The notes under the pieces were generated by a model, which worked only from the letters and a program-made list of their open reading frames with translations, was not told where the DNA came from and ran no database searches. A DNA stretch of 64,000 nt from Kiritimatiellia bacterium (lineage in GTDB: Bacteria; Verrucomicrobiota; Kiritimatiellia; JAAZAB01). Location of the stretch: positions 160,001-224,000 of the forward strand of contig JAXGPF010000010.1 in the NCBI GenBank assembly GCA_040767085.1, written 5' to 3'. A program made the position numbers and the translations under genes. This document shows, in pieces, positions 1-64,000 of the stretch (the first letter of the stretch is position 1; every line of letters starts with the position of its first letter).

Positions 1-150
1 GAGCACGAAGGATGATGTCGGAAGAAGGGGAGATTTCACCACGAAAGACACGAAGGATGCCGGAAGCAGAGAAGCGTACACCACGAAGGACACGAAGATC
101 ACGAAGGATGACAAGGGGAAAAGGGGAGATTTCACCACGAAGGACACGAG
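1..150 (+). repeat. Upstream array of CACCACGAAGGACACGAAG(AKCACGAAG) repeats
   Basis: Copies at 1-10 (partial), 35-55, 79-106 and 131-150. AAGGGGAGATTTCACCACGAA occurs at both 25-45 and 121-141. Confidence 0.9.
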
Positions 151-152
151 GA

Positions 153-524
153 ATGAAATTCGATGAATTGTCGAATCGGGTGATTGGTTGCGCAATTGAG
201 GTGCATCGGGTGCTTGGACCGGGGCTGCTCGAATCCACATATGAGCAATGCCTGGCGCATGAGCTGAAACTGAACGGCATTGCCTTCCATCTTCAGCACC
301 CGCTGCCGGTCGAATACAAGGGCGTCCGTTTGGACTGCGGCTACCGTGTTGATGTTCTGGTGGAGAACGCGCTGATCCTGGAGTTGAAGAGTGTCGAGGA
401 AATTAAGGGTATATATGAGGCGCAATTACTGACATACATGAAGCTGGCCGGAGTAAAGACTGGTTTGCTGATCAACTTCAACATCACAATGCTCAAGGCT
501 GGCATCAAGCGTTTTGTTCTTTAA
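153..524 (+). CDS. GxxExxY protein (PD-(D/E)XK nuclease superfamily)
   Basis: GPGLLESTY signature, RVDVLVENALILELK (D...ExK) and QLLTYMKL..GLLINF. True start is ATG 153; the ORF extension to 12 is repeat-encoded. Confidence 0.93.
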   Translation: MKFDELSNRVIGCAIEVHRVLGPGLLESTYEQCLAHELKLNGIAFHLQHPLPVEYKGVRLDCGYRVDVLVENALILELKSVEEIKGIYEAQLLTYMKLAGVKTGLLINFNITMLKAGIKRFVL

Positions 525-526
525 CC

Positions 527-680
527 CTTCGTGCTCTTCGTGTCCTTCGTGGTGAAATAAAAACAAATAAAACTTCGTGCTCTTCGTGTCCTTCGTGGTG
601 GATAAAAACAAATAAAACTTCGTGCTCTTCGTGTCCTTCGTGGTGAATAAAAATACTATGTGCTCTTCGTGGTGAATAAA
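527..680 (-). repeat. Downstream tandem array (45-46 bp period) of the same repeat in inverted orientation
   Basis: CTTCGTGCTCTTCGTGTCCTTCGTGGTG at 527-554, 573-600 and 618-645, partial at 660-674, separated by near-identical A-rich linkers. Confidence 0.95.
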
Positions 681-691
681 CAGGAGTTAAC

Positions 692-2350
692 ATGCTGTTC
701 AAACTGAATGCGGCCAAGCGGAAATGGGTGGATAATGCCTTCTCGAAAATGAGCGTGGCGGAAAAACTCGGGCAGATGGTCTGTGAGCGCGCCAAGACGC
801 TGTTTGACGGCGGCGCTTCGCCGGATTATATGGCAAAATATCCCATCGGCAGCGCCTTTGTCGGCGCGGAAATCATTGACCAGACCAGCGACAGCATTAC
901 GGATGTCAGGGAGAAGTGCGCAAAACTGCGCGCCATAACGCGCCCGGAACAGGCGCTGCTGCTTTGCGGCGATTTTGAACATGGCGCGGGCTGTGTGATC
1001 AGCAGTCTGACCCGTTTCCCGAATCCCATGGCACTGGGCGCAGCCAACGACCCGGCCTTGGCATATGCCGAGGGCGAAGCGATTGCCGTGGAGGCCTGCG
1101 GGCTGGGCGTACGCTGGGCCTTCGCGCCGGTGGCGGATTTGAACTTGAACATCAACAACCAACCGACCAACCACCGCGCTTTCGGCGACGATCCGGAGCA
1201 TGCCCTGCCGCTCTTAAAGGCCTATATCCGCGGCATGCAGGACCATGATTTCGCCGCCTGCGCCAAGCATTTTCCCGGCGATGGCACAGATGACCGCAAC
1301 CAGCATAACGTGACCTCGCTCAATACGCTGGCCATGCCGGACTGGCACAGGCTGCATGGGCGCGTCTTTAAGGAATTGATTGACGATGGGGTGCTTTCGA
1401 TCATGATCGGACATATCGGCTTGCCCGCTTACGAACCGGCGGATGCGCGCGGCATGTTCCGCCCCGCCACCGCCAGCCGCCGGCTGATGACGGATTTGCT
1501 CCGGGGCGAACTGGGATTCGAGGGGATCATTGTCACCGACGCCCTGAGCATGTGCGGGTTCTGCAGCTTTGCCGATTATGAGCAGCGCATGCTCGATTGT
1601 TTTAACGGCGGCGCGGATGTCTTCCTTTGGCCCGACCCCCCCCGGTTTTTCGAACTGATGCTGAAGGCGTTGGCGGATGGCCGGGCTGCGCTGGAACGCC
1701 TGGACGAATCGGCGCGCCGGGTACTGGAGTTCAAGGCGCACCTGGGCGTGGACGAAAACCGCATCCCGCCGCCGGTATCCGCGGACACCGTGGCGCGTTA
1801 CCGCGCCGCGGCCGACCGGATTGGCGAAAAATCCATCACCTTGCTGCGCAATCGCAACGATCTGGTCCCCTTAAAAGTCAAGCCGGGCGACAAGGTCTTG
1901 TTTTTAAAGTCCGAACACATGCCCGACCGGATGAAGACCGAGCGGTTTGCGGTGTTCTTCAAGGCCTTTACAACGCGCGGGGTGGAAATTACGGTGGATA
2001 AATTCGAGAAATTCGGCGATTACCGGGAGCGGTTGGACCAATATTCCCTGGTGGTGTTGATGGAGCATGTGACCACGATGAACGCCAATGGCTGCATCCG
2101 CGCGCTGGGGCCGATCTGGCCGTTCATGGCGCATCCGTTCGAGCGTAAAATCTGCGTCTCTTTCGGCACACCATACTTCCTGCATGATGTGGCGTCCGCC
2201 GATACATATATTAATGCTTATTGCAACAGCGACGCCACCCAAGCCGCCCTGGGCCGGGCGCTCTTCGGCGAAATCCCCTTCGTTGGGACCAGTCCGGTGG
2301 ATTGCGGGTTTGAATTCAAACGCGGGGATGGGCTGACAATCAAAGCTTAG
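692..2350 (+). CDS. Glycoside hydrolase family 3 (beta-N-acetylhexosaminidase-like)
   Basis: FAPVADL, KHFPGDG..DDRNQH and LLRGELGFEGIIVTDAL motifs; RBS CAGGAG. Confidence 0.9.
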   Translation: MLFKLNAAKRKWVDNAFSKMSVAEKLGQMVCERAKTLFDGGASPDYMAKYPIGSAFVGAEIIDQTSDSITDVREKCAKLRAITRPEQALLLCGDFEHGAGCVISSLTRFPNPMALGAANDPALAYAEGEAIAVEACGLGVRWAFAPVADLNLNINNQPTNHRAFGDDPEHALPLLKAYIRGMQDHDFAACAKHFPGDGTDDRNQHNVTSLNTLAMPDWHRLHGRVFKELIDDGVLSIMIGHIGLPAYEPADARGMFRPATASRRLMTDLLRGELGFEGIIVTDALSMCGFCSFADYEQRMLDCFNGGADVFLWPDPPRFFELMLKALADGRAALERLDESARRVLEFKAHLGVDENRIPPPVSADTVARYRAAADRIGEKSITLLRNRNDLVPLKVKPGDKVLFLKSEHMPDRMKTERFAVFFKAFTTRGVEITVDKFEKFGDYRERLDQYSLVVLMEHVTTMNANGCIRALGPIWPFMAHPFERKICVSFGTPYFLHDVASADTYINAYCNSDATQAALGRALFGEIPFVGTSPVDCGFEFKRGDGLTIKA

Positions 2351-2439
2351 TGACTTATTTTACAGTTGCTGCCAAAAAACACGAAAATTAATATTGCTAA
2401 ATGTAACGGCTGCAACGGAAAATAAGACACAGTGAAGGT

Positions 2440-2569
2440 TAAAGTGCAAGCTACAAGCTTGTCCAGTGGCAACTGGATGCAGTTAGCCCGCAAGCGGGAA
2501 GGATCTGATATCGTGAGCTTATTCCGTGCCAAAATACATCCAGTTGCTACTGGACAAGCCTGCACTTTA
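2440..2569. repeat. REP doublet / REPIN-like long inverted repeat
   Basis: TAAAGTGCAAGC(TACAAGC)TTGTCCAGTGGCAACTGGATGCA is inverted against TACATCCAGTTGCTACTGGACAAGCCTGCACTTTA. Each arm has its own TCCAGT-N4-ACTGGA hairpin. Confidence 0.8.
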
Positions 2570-2744
2570 GACCATGCCAAAAAGCGTGGCAAGCTTGTGA
2601 CTTTCGAAGGCGACCGGAGGCCACTTTGGCTGCGGCTGCCATAGCTTTGGTGCCGGCAGATTGTGGCCGCAGGCCGCCTTGTATTATTAACACCCGAATA
2701 TTGCGCTTGCAGCGCGCAAAATTCAGACATCTGAGAGGAGCGCT

Positions 2745-3554
2745 GTGCGACAAGCAACATTTAAAAAATCGCAGTTGCTCTGTTTCTGGATGGCTGCCTT
2801 TGGTTTGACGGGATTACAGGCCGAGGATTTAAAAACACAAAACAAAACAGACAGTTCAGCCGGCCCCGGCGCCGGGCAAGTCGTGGAAGCCGAACTGCAT
2901 GAGGATGTCACCGAGGCCTTTGCCAACCCCAAATCGGCGGGAAGCCTGCCCCGGGTGCTGATCGTCGGGGATTCCATCTCCATCGGCTATACCGAGCCGG
3001 TACGTAAGAATCTCAAGGGCATTGCGGACGTGTTCCGCCCTTCCGGGAACTGCCAGGATACCGGCGTCGGGTTGGCGCAAATCAGGAATTGGCTCGGGAC
3101 AAGCCAATGGGAGGTGATCCACTTCAATTTCGGCATCTGGGACACGCATTTCCTCGATGCGCAGGGCGCCCTGGTGCGTGGCGAGGACAAGCCCGGTTTT
3201 GAAGAAAGAATGGCAAGGGCCGGCATCCGGTTGCGTCATCCTCCGGAACAGTATCGGGCGAATTTGATACAAATCGTGGAAATTCTCAAAGGTACCGGAG
3301 CCAGACTTATCTGGGCCAGTTCCACCCCGGTCATGCACCGAAAGGGCGAACGGCTGGAAGCCATCCCGACGCTTAACCGGGTTGCCGCCGAAGTCATGCA
3401 ATCCCAAGGCGTGGCCATTGATGATTTATACGCATTTGTCATGCCGCATGTCAAGGAATGGCAGAGCGCGGATCAAGCCCACTTCACTGATGAAGGTTAT
3501 CGGCAGCTCGCCGGGCAGGTGTCCGACTGCATCAAGAAGCAATTGTCCCGGTAA
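2745..3554 (+). CDS. SGNH/GDSL hydrolase family protein, probably exported
   Basis: VLIVGDSIS (block I), FNFGIWD (block III), DQAHF (block V); signal-peptide-like N-terminus. Confidence 0.88.
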   Translation: MRQATFKKSQLLCFWMAAFGLTGLQAEDLKTQNKTDSSAGPGAGQVVEAELHEDVTEAFANPKSAGSLPRVLIVGDSISIGYTEPVRKNLKGIADVFRPSGNCQDTGVGLAQIRNWLGTSQWEVIHFNFGIWDTHFLDAQGALVRGEDKPGFEERMARAGIRLRHPPEQYRANLIQIVEILKGTGARLIWASSTPVMHRKGERLEAIPTLNRVAAEVMQSQGVAIDDLYAFVMPHVKEWQSADQAHFTDEGYRQLAGQVSDCIKKQLSR

Positions 3555-3784
3555 TGGTTGTCGGTCCAAGAGTGTAATAACAAATGGGAGGTGCGGATGG
3601 CGATATCTGCCTGACTGCGCCTGAAACCACGAATAACTAGTCCGATCCGGACAAAACCCGACCCGGACAAAACCGGGCAAAAAATCAGAACAGTTACCCG
3701 GAAACAGTCTCCGGCGCTTGCAAGCCAGGAATACTTGACTTTGCAAGCACATCAAATTATTGTTAAAAATAATTTGCAATAACA

Positions 3785-4894
3785 ATGATCACTGCTTTGG
3801 ATATGAGACAAATTTGCTCAAAATACTTGTTCCTGTTTTTAGGCGGAGTCATGTTTCTGCCTCAGAGCGCGCAGGCTGCCTGGCTGGAAGGATTTGCATG
3901 CCGCCGTCAGATAATCATTGATTCATCCAGGATAGACGCGGATTTGTCGAATTTTTCAGTGTTGGTCCGGCTTGCAACCAATAATTTCAATTTTGCCAGG
4001 GCCATGACCAACGGTTTCGACCTGCGGTTTACCGGCGCCGATACCACAACGCTGCTGGCATATGAGCGGGAACGGCATGATGCCGTCGCGGAGTCGGCGG
4101 AATACTGGGTGAAAATTCCATTGATCAGCAGCAACGCGGACACGGTAATTTACTTGTATTACAACAACTCTGGTGCAAGCGACGGCGCAGATCCGGCCAA
4201 TGTGTGGGACGCGGATTTCGATGCCGTCTGGCATAAAAACGATTTGACGGAAACGACGATTGGCGACAGTACGGTTAATGGGTATGTCGGCAATAAGCGC
4301 GCCAATAACGCGCCCGCCGAAACGGCCGGCAAAATAGGGCTGGCCCAATCCTACAACGCCGCGAACACAAGTTACATTGATACCGGCTATTCCAATAACT
4401 TGAGCGGCAATGGCGATTTTACCGCCAGCGCCTGGGTGAAATACACCGGCAATGTGTCTTATGCCGTGGGCCAGGCCCGTGCCATGGAACCATATGCGTC
4501 TGACTGGTTTTTCCCTTTCGGTTCCACATGCATATTTTGGATGCGGTCCAAAACACTCGGCAGTGTAGCCACGATTAATAACGACCTCTGGCATTATCTC
4601 GCCTTGACCTGGGATCAATCCGCCGCCCGATTTATCGGATATGTGGATGGAAATAATATCGGAACATCCGATGTGGTCGCCGGCTTTGGAGGAATTGGCA
4701 GTGTGAAAATTGGCGCGCGGCCGGACTTGACTACCACCTTTTATTCCGGATCCATTGATGAAGTCAGGATTTCCCTGGTTGCCCGTCCGGCGGCTTGGGT
4801 CAAGGCCGAATATCATACCGGGAATGATTCGCTCCTGACTGTTGGTCTGGAGCAATCCGCCCCGTGTAAAGGCTTGATTGTAAAGGTACGGTAA
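3785..4894 (+). CDS. Secreted DUF2341 + LamG/concanavalin-like domain protein
   Basis: Signal peptide, DLRFT..LAYERE..YWVKIP..IYLYY (DUF2341-like) and WHYLALTWD..GSIDEVRIS (LamG-like). Confidence 0.8.
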   Translation: MITALDMRQICSKYLFLFLGGVMFLPQSAQAAWLEGFACRRQIIIDSSRIDADLSNFSVLVRLATNNFNFARAMTNGFDLRFTGADTTTLLAYERERHDAVAESAEYWVKIPLISSNADTVIYLYYNNSGASDGADPANVWDADFDAVWHKNDLTETTIGDSTVNGYVGNKRANNAPAETAGKIGLAQSYNAANTSYIDTGYSNNLSGNGDFTASAWVKYTGNVSYAVGQARAMEPYASDWFFPFGSTCIFWMRSKTLGSVATINNDLWHYLALTWDQSAARFIGYVDGNNIGTSDVVAGFGGIGSVKIGARPDLTTTFYSGSIDEVRISLVARPAAWVKAEYHTGNDSLLTVGLEQSAPCKGLIVKVR

Positions 4895-4934
4895 ATCAGC
4901 CAGTCAACATTCCTATGCTAACGGATTTTTCAGC

Positions 4935-7379
4935 ATGCCAGCCGGAAGTAAATATCTTTTAAAAAACAAACTGGCATTGCTGCCCATTCCCCAACGCCTG
5001 CGCCTGGATGCCGGCCGTTTCAGCATGCCGGCCAGACCGACGCTGGGGATTTCTGACGCGCGCTTGTATCCGCTGGCCCGCCGGATGGGTCAAGCGCTCG
5101 GCGCAACCGGGATAAATATCGCCACCCCGGCCTGTCGCGATGCGATTACATTGCTTTTGGCTGAGCGGATGAAGCCGGATGCATATCAATTGCGGATAAG
5201 TTCAAAGGGCATTCAAATCCATGCCGGTTCCGTCCGCGCCGCTTTTTACGGCTGGCAGACGCTCCGCCAGGTTCTGGCGCAGGCAGATGATAAAAAAGTT
5301 CCATGTCTGACGATAGACGATTGGCCGGCGCTACCGGTGCGCGGCGTATATCTGGACATTGCCCGCGGACGGGTGCCGACCCTGGTGGCCTTGAAGCGCA
5401 TGGCGGACATCCTGGCGCGTCACAAAATCAACCAACTTTCTCTCTATATGCAGCATACCTTCCGGTTTCGTGCGCATCCGGCGATCGGGCGCAACGCTTC
5501 GCCCATGACGGCGGAGGATATTCTGGAACTGGACGCATATTGCCGGGAAAATTTTATCGAATTGGTGCCGTCGCTGGCGTCGTTCGGGCACATGGAGACG
5601 GTATTAAAACTTCCGCCTTACCGCCGGCTGGCGGAAGACTTTGGCCTGGGCTTGAAAGGTTATGTCACGCCGGACCCCAAGGCGCGGGAGTGGCTGGCCG
5701 CATGGTTCCGCAGTCAAAAATTCAAAGGCTTTACGCTCTCGCCGGCCAATCCCGCCGGATACAAATTCCTCGATTCGTTGTATGCGGAATTGCTGCCGCT
5801 GTTCAGCGCCGGGCATTTCAACGTCTGCTGCGATGAGACGGTGGATTTAGGGTACGGCCAGAGTTATCAACTGTGCCGGCGCATAGGGAAAGGCCGTGTC
5901 TATATTGACCATCTTTTGAAACTGCATGCCCTATGCGGGAAACACGGCAAGCGGATGATGTGCTGGGGCGATATTCTCCGGCATTATCCGGAATTGGCGG
6001 CCGGGTTGCCCAACGATATCACCATCCTGGATTGGGGGTATCATCCGGAGTATGCGTTCCCCGGCGTCGGGGACAACGCGCGACAGGGCCGGCCGGTGTA
6101 TGCCTGTCCCAGCACCCATTCATACGGTGGTTTGTTTCCGCGGCTGACAGTGGCCATGGCCAATATCTCATCCGCTGCGCGCGCGGCGCAGCAGGATGGA
6201 GGCACCGGGCTGCTGAATACCATCTGGGGCGATGGCGGCCATTTCCATCTGCCGGCTTGCGAATGGCACGGATTGCTCTTTGGCGCCGAACAATCCTGGA
6301 ATCCGGCGGCTGACGCGGCTGATTACCACGCGCGGTTTTGCCGGTTGTTCTTGCGCAGTTCCGACCGGCGTCTGCCGGTCGTTTTGAATGAACTGGGCGA
6401 AATCACCCAGATTGGCGGCCATGCTTTCTGGCCCAAAGTGTTTTTCGCGAACCCCAATCGCCGCGTTCCGGCCTATCCGCGGATTGACCGCATTTTTACC
6501 GGCGGACGTTGGCGGCGCTACAGCCGGCAAGTGGATGCCCCGTTGGGGGCGGCGGTGCTGGAACGCCTGGACGCTATCCGCGCCGATCTTGTCCGCGCGT
6601 CAACTTCGCCCGGCGCCGATCCGGAAAAAGTAATGCCGGCCTGGATTTTTGCCGTGGACACCCTCCGGCATGCGGCGCGTAAACTGGCGGTGATGGGATC
6701 AGGCGGCGAAAATACGCTGCGTGCCCGTCGGCGCCTGGCCGGGGAATTGTCCGGCTTAATGAACCGCCACCATCAGATGTGGATGGATGACAGCCGGCCG
6801 TCTGCATGGCGGAATCTCGCAAAAAGAGCCCGTCAGGCCGGCCGCTGTCTGACGGGGAAGGCCGACATCTTTGAGTTCAAGACGCGCATACCGCCTGGGT
6901 ATATCACCAGGTATTTTGTCAGCCGCCTGCAGTCTTATTCCGGCAAAATCCGTGCCCTGCCGTATCCCCCGGTTTTTGGCCAAGGCGCAGTGCGCGATTT
7001 TGCGACGACTTTGTGCGAAATTCCGGAGCTGGCGGAGGATTGGAAAGGCGCGCCCCGGCTGGTCTATTATCATGCTCGCCTCACATGTCTCAGGCCAATG
7101 CGGCTTGCCGTGGGACTTGGTTATGATGGTCCGGTCAAGGTATGGTTGGATCGCCAGCCTGTTTGGTGCGATCCCGGCGGCCGCGCCCCGGCCGGGACGG
7201 ATAAAGCGATCGTGCCGCTGGATTTGCATCCGGGCGCGCACACGCTGTGCGTTGCGCTGGATGCCAATCGCGGCCTGGCCACGGGCATCCGGGCGCGTCT
7301 CTGGCATCGGGATGCGCCTCAGGCGCCAGCCCGCGCGCATCCCCGGCCGCTCCCGCAATTCGATGCCGCGTTATCGTGA
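4935..7379 (+). CDS. Glycoside hydrolase family 20 (beta-N-acetylhexosaminidase-like) with C-terminal extra domain
   Basis: IDDWPALPVRGVYLDIARG, SFGH, FNVCCDET (catalytic DE) and WGDGGH. Confidence 0.88.
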   Translation: MPAGSKYLLKNKLALLPIPQRLRLDAGRFSMPARPTLGISDARLYPLARRMGQALGATGINIATPACRDAITLLLAERMKPDAYQLRISSKGIQIHAGSVRAAFYGWQTLRQVLAQADDKKVPCLTIDDWPALPVRGVYLDIARGRVPTLVALKRMADILARHKINQLSLYMQHTFRFRAHPAIGRNASPMTAEDILELDAYCRENFIELVPSLASFGHMETVLKLPPYRRLAEDFGLGLKGYVTPDPKAREWLAAWFRSQKFKGFTLSPANPAGYKFLDSLYAELLPLFSAGHFNVCCDETVDLGYGQSYQLCRRIGKGRVYIDHLLKLHALCGKHGKRMMCWGDILRHYPELAAGLPNDITILDWGYHPEYAFPGVGDNARQGRPVYACPSTHSYGGLFPRLTVAMANISSAARAAQQDGGTGLLNTIWGDGGHFHLPACEWHGLLFGAEQSWNPAADAADYHARFCRLFLRSSDRRLPVVLNELGEITQIGGHAFWPKVFFANPNRRVPAYPRIDRIFTGGRWRRYSRQVDAPLGAAVLERLDAIRADLVRASTSPGADPEKVMPAWIFAVDTLRHAARKLAVMGSGGENTLRARRRLAGELSGLMNRHHQMWMDDSRPSAWRNLAKRARQAGRCLTGKADIFEFKTRIPPGYITRYFVSRLQSYSGKIRALPYPPVFGQGAVRDFATTLCEIPELAEDWKGAPRLVYYHARLTCLRPMRLAVGLGYDGPVKVWLDRQPVWCDPGGRAPAGTDKAIVPLDLHPGAHTLCVALDANRGLATGIRARLWHRDAPQAPARAHPRPLPQFDAALS

Positions 7380-7409
7380 TTCGAACCGGGTGTCCTCAAA
7401 ACCATGGCA

Positions 7410-7593
7410 GAGGTTTTCAGAAGGTTAGGTGACGCCTCCCGCCTGCATTGAAATTTCGGTGGGCACGCCGGAGGAACCGTTCTTTTCCGGCGCTGCAACG
7501 CTGGCGGCTCGCTCCCGCGCCAGGCGGGACAAGCCGGCGGTTTACCCCGCTTTGAGCGGGGTCTCGTCCCACCCATCCATTCGGAACAACCTC
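7410..7593. repeat. MITE/BIME-like intergenic element with nested palindromes
   Basis: Imperfect terminal inverted repeats (GAGGTTTTCAGAA / TTCGGAACAACCTC) and internal hairpins (CCCGC-GCCAG-GCGGG, ACCCCGCT-TTG-AGCGGGGT), lying between convergent genes. Confidence 0.5.
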
Positions 7594-7651
7594 GGATTGC
7601 TGTCGCGGCACCGTGCAGAAGCGTTCCCCCGGTCTTGGTCGCTTCAGGCAA

Positions 7652-8722
7652 TTACTGGTCATTCAGATTTTCGCAACGCCGGCGCATTTCAGCGAAAGCC
7701 CGCCGGGACTCATCGTTGATTTCCTTGAATCCCATGGCAAACAGGAACCGCGTCCCGGCCGGCGCCGCGGCCAGCATGTCCAGCCCTTTCTGCACCGGAC
7801 CGCCGAGCATCAGCACGGAGCGGTCGGCAAAGGCATCCAACATGCGCCGCGGCACGGAAAAGTTCTGGGCCTTGGTGAAAACGCGGTTGAGTCCGCGCAA
7901 ATTCGGGAGCGTGCGCAAGAGGGGATATTGATGGTCGGCGTTGGCGCAGGAATGCATGAACAGCCCGTTGGCCGCCCGGCTCAAATCCCGCAAGCCCGGC
8001 ATGCCGAACCGTTCGAACATCTCCGGGTTGATGCTGCCGCATTCGTCCTCCGCCACGTAACAACCCAGGTCGCCCGGGGCATACCAGCGGGCATAACACA
8101 AGGTATTGATTGCCCCGACATGGCGGATGTAGGCGGGAATGAATGCGCAAAGCAGGCGCGTGCATTTGTCCACCAGTTCCGCTACCGCTGCCGGTTCCTC
8201 ATGCGTGGCGACAAAAAACTCCGATTTGTCCCAGATCAGCGCGGCAATGTCCAGCGGGCTCTGGATATCCGGCGGACTCAACGGCACGTCCGGCCCGAAT
8301 TCCGCGCGCAAGGCGTCCGCCATCTCGAACAGCCGCGCCAGGATGGGGGCAGAGCGGTGGTCCGGTTCCGGCAAGCGCGCGGCCTCGACGGCGGAATGCA
8401 CGATCGGGCGGGCGCAGGCGCTGCTGCCGGGGACTTTCTCCAGCGGGCAGCCGAAGGCCGCCGCAAAGACACCGGTATTGGTGAAAAGGTTGATGAACGG
8501 GACGGAATCGTCGTCAAACGCCTTTAACCATTCGCATTGCGCGGCATATTGCGCGCGAAACCAGGGAATCCAATCGCGCACCGGCCGGCTGGATATGGCA
8601 AAATCGCCCAGTTCGGCCGGGATGGGCGGATGGGCGACGGATACGGTCAATCCATGGCGTTTCGCCTTGCCGGTAAACAAATCCCGCATGAAATCCTGGT
8701 TGCGCTTTATATGTTTTTGCAT
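7652..8722 (-). CDS. Uroporphyrinogen decarboxylase (URO-D/MtaA-like) family protein
   Basis: PDIQSPLDIAALIW, EDECGSINPEMFERF and FMHSC motifs. Confidence 0.75.
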   Translation of the reverse strand: MQKHIKRNQDFMRDLFTGKAKRHGLTVSVAHPPIPAELGDFAISSRPVRDWIPWFRAQYAAQCEWLKAFDDDSVPFINLFTNTGVFAAAFGCPLEKVPGSSACARPIVHSAVEAARLPEPDHRSAPILARLFEMADALRAEFGPDVPLSPPDIQSPLDIAALIWDKSEFFVATHEEPAAVAELVDKCTRLLCAFIPAYIRHVGAINTLCYARWYAPGDLGCYVAEDECGSINPEMFERFGMPGLRDLSRAANGLFMHSCANADHQYPLLRTLPNLRGLNRVFTKAQNFSVPRRMLDAFADRSVLMLGGPVQKGLDMLAAAPAGTRFLFAMGFKEINDESRRAFAEMRRRCENLNDQ

Positions 8723-8834
8723 GGCATGTCCTGAATAAACATTGACCTGTCAAATGCAGGCATCGTAATATAAACCTCGATAAAAGGTAAATAGCACAAT
8801 TCAACATAAACATGTCATATCTGAACACTGATTG

Positions 8835-9704
8835 ATGAATTATTTTGATGATATAAAAATAATTGCCGGGCGGCACCTGGCCGGCTGCTGCGTGCATGTC
8901 AGAAGTTATTTCCCGCTTTTTTACACTGTTGAATATCTCCATGCCGGCCGGATGTACTGGCGGGTGGACGGCGGGAATCGGATCATCCTGGATCGACCGG
9001 CAGTATTCTGGCACCGCCCGGGCGTGCTCTACGAATACGGGCCGGCGGACGCGGCCGGTTGGGATCATTATTACCTCGTGCTGCGCGGCGCGCGGGCGCG
9101 GCGTCTGGTGGCCGACGGATTTTCAATATTATCCCGCGATGGGTATGTTTTTGCCGCTCAGCCGGCCATCATCCGGGAAATGTTCATGCAACTGATTGCC
9201 ATGGCGCATCAGCTCACGGCGGCCACGCGGGCGGAGGCGGTGATCATGCTGGAGCGGATTTTGCAATTAACTGCTTTCGTTCCCGCCTCCGGCGTGCTTG
9301 GCGCTTACGGTCGGAAAATCATGGAACTGGCCGAACGTATGCGGCGGCAGCCGTTCGCCGTCTATAGCCCCGATGTCCTGGCGCGGGACTTGCATGTCTG
9401 CCTCGGGCATTTCCGGCGATTGTTCCGCCGCCATGCCGGCCGGAGTTTTCACAATTACCTGCTGCACTGCCGGATGCGGCAGGCGGCCGTCTGGCTGGAG
9501 ACGGAAGGGCTGGCAGTGAAAGCGGCAGCCGATCGCGCCGGGTGTGCCGACCAGGCGCAGTTTTCCAAGCTGTTTAAAAAACAGATCGGATTGTCGCCCA
9601 AGCAATACCGGCAGGATGTTTTGATGGGAGCGCCAGGATATGCCGGCCGGCGCGCTGAATCATGCATGCGCGAAATTCGGCAAAACAAAGGCTTGCATGC
9701 CTAG
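8835..9704 (+). CDS. AraC family transcriptional regulator
   Basis: C-terminal double HTH (HFRRLF...FSKLFKKQIGLSPKQYR); divergent from the URO-D gene. Confidence 0.92.
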   Translation: MNYFDDIKIIAGRHLAGCCVHVRSYFPLFYTVEYLHAGRMYWRVDGGNRIILDRPAVFWHRPGVLYEYGPADAAGWDHYYLVLRGARARRLVADGFSILSRDGYVFAAQPAIIREMFMQLIAMAHQLTAATRAEAVIMLERILQLTAFVPASGVLGAYGRKIMELAERMRRQPFAVYSPDVLARDLHVCLGHFRRLFRRHAGRSFHNYLLHCRMRQAAVWLETEGLAVKAAADRAGCADQAQFSKLFKKQIGLSPKQYRQDVLMGAPGYAGRRAESCMREIRQNKGLHA

Positions 9705-9723
9705 GAACCCTATGCTATAGGGT
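9693..9723 (+). promoter_or_regulatory. Probable padR promoter with overlapping palindromic operator
   Basis: TTGCAT-17bp-TATAGG; perfect inverted repeat ACCCTAT-GCT-ATAGGGT (9707-9723) over the -10 box. Confidence 0.5.
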
Positions 9724-9779
9724 GAGCATGCAAACTGGAATGATGCGGCAGTCATTGCGGATTTAAAGAGGAGGCGGGT

Positions 9780-10112
9780 ATGGACATTTCGCCGGAACTG
9801 GTCAAGGGCACGGTCGTGCCGATTATCCTCAAGTTACTCAGCGAACGGGCAATGTATGGTTACGAGATCATCCAGGTGGTCAACGAACGCACCGGCAACC
9901 TGTTCGCCTGGAAAGAGGGCACGCTTTATCCCTGGCTGCATCGCCTGGAAAATGAAGGCCTGATCGGCGCTGAGTGGCGCGAGTCGGAAGCCGGCCGGCC
10001 CCGTAAATATTATGCCATCCGCCGCCGCGGACTGGCCGCGCTCCGCGAACAATGCGCGGAATGGTCGGCCTTCTCCGCCGCAGTTAATACGCTCTTGTGC
10101 CGGGAGGCGTAA
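9780..10112 (+). CDS. PadR family transcriptional regulator
   Basis: MYGYEI, KEGTLYP.LHRLE and GRPRKYY motifs. Confidence 0.93.
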   Translation: MDISPELVKGTVVPIILKLLSERAMYGYEIIQVVNERTGNLFAWKEGTLYPWLHRLENEGLIGAEWRESEAGRPRKYYAIRRRGLAALREQCAEWSAFSAAVNTLLCREA

Positions 10113-10119
10113 GTTCGGC

Positions 10120-10320
10120 GTAAGTTTTAAGGTTTTCCGTTTTAAGGTTTTACGCCTGAACTCGGATCCTTTGCCCCTTTGCCCCTCTGATGATTATCCA
10201 CAAAAGAATAAAAGGAACGCGAAAGAGCCAGATCCTCTCCCTTTGTGCCTTTGATCCTTTGCCCCTTTTCTGATTAACCACAAGGACACGAAGGGAAGGA
10301 ATTCACCACCAAAGAACACA
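10120..10320 (+). repeat. Composite intergenic repeat element, copy A
   Basis: GTTTTAAGGTT x2, 8-mer CCTYTGMY runs and AACCACAAGGACACGAAG; homologous to 53827-54065. Confidence 0.8.
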
Positions 10321-10429
10321 CCCGGCGGCATTTTTAGGCTTCCACTGGCATGCGGTTTGCGGTAATATTATTGGTCAGCAGGAAATGCGGCGCGTCTTGG
10401 CCGGAGGTTAACAGCAACAGGAGGATGCC

Positions 10430-11611
10430 ATGCAATTGATAGAAATAAAGGATGGAGTGTTTTATGCCGGCTCGGCGGATTGGGACCGGCGCTTGTTCGA
10501 TTCCCTGATTCCCCTGCCGGACGGCACCAGCTACAATGCCTACCTGGTGCGCGGGCAGTCGCGCACGGCGCTGATTGACGCAGTGGATCCGGCCAAGTGG
10601 GAAGAACTGCAGGCGCGCCTGGCGGATGTGCCGCAAGTTGATTTCGTGGTCGTCAACCATGTCGAGCAGGATCATTCCGGCTCCCTGCCGATGGTGCTGG
10701 CCAGGTACCCGGCCGCCACGGTCTTGACTTCCGCCAAGGCCCGCGGCATGCTGGTGGACCACCTGGACGTGCCGGAAGCGCGCATCCGGGTGATGGCGGA
10801 CGGCGAAAGCGTGGACCTCGGGGGCAAGACGCTGCAGTTTTTCGCCATGCCCTGGGTGCATTGGCCGGAAACCATTGTGACCTGGCTGCCGGAGGACCGC
10901 ATGCTGTTCAGTTGCGATTTGTTCGGCTCCCATTTGGCCACGACGGATCTTTACGTCCGGGACGAGGGCCAGGTTTACGAGGCGGCGCAGCGTTATTACG
11001 CGGAAATCATGATGCCGTTCCGCACGGTGATCAAAGGGCACCTCGACAAGCTGGACAAGTTGGACATCGCCGTCATCGCGCCCAGCCATGGCCCGCTTTA
11101 CCAGCGTCCGCGGTTCATCATGGACGCCTATCGCGACTGGGTGACCGGCATGCCGCACAACTCCGTGGTGCTGCCTTTCATTTCCATGCACGGCAGCACC
11201 GCCCGCATGGCGGAGCGGCTGACCGAGTCGCTCCGCGGGCAGGGCGTGCGGGTGCAGCCGTTCAACCTGGCCGTGACGGATATCGGCAAGCTGGCGATCG
11301 CCCTGGTCAACGCCGGGACGATCGTGGTGGGGACGCCGACGGTGCACCTGGGTGCCCATCCGGCGGCGTATTACGCCGCGCGCCTGGCGGTGGCGCTCAA
11401 GCCTAAAATGCGGTTTGCCAGCCTGATCGGTTCCTATGGATGGAACAGCCGGGCGGCGGAGCAGATCGTTGAACTTTGCCAGGGCCTGAAACTGGAATTG
11501 CTGGAGCCTGTAATCTGCCGCGGCCTGCCGCGCGCGGCCGATTACGCCGCGCTGGATAAGCTGGCCGCCGCCATTGCCGACCGGCACCGCCGCGAAAAGT
11601 TCACCGCGTGA
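10430..11611 (+). CDS. fprA: FprA-family flavodiiron protein (O2/NO reductase)
   Basis: GTSYNAYL, NHVEQDHSG, HWPE, FSCDLFG and PSHG motifs; flavodoxin C-domain. Confidence 0.92.
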   Translation: MQLIEIKDGVFYAGSADWDRRLFDSLIPLPDGTSYNAYLVRGQSRTALIDAVDPAKWEELQARLADVPQVDFVVVNHVEQDHSGSLPMVLARYPAATVLTSAKARGMLVDHLDVPEARIRVMADGESVDLGGKTLQFFAMPWVHWPETIVTWLPEDRMLFSCDLFGSHLATTDLYVRDEGQVYEAAQRYYAEIMMPFRTVIKGHLDKLDKLDIAVIAPSHGPLYQRPRFIMDAYRDWVTGMPHNSVVLPFISMHGSTARMAERLTESLRGQGVRVQPFNLAVTDIGKLAIALVNAGTIVVGTPTVHLGAHPAAYYAARLAVALKPKMRFASLIGSYGWNSRAAEQIVELCQGLKLELLEPVICRGLPRAADYAALDKLAAAIADRHRREKFTA

Positions 11612-11641
11612 CCGGCGCCGGAGCGGATGCTCCGGCGTGGT

Positions 11642-13591
11642 CTATTTCACCAGGGCGCCGTCGGGCAGCTCGCCGTCCACCGTGACCAGGCGGAGTTGCC
11701 CGCCATGCGAAGCGGCCAGCAGCATGCCCTGCGATTCGACTCCGCGGATGCGCGCCGGTTTCAGATTGGCGACGATCACGATGGTTTTGCCGGGCAGGGT
11801 CTCCGGCTGGTAATGCTCGGCAATGCCGGCCACCAGTTGCCGGGGCGCGCCGCCGACTTGAATCTGCAGGCGCAGGAGGCGGTCCGCGCCGGGCACGCGT
11901 TCAGCGGCCAGGATGCGCGCGGTGCGCAGTTCCAGCTTGGCGAAGTCGGCGTATTCCGCCAGGGCGACATTTTCCGCCGGCTGGGCGGCGGCGGGCTGCG
12001 CCGTGGCGGGCGGCGGGGCGGTCAATTCCGCCGCCGGCGGTTGGGGCGCGGCGGCGTTGATGCGGGGAAAGAGAATGGGCGTTTCCGGCAGGAGGCTGCC
12101 GGGCGGAAGTTTGCCCCAGGCGCTCAAATCTTCCAGGACGGGCGGGGCGGAGGCGTCCAGGCCCAACGCGCCGCGCAGGGCGGCGGTCTTGCCCGGCATC
12201 ACGGGCGCGAGCAGGCCGGCGGCAATGCGCAGAATTTCCGCGGCGTGATACAGCGTCGTGTGCAGGGCGTCCTGTTTATTTTGTTTCGCCAGCGTCCAGG
12301 GTTGGCGTTTTTCCAGGTAACGGTTGGCTTCCCGCACCATGCCGGTGACCTCCGCAAGCGCCAAATCCAGGCGCATGGCGTCCAGGTGCTCGAACAGCCG
12401 GCGCGCGGTTTTTCCCGCGCTGGCACGCAGCCCGGCTTCTTCCGGCCCGTCCGCGCCGGCCGCCGGCGCCGGAATCTTCCGGCCGCAGTGGCTGTTGATC
12501 AGCTTGGCCGTGCGGCTCAGCAGGTTGCCCAGGTCGTTCGCCAGGTCGGCGTTATAACGGCGGATGAAGGCCTCTTCGGTGAAATTGCAATCCTGACCCA
12601 GGGTCATTTCGGCCATCAGGAAGTAGCGGAATGGATCGGCGCCGTATTTTTCGATCATTGCCATGGGATTGACCACGTTGCCGGCGGATTTGCTCATCTT
12701 GGAATTGTCGGTCAGCCACCAGCCGTGCGCGAAAATGGTTTGCGGCTGCGGCAAGCCCATGGCCTGGAGCATGGTCGGCCAGTAAACGGTATGGGTGATC
12801 AGAATATCCTTGCCGATCAAGTGGCAGGATGCCGGCCACCATTGGCGGAAGGCCTGCTCGTCGGCCAGGTAGCCGATGGCGCTGATGTAATTGATCAGGG
12901 CGTCGAACCAGACGTAGGTCACGTAGTCCTGGTCAAACGGCAGTTCAATGCCCCAGCTCAGACGTGTTTTCGGGCGGGAAATGCAAAGGTCATTCAGCGG
13001 TTTCTGCAGGAATCCCAGGGTTTCGTTGCGGCGGAATTCCGGTTGGATGAAGGCGGGATTCTGATGGATATAATCCAGCAGCCAGGCCTGGTAGGAACTC
13101 ATGCGGAAGAAATAATTGCTCTCGGATATGCGTTCCAGTTCGCGCCCGCATTCGGCGCACTTGGCCGCGCCCTGGTCGCTGTCGGTATAAAAACGCTCGC
13201 AGGGCACGCAATACCAGCCTTCGTAGCGGGCCTTGTAAATCTGGCCGCGCGCGTGCAAATCGGCCAGAATCCGCTGCACTACGCGCGTATGGCGCTGTTC
13301 CGTGGTGCGGATGAAGTCGTCATGGCGGATGTCCAGCCTGCGCCAGAGTTCCTGAAAGCGCACCACGGTCCGGTCGGCCTGTTCCTGGGGGGTGATGCCG
13401 GCTTTAGCGGCGGCGCGCTGAACTTTCTGGCCATGCTCGTCCGTGCCGGTCAGGAAGCGGGTAGGGCGGCCGCGAAGCCGCTGGAAGCGCGCCAGCGTAT
13501 CGGCCAGGATGGTCGTGTAGGCATGGCCGATGTGCGGCAGGTCGTTCACATAATAGATCGGCGTGGTAATGTAAAAATGACGATCGGGCAT
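11642..13591 (-). CDS. metG: Methionyl-tRNA synthetase with C-terminal tRNA-binding domain
   Basis: YITTPIYYVN..HIGH, KMSKS and GVESQGMLL motifs. Confidence 0.97.
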   Translation of the reverse strand: MPDRHFYITTPIYYVNDLPHIGHAYTTILADTLARFQRLRGRPTRFLTGTDEHGQKVQRAAAKAGITPQEQADRTVVRFQELWRRLDIRHDDFIRTTEQRHTRVVQRILADLHARGQIYKARYEGWYCVPCERFYTDSDQGAAKCAECGRELERISESNYFFRMSSYQAWLLDYIHQNPAFIQPEFRRNETLGFLQKPLNDLCISRPKTRLSWGIELPFDQDYVTYVWFDALINYISAIGYLADEQAFRQWWPASCHLIGKDILITHTVYWPTMLQAMGLPQPQTIFAHGWWLTDNSKMSKSAGNVVNPMAMIEKYGADPFRYFLMAEMTLGQDCNFTEEAFIRRYNADLANDLGNLLSRTAKLINSHCGRKIPAPAAGADGPEEAGLRASAGKTARRLFEHLDAMRLDLALAEVTGMVREANRYLEKRQPWTLAKQNKQDALHTTLYHAAEILRIAAGLLAPVMPGKTAALRGALGLDASAPPVLEDLSAWGKLPPGSLLPETPILFPRINAAAPQPPAAELTAPPPATAQPAAAQPAENVALAEYADFAKLELRTARILAAERVPGADRLLRLQIQVGGAPRQLVAGIAEHYQPETLPGKTIVIVANLKPARIRGVESQGMLLAASHGGQLRLVTVDGELPDGALVK

Positions 13592-13802
13592 CTGACCCCT
13601 CCCCGTGATTGACGCCGGCCCCGCGAGAGCCGGGCGGCGGAACACCTCTCAACCCCGTTAAAGTAAGCCAATACCGTGCAAATGCCAAGCAAAAACAATT
13701 TGACGCCGGGCGGAAGTCCGGCTAGATTATGTCTTTGCTTTTTCTTTGTTTTTTCTTTGCTTTTTCTGTCAGTCGGAAATAACGCCCGGGAGAATTTATA
13801 AC

Positions 13803-15560
13803 ATGATGTTCATATCAAAGTTCAACGCCCTGATCCGCAATCGCCTGGTCTGGGGCGCTTTCGCCGTGCTGGTGGTTATCTCATTTGTTGGATGGGGGAC
13901 GCAGAGCGTGGGGCAGCATGAGGAAACCCAGAAAATCGGCAAGTTGGAGGATGGCGCCGTGCGGGCGGAAGATTTTCAGGCCGCCTGGTTTAACGCGTAC
14001 CTGGCCACTTCGTTGATGTTTGGCCGGCCCATGACGGTTAATCCCCGGACCGACCAGGCTTTGAAAAAACTGGCCTGGCGGCGTCTGGCGGCGGCGCGCC
14101 AGGCCCGCGCGGCGGGTTGGAAAGTGGCGGACGGCGAAGTCGCGGCATTGATCCAGCAGCAGCCTCAGTTCCAGGATGCCGGCCGGTTCGATCCCTCCCG
14201 TTACCAGGCTTTCCTGCAGAATTTCCTGGGCGGCATGTCCTTGACGCCTGTGCAATTCGAAGCCTACCTGAAAAATGAAATCCTGCTGAACAAGGCGCGG
14301 CAGATGCTGACACCGCTGGCCTGGATTCCGCCGGCGGAAGTGGAGCAGGTCTACCACCAGTTGTACGACGAAATCACGGTGAGTTACGCCATCCTGAGCC
14401 AATCCAACCTGAATTACGCCGTGGATGTCACCGAGGCGGAAGCGCGCGGGTATTTCGATGGGCACCGGGAAGAATTCCGGATTCCGGAAAAGGTGCGCGT
14501 CAAGTATGCCGTCATACCCATGGCGCCGGCGGCGGATCTGGACTTGGATGAAGAGACCTTGAAGTCGTATTATGACGAGCATATCGAGGATTTCACCGTC
14601 CGCGACACCAATGACTGGCAGAATGCCGAGCCGTTTGAAAACGTGCGCGAACAAATCCGGCGGACGCTGGTGCGCCAGCGTGCCGAGGATGCGGCGGCGG
14701 AGCGGGCCGCGGAATTTGAGGTGGCCCTTGCCCCCGACCGCCAGGGCCGGGCCCTGGATTTTGACGCGGCGGCGGAGAAGGCCGGGCTGGAAGTGCGCAC
14801 GACGGACTATTTCGCCGAGGACGAACTGCTGCCGGAGCCGCCGGCCGGCCTGGAATTCAACCGCGCGGCCTTCGAATTGCGGAAAACGCCGGAGGATTAC
14901 TTCAGCCGGCCGGTGCCGGGTGCGGATGCCTTTTATCTCCTGGCCCTGGATGACCGCCGCGACGCGCGGCTGCCGGAATTCGACGAAGTGCGCTCGGCCG
15001 TGATGGAAGCGGCGCGCGCGCAGGCCATGGAGGACGAATTGCACCGCCTGGCCGCGGCCATCCTGGAGGCGGCGCAAACCGCCCGCGCAGCCGGCCGGCC
15101 GTTGGCGCCGGTTTTCGCCGGGTATGGCGTGGAATTGACCGTCACCGATCCGTTTGCCTTGCAGACCGGGCTCGAGGGCGTGATCGAGGATACAGGCGAA
15201 GATTTTCAAGTGGTGTTGCGCGAAACGCTGAAATGCAATCCGGGCGAACTGACCGGCCTGGTAGACATCCCCGGCGGTTATGCCATCGGCTGCCTGGAAG
15301 AACGACAGCCGGCTAATCCGGCCTTGCTGGCTTCCATCCGCTCGGAATTGACCGGTTACATCCGCAAGCGGCGGGATGAATTGGTGTTTAACGAATGGCA
15401 GAACTACCTGGTGGCCAAGGCGGAAATCCATAACCTGAAGTCCGACGCCGAAATGGCGGAACTGGATCAGGAAGACCGGGAACCGGACGAAGAAGAAGCC
15501 GCGGATGAAGCGCCGGCCGGCGAAGCCGCGGCCCGGCCGGATGACGCCGGCGCCCGATAA
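13803..15560 (+). CDS. PpiD/SurA N-terminal-domain periplasmic chaperone
   Basis: N-terminal TM segment, PQFQDAGRFD..Y and EFRIPEKVRVKY motifs; upstream TTGACG-17-TAGATT promoter. Confidence 0.8.
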   Translation: MMFISKFNALIRNRLVWGAFAVLVVISFVGWGTQSVGQHEETQKIGKLEDGAVRAEDFQAAWFNAYLATSLMFGRPMTVNPRTDQALKKLAWRRLAAARQARAAGWKVADGEVAALIQQQPQFQDAGRFDPSRYQAFLQNFLGGMSLTPVQFEAYLKNEILLNKARQMLTPLAWIPPAEVEQVYHQLYDEITVSYAILSQSNLNYAVDVTEAEARGYFDGHREEFRIPEKVRVKYAVIPMAPAADLDLDEETLKSYYDEHIEDFTVRDTNDWQNAEPFENVREQIRRTLVRQRAEDAAAERAAEFEVALAPDRQGRALDFDAAAEKAGLEVRTTDYFAEDELLPEPPAGLEFNRAAFELRKTPEDYFSRPVPGADAFYLLALDDRRDARLPEFDEVRSAVMEAARAQAMEDELHRLAAAILEAAQTARAAGRPLAPVFAGYGVELTVTDPFALQTGLEGVIEDTGEDFQVVLRETLKCNPGELTGLVDIPGGYAIGCLEERQPANPALLASIRSELTGYIRKRRDELVFNEWQNYLVAKAEIHNLKSDAEMAELDQEDREPDEEEAADEAPAGEAAARPDDAGAR

Positions 15561-15599
15561 AATCCGCCTGTTCGCCGCCACAACCCGCCGCCGGCCGTC

Positions 15600-16319
15600 T
15601 CAGAGCGACCGCCGCGCCCGCCGGGCGCGCTGCCGCCGGTAACGGTAGATCATCGCGATGAAACGCAGCGTGTCGCGCATGGGATTGATTTTGCTTTTTT
15701 CGTCCCGGTAAATCACGGCGATGGGGACGGCGTCAATCCGGATGCCGCGGGCGGCCACATGCAGGAGGATTTCCGATTCGGCGGCATAACGCGTGGATTC
15801 CGTTGAAATAAACGGGATTTCGTCGCACCGGTAGAGACGGAAGCCGCATTGCGTGTCCGGCACATATTGGCGCATTTCCCGGCTGAGCAGCCAGCTCATG
15901 AAGCGATTGGTCAGTTTGCGCACCAGGGGCATATTGCCGGTGGCGCCCATCCGGTTGCCGATCAGGACCGGAATGCCGGTCCGCTGGTAGGCTTCGATAA
16001 AGTCCGGCAGATCGTCCGGGTCATGCTGTCCGTCGGCATCCATGGTGATCAGGTAATCGAATCGGTGCTCCCGCGCATACTTGAACCCGGTGTTCAGCGC
16101 CGCGCCCTTGCCCTGGTTGCTTTCGTGGCGGATCACCGTGGCGCCGGCCGCCGCGGCTTCCGCGGCGGTGCGGTCGGCGGAACCGTCGTCCACGACGACA
16201 GTATCGGCGACATGCCGCCGGATGCGGCGCACCACCTCGCCGATGCGCCGTTCTTCCATGTAGGCCGGCACCACCACGCAGCAACGCTGCCGCCCGCGGG
16301 GATTGTCTTGCGTGGTCAT
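15600..16319 (-). CDS. Glycosyltransferase family 2 (DPM synthase-like)
   Basis: VVPAY.EE, VDDGSAD, NQGKG, DADGQH and DTQCGFR motifs. Confidence 0.92.
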   Translation of the reverse strand: MTTQDNPRGRQRCCVVVPAYMEERRIGEVVRRIRRHVADTVVVDDGSADRTAAEAAAAGATVIRHESNQGKGAALNTGFKYAREHRFDYLITMDADGQHDPDDLPDFIEAYQRTGIPVLIGNRMGATGNMPLVRKLTNRFMSWLLSREMRQYVPDTQCGFRLYRCDEIPFISTESTRYAAESEILLHVAARGIRIDAVPIAVIYRDEKSKINPMRDTLRFIAMIYRYRRQRARRARRSL

Positions 16320-17182
16320 CCTTTTTCCTTTCGCCAAAAATCTTCAAACATGAACCATTGCAGCGGATTCTGCCTGATTTCCTCCTGCAGGATATCACGG
16401 ATGCGCTGCCGGAGTTCGTCCAGGGATTGACAGTCGGCCGGCATCAGGGGTGAATAGCAGCGCATCAGGAACCGGTCGTCCGGCTTGCGGGAAATGAAGA
16501 TGGGCAGCACCGGGGCGCCGATGTGCATCGCCAGGCGCGCCGGCCCGCTGGGCAGGCGCGCCGGCGCGCCGAAGAATTCGATGGGCTCGTGGTGGGGGCT
16601 GAAATCGCGGTCGGCCAGCATGGCGGCCAGGCCCTGGTTTTTCAACACCTGGATGACGCTCCGGGCCGCCCGGCCCAGGGCGATGCCATGGATGCCGCGC
16701 CCGGCGCGATGCTGCTGGAACAGCCGGTTGACGCTGTGGGCGCGTTCCGGCTGAAAGACGGCGGAAAGCCGGTAGCCGAGGGCGGTCATGATGGCGCCGC
16801 CCAGTTCCCAGTTGCCGAAATGCGCGGTGACGATGATCACGCCTTTGCCGTGGGCGCGGGCTTGGGCCAGGTAATCGAAATTTTCCATGTCCACCAGCCG
16901 GCGGACATCTTCCGGGCGCATTCGAGCGAACCGGAAAAAATCAACCAGGTACTTGCCGAAGTGTTCGAAATTCATGCGCGCCATGCGCGCCAGTTGTTTC
17001 GGCGGAACGGACTGGCCCTGGTGCCGCATGATCTGACGCAGGTTGCGCCGGACTGCCCGGCGTCCTTTGCGATCGCACAAGCAAAAACAATCCGCAATGC
17101 GCATGCCCAGCCAATAGGCGAAAGGATGCGGCAGTTTCTGGCTGATGATTTGCGCCAAACGGTAGGGAATGTATAAATTCAT
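16316..17182 (-). CDS. Lysophospholipid/lipid A-type acyltransferase
   Basis: TAHFGNWE, LADRD, FFGAPA and NPLQWF motifs. Confidence 0.88.
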   Translation of the reverse strand: MNLYIPYRLAQIISQKLPHPFAYWLGMRIADCFCLCDRKGRRAVRRNLRQIMRHQGQSVPPKQLARMARMNFEHFGKYLVDFFRFARMRPEDVRRLVDMENFDYLAQARAHGKGVIIVTAHFGNWELGGAIMTALGYRLSAVFQPERAHSVNRLFQQHRAGRGIHGIALGRAARSVIQVLKNQGLAAMLADRDFSPHHEPIEFFGAPARLPSGPARLAMHIGAPVLPIFISRKPDDRFLMRCYSPLMPADCQSLDELRQRIRDILQEEIRQNPLQWFMFEDFWRKEKG

Positions 17183-17255
17183 TGGTCCGGTTGCCTGGCC
17201 GGCTGACGCTGCCATCCTTTTACGCCATAAACACGCCGCATGATAGCGGAATCGG

Positions 17256-18164
17256 TCAAGGCTGGCAAGCTTCGCCGCCGCAAGTTGCGCCGGCCAGGCG
17301 GTCCGCCTGGTAGGATGACCGCACCAGCGGCCCGGCGGCCACCCCGGCGAAGCCCAACTGCAGCGCGAACTGGCGGTAGTTTTCAAACTCAGCGGGAGTG
17401 ACGTAACGCGCTACCGGGAAATGCCGCCGGGAAGGCGCCAGGTACTGGCCCAGGGTGAGCGCCCGGCAGCCGTTATCCAGCAAATCCCGGAGGGCTTGCC
17501 GCAATTCGGCATCATTTTCACCCAGGCCCAGCATCAGCCCGGATTTGACCAGCGTCCGCGGCCGGAGCCGGGCGGCGCTGCGCAGCACTTGCAGCGAGCG
17601 GTCATAATCCGCCTGCGGCCGGATCAACGGCTGCAGACGCCGGACCGTTTCCAGGTTGTGATTGAACACTTCCGGCGCCGCCGCCAGCACGGCGGCTATG
17701 GAAGATTCCTGGCCCTGGAAATCCGGCGTCAAGACTTCCACGCGCACGGGAATGGCATGCAGGGCGCGGATGACGGCCGCGAAAATTGCGGCGCCGCCGT
17801 CCGGCAGGTCGTCGCGGGTAACGCTGGTCACCACCACGTAACGCAGTCCCAACCTGACGGCCAGTTGCGCCACCCGCGCCGGCTCATCCGCCGCCGGCGG
17901 GACGGGCGCGCCGTGTTTTACCGCGCAAAACCGGCAGCGGCGGGTGCAAGTATCGCCAAGGATCATGACCGTGGCGGTGCCGCGGTTGAAACATTCCTGG
18001 CGATTCGGGCAGCGGGCGCTTTCACAGACGGTCGGCAGCCCCGCCGCCCGCAGGGCGTCATGGACGACGCGGTAATGCTGTTCCGCGGCGGGCAATCGCA
18101 CGCGAATCCAGGGCGGCAGACGATGGGACGGTTCAGCGGACATGGTTGGCCATAATTCCGACAT
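17256..18164 (-). CDS. lipA: Lipoyl synthase
   Basis: CESARCPNRQEC, CTRRCRFC and RSSY motifs; start uncertain (18164 or 18143). Confidence 0.95.
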   Translation of the reverse strand: MSELWPTMSAEPSHRLPPWIRVRLPAAEQHYRVVHDALRAAGLPTVCESARCPNRQECFNRGTATVMILGDTCTRRCRFCAVKHGAPVPPAADEPARVAQLAVRLGLRYVVVTSVTRDDLPDGGAAIFAAVIRALHAIPVRVEVLTPDFQGQESSIAAVLAAAPEVFNHNLETVRRLQPLIRPQADYDRSLQVLRSAARLRPRTLVKSGLMLGLGENDAELRQALRDLLDNGCRALTLGQYLAPSRRHFPVARYVTPAEFENYRQFALQLGFAGVAAGPLVRSSYQADRLAGATCGGEACQP

Positions 18165-18532
18165 TAAATTTGTTCTCCCGGCGCCGGCCGGCAACTCTGC
18201 TCGTCCGACGCTTCAATCCGGCGCGCCTGGCATAGTTTTTCAAAACCATTGAAATTCCAGCGGGCTGGAAAATCCCGGCATTGCAGCGGCTTGACGGCAT
18301 GCACCCGGCAAAGGTTTTTTTCCAGAAAAATACAGGCGCCATCCGATTGCTCCGTCAAAATCAATCCCAGGCGGTCGGGCGCGAGGGTGGTGAAGCGGGC
18401 GATGAATTCGGCCGGAGGCATGCCCAAGTGGCCGGCCAGCGGAGCGATTTCCTCCGGCCGCAGGCGCACGACGCCCGGCCAGCGGCAGCAGGCGCCGCAT
18501 TGCCGGCATAAATATTGAATGGACACATTCAT
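18164..18532 (-). CDS. YkgJ-family CxxCxxCC cysteine-cluster protein
   Basis: CRQCGACC...CIFL..CRVH..KP.QCRDFP. Confidence 0.88.
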   Translation of the reverse strand: MNVSIQYLCRQCGACCRWPGVVRLRPEEIAPLAGHLGMPPAEFIARFTTLAPDRLGLILTEQSDGACIFLEKNLCRVHAVKPLQCRDFPARWNFNGFEKLCQARRIEASDEQSCRPAPGEQI

Positions 18533-18604
18533 TGCCATGCCCGTCATCATGGCAAAATCTTTTGCGAATTGCAATCCCCCGGCACTTGAATTAGTTTATA
18601 CGGC

Positions 18605-21166
18605 ATGATGCCAATAAATGCTCCCCCGGAAAATCCGCCGCCGTCCGGCCGGCGTCTGGTCCGGATCGCCCTGGTTTATGGCGCCGGTATCTGGTGCGCG
18701 GCTTGGTTTGACCGCTGGGATTGGCGGTGGGTGCTGGCGGCGTCCGCCGCCATGCTGGCGGTATGCCTGGCGGCGCAATGGCTGCGCCCGGTCTGGTTGG
18801 CGCGCGCCGGCCTGTGGGCGGGCTGGTTTTTGGCCGCCTGGGGCTTGACGGGCGCGCGCTGGGATGCCGCCGGCCCGGAGCAGTTGGGCCGCCTGCTGCA
18901 GCGTGCCCGCGAGTCCGTGGAATTACAGGGGCGCATCGCCGGACAACCGGTTTTTTATCACGCCAAGGCGCGTTCCGCCGGCGCGGCGGAGCTGAGGGGA
19001 TTATGGCTCTTCGATTTTGATATATCGCATATCCGCCGGCTGCCGGATTGGCAGCCGGCGCGGGGGCGTGTGCGCGTTTTTTTAGCGGGCGCCGAAAGCC
19101 TGCAGCCGCAGAGCGGATCCGCATGGCGCCTGGCGGGCGCGTTGACGGATCATCTGTCTCTGCACTCGGAGCGGCGGCAATGGCAATGGTACTGGCCGGC
19201 CTCGCTCGGTCAGCCGTCCGCGCCGGCGCCCGCCGGGTGTCCACCCCGGGCATCGGCCGCCTTGAAAACAATGCGCCGTTATACCCTGCGAGCGGATCCG
19301 CGTTCGGCGCGCCTGGCGGCGGCGGCCAGCGCCTGGCAGCCCGGTCCGTATTTTCAGGCTTGGCGCCGGCGCGCCGGAGAGTTGCTCGCCCTGGGCTTGG
19401 CCGGCCGTCCGGATGTGGCCGCCATATTACGCGCATTGATATTGGGGTATGACGAGGAATTGCCGTCCGATTTGCGCCGGCGATTTGTCGCAACGGGCAC
19501 ATTTCACCTTTTTGCAATTTCCGGCACCCATATGGCGTTGCTGGCCCTGTTGGCGGCCGGCGTGCTGCGGCTGGCAGGAATCTCCCGGATTTATTGGTTT
19601 CTGGGGGTCGCGCCGGTGCTGGCGTTTTTCACCGCCATGGTTGGCGCGCCCGCCAGTGCGGTGCGCGGCAGTTTAATGGCTGGCCTCTGGCTGCTGGGGA
19701 TGCTGGTCGGGCGCCGCGGCGACGGGGTGTCCGCGCTGGCCCTGGCGGGATGGTTGATTTTGCTGTGCGCCCCCGCCCAGTTGTTTGCGCCTGGCTTCAT
19801 CCTTTCCTTTGTGACCGTCGCGGGCCTGATGTGCATCGCTCCTTTCTGCACACGGCTCCGGGCGGACGCGGCGCCGGCGCCGATTGACCCGGCGCGCAAA
19901 CGCTGGCGCGTTTGGATGCGCCAGGTCTGGCGCGCCTGCCTGTTCAGCACGGCGGCTTCCACGGCGGCGTGGCTGGCCGCCATGCCGTTGATGGCCTGCT
20001 GGTTCAACGTCTGGTCGCCTCTTTCCGCCCTGGCCAATGTGCCGGTCATACCGCTGGCCGGCATATCGCTGGGGCTGGGATTCCTGGCCATGCTTCTGGG
20101 CGGCCTGCATCCCGGGTTGGCCGCCGCCTGCAACTGGATGAATATTGCTCCGGTCATCCTGATGCGCGACTGGCTCGCATTCGTGCAGTCCATTCCCGGC
20201 TGCCAGCTGCTCGTCAGCAGCCCGCCGGTTTGGGCGATCTGCGCCTGGTATGCCGGATGGGGCATCCTGGTCTGGCGGCGGATCAAACTGACAGTTGCCC
20301 GGCGCGCCGCGCGGGCGGCTGCCGCCGATTCGTCATCTTCCAGCAAGTTACCGGCTGACCCGGCATACGGCGCGCTTGCGGATAAGCCGCGGCGCCAGTG
20401 GGACTGGCGCTTGCCGGCGGCGCTGGCCCTGATCGCAGTCTGGCCGGCCTGGGATTTCACCGATGGCTGCGCCGGCCGCGTTCAAATCATGAATGCCGGT
20501 GGAAGGGCAGTAGTCCTGGGGTGCGGACCGGGCCTGGTCCGCCGCGCCTTCTGGCTGGTCAACGCCGGCAACCTGCGCCAGGCGCGCCAGTTAAGGCAAA
20601 TGTTAGCCCAAGCCGGTGTGAACCGGTTGGACCTGTGGATGCTCTCCGGGATGGATGCCGGGAATGTCAATGCCGCCGCGGATTTGATCGAAAGCGGAGA
20701 ATTTAAGCCGGCCCGTACGGTTTATCCGGCCGGCGCGCCACGTTACCGCGTGTTTGCCGGCCTACTCCGGTGTCTGGCGCAGGCGGGAGCGCATTTAACA
20801 GAGGCAACCCAGGCCGTATCGGGCGAATTGGCCGGCAACCTGGTATGGCAAGCCCGGCCGGGTGCCGATGCGCCGGGCCGGATGACAGCGGAAACAGCTT
20901 GGGCGGCATGGGCTGCGGCAATAACGCCGGGCGATGCCGAAGGTCAGTTGCCCCCAAGGATTGCAATTGCACCGCGGCATGCAGCCGGGCCAGGCGGAGC
21001 AGGGGGACGGATGATCATCGAATGCGCGCCGCATGGTTTCGGGCCGCAATTCATGGCCGATGACGCGGAAAGCCGCGTGGCACTTGCGCCGGGACAAATG
21101 TTGACCTTGGACTTTACCAGGCAAGGCGTATGGGCGCGGTGGATGGGCAGCGCGGCTGGCAGGTAG
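18605..21166 (+). CDS. comEC: ComEC/Rec2 competence protein
   Basis: TGTFHLFAISGTH, SAVRG and GFILSF motifs; multiple TM segments; degenerate C-terminal beta-lactamase-like region. Confidence 0.87.
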   Translation: MMPINAPPENPPPSGRRLVRIALVYGAGIWCAAWFDRWDWRWVLAASAAMLAVCLAAQWLRPVWLARAGLWAGWFLAAWGLTGARWDAAGPEQLGRLLQRARESVELQGRIAGQPVFYHAKARSAGAAELRGLWLFDFDISHIRRLPDWQPARGRVRVFLAGAESLQPQSGSAWRLAGALTDHLSLHSERRQWQWYWPASLGQPSAPAPAGCPPRASAALKTMRRYTLRADPRSARLAAAASAWQPGPYFQAWRRRAGELLALGLAGRPDVAAILRALILGYDEELPSDLRRRFVATGTFHLFAISGTHMALLALLAAGVLRLAGISRIYWFLGVAPVLAFFTAMVGAPASAVRGSLMAGLWLLGMLVGRRGDGVSALALAGWLILLCAPAQLFAPGFILSFVTVAGLMCIAPFCTRLRADAAPAPIDPARKRWRVWMRQVWRACLFSTAASTAAWLAAMPLMACWFNVWSPLSALANVPVIPLAGISLGLGFLAMLLGGLHPGLAAACNWMNIAPVILMRDWLAFVQSIPGCQLLVSSPPVWAICAWYAGWGILVWRRIKLTVARRAARAAAADSSSSSKLPADPAYGALADKPRRQWDWRLPAALALIAVWPAWDFTDGCAGRVQIMNAGGRAVVLGCGPGLVRRAFWLVNAGNLRQARQLRQMLAQAGVNRLDLWMLSGMDAGNVNAAADLIESGEFKPARTVYPAGAPRYRVFAGLLRCLAQAGAHLTEATQAVSGELAGNLVWQARPGADAPGRMTAETAWAAWAAAITPGDAEGQLPPRIAIAPRHAAGPGGAGGRMIIECAPHGFGPQFMADDAESRVALAPGQMLTLDFTRQGVWARWMGSAAGR

Positions 21167-21407
21167 TGACGACCAGAAGTTACCACGAAAATTGGAATTG
21201 AAAAGATTTAAAGCAATCATGGAGCGTGTAAATTAATTTTTGCACGGTTATCTGCTGGCGATGCAAAATTCCGGGAAAACAATTTGCAGCAGCGGATTTT
21301 TCCCTTGCCTGAAATGCGTCGGAATTGTATAAGCCGCATGGTGATATGTGCTGGACGGCTGCATGGCAAAGCCGGACGGCATGCAAACCAACCGGAGGGA
21401 AGTGCGC

Positions 21408-22034
21408 ATGCAAATCATCGGAGTCTGCGGAAATTACCGGCCGGGCGGAGTGACGGAACGCTTGCTGGATGCGGCCCTGGAAGGCGCCCGCGCGGCTGGC
21501 GCTGCGGTGGACGTGCTGACACTGCGCGATCTCAATTTCGAATTCTGCCGGAACTGCAAGCATTGCTGGCAGTCGCCGGGAGACGGACCGGCGGCGGATT
21601 GCGTCATCCGGGACGATCTCACACCCTGGCTGGAGCGGATCGCTGCCGCCGATGGCTTGATCCTGGCCGCGCCCGTGAATTTCGGGTCGCTCACGGCGCT
21701 GTTCAAGAAATTCCAGGAGCGTTGCCTGGTGCTGACCCGGCTCAACCCGTTGACCGGCCTCCCGCGCCGGCTGGCTGGCGTGCCGGCAGTGCCGGCTGCG
21801 CGTTACCGCGGCCGGCCGCGCCCGATGCTGTGCCTGACTGCTTCCGGTGCGCCGGCGTGGGTAGGGCGGCTCATGATGCCCTGCGCCCGGAAGCAATTCC
21901 GGGCGCTGGGAGAGGCTTGGGGCGGCCGGATCGCGGGCTTGATCTGGGCCGGCGGCAGCATGGCCCCGGGGCATCTGCCGGAAGACCGCCTGTTAGCCGC
22001 GGCCCGCGCGGCCGGAGCGTGCCTGTCGGATTGA
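21408..22034 (+). CDS. Flavodoxin family / NADPH-dependent FMN reductase (iron-sulfur flavoprotein-like)
   Basis: R.GG.T, CRNCKHC...CVIRDD and AAPVNFG motifs. Confidence 0.85.
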   Translation: MQIIGVCGNYRPGGVTERLLDAALEGARAAGAAVDVLTLRDLNFEFCRNCKHCWQSPGDGPAADCVIRDDLTPWLERIAAADGLILAAPVNFGSLTALFKKFQERCLVLTRLNPLTGLPRRLAGVPAVPAARYRGRPRPMLCLTASGAPAWVGRLMMPCARKQFRALGEAWGGRIAGLIWAGGSMAPGHLPEDRLLAAARAAGACLSD

Positions 22035-22237
22035 GAAGGGAATAGTTTCACGGCGGAATCCTCCTCTTTGCCAGAGTGGCCTGGCCAACTCGACAAGTTA
22101 ATCAATAATACCTGAAATCGGTTTTGATATGCAATGGCATTTTCCGGCCGCCCCGGCATTCGGATTTTGGCTGCTGTGCTGCCGGTCGGGTTTGAACCAG
22201 CCCCTTCCAAATCACGCCATGGCGTTATTGCGGTCTT

Positions 22238-22262
22238 GGAGGGACGACTTCCACGTCGTCCG
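22238..22262 (+). repeat. Single REP-like palindrome
   Basis: GGAG followed by the GGACGAC-TTCCAC-GTCGTCC hairpin in intergenic DNA. Confidence 0.45.
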
Positions 22263-22405
22263 TGTATCAGGCGAATTGCGGCCTGGTCGGGCTGAATGCT
22301 AGACATCTCAAGTAATATCTGCTAAACACCTGCAAAACGCACCCAACCCGGCGCGGCGGTGCGGCCGGGCCTTTTACTATGAACATCGATAGCGGCTTTG
22401 GCAAA

Positions 22406-23731
22406 ATGAAGGCAAAACTGTTTTTGAAAAGCGCGGCCGGCATGCTGGCCTGTATCCTGGCGCAGGGGATCGCCGCCGGCGCCGAATATGCCCTGCATGT
22501 TCAAACGTGCAAACCGGAAGCGCTCTATGCGGTCGGCGAAAAGATCGTTTTCAGCGTGATGCTCACCGCGGACGGGGCGCCCTTGCCCGGCCAGACCGTG
22601 AACTATGCCATCACGCGCAACGGCCGCCGCGATCCTGTCCGAGGCGCCATCACTTCCGCGGTAACGCCGGCTTCAATTGCAACGGTCATGGATAACCCGG
22701 GTTTTGCGCTATGCGCGGCGACCTTCACTGCGCCCACCGGCCAGACGGTGCGCGGGCTGGCCGGTGCCGGCGCCGCTCCCCTGGAGATCAAGCCCGGCCT
22801 TGAATTGCATGATGAGTTCGACCGATTCTGGGATGCCCAAAAAGCGGCGCTCGAGAAGCTTCCGCTGGAATTCAGCCTGGAACCCGTTCCCGCGCCCGCC
22901 GGGTATGCGGGGAAGGTGGAATGTTTCGATATCAAGGTCAATTGTCCTGGCGCCAAGCCGGTTTCCGGGTATTTGGCCAAACCCGTCCAGACGGTGAAAG
23001 CATCACTGCCGGCCATCGTCACCTATCACGGGGCGGGGGTGCGAAGCGCGAAAATCGAATTGGCCTGCTCCTGGGCGGAGAAAGGCATGCTCGCGCTCGA
23101 TATCAATGCGCACGGCATCGCCAATGGGCAACCCCCGGAGTTTTACGACCGCCTTAACACCACGGACTTGAAAGGTTATCCGCATTTAAACAAGGGTGAC
23201 CGTGAAAAGTGTTATTTTCTGGGCATGTTCCAGCGGGTTTACCGGTCGCTGCAGTTTATCAAAAAACAGCCCGAATGGGACGGCAAATGCCTGGTCACCC
23301 GCGGCAGCAGCCAGGGTGGCGGGCAGTCTATCGCGGCCGCCGGATTGGATTCGCAGGTCACTTTTTGCGCGGCGCTGGTGCCAGCCCTTTGCGACCATTA
23401 CGGCTATCTTGCCGGACGGGCGAATGGCTGGCCGCGGCTCATCGCGGTTGATCAATCCGGCCAACCGGCGCAGGTGGATGTCGTCGCCGCGGCCAAATAC
23501 TTTGACGGCGTGAATTTTGCCGCGCGGATCAGGGCGGAGGCGATCTTTACCGCCGGGTTGATTGACAACACCTGCTGTCCGTCTTCCGTCTACTCCGCTT
23601 ATAACTGTGTTCCCGGCCGGAAAGCCATCTTCAACAATCCGCGCTTCGGCCACCATAATCCGCCGGAAGCCGAGCAGGCCGTGGACCAGGCCATTGACGC
23701 GCATGTCTGGGCCATGCGCGCGCGAAAATAA
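22406..23731 (+). CDS. Acetylxylan esterase-like (CE7) alpha/beta hydrolase, exported
   Basis: Signal peptide, HGAG, GSSQGG, D..CCP..VY.AYN and GH motifs. Confidence 0.85.
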   Translation: MKAKLFLKSAAGMLACILAQGIAAGAEYALHVQTCKPEALYAVGEKIVFSVMLTADGAPLPGQTVNYAITRNGRRDPVRGAITSAVTPASIATVMDNPGFALCAATFTAPTGQTVRGLAGAGAAPLEIKPGLELHDEFDRFWDAQKAALEKLPLEFSLEPVPAPAGYAGKVECFDIKVNCPGAKPVSGYLAKPVQTVKASLPAIVTYHGAGVRSAKIELACSWAEKGMLALDINAHGIANGQPPEFYDRLNTTDLKGYPHLNKGDREKCYFLGMFQRVYRSLQFIKKQPEWDGKCLVTRGSSQGGGQSIAAAGLDSQVTFCAALVPALCDHYGYLAGRANGWPRLIAVDQSGQPAQVDVVAAAKYFDGVNFAARIRAEAIFTAGLIDNTCCPSSVYSAYNCVPGRKAIFNNPRFGHHNPPEAEQAVDQAIDAHVWAMRARK

Positions 23732-23752
23732 CGCCGCCCGCCGCGGACGCCG

Positions 23753-25201
23753 TCAGGCCAGGCTGGCCAGATCCATGTTGCGGGCGGCGGCTACTTCATC
23801 CAGCCGGCCGATTTCGGTGGTGGCGGGCGCCGCATGCAACGCGTCGGAATTGGTACGCGCGATTTCCGCCAGTTCGGCCATGACCTCGGCGAAGCGGTCC
23901 AGGGTTTCGCGCGTCTCGGTTTCCGTGGGCTCCACCATCATGGCTTCCGGAACGATCAGCGGGAAATAAACCGTGGGCGGGTGGATGCCGCGGTCAATCA
24001 GGGCCTTGGCGAAATCCATGGCGCGCGCGCCGCCGGCTTGCCGGGGATCGACGCTGAGGACGAACTCGTGCATGCAGGGGCCGGAGTAATTGGCGGCGAA
24101 ATGCTTGCGGAGCTTCTCGAGCAGGTAATTGGCGTTCAGCACGGCATGGTTGCTGACCGCGCGCAAGCCCTCGCGGCCGATCATCAGGCAGTAGGCGTAA
24201 GTCCGCACGAGCACGCCGAAATTGCCGTAAAAGGGCGCGACGTAGCCGATGCTTTTGGGGTAATCGTAGTCCAGGGCGAATGCGCCGTCCGTCCGCTTGA
24301 TCACGCGGGAGATCGGCAGGTACGGCCGCAGCCGTTCGACGACGCCCACCGGGCCGGCGCCCGGCCCGCCGCCGCCGTGCGGCGTGGAGAATGTCTTATG
24401 CAGATTGAGGTGGCAGACGTCGAATCCCATGTCCGCCGGCTTGCACCGGCCGAGGATGGCGTTGAAATTGGCGCCATCGTAATACATCAGGCCGCCGGCG
24501 TCATGCACCAGCCCGGCGATCTGTTCCACGTCCGGCTCGAACAGCCCCAGGGTGTTGGGATTGGTCATCATCATGCCGGCGGTGTGTTCGTTCAGCGCGG
24601 CTTTGAGGGCTTCGACATCCACCGTACCGCGCGCATTGGACGGGATGGTCACGACTTCAAACCCGGCCAGCGCGGCGCTGGCGGGATTGGTGCCATGGGC
24701 CGAGTCGGGAATGAGGATTTGCTTTTTTTGCCGGCCCTGGTCGCGCTGCCAGGCCGCCATGATCATGGCGCCGGTGAGTTCCCCATGCGCGCCGGCCAGC
24801 GGCTGGAGCGTGAATTCGCGCATGCCGGTGATTTCGGACAGCAGGCGTTCGGTTTCATACAGCAGGCGCAACGCGCCCTGGGTCAGCCGCCCTCCGTGGC
24901 TTAATTGCGGCCACAGCGGATGAATCTGGGCAAACCCCGGCAGCGCCGCCGCGGCTTCGCAAGCCTTGGGGTTGTACTTCATAGTGCAGGAGCCCAGCGG
25001 GTAGAAGTTGGTGTCCACCGAAAAATTCCGGCGCGAGAGATTGGTGAAATGGCGGACGACTTCCAATTCCGACGCTTCCGGCAGCGCCGGCGGCGCTTCC
25101 CGGAGAAATTTACGGTCAATCAAGTCCCGCACCGGTACGGTCAGGCGCGGTGCGCGGGCCGCGCGCCGGCCGGGAACGCTTTTTTCGTAGATCAGTTGCA
25201 T
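23753..25201 (-). CDS. gcvPB: Glycine dehydrogenase (decarboxylating) subunit 2
   Basis: YPLGSCTMKYNP and HLNLHKTFSTPHGGGGPG motifs. Confidence 0.96.
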   Translation of the reverse strand: MQLIYEKSVPGRRAARAPRLTVPVRDLIDRKFLREAPPALPEASELEVVRHFTNLSRRNFSVDTNFYPLGSCTMKYNPKACEAAAALPGFAQIHPLWPQLSHGGRLTQGALRLLYETERLLSEITGMREFTLQPLAGAHGELTGAMIMAAWQRDQGRQKKQILIPDSAHGTNPASAALAGFEVVTIPSNARGTVDVEALKAALNEHTAGMMMTNPNTLGLFEPDVEQIAGLVHDAGGLMYYDGANFNAILGRCKPADMGFDVCHLNLHKTFSTPHGGGGPGAGPVGVVERLRPYLPISRVIKRTDGAFALDYDYPKSIGYVAPFYGNFGVLVRTYAYCLMIGREGLRAVSNHAVLNANYLLEKLRKHFAANYSGPCMHEFVLSVDPRQAGGARAMDFAKALIDRGIHPPTVYFPLIVPEAMMVEPTETETRETLDRFAEVMAELAEIARTNSDALHAAPATTEIGRLDEVAAARNMDLASLA

Positions 25202-25221
25202 TTTAATCCCTTCCGGTAAAA

Positions 25222-26562
25222 TCAAAGCGCCGCTTCCAGGGCGGCGGCGAAAATGTCAATTTCTTCCTTGGTGCGTTTTTCCGTGAAAGCCAGCAGCAGT
25301 TCCCGATCCATGCCCGGATAATACCGCGCCACCGGGAAGCCCGCGGCGAAACCTTTGTCAATCATGGCGCTGACGACGTCGGCGGCGTGGACCGGCAGTG
25401 TCAGGCAGAATTCGTTGAAGAAATAATGCCGGTAAGTGGGCGTCACGCCGGGAATGGCGGTGAGTTTCCCCCAGGCATAGGCGGCATTGGCCGCGCAGAT
25501 TTCCGCCGTCTCCGCCAGCCCGTGTTTCCCCAGCAGGCAGAGGTAGATCAGCGCGCGCAGCGCGCAGAGCGCCTGGTTGGAGCAGATGTTGGACGTGGCT
25601 TTTTCCCGGCGGATGTGCTGTTCGCGCGCTTGCAGCGTCAACACGAATCCGCGGCGCCCCCGGGCGTCCTTCGTCGCGCCCACCAGCCGGCCGGGCATTT
25701 TATGCACGTGCTTCGCGAGGGTGGCCATGAAGCCCAGGTAGGGTCCGCCGAAGGAAAGCGGCAGGCCCAGGCTCTGGCCCTCGCCGGTGACAATATCGGC
25801 GCCCATCGCACCCGGCGGACGCAGCAGCCCGAGAGACAGCGGATAAACGGACATGATGCCCAGCGCGCCGGCGGCATGCGCGGCGCCGATGATGTCCGTG
25901 AAATCATCCAGGCAGCCGAAGAAATTCGGGTTCTGCAGGATGACCGCCGCCGTGTTGCGGTCCAGCATCCCGGTCAGCGCGGCGCGGTCCGCCAGGCCGC
26001 TTTTCAGGGGCACTTCCCGGAATTCGAAATCCAGGTTAGCGGAGAGGCACTTGAGCATGGCGCGGTAAATGGGGTTGACGCCGGCGTCTATCAGCACCCG
26101 GCGGCGGCGGGTGATGCGGAAGGCCATCATGATCGCCTCGAACAGGGCCGTGCCGCCGTCGTAAAGCGAGGCATTGGCGACCTCCATGCCCGTCAAGCGG
26201 CAGATGGCGCTTTGGTATTCATAGATGGCCTGGAGGGTGCCCTGTGAAATCTCGGGCTGGTAGGGCGTGTATGCGGTGAAAAATTCCGCGCGGCCCGCCA
26301 GTGCGTCCACCGCGGCCGGGATGAAGTGGTCGTAGAACCCGCCGCCGCAGAAGTTGACCAGTTGCGTGGCATTGGCGCCGGCGAGGCGTTGGAGCTTGCC
26401 GGCCATTTCCATTTCGGAGACGCCCGTCGGGATATTGAAGCCGGCCGTCTGGAGACCGGCGGGGATATCGCGGAATAACTGTTCGAAATCGGCCAGGCCG
26501 ATCGCGTGCAGCATTTCCCGGGCTTCGTCGGCGCCCGGGGCGTGGAAGAGAGTTGCGCTCAT
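25222..26562 (-). CDS. gcvPA: Glycine dehydrogenase (decarboxylating) subunit 1
   Basis: TAYTPYQPEISQG and REQHIRREKATSNIC motifs. Confidence 0.96.
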   Translation of the reverse strand: MSATLFHAPGADEAREMLHAIGLADFEQLFRDIPAGLQTAGFNIPTGVSEMEMAGKLQRLAGANATQLVNFCGGGFYDHFIPAAVDALAGRAEFFTAYTPYQPEISQGTLQAIYEYQSAICRLTGMEVANASLYDGGTALFEAIMMAFRITRRRRVLIDAGVNPIYRAMLKCLSANLDFEFREVPLKSGLADRAALTGMLDRNTAAVILQNPNFFGCLDDFTDIIGAAHAAGALGIMSVYPLSLGLLRPPGAMGADIVTGEGQSLGLPLSFGGPYLGFMATLAKHVHKMPGRLVGATKDARGRRGFVLTLQAREQHIRREKATSNICSNQALCALRALIYLCLLGKHGLAETAEICAANAAYAWGKLTAIPGVTPTYRHYFFNEFCLTLPVHAADVVSAMIDKGFAAGFPVARYYPGMDRELLLAFTEKRTKEEIDIFAAALEAAL

Positions 26563-26590
26563 GATTGCTCCTGGATTGATAAAAATGTTT

Positions 26591-27685
26591 TCAGGCCGGC
26601 GGCGTTTTCCGGCGTGCGGTGCCGCCGGTGTAGAGGGGCAGGGGGGCCACTACCGCCGGCAGCCGGCGGCCGCGGGCTGAAATTTCCAGTTGCCGCCCGG
26701 GCGCGGCGCAGGCGCGGTCCACATACGCCAGCGCCGCCGCCCGGTTGAGGCTGGGGGCGAACAAGCCGCTGGTGACCGCGCCGGCTTCCGCGTCGCCGCT
26801 GAACACGATGTCGCCCGGGCGCGCGGCCATGCGGCCCGGCAGCAGCAGGCCCACCAGGTCGCGGCGCCGGTCATCTTCCAGTTCCCGCCGCACGGCGTCG
26901 CGCCCGATGAAGTTTTTATCGAAATTCATGAAACGGCCCTGCGACGCCCCGGCGGGCGTCCGCTGGCGGCTCAATTCATGCCCGTAGAGGGCGTAACCCG
27001 CTTCCAGGCGCAGGGTATCGCGCGCGCCCAAGCCCGCGGGTTTGATCGCGCCCGCGCCCAGCAGCAGGCGCCAGAAATGGCGCACCCGCGCGGCGGGCAG
27101 AAACAGTTCGTAACCCCATTCGCCGGTGTAACCCGTCCGGCTGAGCAGGCAGGGCGTATCCTGCCAGACGACTTCCTGGAAGCGGAAATATTTCAAGTCC
27201 GGCACCTGGCCCGGGAAAATTTCCGCCAGCGCCGCGTGGGAACGCGGGCCCTGGATGTCCAGCTTGGCGGTATCCGGCGAGCAATCCAGGAAGGTGGTGT
27301 TGCTGGAGACATGCTCGCGGATCCAGGCGGCATCGCCGGCCGCCGTGCCGGCGTTGACCACCAGCCAGAACCGGTCGGCGCCCATGCGGAAGCAGATCAA
27401 GTCGTCAATCACCCCGCCGCGCTCGTCCAGCAGGTAACCGTATGCGCCCGCGCCGGCGGGGATGGCCGCAATGGATTGCGTCAGCAGGCGTTCCAGGTCC
27501 GCTTCCGCGCCCGGGCCGCGCAATTCGAATTCGCCCATGTGGCAGATGTCGAAAACCGTGGCCTGGCTGCGGGTGGATTGGTGCTCGGGGATGATGCCGG
27601 TGTAGAGCAGCGGCATCTCCCAGCCGGCGAAGTCCACCATGCGGGCCTTCAAACCGGTGTGTTCTTCGTAAAGCGGTGTTCTCAT
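26591..27685 (-). CDS. gcvT: Glycine cleavage system aminomethyltransferase T
   Basis: RTPLY..H, FDICHMG, RTGYTGE and GLGARDTLRLEAG motifs. Confidence 0.96.
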   Translation of the reverse strand: MRTPLYEEHTGLKARMVDFAGWEMPLLYTGIIPEHQSTRSQATVFDICHMGEFELRGPGAEADLERLLTQSIAAIPAGAGAYGYLLDERGGVIDDLICFRMGADRFWLVVNAGTAAGDAAWIREHVSSNTTFLDCSPDTAKLDIQGPRSHAALAEIFPGQVPDLKYFRFQEVVWQDTPCLLSRTGYTGEWGYELFLPAARVRHFWRLLLGAGAIKPAGLGARDTLRLEAGYALYGHELSRQRTPAGASQGRFMNFDKNFIGRDAVRRELEDDRRRDLVGLLLPGRMAARPGDIVFSGDAEAGAVTSGLFAPSLNRAAALAYVDRACAAPGRQLEISARGRRLPAVVAPLPLYTGGTARRKTPPA

Positions 27686-27856
27686 GCGAACCCCCAAGGT
27701 TGTTGGAACGACGGCCATGAATTGAAAAATTTTAATTTATGATACCAGAATCCCGGTTTGATTTTCAAGCTTATCTTTCGGTTTCGATGCTTGACGCTGC
27801 CGGGGCGATTCAGTAGCATGTTGCACGTAAACCGATTGAGGATTGAGGAGACGCGC

Positions 27857-28192
27857 ATGCATTTCACCGATCGGCAGGAGGGCCGGGTGGCCGTGGTGGC
27901 GGCGGGGGGACGGATGGATGCCCCCGGGGCGCCGCTGATGGAACAGCATTTGCGGCATTTGGCGGACGAAGGCCGGACGCGGGTGGTGGTGGATTGCGCG
28001 GATTTGGAATACGTCAGCAGCGCCGGCTTGCGGGTATTCCTGGCCGCGGCCCGGCAGGCCCGGAACGCCGATGGCGCCTTTGCGCTGGCCAGCATGCCCA
28101 GGAGCGTCCGCGAGATTTTCGATATCGCCGGATTTTCGGCGATCATACCCATTTTTAATACGGTGGCGGAGGCCGTGCAGGCCTGCAGCTGA
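27857..28192 (+). CDS. STAS-domain anti-sigma factor antagonist
   Basis: GRMD and LEYVSSAGLRV motifs. Confidence 0.9.
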   Translation: MHFTDRQEGRVAVVAAGGRMDAPGAPLMEQHLRHLADEGRTRVVVDCADLEYVSSAGLRVFLAAARQARNADGAFALASMPRSVREIFDIAGFSAIIPIFNTVAEAVQACS

Positions 28193-28212
28193 AACAAACA
28201 GGAGAATGTATC

Positions 28213-28863
28213 ATGTTGACCTTTGCCGAGGAAATTCTGTTGCTGGCGCTGGACGATCAGCAGGGCGTGATCAAGCCCCTGCCGGTGTCCGCCATGGAAT
28301 ACGCTTTGTCGGGCGCTGTGCTGATGGATCTGGCGTTGGCGAACCGGATTGACACGGACTTGAAACAACTGCGCGTAGTGGACGGCGCTCCCACCGGCGA
28401 CGAGATCCTGGACGAGACGCTGAAGATTCTGCAATCCCAGCCGGCGCCGCAGACTACCACCCACTGGCTGAGCTACCTGGCCGGGCAGGCGAAGGATTTG
28501 CAGGACCGGGTCCTCAAGCGGCTGGTGAAGAAGGGCATCCTGAAACTGGAAAACCGCAAAATTCTCTGGGTGTTCCAGGTGCGCCGATATCCCTTGCAGG
28601 ACAACCGGGAAGTCAAGGAAGTCAAAACCCGTCTGCGGGAGTTAATCATGAGCAGCGAAATTCCCGACGCCCGCGAGGCGGTGTTGATCGGCCTGGTGAA
28701 CGCCTGCCGCCTGTTTGACGAAATATTTTCCGAGACGGAGTTGGACAAGTATCGCCCGCGGATCGCCGCTTTGGCCAAGTTGGACCTGATCGGCCAGGAG
28801 GTGGCGCGCTCCATTCATGAAATCGCCCAGGCCATGGCGCTGGCCATGCCGATGATGGTGTGA
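28213..28863 (+). CDS. GPP34 (Golgi phosphoprotein 3-like) family protein
   Basis: LTFAEEILLLALDD, ALSGAVLMDLAL..RI, PTGDEILD, RLVKKGIL and RRYP motifs. Confidence 0.85.
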   Translation: MLTFAEEILLLALDDQQGVIKPLPVSAMEYALSGAVLMDLALANRIDTDLKQLRVVDGAPTGDEILDETLKILQSQPAPQTTTHWLSYLAGQAKDLQDRVLKRLVKKGILKLENRKILWVFQVRRYPLQDNREVKEVKTRLRELIMSSEIPDAREAVLIGLVNACRLFDEIFSETELDKYRPRIAALAKLDLIGQEVARSIHEIAQAMALAMPMMV

Positions 28864-28864
28864 A

Positions 28865-29242
28865 TCAAGCCTGGTTTTCCAGCGTCTTGCGCTGCATCAC
28901 GGCCAGGTAGCGGTCGGCTTCCTCCAGGCTGGAGAAAATCGCTTCCTTGGGCAGGGCGGCGGCGATTTCAAAAACCTTGGCGATCTGCGGCGGCAGCCGG
29001 ACCATCATAAAGCTCCGGTTCTGCGACTCCAGCGCCTTGCGCGCCTTGAAAATCAGCCGGAGCCCCATGCTGCTGATGTAATCCAGCCCGGACATGTCGC
29101 AAACCAGCACCCGGAATCCCGGCGCCGCCAGGGCGGGCAGGAGTTTTTGTTCGCACAGCGGCGCGGTGGCGGTGTCCAGCCGGCCGGACAGGGACACGAG
29201 GCAGCGGCCATTTTCGGGTTTGGCAATACGGATGTCAAACAT
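28865..29242 (-). CDS. STAS-domain anti-sigma factor antagonist
   Basis: LSGRLDTATA and LDYISSMGLR motifs. Confidence 0.9.
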   Translation of the reverse strand: MFDIRIAKPENGRCLVSLSGRLDTATAPLCEQKLLPALAAPGFRVLVCDMSGLDYISSMGLRLIFKARKALESQNRSFMMVRLPPQIAKVFEIAAALPKEAIFSSLEEADRYLAVMQRKTLENQA

Positions 29243-29402
29243 CTTCAGCTCCTTGTGGCTAGCGGGATTGGATGATTAAGCACAGCGGCAAATTATCACA
29301 AGCGTCTTCGGAATGCCAGCAAAATTGCAGAATTATCTTTTGTGTTTCGGCGGCGATGTGCTATGATCACTAATTAATTTTTCCAACCAAGGATCAAGGC
29401 GC

Positions 29403-30425
29403 ATGCGCGAAAATTACGCCGCGGAGTTGAATCGCAAAGATCTGGAATTGGACGTTAGCTTGCGGCCGGCGAAATTCCCGGATTTCATCGGACAGGTTAA
29501 AATCCGCGATCGGCTGGAGTTGTTTGTCGCTGCGGCGCGGGGCCGGAACGAGGTGCTGGACCACGTCCTGCTTTCCGGCCCCCCCGGCCTCGGCAAGACC
29601 ACGCTGGCCTACATCCTGGCGGATGCCATGGGCAGCAACGTGCGCGCCACTTCCGGCCCCGTGATCGACAAACCCGCCGACCTGGCCGGCATCCTCACCA
29701 GCATCGAGCCGGGGGATGTGGTGTTTATTGATGAAATCCACCGCATGCAGAAATCCGTGGAAGAGTACCTGTATTCCGCCATGGAAGATTTCGTGATTGA
29801 CATCATGCTGGACCAGGGCGCCAATGCCCGCGCGGTCCGCTTGAACCTTCCGCGTTTCACCCTGGTCGGCGCCACCACCCGCAGCGGCCTGCTTTCCGCT
29901 CCGCTGCGCTCCCGCTTCGGCCTGGCCTGCCGCCTGAATTATTACGGCCACGCGGATTTGCAGGCGATCGTGTTCCGGTCCGCCCGGCTGTTGAAGGTGG
30001 ATGTGGATGCGGACGGCGCGCTGGAAATCGCCGCGCGCGCCCGCGGCACGCCGCGCATCGCCAACAACCTGCTGCGGCGCGTCCGCGACTACGCGCAGAT
30101 ACGCGCGGACAATAAGGTCACCCGCCCGGTCGCCGACCGGGCGCTGGCGATGCTGGAGATTGACCGGTACGGCCTGGACGAGATGGATAAACGCCTGCTG
30201 GAAACGCTGGTGCATAAATTTTCCGGCGGCCCCGTGGGATTGAACTCGCTCGCCGTCTCCGTCGGAGAAGAGCCCGACACCATCGAGGAAGTTTACGAGC
30301 CTTACCTGATCCAGGAGGGATACCTGCAGCGCACACCCCAGGGGCGCCTGGCCACCGCCTTGTGTTACGAGCGGCTGGGTTTGCCCGCGCCGGGAGCGCG
30401 GTCCCGCCAGGGGGAATTGCTCTAA
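29403..30425 (+). CDS. ruvB: Holliday junction branch migration helicase RuvB
   Basis: [18 protein letters not shown] and RTPQGR motifs. Confidence 0.98.
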
Positions 30426-30477
30426 CCGGCGGTTGCATTTTGATAGATACATAACCCGACATCCACGAGGTGAAATC

Positions 30478-32343
30478 ATGCCGAATAACAAACGCTCCAG
30501 CAAGTCCCAGCAGCCCGCCGCCGCCCGCGGCCCGCGCGGATTCGCCCCCGCGGCGCGCCGCCTGGCCGGCCATGTCCCGACTATCGCCATTACCCCGGTG
30601 GCCGACGGCCGCCCCGGCGCGTACGAATCCAACCTCGCCGGCACCTGGGGCATGGCGGATAAGGTCGCGCGCCTGATCCGCGAAAACGTGGTGCTGCCCG
30701 ATGGCACGCCCGTGCGGGTGGTCACGCCCCCGGAAATCGTTTACGGCGCGCGCACCGGCGCGCTGGCCCAGGAATATTACGCCCGCGAAGGCGTCAGCGC
30801 CAATATCTGGGTCAGCCGCTCCTGGGCCTACAGCGATGAATTGATGAGCGCCTGCCAGGGGCTTGGCAGCAGCGAATGGATTCAGGCCGCCTACGGCTTG
30901 AACCAGACTGACCGGCCGGGCGCGGTCTGGCTGAAGGCTTTTTGCGCGGCCATGGATGAAAAGGAACGGCCGATCTTTTCCATCTACAATCCGGACTTGG
31001 AGGCGGAAGACGGCGAATTGGCGCCCTACGTGCGCGAGCGCCTCCTGCGTTTCGCGCGCTGCGCCGCGGCGGTGGCGGAAATGCGCGGCAAAAACTACCT
31101 TTCGCTGGGCGGCGTCTCCATGGGCATCATCGGCGCGGATGTCCGGCGCAATACCTTCCTGCATTACCTGGGCATGGGCGCTGTTTCCGTGGACATGGTG
31201 GCCATCAAGGGCCGGATTGACCAGGGCTTCTATGACCACGAGGAGCTGGAGCGGGCCTTCCGCTTCCTCAAGGAAAACGCCACCTTCGAGTTCGGCGCCG
31301 GCGCGCGCCCATCGGCGCCCGACGAACTGCTGCGCACCAGCATCCTGATGACCATGATCACCCGGGACTTGATGATCGGCAATCCCAAACTGGCGGATGC
31401 GGCTTTTGCCAAGCGCCATGGCTTCAAGGTCAATGTCGAGCGCGCCCAGGGCGCGAACGCCATCGTTGCCGGCACCCAGGGCCAGCGGGCCTGGACCGAT
31501 TTGTATCCCAACTTCGACTTGACCGAAGCGCTCCTGAACAGTTCGTTCGACTGGAGCGGTGGGCGTCCCCCGTTTGTCGTGGCGACGGAAAACGATTCCA
31601 AAAACGCTATCGGCATGCTCGCGGCGCACCTGTTGACCGGGCTGCCCCAGTTGTTCGCCGATATCCGCACCAACTGGACCGCGGACAGCATCCGCCAGGC
31701 CACCGGGCATGATATTTCCAAGCTGGCCCCCGCCGGATTTATCGACAAGCGCAATTCCGGCGCCGGCGCGCTGGAATACGCGCTGGACCTACCCGGCCTG
31801 GCCGGCCGCGGTTGGACGATGCCGGCGATTGCCGCCCGCCTGCGGGATGACGCGGGCTTCCAGGCGCAAGTGGCCCGGGAAGCCTTCCGCCGCACGAAGT
31901 TCATCCATGCCGCCCTGGAATATTTCCCCGGCGACGGCCTGTCCAGCCATTACCGCACGCCGGGCGGCATTCCGGTTACGGCTTATCGCTATAACATGGT
32001 CGGCGAACGGTTGACCTGTTCCGTCGTGGAGGGCGATACGATTGACCTGCCGCCGGCCGTGGCCGAGCACGTCAACCGCGTCACCGATCCCACCTGGCCG
32101 GAAACCGCCTGGCGCCCGCGCGGCATGTCGTCCTTCGAATACATGACGCGCATCGGGCCGAACCACGACGGCAATTCCTTCGGCTGTATCGGCGCCGACA
32201 TGCTCACCTTGAACGCCATGCTGCGCATTCCGGTGGACCTGCATAACGTGGCGCCGGCAGACGTTTTCCGCCCGACGCTCTGGGACCGGTTCGGCGGAGA
32301 CGATTTCCGGGCCTGCGCCTTTTTGGGGCCGCTGTATCGTTAA
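30478..32343 (+). CDS. fucI: L-fucose isomerase-like protein
   Basis: RPGAVWL, SMGIIG, QGQRAWTD, ATENDS, FADIRT.W, PTWPET and LRIPV motifs. Confidence 0.85.
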   Translation: MPNNKRSSKSQQPAAARGPRGFAPAARRLAGHVPTIAITPVADGRPGAYESNLAGTWGMADKVARLIRENVVLPDGTPVRVVTPPEIVYGARTGALAQEYYAREGVSANIWVSRSWAYSDELMSACQGLGSSEWIQAAYGLNQTDRPGAVWLKAFCAAMDEKERPIFSIYNPDLEAEDGELAPYVRERLLRFARCAAAVAEMRGKNYLSLGGVSMGIIGADVRRNTFLHYLGMGAVSVDMVAIKGRIDQGFYDHEELERAFRFLKENATFEFGAGARPSAPDELLRTSILMTMITRDLMIGNPKLADAAFAKRHGFKVNVERAQGANAIVAGTQGQRAWTDLYPNFDLTEALLNSSFDWSGGRPPFVVATENDSKNAIGMLAAHLLTGLPQLFADIRTNWTADSIRQATGHDISKLAPAGFIDKRNSGAGALEYALDLPGLAGRGWTMPAIAARLRDDAGFQAQVAREAFRRTKFIHAALEYFPGDGLSSHYRTPGGIPVTAYRYNMVGERLTCSVVEGDTIDLPPAVAEHVNRVTDPTWPETAWRPRGMSSFEYMTRIGPNHDGNSFGCIGADMLTLNAMLRIPVDLHNVAPADVFRPTLWDRFGGDDFRACAFLGPLYR

Positions 32344-32367
32344 GTTTGGAACTGGCAAAACAACAGT

Positions 32368-33423
32368 ATGGCCATGACACCCGATAAGCCCGCGACATCC
32401 TTCACCTTTAAACTGGATGAAGCCCAGCAAATTCTGCTGATGGAAATCCTGCACGGCGGCAATTACCGCCCGGTGCCCATGGAATATACCCAGGCCGCCG
32501 CCGATGCCGATGGTTGCCGTGTGGCGCTGTACAACAGCGGCAAATGCCTGGTGCAGGGCAAAAAAGCCGCGGATTTCGTCCAGTTTGTCCTGGAGCCGCA
32601 GGTCCTGGGCGCCGTCCGGGTGGGGTACGAAAAAATCCTGGACGCCGCACATTATCAGCCGCACATGGGCGTGGATGAAAGCGGGAAAGGCGACTTTTTC
32701 GGGCCGCTGGTGATTGCCGCCGCTTATGCCGACCGGTCCTTGGCCGAGCGGATGCAGACCATGGGCGTGCGCGACAGCAAGCGCATCACCAGCGATAAGC
32801 GCCTGCTGGAAATTGCGCGCGACCTCCGGCAATTGCTGGGGCGGCGCTACAGCCTGGTGCGCATCGGTCCGGCGGCTTATAACCGCCTCTACGCCAAGAT
32901 GCGGAGCGTCAACCGCATTCTGGCCTGGGGCCATGCCCGCGCCATCGAAAACCTGCTGACGGTGACCCCGGATTGCCCGCGCGCGGTTTCCGACCAGTTC
33001 GGCAGCCAGCAGCAGGTCTTGCGCGCCCTGATGGGCAAGGGGCGCAAAATTAAACTCGAACAAATGCATCGCGCCGAATCCGATCCGGCCGTCGCCGCCG
33101 CGTCCATCCTGGCGCGCGCAGATTTCTTGACTGCACTGCGGGAGATGGGCGAAAAGGCCGGCGTCAAATTCCCCAAAGGCGCATCCGCCGCCGTGGTCGC
33201 CGCCGCGGGCGAGTTGGCGGACAAACATGGTCCGGCCGCCTTGGTGCAAAATGCCAAATGCCATTTCCGCACCGCGGATGTGGTGTTGCAAGCGCGCGCC
33301 CTGACCCGCGCCGTGCTCGGGCCGGATGGGCAGGCGCAATCACAGGCGCAGCGGGATGCCGAAGCCGGCAAAGGCCCCTCCGGCGGACGTTTTCATCAGG
33401 CACATAAGGGCAAAGGCACATAG
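32368..33423 (+). CDS. rnhC: Ribonuclease HIII
   Basis: N-terminal TBP-like domain (YNSGK.LVQGK), GVDESGKGDFFGP, DSK, DQF and AAASILAR motifs. Confidence 0.93.
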   Translation: MAMTPDKPATSFTFKLDEAQQILLMEILHGGNYRPVPMEYTQAAADADGCRVALYNSGKCLVQGKKAADFVQFVLEPQVLGAVRVGYEKILDAAHYQPHMGVDESGKGDFFGPLVIAAAYADRSLAERMQTMGVRDSKRITSDKRLLEIARDLRQLLGRRYSLVRIGPAAYNRLYAKMRSVNRILAWGHARAIENLLTVTPDCPRAVSDQFGSQQQVLRALMGKGRKIKLEQMHRAESDPAVAAASILARADFLTALREMGEKAGVKFPKGASAAVVAAAGELADKHGPAALVQNAKCHFRTADVVLQARALTRAVLGPDGQAQSQAQRDAEAGKGPSGGRFHQAHKGKGT

Positions 33424-33476
33424 GGGCGGATTGCCAGGGGCACGAACACAGAGGGGCAGAGGGGCAGATGGGCAAA
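33399..33476 (-). repeat. 8-mer GGGCAGAG/GGCACATA repeat run (reverse of the CCTYTGCC family)
   Basis: GGCACATAAGGGCAAAGGCACATAGGGG...GAGGGGCAGAGGGGCAGATGGGCAAA; overlaps the rnhC stop codon. Confidence 0.65.
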
Positions 33477-33487
33477 CAGGTTGATCC

Positions 33488-33544
33488 AATTTCAAAAGTC
33501 GTCTCCTGCCACCTTGCGTGGCAGGAACGCCAGGTTGTGCAAAA
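33488..33544 (+). repeat. Half copy of the MITE-like element at 41825
   Basis: AATTTCAAAAGTCG..CCTGCCACCTTGCGTGGCAGGA...AGGTT.TGCAAAA is shared with 41824-41880. Confidence 0.85.
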
Positions 33545-33580
33545 ATTTTTGATTGCCGGTTTGCCGGCGGAAAGGACACC

Positions 33581-34501
33581 ATGATCAGAATTGGAGCAGT
33601 CAATCCGGACACTTCGCACTTCGGCACGTTTGCCAAGTACCTGCATGCCGGCTACCGCGCCCGCTACACCGCCATTTACAACGACGGCATCCGCGACGAT
33701 GCGGCGATCGACAAGTTCATCGCCGATTTCCAGCTGGAAAAACGCTGCCGCACGCTGGATGAACTGGCCGATGGCGTGGATGTGGCATTCATCCATAGCT
33801 GCAACTGGGCGCAGCACCTGCGCCTGGCCGAGCCGTTCGTCAAAAAAGGCAAGCCGGTGTTTATTGACAAGCCGATCGTTGGCTCGCTGGCTGATTGCCG
33901 GAAACTGGAAGCCCTGGCGCGGCAGGGCGCCGTCATCCTGGGCAGTTCCTCCCTGCGGTATTGCGACGAGGTGCGCGATTTCCTGGCCAAGCCGGAATCC
34001 GAGCGCGGTCAGACTGTCAGTATCATCGGCACCGTCGGCACGGATGAATTCAACTATGGCATCCACGTGGTGGAAATGATCGGCGGGCTGGCGGGCACGG
34101 GCGCGGTGGCCTGCCGCTGCGTGGGCAGCGGCGAGGCGGGGGGACGCCGTTGCGAGACTTTTTTCGTCCGTTTTGCCTCCGGTGTGACCGCCGTTTACAA
34201 CAACTTCCACGAAGTCTGGCACCCGGTCACGGCCACCATCATGACCACGAAGACCACTTTCCAGTTCACCGTCAATACCGGCCGGCTTTATGCGGCTTTG
34301 CTGGACCAGGTGCTCGATCGGATGGAAAACAAGCCCAACGCCCTGGCGGATATCCCGGCGCTGGTGGAGTCGGTGGCGATCATGCTGGCCGGCCGCCTGT
34401 CGCGCGCCCGCGGCGGCATTGAAGTGAAGTTGGCGGATATTCCCGTCGATGATCCCGGATTCGACGGCGCCGCCTTCGAAAAGTTTTACGCCAAGCGCTG
34501 A
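33581..34501 (+). CDS. Gfo/Idh/MocA family oxidoreductase
   Basis: DTSH, GKPVFIDKP, SSLRY and YGIH motifs. Confidence 0.85.
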   Translation: MIRIGAVNPDTSHFGTFAKYLHAGYRARYTAIYNDGIRDDAAIDKFIADFQLEKRCRTLDELADGVDVAFIHSCNWAQHLRLAEPFVKKGKPVFIDKPIVGSLADCRKLEALARQGAVILGSSSLRYCDEVRDFLAKPESERGQTVSIIGTVGTDEFNYGIHVVEMIGGLAGTGAVACRCVGSGEAGGRRCETFFVRFASGVTAVYNNFHEVWHPVTATIMTTKTTFQFTVNTGRLYAALLDQVLDRMENKPNALADIPALVESVAIMLAGRLSRARGGIEVKLADIPVDDPGFDGAAFEKFYAKR

Positions 34502-34512
34502 AAAGGACCGAA

Positions 34513-35805
34513 ATGATAACCATTAAACAGGCCGCTGACAATTTCGAACGCGAACCATTGAAGGCGCCATTCGGATTCAAGGGCGGGTATGTCGGGGAAT
34601 TGTGGCAGACGGCGGCATGCCTGGCGGATGACGCCGGGCATAACGGGGTAGGGTTGGGGACGCAAAGCATCCTCTGGTCCGACGCCGCCGTGTTCACCGC
34701 CCATTCGGAAGCGGCGGGGAACTGCCTGATGTATATGATGACCGCCTTCGCCTTGCGGCGCGCCGCCGGCATGTCTTTTGACACCCCGCTGGACCTGCTG
34801 GACCGCCTGCTGCCGGAAACCCATGCCTACGGCCAGAAACTGAGCGGCCGCCGGGATTTGCGTTTGACTTTCGCTTTGAACGCGCTGGTGGCCGTGGATA
34901 ACGCCGCCTGGCAGCTTTACGCCGCCGTCAACGGCTGCCGCGATTTCGACGATATGCTCCCGGCGGAATTCCGGCCGGCCCTGTCGGCCCGGCACACGCA
35001 GGTCGCCTGCATCCCCTTGCTCTCCTACGGCGTCCCGCTGCCCGAAATCCAGCGGACGGTCCAGGACGGCTTTTTCTTCTTCAAGATCAAAATCGGATGC
35101 GACCCGGAAGGCGATGGCGACCGTGCAAAGATGCTGGCCTGGGACATGCGCCGGCTGACGGAAATCCATGGCGCCTTGAAGGAATTGACGACACCGCACA
35201 CGCAAAATGGCCGCATCCCGTATTACCTCGACGCCAACGGCCGGTATGACAGCAAGGACCGCCTTTGCCGTTTGCTGGATCATGCCGCCAAAATCGGCGC
35301 TCTGGAGCGCATCGTCCTGCTGGAAGAGCCATTCCCGGAAGAACTGGAACTGGATGTGCGCGATCTGCCGGTGCGGCTGGCGGCCGATGAAAGCGCCCAT
35401 TCCGCCGCAGATGCGCGCCGCCGGATGGATATGGGGTACGGCGCCATCGCCCTGAAACCGATCGCCAAGACCTTAAGCATGAGCTTGCGCATCGCCCGCC
35501 TGGCGGCGGAACGCCGCGTGCCTTGTTTTTGCGCGGATTTGACCGTCAATCCCATACTGGTGGATTGGAACAAAAACGTGGCCGCCCGCCTGGCACCGCT
35601 GCCGGAATTGTCCATCGGCGTGCTGGAGACCAACGGCCATCAGAATTACCGCCATTGGGCCGACATGGCGCGGCGGCATCCCTGCCGCGGCGCGCCCTGG
35701 ACCGCGCCGGTGCGCGGCGTGTTTGATCTGGGCGATGATTTTTACCGCCGCAGCGGCGGTATTTTCATGGCCAGCCAGCATTACGCCGGCTTGGTGGGGG
35801 CTTGA
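34513..35805 (+). CDS. Enolase superfamily protein (L-Ala-D/L-Glu epimerase-like)
   Basis: KIK, YLDANG, LEEP, ADES and ALKP motifs. Confidence 0.8.
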   Translation: MITIKQAADNFEREPLKAPFGFKGGYVGELWQTAACLADDAGHNGVGLGTQSILWSDAAVFTAHSEAAGNCLMYMMTAFALRRAAGMSFDTPLDLLDRLLPETHAYGQKLSGRRDLRLTFALNALVAVDNAAWQLYAAVNGCRDFDDMLPAEFRPALSARHTQVACIPLLSYGVPLPEIQRTVQDGFFFFKIKIGCDPEGDGDRAKMLAWDMRRLTEIHGALKELTTPHTQNGRIPYYLDANGRYDSKDRLCRLLDHAAKIGALERIVLLEEPFPEELELDVRDLPVRLAADESAHSAADARRRMDMGYGAIALKPIAKTLSMSLRIARLAAERRVPCFCADLTVNPILVDWNKNVAARLAPLPELSIGVLETNGHQNYRHWADMARRHPCRGAPWTAPVRGVFDLGDDFYRRSGGIFMASQHYAGLVGA

Positions 35806-36293
35806 TCCGGCCCGGCTTTGCGCTGCCGGGGTTCCGCCTCGGCGCGGCCGGGGGCGGGGGCGTCGGGCTCGCTTTCGGTTTTCAGGGAAGTAATGTCCTG
35901 CATGGTCTCCGCCATGCAGTCCGGGCACAGCCCGTGGGAAAATGACAGCAGCGAATTGTCGCTGATGTAATCTTCGATCAATTGCCAGGAAGTATCGTTG
36001 ATGCGCACCCGGTGGCACTTGGCGCAGACCGAGATCAGGGTGCTCAGGATGCGTTTTTGCTGGACGTAGGTGTTGCCCACGGCAACGATCGCCGTAAATA
36101 AAACCGCCGCGGTCAGCACACAACCGCGCACGAGCGTGGAGTCGTCCGGCGATTCGCCGAAATAAAAACCGGAAATATCGCGTAACTCATTCACCCAGAT
36201 CAGAAGCAGCAGCATGACAAAGGTCAACATCTGCCACAAGCCGATATACGCAAACGGATCGCGCGGCAGGTGGATGGTGTGAGATTTTTTCAT
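35781..36293 (-). CDS. Hypothetical two-TM membrane protein with C-terminal CxxC...SHGLCPDC zinc-binding domain
   Basis: Two hydrophobic segments followed by VCAKCHRVR...W..IEDYI...FSHGLCPDC. Confidence 0.75.
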   Translation of the reverse strand: MKKSHTIHLPRDPFAYIGLWQMLTFVMLLLLIWVNELRDISGFYFGESPDDSTLVRGCVLTAAVLFTAIVAVGNTYVQQKRILSTLISVCAKCHRVRINDTSWQLIEDYISDNSLLSFSHGLCPDCMAETMQDITSLKTESEPDAPAPGRAEAEPRQRKAGPDQAPTKPA

Positions 36294-36431
36294 GTCCGGA
36301 TTCCTGGTGCGTGTGGCCGCCGCGGCGGGCGTGCCATGCCGATCCTTATTTGCCTCTATTGTATAGATCTTGTCCGGCGCTTGCAAAGAATATTTTTTAA
36401 AAATATCCGCTGGGTCGGGTTGCATAGGATA

Positions 36432-36596
36432 AGCCGTGGCGAAAGACGCGCGTTCCCGGCGTGTTTTTAAATAACGCAAAAACGCCACAATAGACCGGCG
36501 ATACCGTTCCCGGGCGCCGGTATCCAAAGTCTGCTCGCCGGCCAGCCCGGTATTCCAATCCGCAAACGACACCGGAGTATTGCTGACCTCAGCCAT
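36432..36596 (-). pseudogene. intI: Probable 5' remnant of an integron integrase (PVC-type N-terminal extension)
   Basis: PVSFADW...ERYRRSIVAFLRYLK resembles the N-terminal extension I recall from Verrucomicrobia-type IntI. Strong RBS AGGAGG; divergent from cassette-like genes and an attC. Confidence 0.55.
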
Positions 36597-37055
36597 CAAT
36601 TCCTCCTGATATGCGGGCGTATAACAATTCTTTATTACTATGTCGATAAAATAAATTCACGCCTGTCAATTTAGAATCAGCCGCGTAAAACCTTGCCGTC
36701 GAAATCAAATTAGTATCATATTTCCTGAATTTTGCACCGCGCAAGTTTGGCGCAGGGCAAGGCGGCGAGGGTGATGGTGTATTCTTATACATGGAACCCT
36801 TGCCAACGCTGCCCCGCGCCAAAATCGCGCGGCCGGCTGCCGGCGAATATTGGCGTTTCCGGATACTATGCTCGCGTAACCATATGGGTGACATCATTTA
36901 ACCGTGCAAAATTTAATTTGCATGCTCTATGATTGCTTCAAATCATTTCAACGCCAATATTCGCGCAAAATTCAGGTATTTGCATGTTAACAAAAAAGAT
37001 AGTATCCAATGCCAAAGGTGTTTTCCATTCTTGTTTGTTGCAAAAAATATATTCC

Positions 37056-38441
37056 TGTTCGTAACAAGTCAAGTGTCCGCTTTTTGTAACAAGTGATCTG
37101 TCCGATTTGTTATTGTGTGTTGTTGCTCCTGGGGTGAGGATTTTCCTCCCCCGCGGGGGAGGAAAAAGTTTATGCGACGTCCTCCAGCGACGCCGAAATG
37201 TTCAACGGTCCTTGGTAGCGGCCAACCACATGCGGGCCATAACGGATGGACACCGTGCCATCGAGGTGCTCGCAGACTTTAACCCGGCACTTGGCGAAGC
37301 TGAAACGCCATTTTGATGGTCCAATCTGCAAGCGGCGACTCCCGACAGCCACGGTATTGTCATTTTGAACCTCTCGCGCATGCTGCACACAGAAAATGCT
37401 GTCCAAATCCTGCTCACCGCAAGGCACGAAACACGTTCCTGTTTCCCGCGCCTTCACCTTCATGTTGCGATTGAAGGAAGGCAGAAACTGTTGTTGAATA
37501 TAGACGTTGGCCTCGGCCATCGTCCGGATTCCCGCCTGCCTTAATTCCTGCGGCAGGCGCCCTTGCCAGGTCTTAAACATCCGCTCTATTCGCCCACGTC
37601 CCTGGGGGCTATAGCTCGGAATATGTTCGATCCCCAACTGTTGCAACGCCCGTCCAATTTGCGTCAATTGACGCCGGTCCACCGCCCCGCCTTCTTTGGG
37701 CGTATAAAAGAAATGACTGCCACGATCCGTGTACAGACTGCAGAAAACCCCATGTTTAATAATGACTTCTTTCAACCCCTTCATCACCGTTAATGTCCCT
37801 TCCTGGGGCACAAGATAGGCCGTGTAGACTTCGCTGGTGGCATCGTCCATCACCAGGATCAGATCCTGCTTCTGGCCCGCCAGCAGGGGCAACCAGGCAT
37901 GGGTGCTGCCATCCACCATCAACATCATCCCCGCCATTGGTCGCCGTTCCCGCTGCTGCCGATGCGGCCCTCGTTTCCGGGCCTTCGCCACCAACCCGGC
38001 CGTCTGCAAGGCGCTCTTGACCCACTGATAACTGAGCTCGATCCCATGCTCCGCCTGCAGCTTCTCGTGAAAATGCCTCACATTGAAATCCATGTATTCT
38101 TCTCGGTACAACCTCAGCACCTGCTTCACCGTCGCAAGGGGCACGCGCCGCGGCCCCGGTATCTTCCGCCGACGATCCAGCAGCCCGTCGTAACCATACC
38201 GCTCGTAGCGCCCTTTCCAGCGCCGCATGGTCCGGTAGCTCACACCTAGTATCTCCGCCGCCTCCCACCACATTAACCGCCCTTCAATCGCACGCAAGAT
38301 CACTTCCTGTACCTTCATTGCCCGCTCCAGTGCTGCCTTCGGATATTCATCCATATAACCCCCCTTTGAATGCACCATCCTGACAGCTTTAAGCGGACAA
38401 ATCATTTGTTAATTATGCGGCCAAGTCATTTGTTTACGACA
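37056..38441 (-). mobile_element. IS1202/ISNCY-type insertion sequence, copy 1 (1386 bp, no target duplication)
   Basis: Ends TGTTCGTAACAAG... and ...TTGTTTACGACA; reverse complement of 52410-53795; flanks do not match each other. Confidence 0.92.
37170..38354 (-). CDS. DDE transposase (IS1202/ISNCY type)
   Basis: HTH N-terminus, DGSTHAW, DDAT, YTDRGS and SPQGRGRIER motifs. Confidence 0.93.
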   Translation of the reverse strand: MDEYPKAALERAMKVQEVILRAIEGRLMWWEAAEILGVSYRTMRRWKGRYERYGYDGLLDRRRKIPGPRRVPLATVKQVLRLYREEYMDFNVRHFHEKLQAEHGIELSYQWVKSALQTAGLVAKARKRGPHRQQRERRPMAGMMLMVDGSTHAWLPLLAGQKQDLILVMDDATSEVYTAYLVPQEGTLTVMKGLKEVIIKHGVFCSLYTDRGSHFFYTPKEGGAVDRRQLTQIGRALQQLGIEHIPSYSPQGRGRIERMFKTWQGRLPQELRQAGIRTMAEANVYIQQQFLPSFNRNMKVKARETGTCFVPCGEQDLDSIFCVQHAREVQNDNTVAVGSRRLQIGPSKWRFSFAKCRVKVCEHLDGTVSIRYGPHVVGRYQGPLNISASLEDVA

Positions 38442-38988
38442 GGAATTCCTGTGGCAGTTGCTCTTCCTCTTGCCCCTCCTCGCCATCTTTTGTGTGTGGC
38501 ATGCCAGAAGCGTCACGAGGAACCGTACGATCCAAGGCCTCATATCGGCCCACTTGATCGTCGTGGCTGCTATTCCCGTCGTTATCAAGATCGGTGATGT
38601 TGTCCTGGAACTCATTCCCTATCATTTCTTCAAAGAGCTGTTCGGCCTGCTTGAGCGGCTTCATATAATCGCGCTGTGGCATTACTTGGTGATCGTACTG
38701 GCTGTTGCTGTCGTTTTGTTTGCTGTTTTCATCATCCAGAAAAAGATATTCGACAAGGCTCGACTCTACGAGAAACGGCTCTCCAAGGGCGCGTGCTATG
38801 CGTGCGGAAAGAAGCTCCCGGCGAAGAATTCAGGGGCGTGCCCGTTCTGCGGAGAAAAGCAACTACGGCGATGCACACGATGCGGCGTCGAAACGTATAT
38901 CACCGGTGTCTATTGTATGCAATGCGGACAAGAACAGACAGCCCAACAACCGCAGGCAACGGGCACAGGCAGGGGGGCGGTCGTATAA
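38442..38988 (+). pseudogene. 5'-truncated membrane protein with double zinc ribbon (integron cassette remnant)
   Basis: Frame is open right up to the IS end (EFLWQLLFLLPL...); three TM segments plus CYAC/CPFC/CTRC/CMQC; ends in R''-like GCCCAAC (38941). Confidence 0.65.
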
Positions 38989-39006
38989 AATGATAATACG
39001 CTTCGA

Positions 39007-39387
39007 GTGATACATGCGTTGCAAGTTTTGGATTACTGCATTGCACGTTCCCAAGGCAATGCTGAGCCTTGGTTCGGCCCGGAGCGCGTTACGGAGGAGT
39101 TGCGAATGCGTCTGGAGGAAGTGCCCATTGAGACGGAGGTGTTTGTTGGCTCTCTGGTGGACGCCTGTCCATGGTCGGATTTCGTCACTGCGTATTGGCA
39201 GAAAGGGATGTTCGCCACCAAAATCGGTTGGCCATCGGTCATGCCATGTGTTCGTCTGTCAGATGGCGCCATCCTCAAACGGAATGCGCAGCGTCTCGGA
39301 TTGTATCTCACACCCAACGATCCAAGGGCTTTCATTCATCGGCTGTCTGAACTCGCTCCCGGCTTAACAAAGGAAATGATCATATAG
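39007..39387 (+). CDS. Hypothetical protein, probable gene cassette (possibly 5'-truncated)
   Basis: Codon usage unlike the backbone; stop is immediately followed by an attC-like site. Confidence 0.55.
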   Translation: MIHALQVLDYCIARSQGNAEPWFGPERVTEELRMRLEEVPIETEVFVGSLVDACPWSDFVTAYWQKGMFATKIGWPSVMPCVRLSDGAILKRNAQRLGLYLTPNDPRAFIHRLSELAPGLTKEMII

Positions 39388-39389
39388 AT

Positions 39390-39446
39390 TTCCAGCAACT
39401 ACTCCGAGGCGACTCGTAAAAGCTCGCGCCACAATGTGCGTTAAGC
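39390..39446 (+). other. Degenerate attC site
   Basis: R''-like TTCCAGC, GAGGCG...CGCCAC inner stem and R' GTTAAGC. Confidence 0.6.
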
Positions 39447-39474
39447 GCGTCCAAACCACGGTCATCAGGCGATT

Positions 39475-39912
39475 TTACGCCGGCGGCGGCTCCAGAACGG
39501 AACCGTGGGCGTCCAGGTAGCTTTGCAGGATGATCTGGGCTGCTGCCTGGTCGCGCAATTCCCGCCGGCGGGCGCGGCGAACATTGCCGTCCAGCAGCAT
39601 CCGTTCCGCCATGCTGCTGCTAAGGCGCTCATCCCACAATTCCACCGGCAGCCCGGTGGCCTCGCGCAATTGCCCGGCAAAATGCTGGACCGCCTCGGCG
39701 GCCGGGCCGGCCTGACCCCGCATGTCCAACGGCCAACCCAGCACGATCTGCCGCACGGCGCGCTCGGTGCAGGTGGCCTTGACCGCCTCCAAGGCATGGC
39801 GGACGCCGCGCAGTTCCACCGTCGGCAGAGGCAGGGCGATGACACCGGTTTCGTCGCTGAGGGCCAGGCCCATCCGGCGCGAGCCGAAATCTATGCCCAG
39901 GCACCGGGTCAT
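39475..39912 (-). CDS. ruvX: YqgF/RuvX pre-16S rRNA nuclease
   Basis: LGIDFGSRRMGLALSD, WDERLSS and DQAAAQIILQ motifs. Confidence 0.94.
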   Translation of the reverse strand: MTRCLGIDFGSRRMGLALSDETGVIALPLPTVELRGVRHALEAVKATCTERAVRQIVLGWPLDMRGQAGPAAEAVQHFAGQLREATGLPVELWDERLSSSMAERMLLDGNVRRARRRELRDQAAAQIILQSYLDAHGSVLEPPPA

Positions 39913-41033
39913 AACCAGCCCCGGCTGTCCGCCCGGCGCTTGAGCTGAGCGACGATTTGCTTGACATCCTGGTCGCGGCATTTCGGGCAGACAAGTGTGG
40001 CATGGTTGTGCTGCACCACCACCAGGTCATCCACGCCGATCAGCGCCACCAGGTGATCCTTGCCGGCCACAATCACATTACGGGCAGCGTCCACTGTAGC
40101 GGTGCGGCCGACGCAGACGTTGCCGGCGGCATCCGGCTTGAAATGTTTTTCCAGGGCCGACCATGACCCGAGATCGTCCCAGCGGAATTTACCGCGGGCC
40201 ATGACGATATTACCGGCTTTTTCCATCAGGGCGTAGTCAATGGAAATCTTTTCCATCCGGCGGTAGGCGCGGGACAAGGCTGCCGCAAATCCGCGCCGGC
40301 CGACGGCCGGCGCCAAAGCGTCCATCAGTTGCGTCAGTTGCGGATGATGGCGGCGGACGGCATTTTGAAAAGACTCCAGCGACCAGACAAACATGCCGGC
40401 ATTCCAGTAGAAATTGCCGGCTTGCACGTAGCGCTCCGCCGTGGCGCGATCGGGTTTTTCCACAAATCGCGCCACTTTGTGAAATTCAGTCTGGCAGCGT
40501 CGGCCCCGGCCGGGAACGACCAGCCGCGCCCGCGCCGCTTCCAGGTACCCGAATCCCGTGCTGGGCGCGGCGGGCGGGATGCCGATGGTCAGGAGCAAGT
40601 CCTCGGCGGCCGCCAGGTCCAGGGCATCGGCCAATGTCCGCCGGAACACCGGCAGGTCGCCGATGATATGGTCGGCGGTCAGGATCGCGATTTGCGCCGC
40701 CGGATCGCGGGCACGGACGATGGCGGCGCCCAGCGCCACGGCCGGGGCGGTGTTGCGCGCCTCGGGTTCGCCGATAATATTGTCCGCCGGGAATTCCGGC
40801 ATGATCTGCCGGATGGCCGGCGTCAATTCAGCATTGGTGACGATGATCACCCTTTCCGGCGGAATCAAGGGGTGCAGGCGGCGGACCGCCTCCGCCAGCA
40901 TGGGCTGCGGGGAAGTGAGCGCCAGCAATTGTTTCGGCCGGCGCGCGGTGCTCATCGGCCAGAATCGTTCGCCGCGGCCGCCGGCCAGTATGACGGCATA
41001 GGCATGGGAATGTGATGCAGGTTTTGGTTTCAA
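39909..41033 (-). CDS. manC: Mannose-1-phosphate guanylyltransferase
   Basis: ILAGGRGERFWP, RNTAPA, FVEKP and WDDLGSW motifs. Confidence 0.92.
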   Translation of the reverse strand: MKPKPASHSHAYAVILAGGRGERFWPMSTARRPKQLLALTSPQPMLAEAVRRLHPLIPPERVIIVTNAELTPAIRQIMPEFPADNIIGEPEARNTAPAVALGAAIVRARDPAAQIAILTADHIIGDLPVFRRTLADALDLAAAEDLLLTIGIPPAAPSTGFGYLEAARARLVVPGRGRRCQTEFHKVARFVEKPDRATAERYVQAGNFYWNAGMFVWSLESFQNAVRRHHPQLTQLMDALAPAVGRRGFAAALSRAYRRMEKISIDYALMEKAGNIVMARGKFRWDDLGSWSALEKHFKPDAAGNVCVGRTATVDAARNVIVAGKDHLVALIGVDDLVVVQHNHATLVCPKCRDQDVKQIVAQLKRRADSRGWL

Positions 41034-41057
41034 TGGATTGGCTTGTTCCTGGTGAAT

Positions 41058-41816
41058 TTAATTTAAATTCATGATAATTTGAATGCCGCGCAAGGTCAAG
41101 CGCGGATCGACATGCACGTTGAAATCCGCGCCGGCCAGCGCGCGCCGGGCATATCCGCCTGTGGCGCAGACGGCGGCGCCGGCCGGCAATTCCGCCCGGA
41201 TTGCCGCCAGGGCTTCGCGGAACATGCCGCGCCAGCCGAGAATCGCGCCGGCCCGCATGGCGGCGCGGGTGCCGCGGGCGATGGCTCGCCGGGCGGCCCC
41301 GGCGGACGGCAAAGGCAGGCGCGGCAGGCACGCCGTGCGATCCGCCAGGTAATCCAGGAAAAGCGCCGGGCCGGGCATGATCAGGCCCCCGGCGAATCGC
41401 CCGCCGGCATCCACGGCGTCCACCGTCAAGGCCGTGCCGAAATCCGCGATGATCACCGGCGCCCCGTAAATTTTAAAGGCGGCGGCGGCATTGGCCAGGC
41501 GGTCGGCGCCGATGGTGGCCGGGCGCGGATAATCGAGTTTAACGCACAAATTCAAAGTGTGTCGGATCAGGAGCGGAGCGGCGCCGGTCAAGCGCCTTAA
41601 CTCCGTCTGCCAGATGCCGGTGGCCGCCGGCGCCACCGAACAGATGGCGGAGCGATCCGGCGCCGCGCCGGCCGCCAGGCGGCGCAGCCAGGCGCGTACG
41701 GCCGCCGGCCGGCTGGCTGCCGTTGGCATGCGCCAGACGCGGCCCGGACCGCGGATACCTGTCAGCGCTGCCGAAACGCTGGAATTGCCGATGTCAATCA
41801 GTATAGCGGTGTTCAT
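41058..41816 (-). CDS. coaX: Type III pantothenate kinase
   Basis: DIGNS, IGADR, DFGTALT, GG.IMPG and TGG motifs. Confidence 0.93.
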   Translation of the reverse strand: MNTAILIDIGNSSVSAALTGIRGPGRVWRMPTAASRPAAVRAWLRRLAAGAAPDRSAICSVAPAATGIWQTELRRLTGAAPLLIRHTLNLCVKLDYPRPATIGADRLANAAAAFKIYGAPVIIADFGTALTVDAVDAGGRFAGGLIMPGPALFLDYLADRTACLPRLPLPSAGAARRAIARGTRAAMRAGAILGWRGMFREALAAIRAELPAGAAVCATGGYARRALAGADFNVHVDPRLTLRGIQIIMNLN

Positions 41817-41824
41817 CTGAGATA

Positions 41825-41986
41825 ATTTCAAAAGTCGCCCCCTGCCACCTTGCGTGGCAGGAGCGAAAGGTTATGCAAAAACACAATGTGTTGTTTTTTA
41901 ACAATATGTGGCGTTTTAGATAGCCTTGGTCTCCGGTGGGCTTGTCCGCCTCAGGTGGAACAAGCCCGCCTGGGGACTTTTGAAAT
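41825..41986. mobile_element. MITE-like element (162 bp)
   Basis: 15-bp terminal inverted repeats ATTTCAAAAGTCGCC / GGGGACTTTTGAAAT (1 mismatch); internal hairpins CCTGCCAC-CTTGC-GTGGCAGG and GGGCTTGT...ACAAGCCC. Confidence 0.7.
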
Positions 41987-42170
41987 AGGTTCATCTTACA
42001 TGTAAAAAAAACGCCAAGGGGCTAATAATCAATGTCCGTAAGATTAAAGACTGCCGGCGGAGAAAGCAAGCACAAGGTCTGTAATTGCGATATTGCCTGA
42101 TGGTTCATGATGTGTATAATGCAATCCAAAAGACCAGCCACGGTATATTGCGCAACAAAAAGGGAAAACC

Positions 42171-43307
42171 ATGAATGGCAGAGAACGGGTAGCCAACACC
42201 ATTGCGCGCAAGCCGGCGGATAAAATCCCGCTGGGATTTTACGCCGTGGATTGCGATATCGTCGAAAAAGTCATCGGACGGAAAACCTTTGTCCGCGATA
42301 AAATCGCGGTGCCGCTCGCCCTGGCCGAGGGCCGGCGCGCTGAAGTCGCCGACAGCTTCAAGCGCGACACCGTCGAGTTTTACCGCAAGATTGACTGCGC
42401 CGACCTCATCATTCCCAAAGAGGCCGCGCTTTTGCCGCCCAAGGATTATGTGCCGCAGCCTTTGAAAAAAATTGCCGACGACCGGTGGGAAGATCCCCGC
42501 GGGCGCATTTTTCAGGCGGTGTTCGACGCTAATGATTTCATGTGCGTCCATGATCCCACGCGTAAAACCGAATATACCACGCAGGATTTCCAAGGCGCGC
42601 TGCCAGTCAGGCCGCCAGACGACTCGGTTTATGAAGCGCTGGATTATCTGATTGCCCAACTGGGCGGGGAGCGTTACGTGTGCAGTTCCGCCGGCGCGGC
42701 GGTGATGCCGCTGCCGGGCGGTTTCGACACGGCCATGTTGACTTATGCCCTGCACCCGGAGGTGATCCATGCGGCCAACCGGCGCGCCGTCGCCGTGCTG
42801 GAAAAAAACGTGCACGCCGCCGTGCGGCCGGGCAGCGCCGGCGTGCATATCGGCTGCGATACCGCCGGCACCAACGGGCCCTTCATCTCGCCGGCGATGT
42901 TCCGCGAACTCTGCCTGCCTTATATGCGGCAAAGCGTGGCGTTGATCAAGCAGCATACCGGGCAGGTGAATTTCCACGATTGCGGGATGAACATCCCGCT
43001 GATGGAGATGTTCATCGAGGCGGGCATAGACTGCTACCAGTCGCTGCAAACCACCGCCGGCATGGAAATCGGCCGGCTGAAGAAAATGTTCGGCGACCGC
43101 CTGACTTTCTGGGGCGGCATCCCCATGGAAGTTTTAATAGACGGCACGCCCGCCGCGACGCGCCAAGCCGTGCGGCACGCCATGGAGGCCGGCGCGCCCG
43201 GCGGCGGATTCATTCTCGGCCCCAGCCACTCCATCGCCTACGGCGTGAAATATGACAATTTCATGGCGCTGGTGGACGAGTATGTCAGAGTGCGCGACAA
43301 GTTCTAA
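42171..43307 (+). CDS. Uroporphyrinogen decarboxylase (URO-D/MtaA-like) family protein
   Basis: MNGRERV, D.AG..GPFISP.MFRE, FHDCG, FWGGI and GGGFILGPSHS motifs. Confidence 0.85.
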   Translation: MNGRERVANTIARKPADKIPLGFYAVDCDIVEKVIGRKTFVRDKIAVPLALAEGRRAEVADSFKRDTVEFYRKIDCADLIIPKEAALLPPKDYVPQPLKKIADDRWEDPRGRIFQAVFDANDFMCVHDPTRKTEYTTQDFQGALPVRPPDDSVYEALDYLIAQLGGERYVCSSAGAAVMPLPGGFDTAMLTYALHPEVIHAANRRAVAVLEKNVHAAVRPGSAGVHIGCDTAGTNGPFISPAMFRELCLPYMRQSVALIKQHTGQVNFHDCGMNIPLMEMFIEAGIDCYQSLQTTAGMEIGRLKKMFGDRLTFWGGIPMEVLIDGTPAATRQAVRHAMEAGAPGGGFILGPSHSIAYGVKYDNFMALVDEYVRVRDKF

Positions 43308-43368
43308 CTTTGCGCAAGCCGGGTGGCTGGCCCCATACGCTGCCGATGGCACCGTACGACGGTGGCGG

Positions 43369-44253
43369 TCAGGCGTCATCCTGCAATTCCAGGGTCAAAT
43401 CCACCGACGGCGCAGAATGGGTCAGGCAGCCCAGCGAAATGGCATCCACTCCCGCCGCGGCCGCGGCTGCCGCCGTGGCCAGGGTAATGCCCCCGGAAGC
43501 TTCCAGCTTGCAGCGGCCGGCGGCGATGGCGGCGCACTGGCGCATTTGTGAGGGGGACATGTTGTCCAGCAGAATCCAGTCGGGCCGGGCTTCGAGCGCC
43601 GCCCGCAATTCCGCTTCGCTTTCCACCTCAACCTCCAGCGGCAAATCCGGATATTGCTGGCGCGCGGCCCGGATGGCGCCGGCCAGCCCGTCCGGTCCGC
43701 GCCAGAAACGGCGGTGATTGTCCTTGATCAGGATCATGTCCGACAGGCCGAACCGGTGGTTGGCGCCGCCGCCGCAGAGCACGGCGTATTTTTCCAGGCG
43801 GCGCAGGGTAGGGGTGGTTTTGCGGGTGTCCAATATCCGGACCGGCCGTCCGCGAGTTTTTTCCACGAAAGCGGCCGTCAGGGTGGCGATACCGCACAGG
43901 CGCTGTAGAAAATTCAAGGCCGTCCGTTCCCCGGTCAGAATGGGGCGCAGCGGCCCGGCCAGGGTCATGATGGTTTCGTCCGGGCCAACCCCAGCGCCAT
44001 CGAGGCGCGGCGTTTCCACGCGCAGATCTGGATCGAGCTGCCGGAAAACCTCCCGGGCGATATCCAGGCCGGCCAGGCAGCAAGGCTGGCGGGTGATGAT
44101 GGCGCCGCGGCCGCGGGCATCGGGCGGGATCAGCGCCAGGGTGGTGGCATCGCCGGCGCCGATATCTTCCTGCAAGGCCTGACCGATCAGGGCGCGCAGG
44201 GCGGGCCAATCCGCGGGCGGAATCCGGGGCGGCGGCGGCTGGTGGTTCTGCAT
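43369..44253 (-). CDS. nadC: Nicotinate-nucleotide diphosphorylase (carboxylating)
   Basis: ED...GD.T, DTRKT, NHRFGL, IKDNH, LLDN and EASGGI motifs. Confidence 0.96.
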   Translation of the reverse strand: MQNHQPPPPRIPPADWPALRALIGQALQEDIGAGDATTLALIPPDARGRGAIITRQPCCLAGLDIAREVFRQLDPDLRVETPRLDGAGVGPDETIMTLAGPLRPILTGERTALNFLQRLCGIATLTAAFVEKTRGRPVRILDTRKTTPTLRRLEKYAVLCGGGANHRFGLSDMILIKDNHRRFWRGPDGLAGAIRAARQQYPDLPLEVEVESEAELRAALEARPDWILLDNMSPSQMRQCAAIAAGRCKLEASGGITLATAAAAAAAGVDAISLGCLTHSAPSVDLTLELQDDA

Positions 44254-45387
44254 GGTGTTACCTCCGGGAATGCGTGTGCGTCGGAATTGTATCGCGTGCT
44301 GCGGCATTTTTCCAATTTAAAATTTTTCCGAATTCGAGCCTTGACATCCGGCGGATTCTGAACTAAATAAATGAAATACAAAATCGGGGGAGTTGCATGA
44401 CGTGGAATTAACGGATGGGAGAGGATATGGCAACCGAAATAAAAGATGCGGCCGCCTGGTTAATCCGCACCATCCAGGAAGTCAGCGGAGCGCTCACCGT
44501 GGAACAGGCGCTGCACGAGGTGGTCGAGCAACTGAAGGATTTCATCCCGCATAGCAGCCTGGCGGTGATTATGGTGGATCAGAACACCGACGAGCTGGCG
44601 ATCAAGACTTCCCGGCAGATCAGTTATTCCTTCGCCAAGAAATTTCACCGGCCGATCAACGGCCAGGTGATTCCGCATGTGCTGCTGAAACACGAAACCG
44701 TTGTGTTGAACGATCTGCGGCCGGAAATGACGGCGTACACCGAAATTAAGCTGGAAGCCGACCTGGCGGCGGCGGTGCTGGCGCCGATCATGCACAGCCA
44801 GCGGGCGATCGGTTACCTGCACTGCGACCGCGCGCAGGGCGCGTTTACTTCCGAAGAAGGCGCCTGGCTGCAGACACTGGGGTTGCTGATCGGCCAGTTG
44901 ATCGAAAAATACGACCTGCTGGTGCTTTCCCGGCACCTGTCCCGCGTGGACGATGTCAGCAAGGCTTTGAAATACCACGCCTTTCTCGAAGAATACCGGC
45001 TGGAACTGGCGCGGGCCAAATCCTACCGGCAATGTCTATCGTTGATTTTCCTGGATGTGGACGATTACACGGGATTCGTCCAGACCTGCGGCATCGAAGC
45101 CGGCCATGCGTTGCTGGCAAAAATCCACCAACTGATCAAGGACAGCGTTCGGGAAATCGACCTGGTGGGACGGTTTTCCGCGGACGAGTTCATCGTTTGC
45201 ATGGGCGGGGTGGACCGGGACGCGGCGGCGGCAGCGTTGGAGAAAATCCGCGCCGGGGTGCGCGGCCAGGCGGCGCCTAATTCCGGCTGCACGGCGACCA
45301 TCAGCGGCGTCGCCATGACCATGCGGACGCCGGAGGAACTGGATATCCCGCTCGAAAAAATCCTGGCCGCGCTCGGCAGCGGCCTGA

Positions 45388-47117
<1,730 letters not shown>

Positions 47118-47996
47118 TCAGGCGGACGCTTCCACGCCGGCGGTGATGTCGGCCAGTTCGCGGTCAATGCCCATCTGGCGGGCCTTGTTGAAAAATAATT
47201 GCTGCTGGCGGATCATTTCGTCGGTCTTTTTGTGTGCCTGCTCCATAATGCTCATCCGGGAACTGTGTTCGGCGACCATCGAGGAAAGCAGCAGCCGGCG
47301 CACGCAGGATTGGAGATAGCGCGGCGCCAGGTAATCCAGAATTTGACCGGCGTCCGGCTCGACCAGCAGCATCTCAGTCGCCGGCCCGTCATCCGGCGCC
47401 GGATCGTCAAAGCGCAGGGGCAGCAGCGGCCAGGCCGCGGCTTGGAAGTGCAGGGCCGACTCGAAATGCGTGTAAACCAGGCGGACTGCGCCGTATTCGC
47501 CCTGGCGGTAGGCGGCGGTCCACTCGCGGCAGAGTTCGGTCGGGTCCGCACCGGCCGCGTCCACGGCATGGATGATGGCGGCTCGGCCGCCGTAGTCGTT
47601 CAGCCGGCCGCGGAAATACTCCGCGCCTTTGCGCCCGACCAGGTACAGCCCGACCGTCGTTTGGGGATCGGCGAGGAGTTGCCGCAGCCCGTCCTGCGCC
47701 AACCGCAGCACATTCAGGTTAAGGTTGCCGCACAGGCCGCGGTCGGCGCTGATCACCGCCAGCAGAACGCGCCGGGATGGCGACGCAAGCCAGGCCGCGG
47801 CCCCCGCCGGCGTCTCCGCCTGCCGCGCCAGCAGGCGCATCATGGCGGCGGCGCCGGCGACGTAGGGGCCGCTGTCAAGCAGCCGGATTTGGATGCGCCG
47901 CAGTTTCACCGCGGAAACCATTTTCATGGCCCGGGTGATCTGGGCGGTTTTGCGCAGGCTGGCGATGCGTGTGCGGATGGAGCGTAAATTTTGCAT
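47118..47996 (-). CDS. atpG: ATP synthase gamma subunit
   Basis: ITRAMKMVS, DRGLCG and NKARQ motifs. Confidence 0.95.
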   Translation of the reverse strand: MQNLRSIRTRIASLRKTAQITRAMKMVSAVKLRRIQIRLLDSGPYVAGAAAMMRLLARQAETPAGAAAWLASPSRRVLLAVISADRGLCGNLNLNVLRLAQDGLRQLLADPQTTVGLYLVGRKGAEYFRGRLNDYGGRAAIIHAVDAAGADPTELCREWTAAYRQGEYGAVRLVYTHFESALHFQAAAWPLLPLRFDDPAPDDGPATEMLLVEPDAGQILDYLAPRYLQSCVRRLLLSSMVAEHSSRMSIMEQAHKKTDEMIRQQQLFFNKARQMGIDRELADITAGVEASA

Positions 47997-47999
47997 TAA

Positions 48000-49517
<1,518 letters not shown>

Positions 49518-49548
49518 AAATCAGCCAAGCATCAGCGGGCCGCCCGGC

Positions 49549-50112
49549 TCAGGCGATCGCCGTCTGCCGCGCGAGCAGGCATTCGCGGGCGGCCTTCAAG
49601 CGCCCGCGGATGCTGCCGTCCAGTATCCGGCCGTCGTAATACAGCACCATGCCGCCCAGCAAATCCGGCTTGACCGCACAATCCAGTTCCACCTGCTGGC
49701 CGAGAATGCCCGCCAGCCGCCGCGCCAGGTCCTGGCGTTCCGCCTCCGGCATGGGCGCGGGCGTTTCGACCAGCACTTGCGTCAGGCCCGCCGCTTCGCG
49801 TTGCAGCGCGCGCCAGGCGGCGGCGATCTCCGGCAGCAGGTTCAGCCGGTGGCGGCTGACGAGCAGTTGCACCAGGCGGCCGGCCGGCGCGCCGCGTTCC
49901 GCGCCCGCCAGTTCCAGGAACAATTCGGTCCGCCAGCCGGCCGGGAGAGCCGTGTTGCCGCACACCAGGCGCACTTCCGGATGCGCGCGATAAAATTCCG
50001 CCAGGTGCGTCAGAAGTTTTTCCTGGTCCGCCCGCGCGCCGGGGGCGTCGGCGATGTCATAGAGCGCCTGCGCATACCGGCGTGCCAGGTTGGATATCGC
50101 CGTCAGGATCAT
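49549..50112 (-). CDS. atpH: ATP synthase delta subunit
   Basis: ARRYAQAL and DLLGG...DGSIRGRL motifs. Confidence 0.93.
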   Translation of the reverse strand: MILTAISNLARRYAQALYDIADAPGARADQEKLLTHLAEFYRAHPEVRLVCGNTALPAGWRTELFLELAGAERGAPAGRLVQLLVSRHRLNLLPEIAAAWRALQREAAGLTQVLVETPAPMPEAERQDLARRLAGILGQQVELDCAVKPDLLGGMVLYYDGRILDGSIRGRLKAARECLLARQTAIA

Positions 50113-50597
50113 TTCGCCGTCTCCAAGTCCCGGAGCAAGTCGTCCACCAATCGGTTCTGCAGGGCGGGGGTCATGCCGGCCCGCACGACTTTTTCCGTCA
50201 ATTGGGCCGACAGTTCGACGATTTCCCCGCGCATCTCGCGCAACACGCGCGCGCGTTCAACTTCCAGTTGTTCCAGGCCGCGCTGCATGATGGCGTCGCT
50301 TTGCCGGCGGGCTTCCGCCAGGATCGTGTCGCGCGCCTGCTGTCCCTCGCGGATCGCCTGGCGGATCAGTTCCTGGTTTTTCGCGGCGATTTCAGCCAGT
50401 TGCCGGTCGTAATCCTTCCGGAGCTGTTCCATGGCGCGGCGCTGCTCGGCCGCCTGCCGCAGGTCATCGGCGATGCGGTCGGACCGCTGGCGCATGAAAT
50501 TCGACGCCGGCTTGAAAACGATCCGGCCAAGCAGCACCAGGGCGATGGCGAAGGTCACCGCCTGGGCGATGATTACATTGAGATCGATGTCCAGCAT
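50109..50597 (-). CDS. atpF: ATP synthase b subunit
   Basis: N-terminal TM segment plus coiled coil; operon position. Confidence 0.93.
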   Translation of the reverse strand: MLDIDLNVIIAQAVTFAIALVLLGRIVFKPASNFMRQRSDRIADDLRQAAEQRRAMEQLRKDYDRQLAEIAAKNQELIRQAIREGQQARDTILAEARRQSDAIMQRGLEQLEVERARVLREMRGEIVELSAQLTEKVVRAGMTPALQNRLVDDLLRDLETAK

Positions 50598-50600
50598 GGC

Positions 50601-50954
50601 TTAATGCGCCGGCGCAAGCTGGTCCAACTGACGCTGCAACTCGGCCTGGCGCACCTGCAATTCAAGCACTTCCACCTGGGCCTTGGCGGCTGACACTTTC
50701 TTGATGTCCTGGGTGTAGGGATCGGCGAAGATCAGGATCAAGGCAATGACCAGGACGTAAATGCTTAAGGATTCGATAAAGGCCAGGCCGATGATCAAAT
50801 TGTTGCCAATCGGCCCCGCGGCTTCCGGCTGGCGCGCGATGCCTTCCATGGCGCTGACCACCGCGCGTGCCTGGCCGATGGCCGGCACGATGGTCCCGGC
50901 CACGATGATCAGCGCCGCCAGCAGGATTGAAATTTCGATAATGCCCACGTTCAT
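50601..50954 (-). CDS. atpE: ATP synthase c subunit with C-terminal extension
   Basis: IARQPEA loop and IESLSIY motif; about 35 extra residues after FADPY. Confidence 0.93.
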
Positions 50955-50968
50955 GATCCTCCTCCTGT

Positions 50969-51706
50969 TTAATGTCCGTTAACCGCTTCTCCAACGTAAA
51001 CCATCGCAAGCCCGGTGAATACCAGCGCCTGGACGAAACTGACCACCACCCCCAGCAGGATGATCAGGGGGCGCAGGATCAAGGGCACCGGCAGCAGTAT
51101 TTTGGCGTAAAGGTTGTCGGCGAAAAAAAACAGCGTCAGCAGGTAAACCATGATGCTCAGGATGATTTCCTTCGACATGATGTTGCCGAACAGCCGCATG
51201 GTCAGCGAGAGCGGCCGGATGATTTCTTCCATCAGCCGGATGACCAGGAAGAGCGGGGCCAGCCAATAGGGCGGCCCGCAGAAATGGCGTACGTAGCCGC
51301 CCGCGCCATGCAGGCGCAGGCGCACGGCCGAGGCCGCCAGCATGACCGTGATTGCCAGGCCGGCATTGACATTCAAGTTGGCGGTCGGGGATTTGAAGCC
51401 CGGCAGCAAACCGATCAGGTTGGCGCAGAGGATGAATAAAAAAAGCGTGGCGAAAAAGGAGATGTAACGCGGCCCGGCGGGGCCAATGATCTGCCGGCTG
51501 AGCGTGTTGATGCCGTCCACCAGCGCTTCCAGGAGATTTTGGGGCCCGGCCGGCTGGTTGCGCCAGCGGCGCACGGCCAGCCAGCCGCCGACAAGCATCC
51601 CGCCCAGGATCAGCATCCCGGTCAGGATGTCAGGGGCGATGTAATCGTTCAAGCCGATCCGATGGGCAATATATTCGACAATGTTCGGCGATTCGATCGC
51701 GTCCAT
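50969..51706 (-). CDS. atpB: ATP synthase a subunit
   Basis: [18 protein letters not shown] and QALVF motifs. Confidence 0.95.
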
Positions 51707-51724
51707 GGCAGATTCCGAAAAATA

Positions 51725-52066
51725 TCAATCCGGCGAATGGCGGCGTGCCAGGTCTGCCGGCGGAGGGTCGGCGGACACCGTTTTACGCGGGCGGGCGCAA
51801 ACCGCCATGCCGAGCGTAGCCAGCAGCATTCCCAGCAGGCATGCCAGCGCAACATGTAAATTATACTGCCGGATCAGCAGCAAAATCAAGCCCAGAATCA
51901 TGCTGTAGCGCAGGGCGTAGCCGCCCAGGAGGAGCGCCGCTGACGCGGCGCGGCTTTGCGCGCGGCTGGCGCGCGCGGCGGTGAAGCGCAACAGGCCGTA
52001 ATTAACCGCGCCCAACATGATGCCGGCCGCAAAGCCGGCGAGAGAGCCCGGCAGCATCGTGTTCAT
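51725..52066 (-). CDS. atpI: ATP synthase I-like membrane protein
   Basis: Hydrophobic protein with GAVNY..L and RY motifs, directly upstream of atpB. Confidence 0.7.
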   Translation of the reverse strand: MNTMLPGSLAGFAAGIMLGAVNYGLLRFTAARASRAQSRAASAALLLGGYALRYSMILGLILLLIRQYNLHVALACLLGMLLATLGMAVCARPRKTVSADPPPADLARRHSPD

Positions 52067-52299
52067 TGGCCTCCGCGGGGCATGGTTTGCTGGAAAATAT
52101 AGAGGAAGCCTGCGACGATGCCCAGCGCCAGCAGCGCCATCGTCAGCCAGGGTGCGGTGTCGAGATGCTGATCCAGGGTGTAGCCGGCGGCCAGGCCGGC
52201 CATGATGCATGCCGCCAGCATGAATCCGATAGCGCCGAATTTGCCCAAGGCGCGCCAGGCGGCGGCGCGGGTGTTCAAGGTTTTATCATCCGTCGGCAT
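52063..52299 (-). CDS. AtpZ/AtpI-family small membrane protein
   Basis: G..LD..L.T.PW motif; first gene of the atp operon. Confidence 0.85.
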   Translation of the reverse strand: MPTDDKTLNTRAAAWRALGKFGAIGFMLAACIMAGLAAGYTLDQHLDTAPWLTMALLALGIVAGFLYIFQQTMPRGGQ

Positions 52300-52409
52300 A
52301 AGTCATTGGCGGGCCGCTGCCCGGCGGTTCGCGGGATGCGCCCGACGGGGCGCGGCTTGACTAAATACTCGCATGCAAATCATGATTTTGCAAGGGCAAA
52401 GTCGCGGGG

Positions 52410-53795
52410 TGTCGTAAACAAATGACTTGGCCGCATAATTAACAAATGATTTGTCCGCTTAAAGCTGTCAGGATGGTGCATTCAAAGGGGGGTTATATGG
52501 ATGAATATCCGAAGGCAGCACTGGAGCGGGCAATGAAGGTACAGGAAGTGATCTTGCGTGCGATTGAAGGGCGGTTAATGTGGTGGGAGGCGGCGGAGAT
52601 ACTAGGTGTGAGCTACCGGACCATGCGGCGCTGGAAAGGGCGCTACGAGCGGTATGGTTACGACGGGCTGCTGGATCGTCGGCGGAAGATACCGGGGCCG
52701 CGGCGCGTGCCCCTTGCGACGGTGAAGCAGGTGCTGAGGTTGTACCGAGAAGAATACATGGATTTCAATGTGAGGCATTTTCACGAGAAGCTGCAGGCGG
52801 AGCATGGGATCGAGCTCAGTTATCAGTGGGTCAAGAGCGCCTTGCAGACGGCCGGGTTGGTGGCGAAGGCCCGGAAACGAGGGCCGCATCGGCAGCAGCG
52901 GGAACGGCGACCAATGGCGGGGATGATGTTGATGGTGGATGGCAGCACCCATGCCTGGTTGCCCCTGCTGGCGGGCCAGAAGCAGGATCTGATCCTGGTG
53001 ATGGACGATGCCACCAGCGAAGTCTACACGGCCTATCTTGTGCCCCAGGAAGGGACATTAACGGTGATGAAGGGGTTGAAAGAAGTCATTATTAAACATG
53101 GGGTTTTCTGCAGTCTGTACACGGATCGTGGCAGTCATTTCTTTTATACGCCCAAAGAAGGCGGGGCGGTGGACCGGCGTCAATTGACGCAAATTGGACG
53201 GGCGTTGCAACAGTTGGGGATCGAACATATTCCGAGCTATAGCCCCCAGGGACGTGGGCGAATAGAGCGGATGTTTAAGACCTGGCAAGGGCGCCTGCCG
53301 CAGGAATTAAGGCAGGCGGGAATCCGGACGATGGCCGAGGCCAACGTCTATATTCAACAACAGTTTCTGCCTTCCTTCAATCGCAACATGAAGGTGAAGG
53401 CGCGGGAAACAGGAACGTGTTTCGTGCCTTGCGGTGAGCAGGATTTGGACAGCATTTTCTGTGTGCAGCATGCGCGAGAGGTTCAAAATGACAATACCGT
53501 GGCTGTCGGGAGTCGCCGCTTGCAGATTGGACCATCAAAATGGCGTTTCAGCTTCGCCAAGTGCCGGGTTAAAGTCTGCGAGCACCTCGATGGCACGGTG
53601 TCCATCCGTTATGGCCCGCATGTGGTTGGCCGCTACCAAGGACCGTTGAACATTTCGGCGTCGCTGGAGGACGTCGCATAAACTTTTTCCTCCCCCGCGG
53701 GGGAGGAAAATCCTCACCCCAGGAGCAACAACACACAATAACAAATCGGACAGATCACTTGTTACAAAAAGCGGACACTTGACTTGTTACGAACA
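52410..53795 (+). mobile_element. IS1202/ISNCY-type insertion sequence, copy 2, with 16-bp target site duplication
   Basis: TGT...ACA ends with imperfect IRs and repeated sub-terminal motifs; GGGCAAAGTCGCGGGG at both 52394-52409 and 53796-53811. Confidence 0.95.
52497..53681 (+). CDS. DDE transposase (IS1202/ISNCY type)
   Basis: Protein identical to copy 1. Confidence 0.93.
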   Translation: MDEYPKAALERAMKVQEVILRAIEGRLMWWEAAEILGVSYRTMRRWKGRYERYGYDGLLDRRRKIPGPRRVPLATVKQVLRLYREEYMDFNVRHFHEKLQAEHGIELSYQWVKSALQTAGLVAKARKRGPHRQQRERRPMAGMMLMVDGSTHAWLPLLAGQKQDLILVMDDATSEVYTAYLVPQEGTLTVMKGLKEVIIKHGVFCSLYTDRGSHFFYTPKEGGAVDRRQLTQIGRALQQLGIEHIPSYSPQGRGRIERMFKTWQGRLPQELRQAGIRTMAEANVYIQQQFLPSFNRNMKVKARETGTCFVPCGEQDLDSIFCVQHAREVQNDNTVAVGSRRLQIGPSKWRFSFAKCRVKVCEHLDGTVSIRYGPHVVGRYQGPLNISASLEDVA

Positions 53796-53826
53796 GGGCA
53801 AAGTCGCGGGGGGGGAGCGGAAGGAT

Positions 53827-54065
53827 GTAAGTTTTAAGGTTGACCGTTTTAAGGTTTTAGGGCTGAACATTTTCCCCTTTGACCCTCTAATCCTTTGCCC
53901 CTCTGATCCTTTGATCCTCTGCCCCTCTCTGGACCTTTGCCCCTTTTCTGATTTAACCACGAAGAACACGAAGGGCACGAAGCGGAGAAAATTCACATCA
54001 AAAGAACGCAAAGATCGCGAAAGGTCCAGATACTGTGCTGCCCCTTTAATCCTCTGCCCCTCTCC
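53827..54065 (+). repeat. Composite intergenic repeat element, copy B
   Basis: TAAGTTTTAAGGTT..CCGTTTTAAGGTTTTA, CCTYTGMY runs and AACCACGAAGAACACGAAGGGCACGAAG (53955-53982). Confidence 0.82.
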
Positions 54066-54077
54066 AGCCCGGCCCGA

Positions 54078-55922
54078 TCACATGATTTCCAGGGCCGACT
54101 CCCAGTTTTTCAGGCGCGCGACATCGTACCCCAGTTCGGCGTATTCTTCTTCCAGCGCCTGCCGTTCGCGGCCGGCCGTGCCGGCCGGCGCGCGCATGAG
54201 CAGTTCGCGCAATTCCCGGCGGCGCCGTTGCACGGCGGCGGAGCGCAGGCTCAGGATCAGGTTCTGGACGGACTCGCGGGTTGTAGCAAATTCACTGGTG
54301 ATTTTCGGCGGCGCCGCCAGCACCCGGGCGGCGAAGTGCATCAAGGTCTCGTCGTCGGCAGCCGTTTGCGACAGCAGCGCGGCCAGGGGGCATCCCTGGG
54401 CGGCGGCTTCGCAACTCAACTCGACGATCCGCCGGCACAGCGGATGCGTGATGCATTCCAGCGGCAGGTATTGCCGGGCCAGGCTGGCCAGTTCCGGCTC
54501 CGCCGCCAGATGTTCCGTCAGCGCCAACTCGCGTGCGGGCGGAGGCTCGGTGGCCGGCGCGGCGCCTGGCGCTGGCGCTTCCGGCCGGGGGGCGGCGGGA
54601 GGCGGCAAGGCGCGCAAGTCCCGCTGCAGCACATCCACCGGCAGGCCCAGGGCGGCGGCGGCCTCCTGCAGCAGCAGGGATTGCTGGACCGCGCTTGGGC
54701 TTTTCTGGATCATGGCCAACACCGCCCGGACGGCCCGCAGCCGGCCGGCTTCCGTGTCGGCGTCGTCAGTGCGGCGCAGGATGTTGATTTGAAAGGCCAT
54801 CAGCGGGCTGGCTTGCTCCAGCAATTGCCGGAAGACCGCCGGCCCATCCGGACGGCGCAGGATGGAGTCAGGGTCGTCGCCCTGGGGCAGCGTGGCGATG
54901 CGCACGGCCAGGCCGAATTGCAGGAAGACTTCGGCGGCGCGCAAGGCGGCGTTCTGGCCGGCGCGGTCGGCGTCGAACACCAGCAGCACGTTGTCGGCAT
55001 AGCGGCGCAGGATGCGGGCATGCTCCTCGGTGAAGGCCGTGCCCTGGGCGGCGACGGCATTGTCGAACCCGGCCAGGTGGCATTGGATGACGTCAATCTG
55101 CCCCTCGCAGATCATGACCCGGCCGGCGTCGGCAATGGCGCGGCGCGCCCGGTCCAGGGCGTAAAGCACGCGCCCCTTGTGGAAGATGATCGTTTCGGGC
55201 GTATTGACGTACTTAGCGCCCTGGTCCTCTCCGGATAAACTCCGGCCGCTGAACCCGATCACGCGGCCCTGCTCGTCGCGGATAGGAAACATCAGGCGGT
55301 TGCGGAACCGGTCGTACCAGTGCGGCTCATGGGGCCGGCCAACACTCCGGCTGGCGGCCTGCACGGCCAAGCCGGCCTGTTCCAGGAGGGCGGGCTTGAA
55401 CTTGCGGCCGGCCCAGGCGAGCAAGGCGTCCCACTTGTCCGGGGCGTATCCGATCATGAAATCTTCCACGGCGCGCTCCGAAAGCGCGCGCGCCGCCAGG
55501 TAGCGCCGCGCGCTTTCCCCGGCCGGACCTTCACGGAGGCATTGCTGGTAAAACCGGGCGGCCGCCTGGTTGATCGTAAAAAGCATTTCGCGGGGGGAAG
55601 TCTGCCCGGCGGGCGCGCCGCCGGAACGGTCGAGCGACACGCCGGCGCGGCGCGCCAGGAGTTGCACCGCGGCGATGAAATCCAGTTTTTCATACTCCAT
55701 CACGAACCGGAAAACGTCGCCGCCCTTGCCGCAGCCGAAACAGTGGAAAACCTGGCGTTGCGGATTCACGACGAAGGAAGGTGTTTTTTCCTTGTGGAAC
55801 GGGCAGAGCGCCTTCAGGGTGTTGCCCTGGCGCTGCAAGGGCATGAAGGATTCGACCACCGCCGCGATGTCGCTGCGGGAGCGGATTTCTTCCAGGACTT
55901 CTGGCGGTATCATTGGTGACAT
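54078..55922 (-). CDS. dnaG: DNA primase
   Basis: CPFHKEKTPSF, DRFRNRLMFPI, KYVNTPET, EGQIDV and DADRAG motifs. Confidence 0.97.
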   Translation of the reverse strand: MSPMIPPEVLEEIRSRSDIAAVVESFMPLQRQGNTLKALCPFHKEKTPSFVVNPQRQVFHCFGCGKGGDVFRFVMEYEKLDFIAAVQLLARRAGVSLDRSGGAPAGQTSPREMLFTINQAAARFYQQCLREGPAGESARRYLAARALSERAVEDFMIGYAPDKWDALLAWAGRKFKPALLEQAGLAVQAASRSVGRPHEPHWYDRFRNRLMFPIRDEQGRVIGFSGRSLSGEDQGAKYVNTPETIIFHKGRVLYALDRARRAIADAGRVMICEGQIDVIQCHLAGFDNAVAAQGTAFTEEHARILRRYADNVLLVFDADRAGQNAALRAAEVFLQFGLAVRIATLPQGDDPDSILRRPDGPAVFRQLLEQASPLMAFQINILRRTDDADTEAGRLRAVRAVLAMIQKSPSAVQQSLLLQEAAAALGLPVDVLQRDLRALPPPAAPRPEAPAPGAAPATEPPPARELALTEHLAAEPELASLARQYLPLECITHPLCRRIVELSCEAAAQGCPLAALLSQTAADDETLMHFAARVLAAPPKITSEFATTRESVQNLILSLRSAAVQRRRRELRELLMRAPAGTAGRERQALEEEYAELGYDVARLKNWESALEIM

Positions 55923-56023
55923 GTCAATGCTGGCTCTGATTCATTTTCCCACGCGCTGCGCTGGAGCACACGCCGGAGAATGAGTCCGTCCGAAAAAAAC
56001 AAACCTGGCGCCGGCGCGGCGGT

Positions 56024-56611
56024 TCAATCCTCCCGCGGCTGCCCGTCAAGATCAGGCGGGGGGGCGCTGGAATGCGGCGCGGTTTCTGCGGCCGCCTCCG
56101 GCTGAAAATCGACTTTAATGGCGCGCACGAACCGGATGACCGGCGGCGCCAGCCGGGCGGTGATGCGCCCGGCGCAGGATTTTTGCTGGAGCGTTTCCCG
56201 CAGCGGTTCGGAAGGCCAGAGCGCGCCGGCGAATAACAGCATGATCACGACCAGGGCGCCCCGCAGCAGACCCATGACAGCGCCGCCGATCCGGTCAATC
56301 AGGATGTTGAAATGCACTTCCATCAACAAGGCCACGATCAGGTGCAGCAAGGCGCAGCAAACGCCCAGCAGCATCACGATCAAGGCGAAGGCGATGGCCT
56401 GTGCCATTTCGGGGCTGGCGGAAAGACGGGTATGCGCCGCCAGTTGATCGCCGATAACCGCGTAATACCGCCAGCCCATGGCCAGCACCAGCGCCGTGCA
56501 CAGCAGGCGGAAGAGTTCGCCGGCCATCTTGCGGCGCAACCCCATGACGATTTCCCAGGCGATCATGCCCAGCGCAATTAAATCGACCGCATTGTAAGAA
56601 AACTGCGCCAT
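56024..56611 (-). CDS. CvpA family membrane protein
   Basis: Hydrophobic protein with GLRR and IDRIGGAVMGLLRG motifs. Confidence 0.85.
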   Translation of the reverse strand: MAQFSYNAVDLIALGMIAWEIVMGLRRKMAGELFRLLCTALVLAMGWRYYAVIGDQLAAHTRLSASPEMAQAIAFALIVMLLGVCCALLHLIVALLMEVHFNILIDRIGGAVMGLLRGALVVIMLLFAGALWPSEPLRETLQQKSCAGRITARLAPPVIRFVRAIKVDFQPEAAAETAPHSSAPPPDLDGQPRED

Positions 56612-56633
56612 AGCAAGCCTCGCTCGTTAAAAT

Positions 56634-58010
56634 TCACATGGCGTTGGATTGTCGGAGCGCTTCCAGCCGCTGGCGCGCGTTGCGCGCGCGCACATCCGCC
56701 GGGAAACGCTCCAGGAACAACTCGTAATGCCGGATGGCCTGTTCCGCCAGGTTCAAGCTGCGGTCGTAAACCTGGATCAGCGACCAGAGAGCATTGGGAT
56801 CATCCGGCCGCAGATTCACGGCGATTTTGAGGGAGACCAGCGCGGCGTCGTATTCCGACTGCTCCATGGCCACGCGCGCCAGGGCCAGGTGGGCCGCATA
56901 CCACTGATCATCCAGGGCGACGGCCTTCTTGAAATGCAGCAGGGCCTCTTCCGGGCGGTTCTTTTCCAGGTAATACATGCCGACGTTGTAATGCGCCTTG
57001 GAATCTTCGCCGCAGGCGAGGGTGGCCGCGCGGAGCATGGCGCGGAACGTCTTCTCGTCGCCGGCGCGTTCCGCCGCCCGGACGGCCAGCAGGTAATGAT
57101 TAACCGCGGCCTCCGCCCGGCCCTGGTTTTCCAGCAACCGCGCCGTGCGCGCCAGGTCGTCGGGGGAGGGCGGGGCGGGTTGGGCGGGGGCCGGTGCGGC
57201 GGCGGCTTCTTCCGGCGGCGGGACGCCGAACAGGGCGGCGGCATTCAGTTCGCGGTTTAATTCATCCATGGCCTGGGCCGCCAGTTCCATTTGACTGCGG
57301 CTGGCGCCGCTCAGGCGGGAATATTCATGAAACAGCGAGCGCGCCTGGATCAGGTTATTCTGGCGGCGGCGCACCAGCGCCAGGTTATAAACGGCGGGGG
57401 GATAGGCCGGATCCTTTTCCAGGCATTGCTGCAAAAACCTGGCAGACTGGTCCAGGTTATCCGCCTGCAATTCCACCAAACCGAGCGCCGCCATGATGCG
57501 GGGCAGGTGCGGCTGGCGCCGGTGGGCTTCCATCAGATAGCCGCGCGCCTGCGGCAGGTCGCCCATGCCGCGCCGGATGGCGCTCAGGTATTCCAGCGCC
57601 ATGGTGTCATCCGACGCCAGGTCCGACGCCTTTAAAAACCATTCCTCCGCGGTGGCGGCCCGGTCGAGTTCCAGGTTGATCACGCCCAGGTTATACGCCG
57701 GTTCCGGCATGGTTGGGGCGAGATTATGGGCGGTGCCGAGGGCGACCATGGCATCGTCGGGCCGGCCGGCGCGCGCCAGGGCGATCCCCAGGTGGTTCTG
57801 CAGCAAAGCCGCGCGCGCCGGATCATTAGCCCTGCGCACAGCATACTGCAACTGCTCCACGGCGCGTTGCCAGTCGCCGTGTTCCAGGGCTTTTAATCCA
57901 TTGTAAGAGGCCAACTTGTCGTCATTGCCGGCGCAACCTGTCAGAACCAGCGCCAGACAGATTGCTGCGGCAGCGCTGCTTCCGGCCGGTTTCGCGCAAA
58001 TACTTGCCAT
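56634..58010 (-). CDS. Tetratricopeptide-repeat lipoprotein
   Basis: LTGC lipobox and multiple AxYNLG TPR units. Confidence 0.85.
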   Translation of the reverse strand: MASICAKPAGSSAAAAICLALVLTGCAGNDDKLASYNGLKALEHGDWQRAVEQLQYAVRRANDPARAALLQNHLGIALARAGRPDDAMVALGTAHNLAPTMPEPAYNLGVINLELDRAATAEEWFLKASDLASDDTMALEYLSAIRRGMGDLPQARGYLMEAHRRQPHLPRIMAALGLVELQADNLDQSARFLQQCLEKDPAYPPAVYNLALVRRRQNNLIQARSLFHEYSRLSGASRSQMELAAQAMDELNRELNAAALFGVPPPEEAAAAPAPAQPAPPSPDDLARTARLLENQGRAEAAVNHYLLAVRAAERAGDEKTFRAMLRAATLACGEDSKAHYNVGMYYLEKNRPEEALLHFKKAVALDDQWYAAHLALARVAMEQSEYDAALVSLKIAVNLRPDDPNALWSLIQVYDRSLNLAEQAIRHYELFLERFPADVRARNARQRLEALRQSNAM

Positions 58011-58169
58011 GCCCAGGCACTCCGTGGTTGTAATAATCAAAGCTCGCGTTATAATAGCGCAAACGACGTCATTGGCGCAACAAATTTAACAGGGCAGGGT
58101 GTAATTCATTCCGGACCAATCCTCCCGGATTTTGATGTTGCCCATGACGAGAGCGCCATTTGATTTTCG

Positions 58170-58246
58170 CGGGGCGTAGCGCAGTCTGGTAGCGCGACAG
58201 CTTTGGGAGCTGTAAGTCGTGGGTTCAAATCCCACCGCCCCGACCA
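58170..58246 (+). tRNA. tRNA-Pro (anticodon TGG)
   Basis: CGGGGCG acceptor stem, ACAGC-TTTGGGA-GCTGT anticodon arm, GGTTCAAATCC T-arm and encoded CCA. Confidence 0.97.
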
Positions 58247-58390
58247 TACTTCGCTCGGAGCTACGTATGGCAAGCCATACTTCGCTCGGAGCGGAGCGAC
58301 GAGCGAAGTATGCCCTACGTAGCACGGCACCGCGCCGGGCGAAGTAGGGCCGACTCGATGGTTCCCGCTCGGAGCTACGTATGGCAAGCC
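58244..58390. repeat. Cluster of palindromic CTTCGCT/GCTACG REP-like repeats
   Basis: CATACTTCGCTCGGAGC x2, CGCTCGGAGCTACGTATGGCAAGCC x2 and a 12-bp perfect stem CATACTTCGCTC/GAGCGAAGTATG. Confidence 0.85.
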
Positions 58391-58407
58391 AGCCTTCTGA
58401 CAGAACC

Positions 58408-58665
58408 ATGCACCATGTCTACCTGCTCAGGAGTCTGGCCGAGCCCAAGCAGACATACATCGGCCTGACGGACGACATGCGGGCGCGGCTGAAGAGCCAC
58501 AATGAGGGTGCCAACTTCCACACCGCCAAGTACCGCCCTTGGGAACTGGTCTGCTGCATTTTGGGCTCCACCAACCGGAGGTACGGTTCAAACGAGCGCC
58601 AGTCACCCCGATCATGCTTCGCTTGGAGCCCTACAAGGGATGAAAGCGAAGCATGCCCTGCGTAG
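58408..58665 (+). pseudogene. GIY-YIG nuclease, C-terminally disrupted
   Basis: HVYLLRS...YIGLT.D..ARL..HN.G...T.KYRPWELV; similarity is lost after about residue 50 and the conserved C-terminal Glu helix is missing. Confidence 0.8.
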
Positions 58666-58672
58666 CCTGGGC
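58613..58672. repeat. Related palindromic repeat downstream of GIY-YIG
   Basis: CATGCTTCGCT...AGCGAAGCATGCCCTGCGTAGC mirrors AGCGAAGTATGCCCTACGTAGC at 58302-58323. Confidence 0.75.
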
Positions 58673-58827
58673 AGCAAATAGTCGGGCAGAATGCTGGTGT
58701 GCCCGCAATGGCGGCATAAGAAACGCGGAAGCGGAGGCGGTCGTTGCGTGGATCGTCCACCGTCGCATAAAGCCGACCTCGTAAGCAAGCGAGCAGGATA
58801 ATCAATTGACAGTCAATGATTGGGCAT

Positions 58828-58856
58828 TTGACAATGGGGCACATCGGAGTTATAAA
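58828..58856 (+). promoter_or_regulatory. Near-consensus sigma70 promoter (candidate cassette promoter Pc)
   Basis: TTGACA-17bp-TATAAA upstream of the cassette array. Confidence 0.75.
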
Positions 58857-58927
58857 ATACATAACTAAATCGGCTAGTCAGCTTTCACGAAGTAGGCTTA
58901 ATAATACTGTTCTGCGGAGAGGAAAGA

Positions 58928-59401
58928 ATGGATGATCAGAAGACAACGATAAACCCTCCTCTGTTTCTGGCGAGCACAACCATCGCCTGCTGGCGGTGCG
59001 GGGCGGACATGCCGGCGGTCGGCCTGATCGCTCCCAAAGTGCCGGATAATGAAGACGAAGTATGCATCCTGTCCGACATTACGGAACTCCCGCCGTCCGT
59101 CTTGGCCTTCGTCCAGAAACGTTTCCCCACGTTCAAGCGGAAGTTCTCGAAAACGACGCGGACCGAATACTACGCGAACACCTGTCCGAAGTGCGGGATC
59201 CTGTCTGGTGATTTCTACCTGCATTCGGAGCCGGGTGGCCCATTCTTCCCTGAATCGGAAGCCGACGCCGCCTGTCTGACGGTTGAACAGATCCCCCTGG
59301 AGGGCCCAATCGAGGTGGAGGCCGGGCTTGGCATGGGTGGCGGAGACCTGATTCTGGAACACGGAAAGAAACGGACGCAGGAGGGTAAAGGTATCAGTTA
59401 A
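58928..59401 (+). CDS. Hypothetical zinc-binding protein, first cassette-like gene
   Basis: CWRC...YYANTCPKCG..GDFYLH.EPGGPFFP; RBS GAGG; preceded by AATAATACT-GTTCTGC. Confidence 0.75.
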   Translation: MDDQKTTINPPLFLASTTIACWRCGADMPAVGLIAPKVPDNEDEVCILSDITELPPSVLAFVQKRFPTFKRKFSKTTRTEYYANTCPKCGILSGDFYLHSEPGGPFFPESEADAACLTVEQIPLEGPIEVEAGLGMGGGDLILEHGKKRTQEGKGIS

Positions 59402-59521
59402 GGATTCTTGTACTTTCTACCCGGTCAACCAAGGAAAACAGAAATACATTGCTTTTTAGTCCGGGAATCGCCTATCATCCGGCGTTGATGGAAAGTCCGG
59501 CCGGGATTACCATGGGGAAAT

Positions 59522-59611
59522 TCCGAACCGACCTGCCGAGCTCAACTGCCGTTCGCCCCGAAACCGAGCTTCCGGTCTCTGTCAGTTGCACTCAACAGTT
59601 CGCCGTTCGCC
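59522..59611 (+). other. attC site (degenerate)
   Basis: R'' TCCGAAC, GAGCTCAACTG/CAGTTGCACTC stem and R' GTTCGCC. Confidence 0.65.
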
Positions 59612-59679
59612 AGACCAGAATGAAGACTGAGAAGGCAAGAGGGAATAGCCGAGCGACGAGAACGGACATGAGGGTCTTC

Positions 59680-60174
59680 ATGTCCCTGCTCGAACTGTAC
59701 GACGTGTGCTTGCTCAATGCTGACGACTTACTGAACGAGGCGCGCTTGCTCCTCAGTCACGGCCATGTTGCCCGCGCGTTCGCGCTTGCCTACACCGGAT
59801 GGGAAGAGGTAGGGAAAGCCCAACTCGTCGGTGACTACGCGAACGACATGGTCTCTGAGGAGGAGTTCGAAGCCGCTTTCAGAGATCACAACCTTAAGTC
59901 CGCATACAACTGGCGACAGTTCGTCTTGAACACCAAAGACATTGGTGCATCGACGATTCAGTATGATCGCGCCCGTGCAAAAGAGGCATTTGAAAAACGA
60001 CAGGCAGCCTTCTACGTGGGAAAGGATGCTCATCTGAAGCCTCTGAAACCCGATGCGGGAGTGACCAAGGAGGAATCTGAAAAGGTGATCCGAGCACTTG
60101 CCTCGGAACTGAAGCAGATCAGGGAGGCGGATGCGTTCACGGAAAGGATCGGTTCAGCCTCGTTTCTGAAATAG
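59680..60174 (+). CDS. AbiV-family (HEPN) abortive infection protein
   Basis: NA..LL.EA.LL...GH.ARAFALA....EEVGKA and F.DH..K motifs; start chosen by RBS (59620 or 59668 also possible). Confidence 0.8.
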   Translation: MSLLELYDVCLLNADDLLNEARLLLSHGHVARAFALAYTGWEEVGKAQLVGDYANDMVSEEEFEAAFRDHNLKSAYNWRQFVLNTKDIGASTIQYDRARAKEAFEKRQAAFYVGKDAHLKPLKPDAGVTKEESEKVIRALASELKQIREADAFTERIGSASFLK

Positions 60175-60177
60175 AAG

Positions 60178-60247
60178 GGCGAACAACGCGTCGCTCCCTA
60201 TTCGCAGTCCGCGCCGGGCTGCTCAAGGGAGAACGCGGACGTTGGGA
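60178..60247 (+). other. attC site
   Basis: R'' GGCGAAC (exact complement of the GTTCGCC that opens this cassette), stems CGCGT/ACGCG, CTCCCT/AGGGAG and GCAGTCC/GGGCTGC, R' GTTGGGA. Confidence 0.85.
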
Positions 60248-60260
60248 GCAAGGGGGCAAT

Positions 60261-60896
60261 ATGACACCGCTTGATTACGACACCGATCAGAACCTGATCA
60301 AGTCATACAACTTCCCGATCATGGTCAAGAGGGCGGTCCAAGAGATGCAGGGCATGGCAGCGGCCATGATTTATGACGGGCGCTTGGATGACGTTGAGAT
60401 CAACCTGATGAGTGACTGGCTCAATCGCCACATCGTGGAGGCCGGTGATTGGCCCCTCTCGGACCTTGTGGCTATTCTCAAGAATGTCCTCGCAGACGGC
60501 GTGGTTACCGAACAGGAAAGACTCAATCTCCTCAACTTTCTCGCCCAGTTCGCCGCTGGCCCCCAACAGCCAGAAGTCATTCAAGGCATTTTCGACTCTG
60601 ACGCAAAGATCATTTTCCCAGGCCAGATGTTCCTGTTCACCGGCAAACTGGTCTTCGGCACACGTAAGAAGGCGGAAAATGCCGTCGTGGCGCGTGGAGG
60701 ATCAATCGCCCCAGCATCGGTTACAGGTGATCTCAACTACCTTGTGGTGGGTGAGCTTGGAAGCGAGGCCTGGAAGTTCAGCCGATTCGGATCAAAGATC
60801 GAAAAGGCTATGCAAATGCGGAAGACCGGCAAAACACATTCTTTCATTGTTCAGGAGAAACGTTTCGTTCAAGCTGTGATCGAAGCAGGAACATGA
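60261..60896 (+). CDS. BRCT-domain protein with helical N-terminal domain
   Basis: FLFTGK..FGTR......ARGG......LNYLVVG...S.AW....FG.KIEKA. Confidence 0.85.
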   Translation: MTPLDYDTDQNLIKSYNFPIMVKRAVQEMQGMAAAMIYDGRLDDVEINLMSDWLNRHIVEAGDWPLSDLVAILKNVLADGVVTEQERLNLLNFLAQFAAGPQQPEVIQGIFDSDAKIIFPGQMFLFTGKLVFGTRKKAENAVVARGGSIAPASVTGDLNYLVVGELGSEAWKFSRFGSKIEKAMQMRKTGKTHSFIVQEKRFVQAVIEAGT

Positions 60897-60899
60897 AGC

Positions 60900-60965
60900 T
60901 TCCAACCAGGCCTTCCTGGCTATCGGCACCCCGGGGTTGCCTCAGCCAGAAGGCTGACATTGGCC
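60900..60965 (+). other. attC site (R' GTT mutated to ATT)
   Basis: R'' TTCCAAC, GCCTTCCTGGCT/AGCCAGAAGGC stem with one extrahelical base, GGCACCCC/GGGGTTGCC loop stem and ATTGGCC. Confidence 0.8.
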
Positions 60966-60996
60966 GAGAGTGAAGAGGGCGACCCCAAACGCAAAT

Positions 60997-62058
60997 ATGA
61001 GAGACGCAAAACGAAATGTGATGATCGACATCGTGGGCGACGTACCCGAAAGGTTGCGCCATGTTTTCAAGTTCTACGGCATTCCCACTCTGGCAGAGCG
61101 GTTCGCGTCCCTGCCACAAGTCATCACCACGGCCTTGAGCGTATTGCCCAACGACGGAGTGAAGAAGGCCGATCTTTCGACCTTAGTGCGAAACCGAAGT
61201 GGTTTGTCAGACGTTTTAATCAGAAAACCGGAACTTCTGCAGGCCTATTTGGAAGCGTTCGAAGCTGCACTCACGCAGCTGGAAAAAAACGGGCAGATTA
61301 CGGCATATGGTGATTTTGTTGTCCACCACAAGAGGCAAACTAAACATGGCGAGGATGTCGCGCTACGGGAGATAACGGACACGCCCCCGGAGAGCCCTGA
61401 AGATGTCCGGCGCCCTGAGCCGAACACCGGTCTTCTGCGTAGGTCTTCTAGCCACCTTCCAACCATCCCTAACTTATCCGAAGCTTTGCCCACCGAGCAA
61501 TCACAATTTGCCGAAGTTCCACGCGCCCCTTTGGACGCCGATGCGCAGAAACAACTGGCGATTTTGGCGAACGAGGTAACGGAAGACGCAGCCCCCACAG
61601 CGCCAGAGAATAAACAGCAGCAAACGCCACCATCGCTTGTACCCCCAGACCCTCTGAGCCACTTGAAAACACTGATTGAGAAAGAACTTGGCGTTAGTGT
61701 GCAGAAACGGCTCAATGAAATCTCCCTCTCTGAGATTGTCCCAGGCTGTTCTTGTGACTGCACTCTATCCTTGCAGTCGGCGGGCACAGAATTAGAGATC
61801 AAAGCCGTGTTTCCTCTTGTCATAGATTGCACCATTGAACTTCTCGAGATGGCCGAGGCGGAGCGTCTTTGCAGCAATCTTGGGGTTGCGACTGCTCACG
61901 GAGACCGTGTGGTAATTATTCGCAAGTCCGTTGACTTACGACGGCATGAACCGGCCGAACTCCATGCACTCAGCGCAAAGGTCCTTCAAGAAGTCGTGAA
62001 AGTCGCTAAGGTTATTTACGACGGTGAACGTTTTCGAGACAAATCTCGTACAATGTGA
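60997..62058 (+). CDS. Hypothetical protein: helical N-domain, Pro/Glu-rich linker, alpha/beta C-domain
   Basis: Long ORF directly after attC, overlapping the next gene; start uncertain (60970 GTG or 60997 ATG). Confidence 0.75.
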   Translation: MRDAKRNVMIDIVGDVPERLRHVFKFYGIPTLAERFASLPQVITTALSVLPNDGVKKADLSTLVRNRSGLSDVLIRKPELLQAYLEAFEAALTQLEKNGQITAYGDFVVHHKRQTKHGEDVALREITDTPPESPEDVRRPEPNTGLLRRSSSHLPTIPNLSEALPTEQSQFAEVPRAPLDADAQKQLAILANEVTEDAAPTAPENKQQQTPPSLVPPDPLSHLKTLIEKELGVSVQKRLNEISLSEIVPGCSCDCTLSLQSAGTELEIKAVFPLVIDCTIELLEMAEAERLCSNLGVATAHGDRVVIIRKSVDLRRHEPAELHALSAKVLQEVVKVAKVIYDGERFRDKSRTM

Positions 62059-62539
62059 AGAAACATTGCGGAAGGCAAAAGCCGTCGACCGAATCACGCG
62101 GCTGCTTACGTTAGGCCTATTTTCACGCGAAGCGAAGGTTACCGAGGCCCAACGGGCGTGCTATTCTGCGAAGACCCAACGCGATCAGTTCAATGAGTTT
62201 ACGGCCCACGCTACGAATCTTGACGACCAGTTACTGCAAACCGTCGAATTGCATGGCGTAAGGGTTAGTCGAAATACCTTTGCGGATTTTACGCGGCTTG
62301 GTGCAGAAGGATATCCGGTGGACTGGGAGAGTATCAGACGGTCCGTATTGGAGCGTGACGGTTTTCAGTGTACTGAAGCAGCTGGTAGGTGCGATGGCCC
62401 CCTCCAGATTCACCACATCGTGCCCCTCAGTCGAGGCGGAACGAACCGGCTTGAGAATCTTGTAACACTGTGCCTCTACCACCACTGCACAAAACATGAA
62501 CATTTGAGGGCAAAATACTATGGAAGTCTACGGCGCTGA
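62024..62539 (+). CDS. HNH endonuclease
   Basis: YP.DW..IR..VLERDG..C....C....IHHIVPLSRGGTN..ENL.TLC..HH...H. Confidence 0.9.
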   Translation: MNVFETNLVQCEETLRKAKAVDRITRLLTLGLFSREAKVTEAQRACYSAKTQRDQFNEFTAHATNLDDQLLQTVELHGVRVSRNTFADFTRLGAEGYPVDWESIRRSVLERDGFQCTEAAGRCDGPLQIHHIVPLSRGGTNRLENLVTLCLYHHCTKHEHLRAKYYGSLRR

Positions 62540-64000
62540 CATTGACGGTATCGAAGGACAACTTATCCGCTTTGCCGCCACCAAGGACGAGAACCGGCAA
62601 GGGGTTACACTCCTTGGCCTTGCAAAACAGGTTGTGAGAGAGGGATTCAGTCGCGTCGCCAAGGCAGTTGAGACCTTGGATGGTGATTGGTCGTCGATTC
62701 TCACCGATCAGGGATACACCGTTCAACTGGCTCCACCTGACGTGCCGAAGGTTTCCGCTGGCCTTGATTTGCCGCTCGCAATCATGCTGCTGTACGCAAG
62801 CATACTCCAAAATCTTGACACACTCGCAGATCAAATCACAAAGCTGAATGATGAGGCGGCCAAAGCCACGGACCGGAAAAACGGGGAAGAGATTCGACAT
62901 CGGTTGCTCGACACCATCGAGAATCTTGTTCGGCAGCGGGAGCTGATTCTTAAGTACCGAGAACGCCTTACCGCAAATGATGGCAAGTACCTTCTCATCG
63001 GGACTCTCGACATTTGCACAGGCAATCTTGCGCCCCCACAGTACGGTATATTCGGCATGATCTCCGCCGCGCAACCCGGTTTCACGGTCATCATCCCAGA
63101 GGACTCACGGATTCACGGAGCCGTCATAGGCAAGAGCCGGCCAGACATCCGCGTACATGTTGCCAAAAACCTCCGAGAGGTTTGGTACGTTGTTCTTGGC
63201 GTCAACAGGCCCCGACCAGCCACATACAAGATGTCCGACATTCGCCGCAAACGGCTTTGTCACTACGTCCCGGACTTACGTGCAATCGATGGTGTTGCTC
63301 GTGCTAAGAAGGCAATGGTAGTCGCCCTCGCTGGCGGTCACAACATGCTAATGGTTGGTCCACCCGGACAGGGCAAGACGATGCTGTGCAAGGCTGCGAC
63401 GGACCTGCTGCCGCGCCTTACGCATGTCGAAATGTTTGAGGTGAACAAGGTTTTCAGTGCTGCTGGGGAACTCCGGGCTGATGAAGTAGTGCTTGATAGA
63501 CCATTCCAAACTGCGACGAATGACGCGACAGACAAAGCCATCTTCGGCGGCGGCCACCGTCCGCCGTTGCCGGGCATCGTGTCGCTTGCGCACAATGGCG
63601 TTCTCCTTCTTGATGAAATTAACACCTTCAAATCTCACATCACGCAACAACTCCGAATCACACTAAGCGACCGCATTCAGAAGGTACAGCGACTCGGAGC
63701 CACAATCGAATACCCGTGCAGATTCATCCTCTTTGCCGCAATGAATCCCTGCAAGTGCGGTTGGTATGGACACTTTCATTGCTCCTCATGCAAGGCCATC
63801 TACATCGATCCCGACGTACGCTGTGCCTGTGGCAATAGTAAGCTCCTGCCAAAGTGCCACTGCTCGCGTCGAGATGTATCGGCGTTCCGTGACCGATTGA
63901 GCGGCCCACTACTCCGCCTGCAGGTACTACTTGACAGGATTGATCTTAAAGTGCTGGTCTCTGCATATGACGCCGAATTGGGCACCTATGACACAACGTC
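62520..64000 (+). CDS. Divergent ComM/YifB (Mg-chelatase-related) AAA+ ATPase, partial (runs off the window; absent from the ORF track)
   Basis: Manual translation from ATG 62520 is open to the end: MEVYGADIDGIEG, LAPPDVPKVSAGLDLPLA, AGGHNMLMVGPPGQGKTML, PGIVSLAHNGVLLLDE, AAMNPCKCG and LSGPL..LDRIDL. Confidence 0.88.
   Translation, partial: MEVYGADIDGIEGQLIRFAATKDENRQGVTLLGLAKQVVREGFSRVAKAVETLDGDWSSILTDQGYTVQLAPPDVPKVSAGLDLPLAIMLLYASILQNLDTLADQITKLNDEAAKATDRKNGEEIRHRLLDTIENLVRQRELILKYRERLTANDGKYLLIGTLDICTGNLAPPQYGIFGMISAAQPGFTVIIPEDSRIHGAVIGKSRPDIRVHVAKNLREVWYVVLGVNRPRPATYKMSDIRRKRLCHYVPDLRAIDGVARAKKAMVVALAGGHNMLMVGPPGQGKTMLCKAATDLLPRLTHVEMFEVNKVFSAAGELRADEVVLDRPFQTATNDATDKAIFGGGHRPPLPGIVSLAHNGVLLLDEINTFKSHITQQLRITLSDRIQKVQRLGATIEYPCRFILFAAMNPCKCGWYGHFHCSSCKAIYIDPDVRCACGNSKLLPKCHCSRRDVSAFRDRLSGPLLRLQVLLDRIDLKVLVSAYDAELGTYDTT

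Follow-up and report, generated by a model that had tools for sequence, protein, structure and literature searches.

McrBC-type restriction is modification-dependent and relies on an AAA+ motor with an exchangeable reader domain and on a nuclease partner. In Septu, formed by the ATPase PtuA and the HNH protein PtuB, and in Zorya II, which includes ZorE, the gene of an ATPase is found with that of a small HNH nuclease in defence islands. BrxL, from BREX, combines a Lon-like and an AAA+ part in a DNA-binding ring, and it is a precedent for a ring of this kind on DNA in defence. The AAA+ proteins of the ComM/YifB clade have so far been tied to natural transformation; they show a three-domain layout with an embedded zinc knuckle, as in L. 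pneumophila ComM (PDB 8rxd and 8rxt). The YbjN/T3SS-chaperone (TY-chaperone) superfamily is noted in other conflict systems (PMC9503650).

In the window, i.e., the 64,000 nucleotides of Kiritimatiellia DNA analysed here, three overlapping genes encode a candidate adaptor (gene A), an HNH nuclease and a ComM/YifB-like AAA+ ATPase. We propose, with a probability of around 0.55, that these three components make up a so far undescribed NTP-dependent defence system acting on nucleic acids (an ATP-driven translocase-nuclease) with a modular adaptor, present as accessory cargo of defence islands; we infer that its proteins form a complex, have DNA as their substrate and confer immunity.

Like McrBC, the trio would comprise a ring NTPase motor, a separate nuclease and variable nucleic-acid readers, including EVE; however, its motor is of the ComM/chelatase clade and not McrB, its nuclease is an HNH enzyme and not the PD-(D/E)xK McrC, and the reader is carried by a third protein that also has a chaperone-fold domain. 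Against PADLOC and PHROGs the ATPase gave generic AAA+ matches only (22.3 bits at most); in PADLOC alone these were all of 16.6 bits or less, therefore none was to the McrB or McrC models. As in Septu and Zorya II, an ATPase gene of defence islands is paired with the gene of a small HNH nuclease, but neither the ATPase nor the HNH protein matched PtuA or PtuB (PADLOC, E <= 0.01), the trio includes a third, adaptor gene and no ZorAB genes accompany it; the HNH protein matched only generic HNH models in PADLOC and PHROGs, with motif-level similarity in PADLOC (DpdF with 33 bits, ZorE with 20 bits at most). BrxL differs in domain order and clade, has no match to the trio in PADLOC, and no BREX genes are found nearby. 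By analogy, the logic of the trio would resemble that of McrBC or Septu, a motor and a nuclease, except that its reader domain would be part of a separate adaptor. The claim of an earlier, sequence-only reading that no named system has this composition agrees with the absence of a system-specific model for any of the three proteins in PADLOC-DB 2.0 (catalogues up to 2023), and with the literature searched on ComM/YifB, chelatases or helicases together with HNH or defence (main texts outside subscription journals), where no description of the trio was found.

The operon and its ComM-like ATPase

The three ORFs lie on the plus strand and show exactly the overlaps first read, of 35 bp between gene A and the HNH gene and of 20 bp between the HNH and ATPase genes. 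Gene A (61021..62058) encodes 345 residues from an ATG at 61021, a start supported by the database gene call and by a 62%-identical homologue; its maximal ORF begins at a GTG and spans 60970-62058 (362 residues). The HNH nuclease (171 residues) is encoded at 62024..62539, and the ATPase gene begins at 62520 and reaches the window end at 64000 with the first 493 of its 609 residues. The latter gene is missing from the ORF track, as had been pointed out, because it runs off the window; in the contig it is complete and ends 349 nt beyond (C2:224349). A promoter and terminator scan gave counts no higher than the shuffle expectation, an Rfam scan gave the tRNA as its sole match, and no RNA run carrying the sequence was among the 22 runs listed.

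The order gene A-HNH-ATPase recurs across all 17 loci recovered, which bears out the three-gene synteny that the sequence-only reading had proposed to search for. The HNH gene is directly upstream of the ATPase gene in all 17 (16 of them distinct), with the same 20-bp overlap in 13, and a profile of the gene A C-terminal domain finds this protein upstream of HNH in 16, the 17th locus having no upstream DNA; among the 24,014 ORFs of the genome the profile has no other match. Judged by gene order and overlap, the three genes are a conserved, translationally coupled operon, and the whole family is compact (3.4 kb).

The ATPase had been read as ComM-like from its Lon-type N-domain, Walker motifs and NPCxCG sequence, and this assignment stands: it matches PF13541 (ChlI) and PF01078 (Mg_chelatase, 197.9 bits, and 179.1 bits when it was compared with the canonical copy of the genome), a precomputed match to PF13335 (Mg_chelatase_C) exists for its family cluster (P0001), and the motifs GPPGQGKT, VLLLDE and MNPCKCG are present. 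A Lon-like ChlI domain, an AAA+ core of the Mg_chelatase type and a Mg_chelatase_C lid thus follow each other in the order that defines ComM/YifB proteins, with intact Walker A and B motifs, and the closest structural match of the whole chain (model pLDDT 85.8) is L. pneumophila ComM (8rxt/8rxd; TMt 0.83-0.85, 26-27% identity). The protein differs from ComM, being about 100 residues longer, and it scores below the curated ComM/YifB cut-offs (TIGR00368, 282 versus 362.4 bits; NF007365, 170 versus 530). The helical N-domain insertion, initially estimated at some 50 residues, corresponds to a block of approximately 57 columns lacking in four canonical ComM sequences, which was modelled with AlphaFold2 as a helical hairpin (H99-116/H122-152, pLDDT 82-87) in the Lon-like domain. 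Likewise, the extra Cys cluster is an insert of about 30 residues within the C-x-C...C-x-C zinc knuckle, in which C421, C424 and C435 are invariant; the ATPase has this second CxxC...C zinc site where the canonical sequences have a single knuckle, and the RPFRxPHHT of the same four ComM sequences reads RPFQTATNDAT, as the proposed change of RxPHH to QTATN anticipated.

Within the family, Walker A (G280-K286), Walker B (D365/E366), N409 and R473 are invariant; by their positions, N409 would be sensor-1 and R473 the Arg-finger. In the family alignment R45, K77 and R391 vary little or not at all, and by position, as opposed to a mapping of each residue onto L. pneumophila ComM, they may correspond to the ComM DNA contacts K43/K46/K64 and R328 (PMC11612176). 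An 18-bp insert (LRLQVL) lies just 5' of the Arg-finger motif in the assembled copy; it is missing from 19 of 19 aligned relatives, from an 88%-identical orthologue and from the Logan contigs of the three runs that cross this point (X1, X2 and X4), therefore this exact allele may reflect a mistake of the assembly or be rare.

The best 120 database clusters include 115 of this long ComM family (42-81% identity by one count and 42-100% by another, with a fall to about 32% at canonical ComM; full-length members of approximately 585-609 residues), with source names such as Sedimentisphaerales, Acidobacteriota, Hydrogenedentes, Thermodesulfovibrionales and Ca. Electronema, and the remaining rows are canonical-type ComM (32-40% identity, 250 bits at most); as seen from these alignments, the long forms are a family distinct from canonical ComM. 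A full-length alignment against the genome collection recovered the genome studied here and at least two other loci among the matches listed; 40 loci among these matches included two true members, the rest being canonical ComM or other AAA+ proteins, which suggests, among the matches listed, that very few reference genomes carry the long family. A separate canonical comM, for which the sequence-only reading had recommended a search, is indeed present on contig C24 (511 residues, PF01078 326.4 bits, RPFRTPHHT), and the other two genomes with the long ATPase also carry a canonical-type comM frame. The long form was found in none of 60 relatives, none of 400 genomes from its own phylum and none of 400 genomes of the phylum to which locus L013 belongs. 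From these comparisons the long ATPase is an added ComM paralogue, and not a single, vertically inherited copy.

The HNH nuclease and the modular gene A protein

The match of the HNH protein to PF01844 (32.9 bits, cut-off 21.4) places it among the HNH endonucleases. Its N-terminal half is helical and family-specific, with an RLLTLG motif, and is followed by a complete HNH/zinc core; an alignment of 26 sequences revealed that C116, C123, H130, H131, N141, N145, C150, H153, H154 and H158 are invariant. Its homologues fall in 30 clusters (39-100% identity), 10 of which are on contigs equal in size to the contig of a ComM-like cluster.

The gene A protein has a winged-helix domain (residues 14-104) and a C-terminal domain (residues 208-345, pLDDT 80-90), joined by an acidic, disordered linker in which an IPDLPE-like motif is conserved; in the C-terminal domain a YbjN/T3SS-chaperone-like fold had been suspected. 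At the level of the fold this suspicion was correct: the top Foldseek match is YbjN (6vu7; E 1.9e-4, TMt 0.59, probability 1.0), VIA-align gave Z values of 11.4-9 to DR_1245, AmyR and T3SS chaperones with 112-131 residues aligned, and the domain matches the alpha-beta-beta-beta-alpha-beta-beta-alpha fold of solved TY-chaperone members. ESM Atlas points in the same direction (YbjN/TY-Chap1, 0.89), as a lead only. In contrast with the known members, the domain has no Pfam match at the sequence level, it follows a nucleic-acid-binding module and a long acidic linker in one polypeptide, and it is encoded alongside a nuclease and a helicase. Gene A has no match in Pfam, NCBIfam, PADLOC or PHROG, no profile match to PF10722 or PF22551 was found at E <= 0.1 among 13 gene A proteins, and the homologues from seven other loci have no PADLOC match at 1e-5. 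Sequence searches yielded just 2-3 relatives among 1.84 billion representatives, therefore the family was assembled from synteny. The N-terminal module is NusA_N in four loci (E 6e-16 to 7e-15), EVE in one (27.4 bits), a zinc ribbon plus a winged helix in two, and a winged helix alone in this window; from these assignments, gene A joins a constant C-terminal domain to an exchangeable N-terminal module.

The island and its neighbours

The trio lies past a tRNA-Pro(TGG) gene (58170..58246, plus strand) that marks the left edge of a variable island of 7.2 kb (approximately window positions 58670-65849), with a GC content of 0.49-0.56 compared with 0.60-0.67 in the flanks. This stretch is missing from four genomes of the same genus, and the trio is thus in a strain-specific island. 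Two genes upstream of the trio, on the same strand, there is an AbiV-family abortive-infection gene (59449..60174; PF18728 76.6 bits, TIGR04498 78.6 bits), and in sister species the same tRNA-Pro site is occupied by other defence genes, namely HmaA (495 bits), a CBASS cyclase (381 bits) and PDC-S01. In other genomes, IetA/IetS are directly downstream of the trio (L013; 242 and 98 bits), an integrase, a D5 primase and an Mrr enzyme of Type IV (290 bits) accompany it (L014), and Fic and PIN (L059) or DUF5615 (L063) genes are neighbours. By this gene listing, which covers six independent neighbourhoods with at least 3 kb of flank, the surroundings are rich in defence genes, for which the sequence-only reading had proposed to look.

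One locus counts against a role in defence. At a distance of 1.4 kb from the trio, L014 has a D5_N primase, a tyrosine integrase and an excisionase-like HTH_17 gene, therefore the trio may act in DNA transactions of the element itself. The trio could then be a selfish mobile-element module, whose helicase, HNH nickase and DNA-binding adaptor would serve replication, recombination, integration or mobilisation of the element, or attack competing elements. The Rep ORF2/G2P-like gene near L057 and the fact that ComM itself is a recombination helicase (PMC11612176) agree with this explanation, which we nevertheless consider unlikely: an integrase or primase is present in just one of the six neighbourhoods, no recombinase was found within the island of this genome, and trio homologues were absent from PLSDB (72,556 plasmid records) and INPHARED (50,697 phage records) at E <= 1e-10, and from the IMG/VR viral contigs (59 pattern matches, none confirmed). 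Moreover, element replication modules do not usually swap EVE or NusA-N readers on a constant scaffold.

It had also been claimed that the trio follows an attC site and forms one large integron gene cassette. In the spacer 5' of gene A there is an imperfect palindrome of 66 nt (60901..60966, no strand assigned; -17.6 kcal/mol, z -2.4, with 4 of 200 shuffles equally good), which is attC-like in shape only. Similar palindromes are found at 60181-60248 and 59522-59611, so that three consecutive spacers hold palindromes of 66-90 nt that start 5-7 nt past the preceding stop; the genes all point one way, and the best integron-integrase match of the genome (TIGR02249) is a 96-residue remnant on contig C23 (100.7 bits, cut-off 265). 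However, a consensus scan revealed no strict or one-mismatch pair of RYYYAAC/GTTRRRY boxes in any spacer, and the site at 60901 ends TTCCAAC...ATTGGCC, with ATT in place of the invariant GTT. A hairpin scan for attC-like sites was neither sensitive nor specific, since it missed two sites visible by eye and gave about one match per 60-100 kb elsewhere. The closing site, predicted to have its R'' near GGCCAAC, was searched for 3' of the ATPase gene and was not found; neither were an integron integrase or attI near the trio, in an assembly that is 95% complete, nor joints or excised forms in four metagenome runs (short contigs only), and in other genomes the trio lies outside cassette arrays. A cassette is thus rather unlikely, and what can be stated is the strain-specific island after the tRNA-Pro gene.

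Proposed mechanism and implications

The defence reading rests on the presence of a paralogue beside canonical comM, its membership of a distinct family, the invariant catalytic residues, the coupled operon, the modularity of gene A, the accessory distribution and the defence context. The original proposal of an ATPase-HNH defence system keeps its paralogue, its synteny, its defence neighbours and its unnamed composition, and loses the cassette behind an attC; of the refuting conditions that it had named, all those put to the test here turned out in its favour. The absence of family matches in PADLOC and PHROGs is counted against it, yet it is also expected of novelty. According to this defence reading, the ComM-like protein would form a ring on DNA and work, like ComM, as an ATP-driven translocase or branch-migration motor, and the small HNH protein would be the DNA-cutting effector coupled to it. 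Gene A would provide both specificity and regulation: the target or trigger would be found by its exchangeable N-terminal module, a winged helix here and NusA-N, EVE or a zinc ribbon elsewhere, and its constant YbjN/T3SS-chaperone-like domain and conserved linker motifs could hold or release the nuclease, dock on the motor, or both, the docking surface being possibly the family-specific helical arm or the zinc ribbon. For the NusA-N variants of gene A, a transcription-linked function instead of immunity could also be considered.

A toxin-antitoxin or abortive-infection module would instead have an HNH toxin kept inert by the chaperone-like domain of gene A, and an AAA+ protein with protein as its substrate, which on a trigger would remove or remodel the antitoxin instead of moving along DNA. 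TY-chaperone-fold domains bind peptides (PMC9503650); the fold match to T3SS chaperones (Z 9-11), the Lon-like N-domain (PF13541) of the ATPase, the replacement of its RxPHH motif and the addiction-type company of PIN, Fic and DUF5615 genes are consistent with such a module. It is, however, improbable, given that basic residues are conserved where the DNA contacts of the ComM Lon-ring and Ps1-beta are presumed by position, that the best whole-chain structural match is the subunit of a DNA-bound ComM hexamer, and that the N-terminal modules of gene A are nucleic-acid or RNAP binders. HNH nucleases act in repair too. A specialised DNA-repair or recombination paralogue (e.g., one that processes forks or branches), which would play no part in conflict and lie in a variable region by chance, is very improbable in spite of the homology to ComM and of the known repair HNH nucleases, given its absence from 460 related genomes, its patchy occurrence across phyla, its low GC, island position and defence neighbours, and a fast-evolving, modular partner with three sequence homologues among the 1.84 billion representatives.

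A more specific version of the defence reading, which we hold tentatively and at slightly less than even odds, is that with this trio the ComM/YifB clade would provide the basis of an immune system for the first time. An adaptor-steered ring helicase would engage invading DNA or its replication or recombination intermediates, a plug-in reader (a winged helix, an EVE domain for modified bases or NusA-N for RNA polymerase) would set recognition, and the chaperone-like domain would gate the HNH nuclease; this tripartite architecture of reader-chaperone, nuclease and branch-migration motor is not in current catalogues. Given that the family is compact and that its catalytic residues are obvious targets for mutagenesis, the proposal is directly testable.

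If the trio protects cells, the ATPase-nuclease immune systems would gain a new motor clade. The trio would also be a natural case of reader-domain swapping on a detachable adaptor, it would place a chaperone-fold domain in nuclease control, and its NusA-N version would imply surveillance via RNA polymerase. The trio bears as well on the purpose of the many 'extra' comM copies found in genomes.

Gene order and reading frames

The window corresponds to C2:160001-224000 in an assembly of 28 contigs and 4.08 Mb. At its end, three genes lie on the forward strand in the order A, HNH nuclease and ComM/YifB-like AAA+ ATPase. The maximal reading frame of gene A spans positions 60970-62058 (362 aa); according to the database call and a 62%-identical homologue, the start is the ATG at 61021, which gives a protein of 345 aa. 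The HNH gene (62024-62539) encodes 171 aa, and the ATPase gene starts at 62520 and runs past the end of the window to position 8349 of L002, a piece of the same contig (C2:216001-236000) whose coordinates become those of the window when 56000 is added. The overlaps of 35 and 20 bp described in the sequence-only reading were found with the same values, and the third gene is indeed absent from the ORF track because its frame is open at the end of the window; on the contig it encodes 609 aa. A non-coding gap of 557 nt follows this gene, beyond the window, and in it the 11-mer TTTGCTCCCCA occurs as three tandem copies with two more 190 nt later (L002:8618-8662 and 8830-8852); these runs look like iterons or operators.

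The assembled ATPase gene shows 18 additional bases in frame (LRLQVL), directly before the LLDRID motif (L002:7908, i.e., C2:223908 of the contig and 63908 of the window). This insert is missing in 19 of 19 aligned relatives and in an 88%-identical orthologue, as well as in Logan contigs from the three independent runs that cross the site (3/3), one of which contains 95% of the words of the stretch. The natural form of the gene most likely has no such insert; an assembly error or a rare allele would probably account for it.

An additional, horizontally spread ComM paralogue

The part of the ATPase inside the window matches PF01078 with 197.9 bits, and also PF13541, and it reaches 282 bits against the curated YifB/ComM model TIGR00368, below the cut-off of 362.4. 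A canonical comM is separately present in the genome, on contig C24 (511 aa, with RPFRTPHHT and NPCPCGY), with a PF01078 score of 326.4 bits versus 179.1 for the island copy. The ATPase had been described from its sequence as ComM-like, with an insertion in the N-domain, an extra Cys cluster in the zinc finger and a replaced RxPHH motif, and each of these features was borne out when 20 long-form proteins were aligned with four canonical ComM proteins. The Lon-like domain of the long form has a block of approx. 57 columns that is missing in canonical ComM, the C-x-C...C-x-C knuckle holds an internal insert of approx. 30 residues with invariant C421, C424 and C435, and the RPFRxPHH of canonical ComM reads RPFQxxxN. 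Catalytic residues are under constraint; across the long-form family, the ATPase shows no variation in Walker A (G280-K286), Walker B (D365/E366), N409 or R473, and the sensor-1 and Arg-finger labels on its residues are putative assignments by position. In the ComM cryo-EM study (PMC11612176), the DNA contacts are K43, K46 and K64 of the Lon ring and R328 of Ps1-beta. R45, K77 and R391 of the ATPase, invariant or almost so in the family, are taken to correspond to these contacts by position and not residue by residue, in an alignment that includes no L. pneumophila sequence.

The AlphaFold2 model of the ATPase (pLDDT 85.8, pTM 0.83) shows the insert of the Lon-like domain as an antiparallel helical hairpin (99-116/122-152). 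The closest structures to this model are those of ComM (8rxt and 8rxd, TMt 0.83-0.85, 26-27% identity), followed by MCM proteins; likewise, a sequence search among solved structures returned ComM as the top relative (E 2.3e-46). The best 120 database clusters include 115 that share 42-100% identity with the query and whose full-length members have approx. 585-609 aa; the rows after them are canonical-type proteins of 507-511 aa, with 32-40% identity and at most 250 bits. The named sources of the long form belong to at least five phyla. A search with the first 250 residues gave no match in 60 relatives (four at genus level, 28 at family level and 28 at class level; E <= 1e-10) or in 400 genomes from its own phylum (E <= 1e-20), and the family profile had none in 400 genomes from the phylum to which L013, a genome locus with the trio, belongs (E <= 1e-120, three candidates scored per genome). 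The other reference genomes with the long form, two among the matches listed, both have a canonical-type frame as well. The long form is a distinct family of patchy distribution, and the ATPase is a second ComM paralogue in the genome that has spread horizontally and carries two surface insertions specific to its family.

A conserved operon with a modular first protein

The HNH protein has homologues in 30 clusters (39-100% identity), ten of which sit on contigs exactly equal in length to those of ComM-like clusters. The trio was recovered in 17 loci, i.e., two from genomes (among the matches listed), 14 from metagenomes and the window itself; 16 are distinct, since L065 duplicates L013. In all 17, the HNH profile matches the ORF that immediately precedes the ATPase gene, and the 20-bp overlap between both genes is kept in 13. 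The ORF upstream of the HNH gene matches the profile of the gene A C-domain in 16 loci, the remaining one (L060) having no DNA there; eleven of the loci were used to build this profile, and the independent matches are L053, L054, L056 and L062 (138.6 to 21.7 bits). Among the 24,014 ORFs of at least 80 aa in the own genome, the profile matches gene A alone. The A-HNH-ATPase operon is conserved and translationally coupled.

Gene A is nearly an orphan in sequence, with three matches among 1.84 billion representatives. In its model, with a pLDDT of 70 for the whole chain and 80-90 for the domains, residues 14-104 form a winged helix, an acidic linker is disordered, and residues 208-345 form an alpha/beta domain. 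A similarity of the latter to YbjN and type III secretion chaperones had been proposed from the sequence pattern, and this is supported at the level of the fold by Foldseek (E 1.9e-4, TMt 0.59), by VIA-align (Z 11.4 for DR_1245, 10.7 for AmyR, and 9-10 for VecA, Spa15 and SicP) and by an agreeing ESM Atlas lead. The N-domain resembles winged-helix domains of cullin WHB, histone H1/H5 and Rpa2 (Z 7.5-9), the winged helix being a common fold. What stays constant from locus to locus is the C-domain, together with a linker motif (consensus IPDLPE), and the N-terminal module varies: it is NusA_N in L055, L057, L059 and L066 (55.7-59.2 bits) and EVE in L013 (27.4 bits), and in L058 and L014 it consists of a zinc ribbon and a PCI-type winged helix. 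The NusA N-terminal domain binds RNA polymerase; its fusion to a chaperone-like domain, seen in one clade of the system, is an unusual role for this domain outside NusA. Gene A is an adaptor: its reader modules are exchangeable and its fold is that of peptide-binding chaperones.

Genomic setting and proposed role

From approx. 58670 to 65849 the GC content is 0.49-0.56, versus 0.60-0.67 in the flanks, and this stretch has no counterpart in the four same-genus genomes compared. It forms a tRNA-linked island, near a tRNA-Pro gene (58170-58246) that adjoins a small GIY-YIG gene (58381-58665). On either side of the latter are GC-rich palindromes of the CATACTTCGC...GCGAAGTATG type (58245-58312 and 58613-58655). 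The island contains a zinc-ribbon ORF, AbiV (76.6 and 78.6 bits), a BRCT-domain gene, the trio and a membrane/winged-helix ORF. The 211-aa protein between AbiV and the trio (60261-60896) has a C-terminal BRCT-like region, with weak LigA/DnaQ-BRCT NCBIfam matches, and it matches phrog_3989 (158.9 bits), a phage family of unknown function.

The sequence-only reading placed the trio behind an attC, as a single integron cassette. The spacer before gene A does hold a 62-nt imperfect hairpin (z -2.4), with similar ones after AbiV (z -1.7) and at 59522-59611, and the three begin 5-7 nt past stop codons; attC sites likewise begin shortly after stop codons. However, in a consensus scan none of them has the attC consensus boxes, the one before gene A shows ATT in place of the invariant GTT, and no comparable hairpin follows the ATPase gene. 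The sole integron-integrase-like sequence is a 96-aa C-terminal fragment on another contig (L008:1516-1806, i.e., G000:C23:307128-307418), which scores best as integron integrase (100.7 bits versus 75.5 for XerD); it is a lone intI remnant among housekeeping genes, with a peptidase-like gene on one side and a methyltransferase-like gene on the other. We thus regard the cassette framing as unproven and quite improbable, and the tRNA-linked island as established.

The tRNA-Pro site is a defence hotspot in the genus. Two sister species carry at the same tRNA-Pro/GIY-YIG site an HmaA-type helicase instead (495 bits), followed in one of them by a PDC-S01 ATPase and a CBASS-type cyclase (381 bits); a third has core metabolic genes there. 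The helicase is a 1217-aa HTH-SNF2-NOV_C protein (L076, G003:C81; L078, G002:C10). Elsewhere, IetA/IetS lie directly downstream of the trio in L013, a Sedimentisphaerales MAG (L013:9032-12511, 242 and 98 bits), and Fic and PIN are near it in L059 and DUF5615 in L063. L014 has an Mrr Type IV enzyme on one side of the trio and an integrase/primase block on the other, and the surroundings in L057 include a Y-family polymerase and a Rep-like gene. Overall, the trio keeps defence-island company.

PADLOC gave no system-model match for the three proteins beyond generic motifs; in PHROGs, gene A had none, the ATPase only generic AAA+ matches (at most 22.3 bits) and the HNH protein only generic HNH ones. 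No description of the trio was found in the literature searched.

We favour a defence system, with a probability of about 0.55. The ATPase would ring DNA and translocate as ComM does, the HNH protein would be the cutting component, and gene A would target and gate the system. This design is like the logic of McrBC and Septu, and differs in having the reader on a third subunit. The long-form ATPase had no match in the viral contigs, plasmids or phages searched, and a selfish mobile-element role is unlikely. A protein-directed variant of TA/Abi is more doubtful still, and a housekeeping repair role is scarcely believable. The TY-chaperone superfamily is known in other conflict systems, according to one report (PMC9503650). 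As a defence system, the trio is a credible and testable candidate for a new ATPase-nuclease family.
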